Positions 1 to 24,436 of a DNA stretch of 24,436 bases are shown here, piece after piece. A program made the translations under genes and the position numbers. Origin of the DNA: a virus (taxonomy: Duplodnaviria > Caudoviricetes). Below the pieces are notes generated by a model. The model made no database searches. It worked only from the letters and a program-made list of their open reading frames with translations, and had not been told where the DNA came from. Position 1 is the first letter of the stretch. Every line of letters begins with the position of its first letter. The stretch lies in the IMG/VR virus record IMGVR_UViG_3300020043_007930, positions 1 to 24,436 of that record. One strand, given 5' to 3'.

Positions 1-16
1 CGGTTGCAGCCAATGT

Positions 17-611
17 GCCAGCACCGCCAGGCGCGCCACAACAGAATAAAGCCGCCCTTTCCCCCGCCGCGTGGCATCCCCCTATCCCATGCCCTTGCAG
101 GCTGGTCGCTATCGCTTCCGCCTTTGCAAGTGCAGCAATGTGTGTCTATCCGCTCTTGGGGGAAAGGGCTTGACGCTTGAAACCCCGCGCCTCCAGCGCG
201 GCAAGCTCTCTTTATTCTTTTGTGAAACCCTCGCGCCTGTAGGTAAAGAGCATTTGAAGATACGAGCGACTAGATCCCGCAACGTCAAAAACAGCGATAC
301 TGAAGTGAAAATCGTTCCGGCACTCGCGCAATTCTCCCGCACGGCGCAAAAAATGCAAGGGGCTTTGGCTGGCGCCGCTTCGCTCATGCCCAACCCGCTG
401 AGTACAGCGGGCTTGCATTTTTTGCTCATTCCGTGCGGGTTGCTAATAAGCCCTGCCTCCACTACCAAGAGCGGATAGACACACATTGCTGCACTTGCAA
501 AGGCGGGAGGCTACCAGCCGACCAGCCTGCAAGGGCGCGGGTGAGGGGGATGCCACGCGGCGGGGGAGAGGGCGGTTTTATTTCTTTGTGTCGCGCCTGG
601 GCGGTTCTGGC
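17..611. repeat. Giant imperfect inverted repeat with nested hairpins
   Basis: Perfect arm pairs: 118-159/465-506 (42 bp), 60-83/544-567 (24 bp), 91-108/519-536 (18 bp). Inner stems: 346-359/412-425 (14 bp) and 336-344/431-439. Confidence 0.95.
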
Positions 612-798
612 GGCGAGCGGTAGCATCGTCCGCCGTTCGTTTTGAAAGTGCGCGTGAGCGGAATGAAGTATCCGTCCTTTATAAATGCTCTCGGCGCTTT
701 TGTTCGGCGAGCGGATCGCACCCGCTCGCGGTCTGCTCTTGCTTATGACGACGCGCCGTACTCGGCGCGGAGCGTGCCGACGGCATGACGCTCTACTC

Positions 799-827
799 TT
801 GACATCGTGTAGCTATTACAGTACAAT
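799..827 (+). promoter_or_regulatory. sigma70-type promoter P1 with overlapping LexA-like box
   Basis: TTGACA(799-804)-17 bp-TACAAT(822-827); AGTACAATTGTTCT (820-833) overlaps the -10. Confidence 0.75.
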
Positions 828-833
828 TGTTCT

Positions 834-921
834 AATCAACCGAACAGGTGAAGAACGTCGAGAGTATGTGAAGCCTGATCGGGACCCACAAAAACGGACA
901 CGTTGCGCGTGTCCGTTTTTG
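834..921 (+). ncRNA. Candidate small RNA 1 (~88 nt)
   Basis: Lies between promoter P1 and an intrinsic terminator, has no credible ORF, and has an internal stem CCGA-A-CAGG/CCTG-A-TCGG. Confidence 0.55.
889..921. terminator. Intrinsic (likely bidirectional) terminator
   Basis: CAAAAACGGACACG-ttgcg-CGTGTCCGTTTTTG, perfect 14-bp arms with A/T tracts. Confidence 0.85.
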
Positions 922-925
922 CTTC

Positions 926-954
926 TTGACTTTTGATTTGTGATTTGCTATTAT
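926..954 (+). promoter_or_regulatory. sigma70-type promoter P2
   Basis: TTGACT(926-931)-17 bp-TATTAT(949-954). Confidence 0.65.
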
Positions 955-959
955 GTCGA

Positions 960-1008
960 TGTCGCTATGACCGTGCCCCCCTCACGGAAACAGGCGGCAT
1001 TTTGTTTT
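960..1008 (+). ncRNA. Candidate small RNA 2 (~50 nt)
   Basis: Follows P2; CCGTG/CACGG hairpin closed by GTCGCT/GGCGGC pairing and followed by a T-rich tract. Confidence 0.4.
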
Positions 1009-1115
1009 TCCGCTCCCTGCCTGCGCTCTTGCGTTAGGGATTGAGGGGAGTTCCCACGACCCGAAAGCCCGACGGCGCGGCACTATCGCGCCGGAACGCC
1101 CAAAGATTTTGCCTC

Positions 1116-1152
1116 TTGACAACTGCAAGACAAAGGCTTATTATGTCTTACA
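1116..1152 (+). promoter_or_regulatory. Promoter P3 (leaderless mRNA) with operator-like inverted repeat
   Basis: TTGACA(1116-1121)-17-TATTAT(1139-1144), with ATG 7 nt downstream; the IR TGCAAGACA...TGTCTTACA spans the -10. Confidence 0.7.
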
Positions 1153-1361
1153 TGGCAACTAAAAACACACACCCCCAAAAAGTTATAAAAAACGTCCCAT
1201 TGACTATTCGATTGGACAGCAGAAAGAACGCAATTATTCAGGGTATCCAGCAGGCTTTATCTGACTCTGTTCGTGGGTCTTTGAATAAAACCGAAGCTAT
1301 CGAAGCTGCCCTCGAAATTGCCGCCGAGAAATTGAATGTCACGCCGAAGCATACAGCGTAA
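1152..1361 (+). CDS. Small ribbon-helix-helix-like DNA-binding protein (69 aa)
   Basis: Beta-strand 'PLTIRL' followed by two helices ('LNKTEAIEAALEIA'); start reassigned to ATG 1152 from promoter spacing. Confidence 0.65.
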   Translation: MATKNTHPQKVIKNVPLTIRLDSRKNAIIQGIQQALSDSVRGSLNKTEAIEAALEIAAEKLNVTPKHTA

Positions 1362-1482
1362 GGCTTGGCACTCGATCTACAAGCATTTGCCACGCCCAGG
1401 ACTAGAACCTTTGGCATGGTACGAAGGCTTGATTATTTTATTGGTCTTGATCTCGATTGCATATTTGTTTTTTGTGAACTAA
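1336..1482 (+). CDS. Small single-pass membrane peptide (48 aa)
   Basis: Manual translation MSRRSIQRKAWHSIYKHLPRPGLEPLAWYEGLIILLVLISIAYLFFVN; overlaps the upstream gene and ends immediately before a hairpin. Confidence 0.6.
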   Translation: MSRRSIQRKAWHSIYKHLPRPGLEPLAWYEGLIILLVLISIAYLFFVN

Positions 1483-1512
1483 CAAGCCCCGCTGGTGAGA
1501 CAGCAGGGCTTG
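1483..1512 (+). terminator. Hairpin/terminator after small membrane peptide
   Basis: CAAGCCCCGCTG-gtgaga-CAGCAGGGCTTG. Confidence 0.55.
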
Positions 1513-1569
1513 GTGTGACGGTCTATCCGTCAGTAGGTTAGTCGGAACCTTACCAACTGAATAGAACTG

Positions 1570-1623
1570 AGCGGGTGGCGGGAATCGAACCCGCGTATTG
1601 TGCTTGGGAAGCACATGTTCTAC
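1570..1623 (-). other. att core (attP-like): 3' part of tRNA-Gly(CCC)
   Basis: The minus strand reads GTAGAAC-A-TGTGC-TTCCCAA-GCACA-ATAC-GCGGGTTCGATTCCCGC-CACCCGCT (anticodon arm, T arm, 3' acceptor strand). The 5' acceptor strand is absent, and the fragment lies ~30 bp from the integrase stop. Confidence 0.9.
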
Positions 1624-1651
1624 AATCTCCGTTCGTGTAGCTGATTATAAA

Positions 1652-2473
1652 TCAGCGTTTGAGTTTGGTCACTGGAAGCCAGGGGCGCATTTTCTCTAGG
1701 CGTATGGCGCGTGTGTACTTTGTGACCATCTGCGACGATTTCCACCTGCCGCCCTCCATGATGAGCCGATCAGGTGCGCCGTTCTCGCTGGCGATGGTAG
1801 CAAACCCGCGCCGGAAGTCATGAACGCCGAGGGTGATACTGATTGACCTGCCCCATTCCCTGACAATCGAATACAGTCCGCCTGGCGTGAGCCCTTCGCC
1901 TGTGACCGTGGACACGAACAAGAAGCCTCTCGGGTTGAGTCGTTGCCTGAATGCTTTCCAGTGTTCGATGTGCGCGGCGGTCTCGTCCGAGAAGATGGCA
2001 AATTCCCACGAACCGCCCTTGACTAATGCCTGTAATATCCTGCGCTCGGTGTCTGTATCGGCTTGCTGAAGGTTGCAGATTTCGGACTCCCTGAGACCTG
2101 TATCGAGCAAGAGCGAAGCGATGGCGAGGTCTCGCGCACCTTTGGCACTATGCCGGTCAAAGGACGCGAGCAGGATTTCAGCGGTTTCCTGTGAGATCGT
2201 GCGCGGCATTTTAGAGCGGATGCGTTTCAAACGGGCGGAGAGAGCGGCGTGAGATTGTCCGTATTTCCATGCAAGATATTTTTGTGATGCCGCCAATGCA
2301 ACGCATTGGCGCGAGTTCCCCCACCCAAATGAACTAATGAGAGCAAGCAACCCCGACGCGGACAGCGCGTCGGGGTCCTTTACTTGCGCGAATATCTGAC
2401 CGAGAACGTCCGCATAGGTGCGTTTTGTGGTCTCTGCATAGGGGTGAGAGTCTAAAAAGGTTTGTATGTCCAT
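1652..2473 (-). CDS. int: Tyrosine recombinase (phage integrase, XerC/D-like)
   Basis: Catalytic motifs TGLRESE (R), VKGG (K), HDFRR (HxxR), GRW, and KY (Tyr); adjacent to a tRNA att core. Confidence 0.93.
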   Translation of the reverse strand: MDIQTFLDSHPYAETTKRTYADVLGQIFAQVKDPDALSASGLLALISSFGWGNSRQCVALAASQKYLAWKYGQSHAALSARLKRIRSKMPRTISQETAEILLASFDRHSAKGARDLAIASLLLDTGLRESEICNLQQADTDTERRILQALVKGGSWEFAIFSDETAAHIEHWKAFRQRLNPRGFLFVSTVTGEGLTPGGLYSIVREWGRSISITLGVHDFRRGFATIASENGAPDRLIMEGGRWKSSQMVTKYTRAIRLEKMRPWLPVTKLKR

Positions 2474-2697
2474 CCGATATATGCTCCAAAATAAAGAGTA
2501 GTGATGATCGGCGGGTGGTTGCCCCCGTTTATTGTCCGGCGTGTGCTGCGCTGGAGTTTGAAAATCAATCCCTGAAAGGTGGTGATGCTTGTAAGGAATG
2601 AGAAAGGTATTACCCGTCCTCGGTGGAGTCTAGCGGGACGACCGAAGGCGGGCAACTGTAGAAAGTATATCAAAAATCCTAAAGGAGTCTAGCAAAA

Positions 2698-3402
2698 ATG
2701 AACGAAAAAGAATACAAACCCAATGGCGCGAAACTGTTTGCCGCGCTGGTCTATATCGGCGTTGTCCTTGCGGCAACGACCTTGTTTATCTCGATGGTGC
2801 TGTCCGCGTTTCCTGCGGACGCCTATTTCTCTCGTGTGGTCATGGGGTTGGCGGGTCTGTTGATCGGCGCTTCCATGCTCGCGTTCCCTGTGGCTCTGCA
2901 TACCTGGACGGTTGAGAAAAACCATCGGCTGGCGACTACTATTCTGTATTACATCGAAATGGCGTTTATCGCTGTCAACACTGTAGTTTCTTTCCTTGTG
3001 TTGCTTGGCAAGAATACCGGCTATGCTGTTCCTGAATGGGCTGTTTTGTACGAACCCTTCTCCGTGGCGGCTATCGTTTATACACTTGCGGCATGGGGCA
3101 CGGTTTTTCTGCTCGACCCTGAACACAAGCGCACACAGAAGGCGCGTGAAGCTGACGAGAAGTTTCACGATCTTGTTGCTGATAAGCGTATGGAGTTTGT
3201 CAATTCTGTGGAAGGCGAGCAAGTCATTTTACAGATTGCGACTGCCGACATCCAGAAGCGTTACGACCCTGAGAATTTCAAGCGCGACAAGCAGCACTTT
3301 GGCGTTGCGCGTGGCGCAGTTCCTGCGCCTACTAATTCTCCGTTCGTGGCAAAGCAGGCGGTATCCCCTTCCCCTTTGCCGAACGACGACGATCAGAGTT
3401 AG
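2698..3402 (+). CDS. 4-TM membrane protein with C-terminal helical tail
   Basis: SD AAAGGAG upstream; four hydrophobic segments. Confidence 0.85.
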   Translation: MNEKEYKPNGAKLFAALVYIGVVLAATTLFISMVLSAFPADAYFSRVVMGLAGLLIGASMLAFPVALHTWTVEKNHRLATTILYYIEMAFIAVNTVVSFLVLLGKNTGYAVPEWAVLYEPFSVAAIVYTLAAWGTVFLLDPEHKRTQKAREADEKFHDLVADKRMEFVNSVEGEQVILQIATADIQKRYDPENFKRDKQHFGVARGAVPAPTNSPFVAKQAVSPSPLPNDDDQS

Positions 3403-3593
3403 TCGGTCGTCGTCGCAAGGTCTGGACTGAATGCGAGTACTGCCATGAGAAATTCAAAAGTACCACGTACAAAGATGGCAGTCCCCGCGCTCGGTTTTGC
3501 TCTGACCTGCACCGTGTGTATTGGAACCGTGAACAGGCTCGAAAGATAGCCGTGGACGCCCAAAATGATACGGTAGGTGTCGTAACAGGTTGA
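3378..3593 (+). CDS. -1 frame extension with CxxC...CSxxH zinc-finger-like domain (frameshift product of 2698 gene)
   Basis: AERRRSELVGRRRKVWTECEYCHEKFKSTTYKDGSPRARFCSDLHRVYWNREQARK...; no start codon precedes the Cys motif, and a slippery heptamer plus hairpin lie at 3372-3415. Confidence 0.6.
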   Translation, partial: AERRRSELVGRRRKVWTECEYCHEKFKSTTYKDGSPRARFCSDLHRVYWNREQARKIAVDAQNDTVGVVTG

Positions 3594-3637
3594 CAAGTCG
3601 GGGGCTGGCGGTTGTCCAGTCCCCGAAGGAGGCTCTA

Positions 3638-3898
3638 ATGTTGCAAAGCCAGTTACCCCAAGGGGTAAAAGATATAGCGAAAGTCTTGAAAGGCACGAAT
3701 TACGGTTTAGCTTGGATGATCATTACTTATCTGACCGACGAGGGAGAATACTACTCCACGGTCACGGTCAAGCCTGAGACCGGCAATACTCGCTCGCAAG
3801 ATACGCTTAAGCGCGAGGACTTGGATACTGCGGTCGCCGACGGCGGGCTGCAACTCAATGAATACATTGAACTGATGGGGGTTCACCATGCCGCGTAA
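3638..3898 (+). CDS. Hypothetical protein (86 aa)
   Basis: SD AAGGAGG before ATG 3638; operon continuity. Confidence 0.75.
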   Translation: MLQSQLPQGVKDIAKVLKGTNYGLAWMIITYLTDEGEYYSTVTVKPETGNTRSQDTLKREDLDTAVADGGLQLNEYIELMGVHHAA

Positions 3899-4376
3899 AA
3901 CTGTCCTTGATACAGAATGGATGCGCCGAGCGCGTCACAATGCTTGGGTTGTGAACTATGAGCGGCGCGAACGAGCGAAAGCGATGGGCGCGGACCGGTG
4001 CGAGATCGTTCTGCGCATTATCGAACGCTATAATTTTCCCATGCCTCAAATGGAGTTGTCCGGCTGGTTAGACAAAGAAGCGAGCGGATTACTGGCGGGC
4101 GAGCGATGCCGTGACGCTTGCGACGCGGCGGGCTTGCTCCGCGCCGACTATGAAATGCTGGCGCGTTGGTATTGGTCGCCGGATGAGTGGCAGATGTACG
4201 TCCGCTCGTTCAATGAACTGCCTGACCCGCAGGGGCAGTATGTCTTTAGTTGGGAGGGTCGCTTTCTTCCTAAAGTTGTACCCATTGGGGCTGTGGATAA
4301 TTCCTGTACAAGTGGGGGGAACTCGGCACTTGTACCCATTCCGCGTGAACTTATCCAGCGCGGGATGAAGCAATAG
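3888..4376 (+). CDS. Hypothetical protein; 3' end overlaps origin-like repeats
   Basis: 162-aa ORF overlapping the previous gene. Confidence 0.7.
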   Translation: MPRKTVLDTEWMRRARHNAWVVNYERRERAKAMGADRCEIVLRIIERYNFPMPQMELSGWLDKEASGLLAGERCRDACDAAGLLRADYEMLARWYWSPDEWQMYVRSFNELPDPQGQYVFSWEGRFLPKVVPIGAVDNSCTSGGNSALVPIPRELIQRGMKQ

Positions 4377-4542
4377 GGGAGTTGTCCTGAGTTGCCCCCG
4401 AACTGCCCCTGATTTGTACACAGGGGCGCGGGGGTAACTTTTGAGAGTAGAGACGTGGCTTTCTTCTATAACAGAGTCGTGACCGGCTTGGAGTTGTACA
4501 CAGTCCCTACTAAGACTACGAAACCAGATAACTATTTATAAA
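4276..4542 (+). other. Putative replication origin (DnaA boxes + DnaA-trio-like repeats + AT-rich tract)
   Basis: Perfect TGTGGATAA at 4292-4300; TTGTACCCA x2, TTGTACACA x2, TTATCCAGC; trios TAC TAA GAC TAC GAA at 4508-4522. Confidence 0.6.
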
Positions 4543-4571
4543 CCCATGTTCTGAAAGATTGGAGTGAACTC

Positions 4572-4877
4572 ATGAAAAGTGCGCTACAGAAATACCTAGA
4601 ACGAAAGTTACATTCGATCACATGTCCTGCTGACGTAGATATTGAGGGCGTGTGTGATTGCGGTCTCGATGCCGCTTGTGCCGAGTTTGAACGAATGAAG
4701 GAAGTCATCAAGACGACCCGCGAAACGCGGGCGGCACAGAAAACTTATTATGATGGTGGTCGTTTACAGGGCGATTTGAGGAAGGCGAAACAATGGGAAA
4801 AAGAACTTGATTTGCGCCTGTCCCGACTGTGGGCGAAAGAACTTCCCGCCGATACCACGCAGGAGCGTTCGTTGTGA
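4572..4877 (+). CDS. Hypothetical protein (HxxxC...CxC motif)
   Basis: SD GGAG; 101-aa ORF. Confidence 0.75.
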   Translation: MKSALQKYLERKLHSITCPADVDIEGVCDCGLDAACAEFERMKEVIKTTRETRAAQKTYYDGGRLQGDLRKAKQWEKELDLRLSRLWAKELPADTTQERSL

Positions 4878-5197
4878 CGGATAACACTCCCCAAAACGAA
4901 GCCCTGACGCCAAACGACGAGCGAGTAATCGCCCGCGCACAAAAACGCCTCAAAAAAGCCTATTTACGCCGTGTCTCTTGGCGAGGTGTAGCGCAAGAGG
5001 TTGGAGTCAATGTATCCTATATCTTCCGCCTGTGTGAATATGGCACGGTCCCGCGCAATCCTGATATCCGCTACAAGCTAGGACTTCCGCGTGTGATGCC
5101 GAGCGAGCGCAAGCGCAAGCCTCGGCGCGTGCCGGTGAAAGTCGGCGCGCCTGGGTGGGAGGAAGTCTATTTCAAGAAGGTGAAGGTGAAGCGATGA
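4874..5197 (+). CDS. HTH (Cro/XRE-like) DNA-binding protein
   Basis: GTGA overlap start; 'SWRGVAQEVGVNVSYIFRLCEYGTVP' fits an HTH pattern. Confidence 0.7.
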   Translation: MTDNTPQNEALTPNDERVIARAQKRLKKAYLRRVSWRGVAQEVGVNVSYIFRLCEYGTVPRNPDIRYKLGLPRVMPSERKRKPRRVPVKVGAPGWEEVYFKKVKVKR

Positions 5198-5343
5198 AAA
5201 CAATACTTATTGCATTGGCTTACGTTCTAGGGGTTAGGTTCTTCAATGCGCGCGGGATTGAGAGCGGATTACTCTTTACTCTGTGGTTGTTAGGTGTTCC
5301 GCTTGTCGCCGGCGTACTTATGGCATTGGGTATCCTGAAATGA
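5194..5343 (+). CDS. Small 2-TM membrane protein (49 aa)
   Basis: ATGA overlaps at both ends; hydrophobic. Confidence 0.65.
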   Translation: MKTILIALAYVLGVRFFNARGIESGLLFTLWLLGVPLVAGVLMALGILK

Positions 5344-5624
5344 CCCGACTGTGCGGCGAGTGCTCGCGCCCCTGCAAGAAGCACGGCGAGCTTCGCCGCT
5401 TGGGTTCGTTCCTTGATCAGATTGTTACCTGTCCGGCGTGTGGCTGGTGTGGTGTAGAAAGTGAGGTGATAGAACATGAGAATTTTATACAGTTGGGTTT
5501 ATTTGATGCTCTTGACTCTGGCTTGCCAGAGTTCGGCGCTCGCGCCCATGAAAGAGGCGACGACGGAGAGCAAGCCGACGGCGGCGCCGACCGTGCCGAC
5601 ACAGGTTCAGGGCGTGAGTCGTGA
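5340..5624 (+). CDS. Zinc-ribbon protein
   Basis: ATGA-coupled start; CGEC...CPAC; overlaps the next gene by ~150 bp. Confidence 0.5.
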   Translation: MTRLCGECSRPCKKHGELRRLGSFLDQIVTCPACGWCGVESEVIEHENFIQLGLFDALDSGLPEFGARAHERGDDGEQADGGADRADTGSGRES

Positions 5625-5805
5625 AGTGTGCGCGGAGTCGTTGTGGGTGCGCGTTGCGCCGATGGGGGAGCGGCGCGGGCATGTCTCGCAAGGTGAGACG
5701 CTTCAAGTCTTTGAGCCGGTGGATGGTTGGTCGCAGGTCGCGGCGGGCAAGTGGCGCGGGCTGTGGGTGCGGGAGTCTTGGCTGTGCAGGACCGCCACGC
5801 CATAA
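5476..5805 (+). CDS. Lipoprotein with SH3b-like domain
   Basis: Signal peptide with lipobox 'TLAC', P/T-rich linker, and an SH3b-like pattern 'LWVRVAP...GETLQV...DGWSQV...WV'. Confidence 0.75.
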   Translation: MRILYSWVYLMLLTLACQSSALAPMKEATTESKPTAAPTVPTQVQGVSREVCAESLWVRVAPMGERRGHVSQGETLQVFEPVDGWSQVAAGKWRGLWVRESWLCRTATP

Positions 5806-5822
5806 AGAGCGATGCGGGATCT

Positions 5823-5855
5823 AAAAAGCGGACGGCATTCAGCCGTCCGCTTTTT
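5823..5855. terminator. Bidirectional intrinsic terminator between convergent operons
   Basis: AAAAAGCGGACGGC-attca-GCCGTCCGCTTTTT. Confidence 0.9.
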
Positions 5856-5857
5856 GT

Positions 5858-8800
5858 TTATCGTAATACTTCAGTAAGTGCGAAGAAGGTTACACCGGCT
5901 AGTACTGCTGCGCCGCCTCCCGCGTAGTCTGTTGACAAAATCCCTATATTGGCGTCTTCCGTTTTGAAATAGTATTCAACGTAGTCATTAACTGTGTAAA
6001 GATGCGTTTTTGGCAAAAGTGCGACTGACGCAATGGAAGAAGCGGCGGGAGATGATTGGCGATTGGCAGATGATGAAATTCTCGTTCCGGCTGTGCCGTT
6101 TTTGTATAAAACGACATTGTAATATTTTTGATCTGCGACGCCGGTCGTGCCTGGGGCGTAACCGCCTGCCGCTTGGTAATATCCTGCTCGTCGGATGTTG
6201 AAGCGGTCATTTGTGAGGTCGCCCATGTTACCGATGTTTGTTTCAAGATTGTTCCATGCGGGCTTGGTGTCGGTGGCGGCGCTGTGTGTTGTGTTTGCGC
6301 TGCCGCCTCCGGTGATGGTCATTACTCCTTTGCATGGGATACGTCCATCATAGGCGACTTGCCAATTTGTAGATGATGTGGCGACGAATTTTACAACTTC
6401 GCCTGAAATGAATAGGCGTGACCATTCCGTTGCCGCGCTCCCTCCGTTGATAGTAACGGTTGACGCGCCTTTGATGATCAGCTCGTAGGTATCATCGCCT
6501 GTGGTGATGTGGATTTCGATTTCATCTCCGGCTGTTGCGGTGGGGAGTGTGATGTTTCTATCCGCGGTCAAGCCTGAGATGTTGAGGAAGTAACGCGTCC
6601 ATATTGCGCCGGTGATGTCTGCGGTGGTGGGGGATTGGGTGGAGTTTGTGAAGATGCGTGGATAGAGTGTATCTGTGTACGTTTTGAGATCGATCCATCC
6701 GAGATTGCGGCGCACGTAGTAGATGCCGTCGTTCGCCGCGTCTGCGAAGATGCCGAGGATGGTGATAACTTGCGCGAGTGTTTTCTTTATCCAATTTCCT
6801 GAACCATCGCCGACTTGAAAATCGTTAGCCGCCGTGGTGGCGGGTGCGCTTCCTAGCGTGAGATCGTCCACGGCTTCGGCGAAGGCTTGCAGGTTATTGA
6901 CCGAGGGCGTGAGATTGCCGTCAAAGCCGGAGGAAACCAGCGGGGTATATGCCGCGACCCGTTCGATGGTCGAGGGCAGCGAGCCGCCTTCCACGCTATC
7001 AAAGAGAGCGAGCGAGCGGATTTCCTGATACCACGCCGGGGATTTGGTCGAGTCGAATACCTCAATGATCGTCACCATCGCGTCGATGGGGAGGGTCGGG
7101 TCGAGAGTCCATGATGGTTCGAAATGGATACGGTCGCCGTCTGTGATGTCGAGACGCAAGGGCGCTTTTTGCAGGAAGAATTTATAGAATGGGTCGGTGT
7201 TCGTGGCAGGAGCCGAGGCTGTGCTTTCTAGATAGCCGAGGTTCCATGCAGGATACGAGGTATCGCCTTCCGTATTGACCGCGCTGGATTCATCGCGCGA
7301 AATGTAATGCACGGTGTTGGTTCCGTGCAGAATTGAGGATGTTGGACCATCGAGGTACGAGAGAGAATAGTCCGCCTGGACTGTGAGAATTTGCCAGTTG
7401 ATTCCATCGGTCGAGGACGCGATGCGGTTATCTCCCTCGGAAGAAACCGCGATGAACTGCGCGAGGTCGTCCGCCCAGGTCACGGCTTGCCATGCTTGAT
7501 CGGCGGGCGCTGTGCGCGAAGTCCATGTAATCCCATCGGGAGAAGTAGTGGCGAGGTTATCTCCCATCGCGAGGAACAGGTCAAGAGTGGGGGAGTAGGC
7601 GAGCGCGGTGTACGCGCCTGCGGGGATGGTGCGCTCTGTCCATGTGATACCGTCCGGCGAGGTGGCGCATTTGGACGCGCCGACGGCGACGAAAAGAGAG
7701 TCCGCGTAGATGATTTTGTTATAGGTTCCGGCGGGGATGGTGCGGCTTGTCCATGATGAGCCGTTGGTGGATGTGTACGCGCTGTCTACTCCGACGGCGG
7801 CGAGTGTTCCGGTTAGTGACGTAATCGATGTGAATGATAGATTTACTCCATCACTTGTCATTATTCGATTTGTTCCTGCTGATGAGGTCGCACAGAAAGT
7901 TAGTATGCTTGGAGCCCAGCAAATTCCTTGCCAATAAGTTGCCCCTGTAGCTGGTGTTCTGTTTGTCCAAGTAATTCCATCGGGCGATGACTGTAGGTTC
8001 CCAGAGCCTACTGTGTAAAACAGCGAGAGTTCAGGAGCCCAACAAATTGCGTAAAACGGTATGCTGCTTGCGGGTGTTCTGGTTGTCCAACTTGTTCCAT
8101 TTGTAGATGTCATAATTTGACCGGTCGCGCCGTACGTTGTGTATCCGACCGCTACGAAGATGTTTAGTTCTGGCGACCATACAACGCTTGTCCATTCAGA
8201 TAATTGACTGGCTGATCTAGCCGTCCAACTAGTTCCGTTTGCGGATGTCATTACACGGTTTGAGCCATTTAGCGATACTGCTACAAATAGGAGTAATGCT
8301 GGTGACCAACACACTGCATACCACGAGTTGCTTTGTGCTGGTGATTGGGCTGTCCATGATACACCATCTGTTGAGGTAGCGACTGCGTCTCCGCCGACGG
8401 CGACAAAGAGGGATAATTCCGGCGACCAACATATTGCGCGATATTCTTTTGACTCTGGCGCTGTTCTTGCTGTCCAAGTAATTCCATTAGGTGATGTGAC
8501 GATTTGCTCTGTATCACCTGTTCCGCCGACGGCGACAAACAGGGATAATTCTGGCGACCAACACACTCCCCATAAATCAGAGGTATTAGCTGGTTCCGTT
8601 CGAGTTGTCCATGTGATACCGTCTGACGACGTTGCTATTTTGCCAGGCGTAGAATTTGCTACGGCGACAAAGAGGGATAATTCCGGCGACCAGCACACTG
8701 CCTGCCACGCTTCTGCGTCGGGCGATTGAGCTGTCCAAGTATGATCGTATGTATTTTGATAAGTGACTGTCCATGTCGTGCCGTTCGCGCTGGTGGCGGT

Positions 8801-9700
8801 GGCTCCTGATCGTACCGCCACAAAGAGCGCGAGAGTCACGTCCCATGTGATGCTGGTCCAGTTTCCGCTCCCTATTGTTCGCGTCGTCCATGTCGCTCCA
8901 TCGGGTGAGGACATGGCGACGCCGTCGCCGACGGCGACGAATAGATCGAGGGTGGGTGAGTACGCGACGGCATTTGTGAAGTGCGGCGCGTCGGTTTTGG
9001 TGTAGGCGAGTCCGTCCGCTGACCGCGCGATCTCATGGCTTCCGCTTGAAGCGGCGAGGATGAGGGTAGAGTCATTGTAAATAATGTCTTTCCACGCGCT
9101 CTGCTCCGCGGTGGCGTGATAAAAGACAAGTTCTTTCGGACTGCGCTCGTAGCATTGAATGAGGTACTTTTGCCGGATGAGATTTAGAAAACGCTCGGCT
9201 TTGTTGAGAATGACCTGCTTTCCGGCGGGCAGAAATTGATAACTAAGCCATGCCGCGCCGGTGTCTTTGAAAACGGCGGTCTTGCCGATCTCGGTACAAA
9301 AGGCGGTAATGACATTCTCGTAAGTGTTGTCTCCGTCGATAACAATTTTTTGGTCGGGAAAGGATGAGCCTTTGATATTGATACGTCCGGCTTTTTCCTC
9401 GAATTTACTGACGAAGTACAAGCCGGATTGCGTGACATATTCCATGCCAGAGATAGAGACTCCGCGTTCGATGAGGAAAACCGTAAAATCTGAGACGGTG
9501 TAATCGTTTGTCTCTGAAATGAGAGCGGCTTCCGCTTCCGTCCCTTCGATCTTGAATTTATTGGTTTGCCATGTCCGCTCTGGCACGGTGGGCGCGAGAT
9601 TGTACGCGGCGAGGTCTGCCCAGGTCTTGACCCTGAGAATGGTTTCGCCTTGTTGATTTGCAATGGCATCAAGCAGGGTTTGAGAGACAGTCCGCGACAT
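5858..9700 (-). CDS. Tail/receptor-binding protein: hub-like N-terminus, beta-propeller (SxDGxxW) repeats, foldon-like motif, C1q-like C-terminal head
   Basis: ~14 'S.DG.TW' repeats; 'DAANDGIYYVRRNLGW' resembles the fibritin foldon; last gene of the morphogenesis operon. Confidence 0.85.
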   Translation of the reverse strand: MSRTVSQTLLDAIANQQGETILRVKTWADLAAYNLAPTVPERTWQTNKFKIEGTEAEAALISETNDYTVSDFTVFLIERGVSISGMEYVTQSGLYFVSKFEEKAGRINIKGSSFPDQKIVIDGDNTYENVITAFCTEIGKTAVFKDTGAAWLSYQFLPAGKQVILNKAERFLNLIRQKYLIQCYERSPKELVFYHATAEQSAWKDIIYNDSTLILAASSGSHEIARSADGLAYTKTDAPHFTNAVAYSPTLDLFVAVGDGVAMSSPDGATWTTRTIGSGNWTSITWDVTLALFVAVRSGATATSANGTTWTVTYQNTYDHTWTAQSPDAEAWQAVCWSPELSLFVAVANSTPGKIATSSDGITWTTRTEPANTSDLWGVCWSPELSLFVAVGGTGDTEQIVTSPNGITWTARTAPESKEYRAICWSPELSLFVAVGGDAVATSTDGVSWTAQSPAQSNSWYAVCWSPALLLFVAVSLNGSNRVMTSANGTSWTARSASQLSEWTSVVWSPELNIFVAVGYTTYGATGQIMTSTNGTSWTTRTPASSIPFYAICWAPELSLFYTVGSGNLQSSPDGITWTNRTPATGATYWQGICWAPSILTFCATSSAGTNRIMTSDGVNLSFTSITSLTGTLAAVGVDSAYTSTNGSSWTSRTIPAGTYNKIIYADSLFVAVGASKCATSPDGITWTERTIPAGAYTALAYSPTLDLFLAMGDNLATTSPDGITWTSRTAPADQAWQAVTWADDLAQFIAVSSEGDNRIASSTDGINWQILTVQADYSLSYLDGPTSSILHGTNTVHYISRDESSAVNTEGDTSYPAWNLGYLESTASAPATNTDPFYKFFLQKAPLRLDITDGDRIHFEPSWTLDPTLPIDAMVTIIEVFDSTKSPAWYQEIRSLALFDSVEGGSLPSTIERVAAYTPLVSSGFDGNLTPSVNNLQAFAEAVDDLTLGSAPATTAANDFQVGDGSGNWIKKTLAQVITILGIFADAANDGIYYVRRNLGWIDLKTYTDTLYPRIFTNSTQSPTTADITGAIWTRYFLNISGLTADRNITLPTATAGDEIEIHITTGDDTYELIIKGASTVTINGGSAATEWSRLFISGEVVKFVATSSTNWQVAYDGRIPCKGVMTITGGGSANTTHSAATDTKPAWNNLETNIGNMGDLTNDRFNIRRAGYYQAAGGYAPGTTGVADQKYYNVVLYKNGTAGTRISSSANRQSSPAASSIASVALLPKTHLYTVNDYVEYYFKTEDANIGILSTDYAGGGAAVLAGVTFFALTEVLR

Positions 9701-10345
9701 TTATATATTCCAGTTGTGATATTCGTCATTCCATGCCGCTGTGTTCGGCTCACTGACAGGCGAGCGGCGGTCTCGAATGTACGCAGAGAGACTAAGTTCG
9801 TATGCCGCGCGGAAGTGAGACATTACCTCGCGGTAATTGTCTGAGACTTGCTGTTGAAGGTTGATCGTTTCGATGCGTGAAGCGGCGCGGAAGGCGATAG
9901 CCTCCGCACATGCGCCGTCCACGATGATTTGATCGAGGCGGGCGGATGGGGTGCTGCTGGTTTCAGAGTCCAGTCCGCTGATCGTATGCGGGATGGTATA
10001 GCGGGCGAGTAATTCGCCCGATGAGAGCGCGGTGCGAAGCCGGAAGAAAAGGCGTTCGTCCTCGCTGTAGGCGTCGTAGAGCAGAGGCGTATGATCTTCG
10101 CCGTCCTCGTCCCATTCGAGAACGTCGAGAATGGACATCGCGCGCGCGTCTTCGTCGGTGAGTTCGTATTCTTTTTGATTGGCGATAACGTCAATGCGCG
10201 TCCCTGCATTGATCGGGGCACGTTCGTTGACGTTCTTTAGGCAAGCGCGAAGCGCGGCGGTGCATGTCGCCGTCGTGAAGCGCGTCCCATCGTCGATGAG
10301 TTGCGCCTGGACGCGCGCGATAAGTTGGGTGAGGGTGTCGGTCAT
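9701..10345 (-). CDS. Putative head-tail adaptor/connector
   Basis: Position after capsid genes; start MTDTLTQL with SD AAGGA. Confidence 0.6.
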   Translation of the reverse strand: MTDTLTQLIARVQAQLIDDGTRFTTATCTAALRACLKNVNERAPINAGTRIDVIANQKEYELTDEDARAMSILDVLEWDEDGEDHTPLLYDAYSEDERLFFRLRTALSSGELLARYTIPHTISGLDSETSSTPSARLDQIIVDGACAEAIAFRAASRIETINLQQQVSDNYREVMSHFRAAYELSLSAYIRDRRSPVSEPNTAAWNDEYHNWNI

Positions 10346-10368
10346 GGGATTTTCCTTGTGGATCCGCA

Positions 10369-10481
10369 ATCGCTATTTTTGGCGATAACCGATCGTGCAT
10401 GATCATATCGTTGTTTTTGGCGATAGCGGCAGCCGCTATCGCCGTTTATGTTGGTGCTTCAGTCACGTTAGAAATGGCGAT
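10369..10481. repeat. Cluster of four 18-bp ATCGYYA-N4-TRRCGAT palindromes
   Basis: Copies at 10369, 10407, 10438, 10464; perfect hairpin 10419-10443. Confidence 0.8.
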
Positions 10482-10536
10482 GGTGGCCGTGGACGTGGCG
10501 CGTGTTGGTGGCACCACGTCCACGGTTGGAGGAGAA

Positions 10537-10809
10537 TTAGTTACGGATACCGCTGATCTTGGTGGCGATCTTCATGACGACGTCATATCCACCTGCGGCG
10601 GCGATGGTGAGAATGACGGTGTTCAACAGCACGTCGATGAAGGGGGCAACGGGCGGGAAGGCGGCGCTTACCAGCGGCGCAAATCCGAAGATGAGCGCGA
10701 CGACGAAGGCGGCGGTGAGTGCCTTATTGCCTTTGAGGTTGAATTGGGTGGTGAAGAACGCGGTCAGGGCAACGATGAACCCGACTGTTCCAATGGTGGG
10801 GAGTTCCAT
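10537..10809 (-). CDS. Holin-like 3-TM protein
   Basis: 90 aa, three hydrophobic helices, 'AAAGGYD' motif, basic C-terminus. Confidence 0.6.
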   Translation of the reverse strand: MELPTIGTVGFIVALTAFFTTQFNLKGNKALTAAFVVALIFGFAPLVSAAFPPVAPFIDVLLNTVILTIAAAGGYDVVMKIATKISGIRN

Positions 10810-10812
10810 GAT

Positions 10813-11070
10813 TTAGCTCTCTTTCTTGATCTTCCGCGCCTTTGGCGCGGTTTCAGAGGGAGCGGACGGCTGGGGGTCGCTGTCCGCGACGGTGCCGACG
10901 CCATCGGTTTCCTTAGGGGAAAGGGTTTCGATGGCGAGTTTGAGTTGGCTTTCGGTCAAGGTCAGTTTAGGACCGCTTTCGAGAACAAAGGTGATTTCTT
11001 TGCCCGTAATGCGATGGGCGATCACCTTTGTCTTTTTGAGTTTGGCGTATTCCTGCGCGAGGAAGAGCAT
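10813..11070 (-). CDS. Hypothetical virion-region protein
   Basis: 85-aa ORF tightly coupled in the operon. Confidence 0.7.
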   Translation of the reverse strand: MLFLAQEYAKLKKTKVIAHRITGKEITFVLESGPKLTLTESQLKLAIETLSPKETDGVGTVADSDPQPSAPSETAPKARKIKKES

Positions 11071-11071
11071 A

Positions 11072-11725
11072 TTACAGTCTCACAGTCAGGGAAACGTTTG
11101 CGCCGAATTCGTCGATCACGCCAGCGGCAGAACCATCCCAGACAACTTCCATGAAGTAATACTCGGCATCGCCGTCAATCCAGAAGGGAGTGGAGGGCGT
11201 AAGCGTCATTTTATGTTCGTCTGTGTCGATGCGCTCGGCTGCGGAGTCGTGTCCGCTGTCGTAGGTGGTGGTGACTTCGGCGACGGTCAAAAGAGAACCG
11301 TCTGCGCCAAGCGTGGCTTTGTAGAGATGGGCTTCCATTGCGTCGATGGCAGCAGATGAAATACGGAAATGAAAATCAATCGCCTTGACGTAAGCGCCTT
11401 TGAGTCCGCCGGTGTTCGCAAGCAGATTGCCGAGCGGGATGTAAGTCACGGCGGCGGCGTCTGCGGCGGTGCGGCGGGTGTACCAAACATTCGATGCAAC
11501 CGAAGCGGTCCAAGTCCCTGCGCTATGCGCGAATTGGGTAAATGGGATCCAGACATAGATTGCGGCATCGTGAACGTATCCGCCGAGTTCGGTGCTGTAG
11601 CGGTTTGCGATCTTATACCAACGCTCGATACTGCGGACAGTGCCCATAATGACGGCGGGGGTGAGCAGGTAGCGGAATACCAATGCGCCTGCGATAGCCA
11701 GAAGAACGAAAAGTAAGATGTTCAT
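11072..11725 (-). CDS. Putative capsid decoration/structural protein with N-terminal hydrophobic segment
   Basis: SD AAAGGAG before ATG 11725; beta-rich; directly after the capsid gene. Confidence 0.65.
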   Translation of the reverse strand: MNILLFVLLAIAGALVFRYLLTPAVIMGTVRSIERWYKIANRYSTELGGYVHDAAIYVWIPFTQFAHSAGTWTASVASNVWYTRRTAADAAAVTYIPLGNLLANTGGLKGAYVKAIDFHFRISSAAIDAMEAHLYKATLGADGSLLTVAEVTTTYDSGHDSAAERIDTDEHKMTLTPSTPFWIDGDAEYYFMEVVWDGSAAGVIDEFGANVSLTVRL

Positions 11726-11756
11726 GCGGAGTCTCCTTTGAAGACTTTTTCTAAGT

Positions 11757-11781
11757 CCCTGCGGGCTATTCACCCGCAGGG
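11757..11781 (-). terminator. Hairpin after major capsid gene
   Basis: CCCTGCGGG-ctattca-CCCGCAGGG. Confidence 0.55.
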
Positions 11782-11789
11782 TTGATACA

Positions 11790-13982
11790 TTAGGTGACGT
11801 TGTTCTTGTGGAGCGGAAGATCGTCCGCGACGCCCACGGTCACGAATTGGCGGACCTTGAGGCGGCTTTCGTCGTTAGCGAACATGGCGGGGTCGATCTC
11901 GCTCGAAGCTGAGAAGATCTGCGGCTTGATGCCGAACAGATGTCCAAGCATGATGCCAGGGCGCAATTTTGGGTCAATCACTGCCGCCCAATCGTTGGCG
12001 TCCGTCCATTCAGGGACAGCCAACGGCGTGACACGCCCGCCCCAGCGGGGGGATTGCGTGGCAGGCACGTTCTGAGCGGGAGCATCCCAGCGCGGAACGA
12101 ACAGGGCTTCGGCTTGCGCGATCAGGTCAGCGGGAACCAGGCAGAACGAGGGTTTCAAGGCTTGGGGTTTGCCTGTGCCGTAGTACCCTGCGGCGTTCTT
12201 GACCATCAGCTTTTTCTTGTACATGGCAGTCGCTACCGCGTCCCATGCGGTGTAGTCGGTGCCAAGTGCGGTGGTGAGCAAGTTGATATGCCCGCCTGCG
12301 GTGGTCTGCGCAGTGGCATTGAACAACGCGCCTCCGTCCGTCATGGTGGGACCTGCGCCACTGTTGACGGTGAAGATCGCGGCGACCAACTCGGAAATGA
12401 GGCGGATACCGGCGAGAGCCAACTCGCGCGGCATTTGCATGAACGCGTCGAGGTCATCGTTGATCACGCTTTCCAGTGTCAACGGGACGTATCCGCCGTA
12501 CTTGGTGAAGTCCGACGTTTCCTTGATGTCGCCGATGCCGAGTTCGAGATATTCGCCACGCTCCGCCACGCTCGGGAGAGTCGCAATCGTGCCGGTGCGA
12601 ACCCAGGTGACGGTCTTCAAGTCTTTCTGCTTCTTGATCGTGACGATATGCTTCCACCAGCCGTAGGCGTCGTCAAAGTCGTCCCAAGCCTGATTGAGCA
12701 GCTTGTTCTGGACGTTCGCCACGATGCCAGGGAAGTTGGCACTCACGAGCGCGTATTCGGGGTGGTATCCGCCGGTGAAGTATTGATCGCCGGTGGCTTT
12801 GAGATAGGCGTCGCGCAAGCCTTGAAGCGCGTGAACCTTGCGGTTCTTGTCCTTCTCATCACGCTCGACTCCGAACATGTCGCCCATAGCGAGGGCGAAG
12901 TCTTCTTTCACGTCGTACATGCCGGTGATGCGTCCAGGACCTGTGATGTTGCTCGCGTCGTTGAGGGACGCGATTTCCTCGCGGGCTTCCTTGATCGCCA
13001 AGTTCAATTCATCGGCTTTGAAAACGCGCCCGCTGAACTGGCGGGAGAGTCGCTCCTGCGTTTTCGCCGGAAGTTTGGACGTGCTGAGTCCGGTGCTAAG
13101 CAGGTTTTGACACAAGGCAATGAGGGTTTCATTGCTCTGCTGTAGTTGAGCGTCCATAGCTTTCTGGCGCTCATGCTCGCCCAACAACTCGGCGGCGGCT
13201 TGCACGTTCTCTGCGAGCTGCGCTTCAATGGGGGAGGGTTCGATCTCGACGCCTTGAAGTTCTACTGTTTCCAGTACGCCCTCGGCGTTCGGGATCTCGG
13301 CTTTGAATTTCTTGCTTTTTGGTGCCATTTTGAGACCTCCTTGTCTCGTTTTTGATACGCGCGAGGCGCGTTGATCTCCGGCGTTTGCGCCGTTGATTTC
13401 AATTTTGTACTCTGTCAATATAGACAGTAGCCCTGTCCCTTCGGAGGCGGGAGTATTTACCGCTGAACATTCTTTTCCTTCGGGTTTGATCATGACAAGC
13501 AAGCAAGGTTTTTCAATATTGTTGACCTTGTATTTTCTGCCTGGCATGTGGGCGCATGAAAGCCAGTCACTATTACAGATAGAGCAAAGGACTTGCTCGG
13601 GTGGATGCCAGCCAATCGAAAAGCGGTCGATCTGTCCTTCGACGTAAGCGGTCATACCCTTGCGAGTGGTCAACCGAATGGTTTGCTCCATCTCGTTACC
13701 GTTCATTTGGCTGGTGAGAATGGTTCCATCGCGCGATTCGATGTCGTATGTGTCGTGATTTCGTAGGAACGGCAGACCTTCAAATGACTTAGCGAAGGTG
13801 TCGAGGTCTTGTTCTCGAAACTGAAATGGATTGCGTAGCGGTCCATTTTTGAATACCTTTGCGGGGAAGTCGATATATTCCATTTCGCCGCTTTCGATCT
13901 TGGCGAGCGTCTCCGCTTTGGGTGGTAGTTTAGGTCGTGATACAAGGGCGAGCGAGAAAAGGGTAGGTAATTGGCGGGGCAT
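11790..13982 (-). CDS. Prohead protease-scaffold-major capsid protein fusion (Mu gpT-like capsid domain)
   Basis: N-terminal 'LRNHD...FSIG...CSIC...CAHMPG...ECSAVNTPA' protease pattern, then coiled coil, then capsid-like 'LPSVAERGEY...INDDLDAF'. Confidence 0.88.
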   Translation of the reverse strand: MPRQLPTLFSLALVSRPKLPPKAETLAKIESGEMEYIDFPAKVFKNGPLRNPFQFREQDLDTFAKSFEGLPFLRNHDTYDIESRDGTILTSQMNGNEMEQTIRLTTRKGMTAYVEGQIDRFSIGWHPPEQVLCSICNSDWLSCAHMPGRKYKVNNIEKPCLLVMIKPEGKECSAVNTPASEGTGLLSILTEYKIEINGANAGDQRASRVSKTRQGGLKMAPKSKKFKAEIPNAEGVLETVELQGVEIEPSPIEAQLAENVQAAAELLGEHERQKAMDAQLQQSNETLIALCQNLLSTGLSTSKLPAKTQERLSRQFSGRVFKADELNLAIKEAREEIASLNDASNITGPGRITGMYDVKEDFALAMGDMFGVERDEKDKNRKVHALQGLRDAYLKATGDQYFTGGYHPEYALVSANFPGIVANVQNKLLNQAWDDFDDAYGWWKHIVTIKKQKDLKTVTWVRTGTIATLPSVAERGEYLELGIGDIKETSDFTKYGGYVPLTLESVINDDLDAFMQMPRELALAGIRLISELVAAIFTVNSGAGPTMTDGGALFNATAQTTAGGHINLLTTALGTDYTAWDAVATAMYKKKLMVKNAAGYYGTGKPQALKPSFCLVPADLIAQAEALFVPRWDAPAQNVPATQSPRWGGRVTPLAVPEWTDANDWAAVIDPKLRPGIMLGHLFGIKPQIFSASSEIDPAMFANDESRLKVRQFVTVGVADDLPLHKNNVT

Positions 13983-13994
13983 GGGTAGAGTCCT

Positions 13995-15359
13995 TTATTT
14001 TTCTTCCTGCGGGTCGCTGGGGTCGGTCTTTGCGTCCGCAGGGGGGGTGACGTTTTGATCTGGCTTGACGAGCGGTTTCTTCTCGATGGTGGGTGCTTTG
14101 TCGTCCCACACTTCGGCGAGCATCTTGTACGCGAGGCGCATAAACTCTTTGGAGTCGATGGCTCCGCGGTCGTAGAGTTCTGAAAGCGCGGGGTACGAAC
14201 GCGCGAACGCGAGCGCAAGCGTAGCGTTATCCCGTTCGGTGATGTCGGGTCCTTCAATCCAGATGGGCTTATTGGTGGACTTGCCCGCGACTTCGAGCGC
14301 GATCTGCGCGAGTTCGATCATCCACTCAAAGAATTCGTCTTGTTGTTCTTCCAACGTGCGGAAGGTGGGCGTCCCTGCGGCTTCGGCGGTGGTGCTGATG
14401 CTGCTCTCGCCCTCGGCGTGCCAATGCATCGGATGCCCTGCGCCGTCCATGATCATTTTCTTGATTGTGGAGCCATCTACGGACGCGTCGAAAGAGTCGA
14501 GGTTTGCCGACATGATGCCCCATTGCTCGCTTGGGTCAGTGACGAGGACCGACCCAGGCTTGGGCGGGTTCTTGTTGATCTCTGCTTGCCGCGCTCTTTT
14601 TTTTTCGGGGGTCACGTCCGCGCCTGACATTTGGACGATATACATAAAGGCATTGCGGAAGCGGTTGAGGCGTACCCGATCTTCAAGCCATGACGCATAA
14701 CGTCCGAGCCACGGCAGCATGGGGGAGATGTCCGCCTCGCCCCATGCGGAGCCGACCGGCTTATTGCTTGCGAAATGGACAATGAATTGGTCTGCTTCGC
14801 CTCTGTGTTCGTAAGAGGGGTAGGTCTTGGCTTCGATGTCTGCATCCTGCGCGATCTTGTAGGCAGTTTCCTGCTCAATATCATTGGGCAGAGTAATGAT
14901 TTCCTCGACGGACTCGGATGGGATGGCGCGCACATACAGGGTATTTGTTGCGCCGACGGTGCAAAGAACAAAGAGATTGCCGGTGCGGGTGTCTTCGTCC
15001 TTCCAGCGTTTAGTATTGGCTTTTAGTTTGTTGAGTCGGTGGTTCCACCATTCCAGCAAAAAGGCTTCGGTGTCGGGGTCGTCAGACTTGATCGTGATGC
15101 CTTTTCCGAGGATGAACGAGCGATTGATCCGAACGATGCGGCGGGCGGTGGGATTGACCCGCCATGCGCGGATCGCTTCGGTAAAAACTTCTTTGCGCTT
15201 CCAGTTGTTGCGGTCTTGGTAATAGGTGGAGATCCCGCCGGTAAAAAAGTTATTGTCCGTTTCAGGGGATGCGCCGAGGGCGATAGAGAGCGCGTCATTG
15301 AGGGCGGCGACTTCGCCTTGAAGCTGTTTGATGGTTGGCTTTTTGGTTTTGGTTGGCAT
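13995..15359 (-). CDS. Portal protein
   Basis: 454 aa between terminase and protease/capsid; 'AWRVNPTARRIV', 'GNLF', 'WGEADISP' portal-like motifs. Confidence 0.85.
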   Translation of the reverse strand: MPTKTKKPTIKQLQGEVAALNDALSIALGASPETDNNFFTGGISTYYQDRNNWKRKEVFTEAIRAWRVNPTARRIVRINRSFILGKGITIKSDDPDTEAFLLEWWNHRLNKLKANTKRWKDEDTRTGNLFVLCTVGATNTLYVRAIPSESVEEIITLPNDIEQETAYKIAQDADIEAKTYPSYEHRGEADQFIVHFASNKPVGSAWGEADISPMLPWLGRYASWLEDRVRLNRFRNAFMYIVQMSGADVTPEKKRARQAEINKNPPKPGSVLVTDPSEQWGIMSANLDSFDASVDGSTIKKMIMDGAGHPMHWHAEGESSISTTAEAAGTPTFRTLEEQQDEFFEWMIELAQIALEVAGKSTNKPIWIEGPDITERDNATLALAFARSYPALSELYDRGAIDSKEFMRLAYKMLAEVWDDKAPTIEKKPLVKPDQNVTPPADAKTDPSDPQEEK

Positions 15360-15821
15360 TTAGAATTTTCCTTGACCTACGGGGTCGCATGGGCGGTTGA
15401 AATTGGGGAATTTGGGCTGCTTGATACTGCCTGAAAGAAGATCAATCCTTTCGCTGCGGCGGTGATCAATCCTTTGAGGCTTGCGGTTGTCACGTCGTCG
15501 AAAACCGGCAAATTCTCCGGCTTTTGTGTACGCTGTCACCAAAACGACTTCGCCGGTTTGTGCTGCTATGCTTGTGAGTGCGAACGTGAAGATAGGCACA
15601 GAAAAGAACGCGGCAAAGATGGCTAATAGAAATTTTTGCGGGTCTCCGCCTCCGGTGGGCATGCGTAACTCCGTTGGGAATTGAGGCTTTTGATATTTCA
15701 TATTGCAGGACGCCCAATCTGTTTTGTTGGTAGCCTGTACGCGAATAAACTCGCGTCCCTGCGTGTCTGCCTGACGTAGCTTGATCGTGCGTTTGAGTCC
15801 TGCACCTGCGTTTACTGGCAT
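15360..15821 (-). CDS. Hypothetical single-TM protein (153 aa) between TerL and portal
   Basis: TAATG overlap with the TerL stop and TAA-ATG abutment with the portal start; hydrophobic 'FLLAIFAAFFSVPIFTFAL'. Confidence 0.65.
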   Translation of the reverse strand: MPVNAGAGLKRTIKLRQADTQGREFIRVQATNKTDWASCNMKYQKPQFPTELRMPTGGGDPQKFLLAIFAAFFSVPIFTFALTSIAAQTGEVVLVTAYTKAGEFAGFRRRDNRKPQRIDHRRSERIDLLSGSIKQPKFPNFNRPCDPVGQGKF

Positions 15822-17308
15822 TAGTAATTCCTGTCCATGTCTGCGAGCGGGTCGCTGGCTTCGGTCTGCAAGGTGGGGGACGAGATTACCCATTCCAGTT
15901 TGTCGAGTTCGGCACATAGACAATCCGCGAGCGGGATGTCGTCATGCACGAGTTCGCCGGTCGCTTCGTTGCGGGTGCCATCCTTCACGCCCCAACGCAT
16001 CAGTTTCTGCGGACCTGGCAGAATTTCGCTGGTGCATTTCTTGTATTGCAATAAGACTTCATCCGTCCGGCAACAATCGCGGAACCGTCCGGTATTGATC
16101 ACGGAAAGAAAGCCGTAGCCGACTTCTGATTTGCTCTGCGCCGTGAATTTGAACGGAAGGACGCGGGTTAGGTATTTCTTGTAAAGCATCGCCCAAAGTC
16201 CCTCTCCGACTCCGGTGGCGTCGATGATGATGTATTGCGGTTGCCAGAGGTCGATGATCTGGCATAACTGCCCGAAGATATCCAAGTGTGAGACGCCCTG
16301 CCAGCCGACGCGCTTTACTGCGCGATAGGTTGGGGCTTGTAAGAGGGGGACAGATGCGAGGTCTACATCGTTGATCGTCACGCGGGTAAAGTCCCTGCCT
16401 GGATTGCCCATGCCATCGAGGTTGAGTAAGGCTTCGTCTTGTCCGGCTACGTCGATTTGAACGGCGTACAAATGCCCTGGGATGGGTGTTTCCTGCGCGG
16501 GTTGGTCGCCGATCATCAGGGCGAGTCGTGCATCATTGAACATACCCGCTTGCGCGTCAATGCGCTCGCAAAAGTATTGCGTCTTTATGAGCGGGTGCTG
16601 CCGTCCGTGCTTGCGGATTTCTTCGTCCACATATAAGCCATACTTGGGGTTGAGTCTGCGGACTGTATCGGCATTGTAGATAAACACACGCTTGATACCG
16701 TCTTTTTCTTCTGCCTGCCGCGCGGCGTCTTCTTCTCGCGCGAGCAAGGTATCAGAGGTCCAAGTCGTGCCGAGAAATAACTTTGTAGCATTGGCATAGG
16801 CTCCCATCGGGGCTACGTCCTTATCGAATTTAGTTTGTAAGATGTCCTGGCTCTCGTTTGCTACAAGTAAGTGAGTGGCGGTCGCCGATACGATCTTCGA
16901 GTTTTTGTCCGCTGAGAGATAGGCGATCATGGCTTTGCCGAGTTTGCGAATGTACGCTCCGCGCTTCTTCCAGTCGCGGGTGAGCAGGTTGCCATCCAGC
17001 CGCGCTTCGAGGCGCATGATGCTGTTTTCGGTCTGCGGTTTGTAGGTGGGATTGACGACAATCAATTTAGCTTCGATGTGCGAGAGCAATCGAAGGAGAT
17101 ACGCCAGAAGATTGGCGAGCATTTCGTCCTTGCCTGACTGTCGAGAAATGATCACAACGAATGTCAATCCTTTATTTTTGAGTACCGAGTCGAGGATGGC
17201 TTGCGCTGGTTCGAGCTGGTACTTCCACATTTTGATACCGCCTCCGCGCGAGGTGAAGTTGTCGAAGCTGCGGAGAATGGCGGCGATGGTCTGCGTGAGG
17301 GTACTCAT
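15821..17308 (-). CDS. terL: Terminase large subunit
   Basis: Walker A 'SRQSGKD', Walker B-like 'LLVANE', nuclease motifs 'QIDVAG', 'IDATGVG', 'HDD'. Confidence 0.93.
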   Translation of the reverse strand: MSTLTQTIAAILRSFDNFTSRGGGIKMWKYQLEPAQAILDSVLKNKGLTFVVIISRQSGKDEMLANLLAYLLRLLSHIEAKLIVVNPTYKPQTENSIMRLEARLDGNLLTRDWKKRGAYIRKLGKAMIAYLSADKNSKIVSATATHLLVANESQDILQTKFDKDVAPMGAYANATKLFLGTTWTSDTLLAREEDAARQAEEKDGIKRVFIYNADTVRRLNPKYGLYVDEEIRKHGRQHPLIKTQYFCERIDAQAGMFNDARLALMIGDQPAQETPIPGHLYAVQIDVAGQDEALLNLDGMGNPGRDFTRVTINDVDLASVPLLQAPTYRAVKRVGWQGVSHLDIFGQLCQIIDLWQPQYIIIDATGVGEGLWAMLYKKYLTRVLPFKFTAQSKSEVGYGFLSVINTGRFRDCCRTDEVLLQYKKCTSEILPGPQKLMRWGVKDGTRNEATGELVHDDIPLADCLCAELDKLEWVISSPTLQTEASDPLADMDRNY

Positions 17309-17700
17309 AGTCCTAATTCAAGCCTTACCATTTCGAGGGCTTCCAAGATCGAGGATTGGACGCCTTCGGTTTTGCCACGGATGAGATATTCTGTGCGCGA
17401 GAGTCCGCCGATGCTCTGCGCGATGGCGGCGAGCGTGTTCAACTGCTGTAAGTAGTGCTGATCGCGCGACGTGTTGCCGTTGGCGTCTGTCCGCTCGATG
17501 TAGTCGAATGAAAGTTCATTCATCAACCTATCAATGCAGACACGCAAGAGTGCGATTTCTGCGGTAACGTCTGTGGCGTTCTGATCATCGAGCCGCGTCT
17601 TCTCGCTGGCTGTGAATTTGTCCGCATAGAAGCCATGTTTGAGGGCGTTCTTGTTGCCCTGCTGTGCGCCTGGCTTGCGCTTGCCTTTTGGTTTTCGCAT
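17305..17700 (-). CDS. Terminase small subunit-like protein
   Basis: 'GAQQGNKNALKHGFY' motif typical of TerS N-termini; ATGA overlap with TerL. Confidence 0.75.
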   Translation of the reverse strand: MRKPKGKRKPGAQQGNKNALKHGFYADKFTASEKTRLDDQNATDVTAEIALLRVCIDRLMNELSFDYIERTDANGNTSRDQHYLQQLNTLAAIAQSIGGLSRTEYLIRGKTEGVQSSILEALEMVRLELGL

Positions 17701-17701
17701 A

Positions 17702-17959
17702 TCATGGCACGGCGAATTTCAGAAGTAGCGCGACAAGGACATTTGCTCCGAACAGGGCATAGACCGTATTGAAGCGCGTCCCGATGGTCTCTTGCTCTCG
17801 CAAGCGATCCTCGTGGTCGTCAATGCGCTTGTTTGTCGCTTTGAGATCTGCTTCGATGGTTTGCAAGCGCAGGTCTGTCAGTTCGGCATGGTATCTATTG
17901 CGCTCGGCGGTGACGGTTTTCAATTGTGCACGGAGTGCTTGTTCTTCCGCTTCCGTCAT
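17702..17959 (-). CDS. Coiled-coil protein with C-terminal TM (XhlA/holin-like)
   Basis: TAATG-coupled start MTEAEEQ; 'RIDDHEDRLREQE' followed by a hydrophobic tail. Confidence 0.65.
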   Translation of the reverse strand: MTEAEEQALRAQLKTVTAERNRYHAELTDLRLQTIEADLKATNKRIDDHEDRLREQETIGTRFNTVYALFGANVLVALLLKFAVP

Positions 17960-18291
17960 TACTCTCGCTCCAATGCTGTCGCGATGCGTTCCAGCACGGC
18001 GAGCAGGTCTGCCGACTGCTGCGCGTCGGGTTCCAGGTTGATCACGTCGCAATAGATGATTGACTCGTCACGTTCGGCGATGCGCATGTATTCGGGTTTG
18101 GTGGGGAATTGGGGGACAAGTCGGGCGTAAGGTACGCCGTGGATGTAATGGATGCTGTAGGCGTCGAGTGTGGTTCCGCTTGGGACGGCGCGGCGCACGA
18201 TGGCGCCGTCTGTGGTTGAGCCTGGGCGGTCGAGGACGCGCATACCGGCTTTTGCTCTCACGATCACGACATGTTTTACAGTTTCGGACAT
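17959..18291 (-). CDS. SH3-like domain protein (110 aa)
   Basis: SD GGAG before ATG 18291; 'GMRVLDRPGSTT...VRRAVPSGT' SH3b-like. Confidence 0.6.
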   Translation of the reverse strand: MSETVKHVVIVRAKAGMRVLDRPGSTTDGAIVRRAVPSGTTLDAYSIHYIHGVPYARLVPQFPTKPEYMRIAERDESIIYCDVINLEPDAQQSADLLAVLERIATALERE

Positions 18292-18414
18292 AAGACTCCA
18301 AAGGATGGCAACGGCTCCGCGTCTGTCTCCAGACGTAAAACGGCGACGACTTATAAAAAAGCCGTTGCCATCGCAGTAAAGATAAGATATTTTTTTGTTG
18401 TGTTCAAGGATGTC

Positions 18415-18615
18415 ACATCGCCAATTCTGGCGATGTTTATCGTCATTCATCGTCATTTCTGACGTGCTTCGATGCTCGTCATATATAGCGATAACTGCCA
18501 GAAAAATTTTGCGGGATCTACTCGCTATTTTTGGCGATGTGGGCCCGCAATCGATCGGTTATCGTCATTTCCAGCGTGGCGGGATCTGCTTGACAATATC
18601 GCGCTTTCTGGCGAT
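18415..18615. repeat. Cluster of six 18-bp ATCGYYA-N4-TRRCGAT palindromes in divergent promoter region
   Basis: Copies at 18417, 18449, 18475, 18521, 18561, 18598. Confidence 0.8.
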
Positions 18616-18618
18616 AAT
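18590..18618 (+). promoter_or_regulatory. Methyltransferase promoter with palindrome across spacer/-10
   Basis: TTGACA(18590-18595)-17-GATAAT(18613-18618); palindrome at 18598-18615. Confidence 0.7.
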
Positions 18619-18635
18619 TGCGATCGGAGGTTTAT

Positions 18636-19328
18636 ATGGCTTACCCTGGTGGAAAGAATGGCGCGGGCGTGTATCAGAAAATCATCAATCAAATGCCCCC
18701 GCACGATGTGTATATCGAACCGTTCTTAGGTGGCGGTGCTGTCATGGATGCGAAGCGTCCGGCGGCTGTCAATATTGGAATAGATGCCGATGCAGATTTG
18801 ATTGAACAAAGGCGCGGGGATACCATCATCGCTATAAACGCAGATGCGATATCCTTTCTGCCTGAGTTGGTGGCAGAACACGCGGCGAAGGGTTCGCGGG
18901 TGCTGGTGTACGCGGACCCGCCCTATCTTGGAAGTACACGCTCCTCGACACGCAAGATCTACAAACATGAAATGATGAGCGATGAATACCATTTGGAACT
19001 ACTCGGGGTGCTAAAGTCCCTGCCTTGCATGGTGATGATCTCCGGCTATGCTTCAGATTTGTATGATAAAGAACTGAAAGGCTGGCGGAGTCTGTCGTTT
19101 CAAGCCATGACGCGCGGAGGGTTTGCCGCCACAGAATGGCTATGGATGAACTTCGAAGTTCCGTTTGAATTGCACGATTACCGCTACCTGGGCGAAGACT
19201 TCCGCGAGCGCGAGCGGATAAACAGAAAGAAAAAACGATGGGTCAATCGGCTGGCACAAATGCCGCCGTCCGAGCGGTACGCGCTTCTCGATGCAATGAA
19301 CCTCGTCAGATTTGGCGAGCCCAGCTGA
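18636..19328 (+). CDS. Orphan N6-adenine DNA methyltransferase (Dam/D12-like)
   Basis: 'YPGGK', motif I 'EPFLGGG', motif IV 'DPPY', 'MISGY', 'EWLW'; SD GGAGG before ATG 18636. Confidence 0.92.
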   Translation: MAYPGGKNGAGVYQKIINQMPPHDVYIEPFLGGGAVMDAKRPAAVNIGIDADADLIEQRRGDTIIAINADAISFLPELVAEHAAKGSRVLVYADPPYLGSTRSSTRKIYKHEMMSDEYHLELLGVLKSLPCMVMISGYASDLYDKELKGWRSLSFQAMTRGGFAATEWLWMNFEVPFELHDYRYLGEDFRERERINRKKKRWVNRLAQMPPSERYALLDAMNLVRFGEPS

Positions 19329-19346
19329 GAGACCTGGTGCCCTCTG

Positions 19347-19380
19347 CAAAAATAGCGATGCTGAAGCATCGCTATTTTTG
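19347..19380. repeat. Perfect 16-bp-arm palindrome built from two motif copies
   Basis: CAAAAATAGCGATGCT-GA-AGCATCGCTATTTTTG. Confidence 0.9.
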
Positions 19381-19622
19381 TTGGTACTGCAGGGGGACTG
19401 CCCCATGCTTGACAGGTTGTATTATTGGTTCTGCGCGTGGTGGTCGCGCGTTCGGGGTGCAGCGAGCGGGGTTCGGGGTGCAACCCCGAGAAGAAGAAAG
19501 CCGCCCGCGCCGATTGTTGGTGCGGGCGGCGCTTGTGCCGACGGCATCGATGTGGCGCGAGCGGACAAGACACCGCCCGCATCACTGCGGGCGGGAGTTA
19601 TGCGGCGCGGGTCTTTGCGTCC

Positions 19623-19750
19623 GTGTAACGGCTTGCGTTACCTGCGAAGCGTTTTACCGCAATCATCACAGATAACTCGATCACTTCCAGCAGGGCGAAC
19701 CGCACGATGAGCGCACCCAGTAGCTTCGTCAGGTGCGCGCTTTGTTCCCG
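19623..19750 (-). other. attC site A
   Basis: Minus strand CGGGAAC-AAAGCGCGCACCTGACGAAGC...GCTTCGCAGGTAACGCAAGCC-GTTACAC. Confidence 0.85.
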
Positions 19751-19950
19751 CACCAATCAAACGGATCACCCATCAACTTTGAAAAACACTGACAGCAAAG
19801 ATATACAGTTAGAGGATGGCGAGTAGCTGCCAATATATCATCCTCGATAAGTGGCAAACTATCAAAATCCAAAACTTCTTCAACCTTATGGCTTGCTGGT
19901 TTGCCACAGGTACACTTTACACCAACCGAACTTTCTAGGACGTGATGCAT
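19729..19950 (-). CDS. Cassette A ORF, Zn-finger-like (CxC..H..CxxC), 73 aa
   Basis: SD AAGGAG; stop lies inside attC A. Confidence 0.75.
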   Translation of the reverse strand: MHHVLESSVGVKCTCGKPASHKVEEVLDFDSLPLIEDDILAATRHPLTVYLCCQCFSKLMGDPFDWCGNKART

Positions 19951-19964
19951 ATTTCTCCTTGTCG

Positions 19965-20090
19965 GGCTAACGGATTAGCTTACCTGCGGCGCGGTTACGG
20001 TGACTCATTCCACGGCTCGTCAATATCCATACCGAGCGGATCAGGTTCTTCGTGCGGTGTAAGCGGCGTCAGGTGAACGCTTTGTTCGGC
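19965..20090 (-). other. attC site B
   Basis: GCCGAAC-AAAGCGTTCACCTGACG...CGCAGGTAAGCTAATCC-GTTAGCC. Confidence 0.88.
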
Positions 20091-20285
20091 GTCGTCGCCG
20101 CCAAGCAAGATGACCATTGGCTTGCCAGTTACAGGGTTGTAAACCTGACCGCTTTCGCGCTCGATATAGATCGGCGCATAAGCTACTATGCCCTCATCGC
20201 TTTTTACGATGATGTAACCAGACCCGACACGAAAATCATTTCTGATAATATTTCTTTGCGCCTTCGTGAAAAATTGTTCGTTCAT
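19995..20285 (-). CDS. Cassette B ORF, hypothetical 96 aa (reads into attC)
   Basis: SD AAGGAG; C-terminal 'AEQSVHLT...' is attC-encoded. Confidence 0.75.
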   Translation of the reverse strand: MNEQFFTKAQRNIIRNDFRVGSGYIIVKSDEGIVAYAPIYIERESGQVYNPVTGKPMVILLGGDDAEQSVHLTPLTPHEEPDPLGMDIDEPWNESP

Positions 20286-20303
20286 GATGCTCCTTGAGTA
20301 GAC

Positions 20304-20396
20304 GCCGAACGGCTTGCGTTACCTGCGCGGCGATTTCTGCCGCGCACCTCTGAACGGCTACGCAGTAGCCGTTCAGAGGTGCACGCGTTGTTGGGC
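20304..20396 (-). other. attC site C
   Basis: GCCCAAC-AACGCGTGCACCT...GCAGGTAACGCAAGCC-GTTCGGC. Confidence 0.85.
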
Positions 20397-20398
20397 GG

Positions 20399-20638
20399 CT
20401 ATATAATTTGCACAACACGCCCAGACCCTTCACACTTTTTGATTACATCAAAATCAATGCCATTGCTAAAATCTGGCTCGTCAGGGACGATAAAATGCGG
20501 GGCTATAACATTTGTTTCTTTGACTAAATGCTCTACCTTTCCGCAAATTGGACAAACCGCTTTGCGCGTGCCTAGAAGAATATCAAGCGCGTCATTCAAG
20601 CTATCTTGCACGCCGCCCAATGCTGATGAAATACTCAT
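20399..20638 (-). CDS. Cassette C ORF, Zn-finger-like (CPICG..H..C), 79 aa
   Basis: SD GAGG; TAG lies 2 nt before R'' of attC C. Confidence 0.78.
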   Translation of the reverse strand: MSISSALGGVQDSLNDALDILLGTRKAVCPICGKVEHLVKETNVIAPHFIVPDEPDFSNGIDFDVIKKCEGSGRVVQII

Positions 20639-20667
20639 GTTTCCTCAATTCTGTTGAGCCAAGAGCC

Positions 20668-20796
20668 GCCCAACGGTTATGCTTTACCTGCGGGGCGGGT
20701 TACTCCGCACACTTTGCAGGTAAGAGATGCCTCCATATCACCACCACATTCAGGGTCGGCGCATGTAGCCCCGTCAGCGTGCAAGCGGTGTTCTAC
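20668..20796 (-). other. attC site D
   Basis: GTAGAAC-ACCGCTTGCACGCTGACGGGGC...GCCCCGCAGGTAAAGCATAACC-GTTGGGC. Confidence 0.85.
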
Positions 20797-20919
20797 GGCT
20801 TCAAAGATATAGAAATCACCATTGCAGGCAATGAACTTATTACCAAGAGCAAGTTCATCGTTGAGCCATTTTTCTATTTCAACGGGAGCGTGACACGAAT
20901 TGAACAAAACTTTATACAT
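20677..20919 (-). CDS. Cassette D ORF, 80 aa (half encoded by attC D)
   Basis: SD AAGGA; reads through nearly the whole attC. Confidence 0.7.
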   Translation of the reverse strand: MYKVLFNSCHAPVEIEKWLNDELALGNKFIACNGDFYIFEAVEHRLHADGATCADPECGGDMEASLTCKVCGVTRPAGKA

Positions 20920-20942
20920 AACATCCTTTCATGCAAAGAGCC

Positions 20943-20969
20943 GTAGAACTATGTTTTACGCGGAATGCA
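20943..20969 (-). other. attI-like recombination site
   Basis: Minus strand GCGTAAA-ACATA-G|TTCTAC resembles the attI1 core CCCTAAA-ACAAA-G|TT; no attC left arm upstream. Confidence 0.65.
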
Positions 20970-20980
20970 CATCTTTCTTC

Positions 20981-21139
20981 TCATAATTCAAGATCGAATT
21001 TGATATACCTTTTCCGCTTTGGTTTTACAACGACATCAGGCAGGACGGCTTTTACTGCCTTCTCGATTGCGATTTTTACCGCGTCGGTCTTGTTCATCTT
21101 GTATACAGCATTTTCGTTTAGCTTGTCAACCAACGCCAT
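20981..21139 (-). CDS. Small RHH-like protein (52 aa), paralogue-like of 1152-1361
   Basis: Manual translation MALVDKLNENAVYKMNKTDAVKIAIEKAVKAVLPDVVVKPKRKRYIKFDLEL; 'MNKTDAVKIAIE' vs 'LNKTEAIEAALE'. Confidence 0.55.
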   Translation of the reverse strand: MALVDKLNENAVYKMNKTDAVKIAIEKAVKAVLPDVVVKPKRKRYIKFDLEL

Positions 21140-21177
21140 TATTAAAAAATCGTAGTCTGTGAGATCGGGGCGAAATT

Positions 21178-21201
21178 CGGCGACGGCGCGAGCCGTCGCC
21201 G
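21178..21201. terminator. GC-rich hairpin
   Basis: CGGCGACGGC-gcga-GCCGTCGCCG. Confidence 0.5.
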
Positions 21202-21211
21202 GTTTTCAGTC

Positions 21212-21628
21212 TCACGCCTTTCCTGTGACCTTGCGCGGCTGTGCGGTCTTGCCTTCCTCGGTGGGCGCGTTCATCAACACACGCGCGCGGATGGGTTCGA
21301 TGGTGTTTGGTCCAGGCTTGAGCGTGGCGGGGTCAATGCCGAGAGCTGGCAATACTTCATCCCACACGCGGACGCCATGCTTTTGATAAGGTGCGCCTTT
21401 GGCTTTGTAGGCGGGCTTTCCTGCGTCGTCGTAGGTCATAACGATGGAGTCGATCATCATTTCGCTGAACGTGCCGACGGCGGGCGGGGTGGCGGCGGTG
21501 TGTAAGGCTTCGCGGATGGTGTGAAGTTCTGCGCGGAGTTCGGCGATCTCGGTGTGAAGTTCGGCGAAAAGTTGGCGGGTTTCGGTGGCGGTGATGCGGT
21601 CGGGTTGGGTTGGGGTTGGGGTGGTCAT
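21212..21628 (-). CDS. Hypothetical protein (coiled coil + small beta domain)
   Basis: 138-aa ORF coupled in the operon. Confidence 0.75.
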   Translation of the reverse strand: MTTPTPTQPDRITATETRQLFAELHTEIAELRAELHTIREALHTAATPPAVGTFSEMMIDSIVMTYDDAGKPAYKAKGAPYQKHGVRVWDEVLPALGIDPATLKPGPNTIEPIRARVLMNAPTEEGKTAQPRKVTGKA

Positions 21629-21631
21629 GGC

Positions 21632-22429
21632 TTAGAGTCCTTTCTTCATGTTGTGGATAAAATCGGCGGCGTTTGGGTTGTAGTATGCTGAAAATGCGCC
21701 TTCACCTTCTGATCGTAGCACGCGGAAGCCGTGCCGCTTTAGGGCTTTGAATGTGTCGAGGTCTACGCGTTTACCGAAGTACACGCGGATTCGGTTTTCA
21801 CCTGCCCGCCATTCTACCCGCGCGCCGTTTACTTCTTCGTTTTTGTCGGGGATGGCTTGCTGCTTCTCGACCTGCTCGGCGCGTTTTTTTGCTGTGCGGA
21901 TTTGCGCGGATAGGTTAGAAAGCCTGTACGGTTGGATGGGGTGCTTCTCGAAGCTGTAAGCGGGCTGCCAAGTTCTAACTAAATTCTTTTGTGCCTCGGT
22001 CAAGTCGGATTTGTCCAGGCTGGCGGGGTTCTTCAAAAACTTAGCATGTGCGGCATTGATCGCTTTATAAGTGGCTTGGAGTTCTAAAAGCATTTCGAGT
22101 TTATCGCCTAACTTCTCGACGGCTTGCGGGTCGTCGGTATAAATCGCGTCGTTGGCTTCGACGGATGCCGCGCGGCTTCGGTATTCCTCTGCTTTCTTTG
22201 CGAGTTCGTAGCCTTTGCGGTGTTTGTTGTGGATGCGCTCGCGGTAATTGCGGTCGCGTTTTTCTGAGTGATGCCCGACTAAAATCGGCTGTCCGAATGG
22301 GATAACGCTTGCCATTTGTCGCGCGTGGTTTAGCGTGGCTTCGCTCTCGGTTTCGGCTTTCTGTGCGGCGGCTAAAAGTCTTTCATATCGTCGCTGGCGT
22401 TTGGCTTTGTATTCTTCTTGGGTTAGCAT
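21632..22429 (-). CDS. DUF3560-family protein
   Basis: Signature 'IPFGQPILVGHHSEKRDR'. Confidence 0.88.
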   Translation of the reverse strand: MLTQEEYKAKRQRRYERLLAAAQKAETESEATLNHARQMASVIPFGQPILVGHHSEKRDRNYRERIHNKHRKGYELAKKAEEYRSRAASVEANDAIYTDDPQAVEKLGDKLEMLLELQATYKAINAAHAKFLKNPASLDKSDLTEAQKNLVRTWQPAYSFEKHPIQPYRLSNLSAQIRTAKKRAEQVEKQQAIPDKNEEVNGARVEWRAGENRIRVYFGKRVDLDTFKALKRHGFRVLRSEGEGAFSAYYNPNAADFIHNMKKGL

Positions 22430-22430
22430 G

Positions 22431-22808
22431 TTATTTCTCCTTGAGTCTAAAAAAATGTTTGTGGTTTTTGAACGCTAGTGCAAGCGCGGCGGCTATGGCT
22501 TCGGGTTCTTTGCAGTAGCTGTACCATGATGGTATAAGAGCGTGAGAGCCTGCGCCGTTGGGGTCGTTGTTCTCTCCACAGTAGCGTGGCGCGTCGCTTC
22601 CCATTGCAAGGCGGACGATCTCAACAATTACGGGGCGGGCTGTGCCTTCACGATGGCAAAGGGCAAATACTACGTTTTTACCTTTTGTTATATCGTGCGC
22701 GGCTTGAGTCAATGCTGATATGCCGCTGTTCTCGTCCTGCCAGATAATCAATTCGGCGGGGATGTCTTGGGGTTGGTGGTATACGTCTTTTTTTTCGAGG
22801 GTTCTCAT
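22431..22808 (-). CDS. Hypothetical protein
   Basis: 125 aa, ATGA overlap. Confidence 0.75.
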   Translation of the reverse strand: MRTLEKKDVYHQPQDIPAELIIWQDENSGISALTQAAHDITKGKNVVFALCHREGTARPVIVEIVRLAMGSDAPRYCGENNDPNGAGSHALIPSWYSYCKEPEAIAAALALAFKNHKHFFRLKEK

Positions 22809-23248
22809 TGTGCGTCCTTTGTGATTGGTTCGGTTTGCGAAATATCAAACACGCTACCGAAGATAAAAAACGATGGTTTATTTTCTCCGCCTTCGGTCGT
22901 GGCGTTCTCCATCCACGCAGGGGCGGCGTTACTGTTGGCGCTTTCCGCTTTGGGTTTGGATGGTATCCAAATGCCGAGGGATTTTTCTCCCTTGCGTACC
23001 TGCCGCCCTTGTTTTTTCCATTGCTGAAAGCCTCCGACAATGGTTACATTTTCGGCTTGGTAGGCGAGTAAGATCGTATTATTCGGGGTGAGTGTGTGAC
23101 CTTCACAAGTAACAATCATTCCGATTTTCTCGGCAAATTGCGCGCGCTGTTCTTCGGTCATTTCGGCGACCTTTGCCCATAACTGGCGCAAGGCTTCGCG
23201 GCGTTCTTCGGCTTTTGCTTTCTGTTCGGCGGTGGGTTTGCGTTTCAT
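22805..23248 (-). CDS. ArdC-like N-terminal ssDNA-binding domain protein (anti-restriction family)
   Basis: 'NTILL..Q....VGGFQQWKKQGRQVRKGEK...IWIP...VFDISQT' ArdC-N signature; lacks the metallopeptidase domain. Confidence 0.85.
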   Translation of the reverse strand: MKRKPTAEQKAKAEERREALRQLWAKVAEMTEEQRAQFAEKIGMIVTCEGHTLTPNNTILLAYQAENVTIVGGFQQWKKQGRQVRKGEKSLGIWIPSKPKAESANSNAAPAWMENATTEGGENKPSFFIFGSVFDISQTEPITKDAQ

Positions 23249-23251
23249 TTT

Positions 23252-23485
23252 TCACCATTCCTGATTTGCTAATTGTTCTAAAAATTGCCAGTCAAGCGGC
23301 AGGGCGGCGGGTTTCGCGCTCGCCTTCTCGCACAGTTCAATCCCGCCCGCTCTCCAGCGGGTGTAATGCGTGGTGGTTTCTTTGGGGAAATAGTTCTCGC
23401 CGTGGCAAATTACGCGGCGGGCTTCGGTTACTTCGACCCAATGAACGGCGTTACATTCAAGGCAGTAGTCACGATAGAAAATCAT
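23252..23485 (-). CDS. Small Cys/His protein (77 aa)
   Basis: ATGA-coupled start MIFYRDYCLECNAVH. Confidence 0.65.
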   Translation of the reverse strand: MIFYRDYCLECNAVHWVEVTEARRVICHGENYFPKETTTHYTRWRAGGIELCEKASAKPAALPLDWQFLEQLANQEW

Positions 23486-23769
23486 TTCGGTTCCCCCCAT
23501 ACCCGCATTACTTGGTTGAGTTCGGGCGCGTAGTCGTGGACAAGATGTATCATCGAAAACGGGGCGCGGAATTCCCATTCGTCGCCGACGTTGCCGACTT
23601 CGCGCACGATCGCGGATTTGTTGACGCTGTCCGCGTTTTGGACTTCGCAAAGGAAGTAAACTGGCTCGTTGGGGGCTTTACCGAATAGGGGATTTTCAAC
23701 CCACGCGCGGAGTTCGGTTTTGATCGTTCGATACATTTTATATTGACCGACTTGGACAAGCTGTAACAT
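23482..23769 (-). CDS. Hypothetical protein (95 aa)
   Basis: SD AAGGAG before ATG 23769 (MLQLVQVG); the longer called ORF is a shadow extension. Confidence 0.72.
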   Translation of the reverse strand: MLQLVQVGQYKMYRTIKTELRAWVENPLFGKAPNEPVYFLCEVQNADSVNKSAIVREVGNVGDEWEFRAPFSMIHLVHDYAPELNQVMRVWGEPK

Positions 23770-23816
23770 AGTAGACTCCTTTTGATTTGACCGGCGGAAC
23801 GCCCGCCGGATATGGA

Positions 23817-24347
23817 CTAGAAAAGCGACAACTGAGCGGGCGACCACTGCCAGCAAGAAAAGCCAGCGAAAGAGGACGCGACCCACTGACCAGCACACCC
23901 AACGGGGGCGGCGGGGATGGATGAGGAAAAAGCAAAAACGGGGATAGAGGCTTTGAGGGCTTCGCGGGCAACTGCCAGCGAACCACCGCCCGGATTGAAA
24001 AAGATGGCGGCGGCGCAACCCTGAAACGCGGCGATAGAGCGCAAGAGATAACGCGCGGGCATGGGGGCAGACTGACCACCGGCGGAATAAGTGACACGCG
24101 CGCGAAGATTGACTGGGATTTGCTGGATGTGCTTTGGGGCTTGCGAGAATGACGGAGCCACAACGAACGCATGAAGCAAAGCAGGGGCGGAGAGACTGAC
24201 GCAAGATATAACGGCTTGATCTGCGCCGAACTGACAACCAACATGCACGGAATGACCAGCAGAGACCACAGCGCCGACGACCTGCGCGATTTGTGAAGGG
24301 TTTATATTTTGGGGATGGCGGGAGCCGCCGAAGTAAATGTGTGACAT
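23817..24347 (-). CDS. SLOG/DprA(Smf)-like Rossmann-fold protein with C-terminal QLSLF
   Basis: 'YFGGSR', 'VGCQFGAD', 'RYLLRS', 'GGSL..AREA....IPVFAF' SLOG pattern. Confidence 0.78.
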   Translation of the reverse strand: MSHIYFGGSRHPQNINPSQIAQVVGAVVSAGHSVHVGCQFGADQAVISCVSLSAPALLHAFVVAPSFSQAPKHIQQIPVNLRARVTYSAGGQSAPMPARYLLRSIAAFQGCAAAIFFNPGGGSLAVAREALKASIPVFAFSSSIPAAPVGCAGQWVASSFAGFSCWQWSPAQLSLF

Positions 24348-24353
24348 ATAAAT

Positions 24354-24381
24354 ATTTTACTACAATGTAGTAAAAAAGCAA
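24354..24381 (-). promoter_or_regulatory. Leaderless promoter with perfect operator palindrome
   Basis: TTGCTT-16-TAAAAT, with ATG 6 nt downstream; TTTTACTACA-A-TGTAGTAAAA at 24355-24375. Confidence 0.7.
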
Positions 24382-24436
24382 GTAAAATAGATAAGAAAAA
24401 GATAAGAAAACCCCACACGAACGACCATGCGAAAAC

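Follow-up and report, generated by a model that had tools for sequence, protein, structure and literature searches.

The window, that is, the whole stretch of DNA that was analyzed, is the complete 24,436-bp record of a virus. The record is linear and was rated 98% complete by CheckV. A head module on the minus strand (11790..17700), with genes for the small and large terminase subunits, a portal protein, and a capsid-protease, marks it as a phage. The maturation protease and the major capsid protein are fused into one 730-aa protein (11790-13982, minus strand) in this small 24-kb genome. Four short open reading frames (ORFs), each joined to an attC site, form an array on the minus strand. The array lies between a D12-class adenine methylase gene on the plus strand (18618-19328), which precedes the head genes and is missing at that place in L001, and a block of co-directional minus-strand genes 5' of the array (21212..23248). 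These encode a 138-aa protein, a DUF3560 protein, a 125-aa protein, and an ArdC-N anti-restriction-like protein. The block is likely the source of transcription into the array. Promoter-like sites within 19200-24436 numbered four against 3.8 expected, which is no signal above chance, and an Rfam scan of 19000-21700 gave no match that reached a family threshold. The original prediction called the block an anti-defense-like operon. The single ArdC-N gene is the sole basis for this name, and the name does not carry over to other phages, in which the module follows other genes, such as replication genes in G607.

The attC sites were searched for with a covariance model of 23 diverse chromosomal attC bottom strands from Anaerolineales, which included no window sequence. 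The detector had taken 193 distinct attC sites from 205 host loci, and the 23 diverse ones were aligned. Two-sided changes are present in 11 of the 18 pairs of this alignment; they are not fully independent, since the sites had been chosen for this structure and a window-derived motif had led to 20 of the 23. When the model was run with filters off over the whole window, exactly four strong matches were obtained, at 19623-19748 (49.0 bits), 20304-20396 (45.3 bits), 20668-20796 (41.8 bits), and 19965-20090 (35.7 bits). The next best match reached 7.9 bits. The four minus-strand units of ORF and attC that had been proposed were thus recovered by covariance analysis, with a home-built host model, not IntegronFinder's own. 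A second attC detector, at its threshold, found only those of cassettes A and D in the window. The architecture of attC is present, with R''/R' AAC...GTT, paired L''/L' arms, and extrahelical bases; there are mismatches in B and extra bases in D. Two unpaired bases on the R''-L'' arm had been described for the sites in general. The host model shows them, as do A, B, and D, and C lacks the second one.

The G|TT junctions on the minus strand are at 20949 (the head), 20674, 20310, 19971, and 19632. Cassette D (20674..20948, 275 bp, attC 20668-20796) possesses an 80-aa ORF (20677-20919) that runs through the attC loop and has a Cys-rich tail. Cassette C (20310..20673, 364 bp, attC 20304-20396) has a 79-aa ORF (20399-20638), and cassette B (19971..20309, 339 bp, attC 19965-20090) a 96-aa ORF (19995-20285) that extends into the attC loop. 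In cassette A (19632..19970, 339 bp, 341 bp when intact, attC 19623-19748), the 73-aa ORF (19729-19950) is shortened by a 2-bp deletion at R''. All four cassettes are on the minus strand. The deletion had been noticed from the sequence, and in contigs of all four runs compared (4/4) the intact form is indeed present, with two additional bases behind 19746. With these bases restored, the intact ORF A would run on into the attC loop. The four ORFs had no match in Pfam, PHROGs, or NCBIfam. For ORF B there was no relative among the viral contigs scanned, and the ORF of cassette C has 11 homologues, none of them named. The minus-strand array end (19573..19632) consists of a short GTT...AAC inverted repeat (19600-19632), which encloses about 15 bases and resembles a cassette collapsed to its two ends, and then a GC-rich terminator-like hairpin (19573-19594). 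Similar array ends were found in L005, L019, L033, L034, and L058.

The start of each cassette was said to be the reverse complement of its own R'' flank. This was borne out in 11/11 positions for D, 11/11 for C, 10/11 for B, and, ungapped, 6/11 for A. Across 40 phage cassettes whose start was set by the preceding junction, the match to the own flank averaged 6.62 of 8 variable bases compared with 3.80 when permuted, and 0 of 10,000 permutations reached 6.62. Artifact or chance was rejected as an explanation of the sites.

The head of the array, described as attI-like in the original prediction, is by its sequence a host-type attI. Its core is at 20947..20964 (minus strand), with the crossover G|TT having its G at 20949. 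A host-attI matrix was prepared from 18 intI-adjacent sites, for which the consensus before G|TT is CGGTCCGCCTAAACACTA. Thirty intI loci were examined. At seven, the insertion point was validated by a match of 10-11/11 to the first attC; at 11 further loci there was just one cassette-like GTT, located 90-420 nt upstream; and the remaining 12 were left out for short flanks, no candidate, or several. The likeness to attI had been seen by eye before the matrix was built, and the rule for selecting sites did not use it. The matrix placed 20949 first of 721 GTT in the window, at 11.0 bits against 3.0 for the next, and its ten best sites among 41,926 GTW sites in 90 phage loci were all array heads. 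The 18 bases preceding G|TT are non-coding and agree with the attI consensus of the hosts at almost every base, and phage heads score at least as high as most host sites left out in turn. The exact phage pattern, including an extra ATGTACAT box, was found in 0 of 401 genomes of the order; thus the box appears to be a phage addition, as far as searched.

An integron integrase was predicted to be missing, and TIGR02249 (IntI) indeed had no match in this 98%-complete record or in any of the six carrier records tested, this one included. Two of the six are closed by terminal repeats and rated 100% complete. G467, a complete 60-kb genome closed by terminal repeats, has two heads and five attC matches and possesses no PF00589 protein, that is, no tyrosine recombinase at all. 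The window does encode an Xer-like tyrosine recombinase (1652..2473, minus strand; PF00589, no TIGR02249), which was not mentioned in the original prediction. The distance from the catalytic Arg to His is 90 aa in this protein and in its G468 homologue compared with 131 aa in nine host IntI, so the window recombinase lacks the IntI insertion. It was rejected as an IntI for both reasons and is probably unrelated to the array, which is 17 kb away. A small recombinase of the phage's own beside the array is therefore absent here, and G467 encodes none.

The phage's likely host group appears to be Anaerolineales. A 19-base motif from the window's attC arms was found in 182 stretches in GTDB (16 of 64 parts scanned). 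Among the 80 stretches listed, most belong to Anaerolineales or other Chloroflexota, and some have at least 15 matches in 16 kb. The family of Ca. Villigracilis affinis has TIGR02249 IntI above cut-off in 49 of 91 genomes, and it has attC and attI of the same type as the phage, so that a likely host with a matching intI, as had been supposed, is at hand. The terminase family of the window is present in 23 of 201 host-family genomes, which supports the host assignment. In 20 regions upstream of terminases in host-family genomes, neither attC nor the small gene described below was found (0/20), and IntI is missing from the assembly of the only host-family genome that carries the module. Only one of 40 phage cassette bodies matched a locus in a collected genome (80%). 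At one host locus, L270 (G004:C2:2318167-2319109), intI is split by a frameshift.

The same head was found in 18 copies in 16 contigs of several phage lineages. Cassette content was expected to vary among relatives, and when 17 heads were compared the cassettes at the same G|TT differed and the first cassettes had no common sequence; their first 158 bases gave no BLAST match among them. The same attC terminates the first cassettes of L006 and L010, whose backbones differ. With the 138-aa gene as bait, one viral contig and six metagenome contigs were collected, and five of the seven carry the same head with different cassettes. L003 was uninformative, with a contig that stops before the site, and L007 was a spurious protein match. 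No relatives of the 138-aa protein were found in GTDB genomes, and the search with DUF3560 yielded none among viruses. Scanning IMG/VR for the DNA pattern yielded nine loci, eight with cassettes behind G|TT, two of these being duplicates of others; L013 was rejected as a chance pattern match with no cassette behind it. With the window's terminase, attC was found in 27 of 80 loci, in 25 of these 27 at 0.8-3.2 kb upstream of terL, and where at least 3 kb upstream was available attC was there in 17 of 40 loci (near-duplicates are included in both counts). Five carriers have no window-type terminase, and only one of these is complete. A prophage-like contig of a host-family genome has the module with five attC together with another terminase and with integrase and replication genes. 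Across these unrelated backbones the attI core stays near the host consensus.

There is also a second attI-like site that has no ATGTACAT box. It is empty in L039 (1527), and in L035 (2026-2272) the same flanks enclose a 244-bp cassette at G|TT. A further case of this site type is L046:4516. Contigs from four of 23 listed runs, in two studies, were compared with the window; the sludge runs among them may be the source of this record. In the freshwater study, cassette A, exactly 19632 to 19971, lies inside contigs of 891 and 714 nt with other flanks (runs X4 and X5). The same study contains the 5' part of cassette D, ending at 20949 and with a different loop; the attI region is uncovered. The empty and filled pair, L039 and L035, and the placement of cassette A between other flanks show that exchange takes place precisely at G|TT. 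Junctions of circularized cassettes were absent from the contigs of the four runs.

Several other arrangements were observed among the relatives. The complete genomes G468 (L014 and L032) and G467 (L015 and L315) each have two separate attI heads with their own arrays, and the two arrays of G467 contain identical attC behind different ORFs. A cassette in first position (L325:4224) and one after the last detected attC (L050:5699) are 98% identical over their first 109 bases, and the rest is missing in L050. The second cassette of L005 and the first cassettes of L006 and L010 each include a promoter-like site of their own, with TTGACA, and a pair of small ORFs.

Two features that accompany attI, a small DNA-binding-like gene and the ATGTACAT box, were overlooked in the original prediction. 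Most heads lie directly behind a gene of 65-82 aa, and the heads of L014 and L015 have none. In the window, this ribbon-helix-helix-like gene abuts attI (20981..21215, minus strand). It is 2 nt shorter than its relatives near the start and is thereby frameshifted near its 5' end, with a 52-aa ORF left at 20981-21139; an intact 78-aa near-copy exists. The palindromic box (20965..20972, minus strand) reads ATGTGCAT here and ATGTACAT in 17 other heads. The gene family comprises 514 clusters at 90% identity, and none of the 120 listed has an informative name. As the only bait, the small gene gave nine viral loci, eight of them with an attI head, including all three new ones. L321, L322, L325, and L362 were reached via the small gene and not via the DNA pattern, and all have the box, attI, and cassettes. 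L363 was dismissed as a weak, broken partial match with no attI. A search of 301 genomes found one host-family genome with the full module.

The small protein had no match in Pfam, PDB sequences, or 50,697 isolate phage records, and a protein atlas search gave weak leads only. Two helices are seen in its model (pLDDT 75). The best structural matches, mostly to ribbon-helix-helix proteins, are weak; the N-terminus of TraM, for example, gave Z 4.4 with an rmsd of 2.1 A over 45. The homodimer model scored 0.47 compared with 0.00 for the best control, with runs agreeing in 98% of contacts and pLDDT of at least 71; the mark was reached by 20 of 30 solved pairs and by one of 23 single chains, and the score may reflect likeness to solved dimers. 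In L009, L010, and L315, the small gene is preceded by TTGACA and a -10-like hexamer, and the 17-nt spacer that separates the two contains an ATGTACA box. For the similar-looking L010 gene the comparison gave 31% over 59 columns (probability 1%), and the genes of L009 and L010 are only candidate homologues of the family. The palindromic box is likely the operator of the small upstream protein. Its presence both beside attI and in a promoter spacer fits an autoregulated DNA-binding protein with a repeated operator, as far as can be judged from the DNA. The likeness to the TraM N-terminal domain, NikR, AmrZ, and omega consists of the predicted strand-helix-helix dimer of about 55 residues. The small protein differs from known ribbon-helix-helix proteins in that it has no Pfam or PDB sequence match and a structural Z of only 3-4.4. 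No role of a ribbon-helix-helix protein next to attI was found in the literature searched.

The phage arrays are like the sedentary chromosomal integrons of Anaerolineales in their attC family, the long complement of R'' and start, and the attI core. In the host arrays, by contrast, intI is located next to attI, the attC are uniform at about 119 nt, the cassettes are larger, and the ORFs end before attC. The median cassette size is 375 bp in phages compared with 851 bp in hosts. With start and ribosome-binding site fixed, 15 of 18 phage cassettes have an ORF that enters attC by 30 nt or more, compared with one of 37 host cassettes (p ~1e-9), and eight of the 18 phage ORFs stop at the TAA of L'. 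A looser count of read-through gave 44 of 55 in phages and 15 of 104 in hosts. ORF tails with Cys pairs, which are zinc-ribbon-like, are coded by attC loops in the window (20677-20796 and 19638-19769) and in L009, L015, L021, L047, L050, and L093. Untranslated stretches are described to lower the expression of downstream cassettes (PMC11511950), so read-through of the loop could possibly help expression. Compact cassettes and read-through of the loop likely save space and would keep downstream cassettes expressed. Pfam matches were found for eight of 61 cassette ORFs, and four of these are DNA methyltransferases.

There are also signs of decay. The probability of the canonical fold is 8e-5 for the attC of D and 1e-3 for that of A, and in C a competing 21-bp hairpin (20341-20385) captures the fold. 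Predicted pairing of the L box is 0.98 in B and at most 0.05 in A, C, and D, and the R box is unpaired in A, B, and D. The median canonical fold probability is 0.12 for phage sites (n = 33) compared with 0.59 for host sites (n = 190), in predictions that leave out IntI binding and supercoiling. In L019, the closest relative with the region intact (78% terminase identity), the attI head is lost and four attC are kept. No attI motif was found at the array heads of L021, L031, L050, and L058. The frameshifted small gene, the imperfect box, and three attC that are predicted to fold badly suggest that the window's copy is likely slowing down or frozen. The family shows turnover, and single copies, this one included, probably decay into plain attC clusters that have no integron integrase (CALINs).

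It is quite likely that the locus is an integrase-less phage platform, with a host-type attI and four attC cassettes, that is loaded and swapped in trans by the IntI of Anaerolineales hosts. It was observed that the sites exist, that they match attC and attI of hosts, that intI is absent, and that the cassettes at the same G|TT differ, and from this we infer the use of host IntI in trans. During infection or lysogeny, a cassette would be excised as a circle, its bottom strand would fold, and host IntI would recombine this strand with the attI of the phage, which is double-stranded. Each new cassette would land first in the row with its two ends split, so that the complement of R'' and start remains. 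The small ribbon-helix-helix-like protein likely binds the ATGTACAT box, a candidate operator, and may tune cassette expression or the access of IntI. More tentatively, several Anaerolineales phage lineages could share a mobile "parasitic integron" module, composed of the small gene, the operator box, and the host-mimicking attI. This module might recruit or gate host IntI and feed on a phage-specific pool of compact cassettes with coding loops, in a setting where phage genes may become new cassettes.

An unlikely reading is that pieces of a host integron, attI and the first cassettes, were captured once or a few times and then froze, the variation now being due to homologous recombination between attC repeats and phage mosaicism. 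Close relatives with arrays but no attI, the two arrays of G467 with identical attC behind different ORFs, and the poor predicted folding and coding loops, which suggest long residence, would agree with this, as would the view of the IntegronFinder authors that CALINs are degraded integrons. However, the change of the first cassette falls precisely on the attI G|TT, a point that offers no repeat for recombination, the attI core is near the host consensus in unrelated backbones, cassette end complementarity is maintained, and an empty site exists (L039).

It is quite improbable that the cassettes are moved by a viral enzyme, be it the phage's Xer-like recombinase or an IntI that a co-infecting element encodes. 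Such a recombinase is encoded by the window, G468, G472, G473, and G477, but the window's is 17 kb from the array and without the IntI insertion (90 versus 131 aa), the complete G467, with its two heads, encodes no PF00589 protein, and the attC and attI match those beside host intI. An IntI supplied by a different mobile element within the cell is conceivable. IntI also has attG-like secondary targets. That the head is such a target, used occasionally by host IntI and conserved through the operator role of the box, is very improbable. The palindromic box is also in promoter spacers and a second site type without the box takes cassettes too, as this would require; yet the 18 non-coding bases before G|TT are close to the host attI consensus and score at least as high as most left-out host sites.

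Formally, the array is a CALIN and not a complete integron; judging by its sequence, it would work like an integron platform served in trans. There are at least two clustered attC, four in this case, with no associated integron integrase, as in the IntegronFinder definition. Of the parts of a complete integron, attI at the head is present by comparison and intI beside the array is absent. CALINs in phages are described as 17 scattered cases without an integron integrase, and five of six phage attC sites recombined with attI1 under IntI1 (Qi et al., 2023, PMC9892861). The presence of integron parts in phages has thus been published before (same source), and a claim to the first case was rejected. 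The array of the window is like those CALINs in its attC clusters, lack of an integron integrase, and DNA methyltransferase cargo (PMC9892861). In the available part of that paper, off-target or illegitimate uptake is suggested, and attI at a CALIN head is named only in a cryptic Shewanella prophage with its own intI (Qi et al., 2023, PMC9892861). Unlike in those CALINs, as that part describes them, a host-type attI is conserved here across intI-less phage lineages, the first cassette undergoes turnover, and attI is accompanied by a small gene and box. IntI1 can act in trans on class 2 integrons with a truncated intI2. These are likewise an attI platform without a working integrase of its own, and differ, as far as described, in that the broken intI2 is still present, the array rarely varies, and the carrier is Tn7 (PMC8876359). 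In the available text of an archaeal integron preprint, a putative attI is reported only beside intI. The full-text literature, whose coverage excludes most subscription journals, gave no conserved integrase-less phage attI module, Anaerolineales attC, or small regulator beside attI.

Integrons are now viewed, in the sources available, as bacterial stores of anti-phage genes. If the proposed use of host IntI is true, phages exploit the integron enzyme for themselves, and DNA methyltransferases are some of the few cargoes that can be recognized. It would challenge the view of integrase-less arrays as mere decay products and would add a candidate accessory protein, with 514 clusters, to integron biology. 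It would also offer a testable system for the origin of cassettes and for the swapping of small genes by phages at fixed hotspots. The heads would supply a set of natural attI sites for a group in which attI is poorly described. In the hosts, the attI regions of L283-L311 are themselves a ready set of undescribed attI sites, and several inverted and direct copies of an L-box-like word were found in them between intI and attI.
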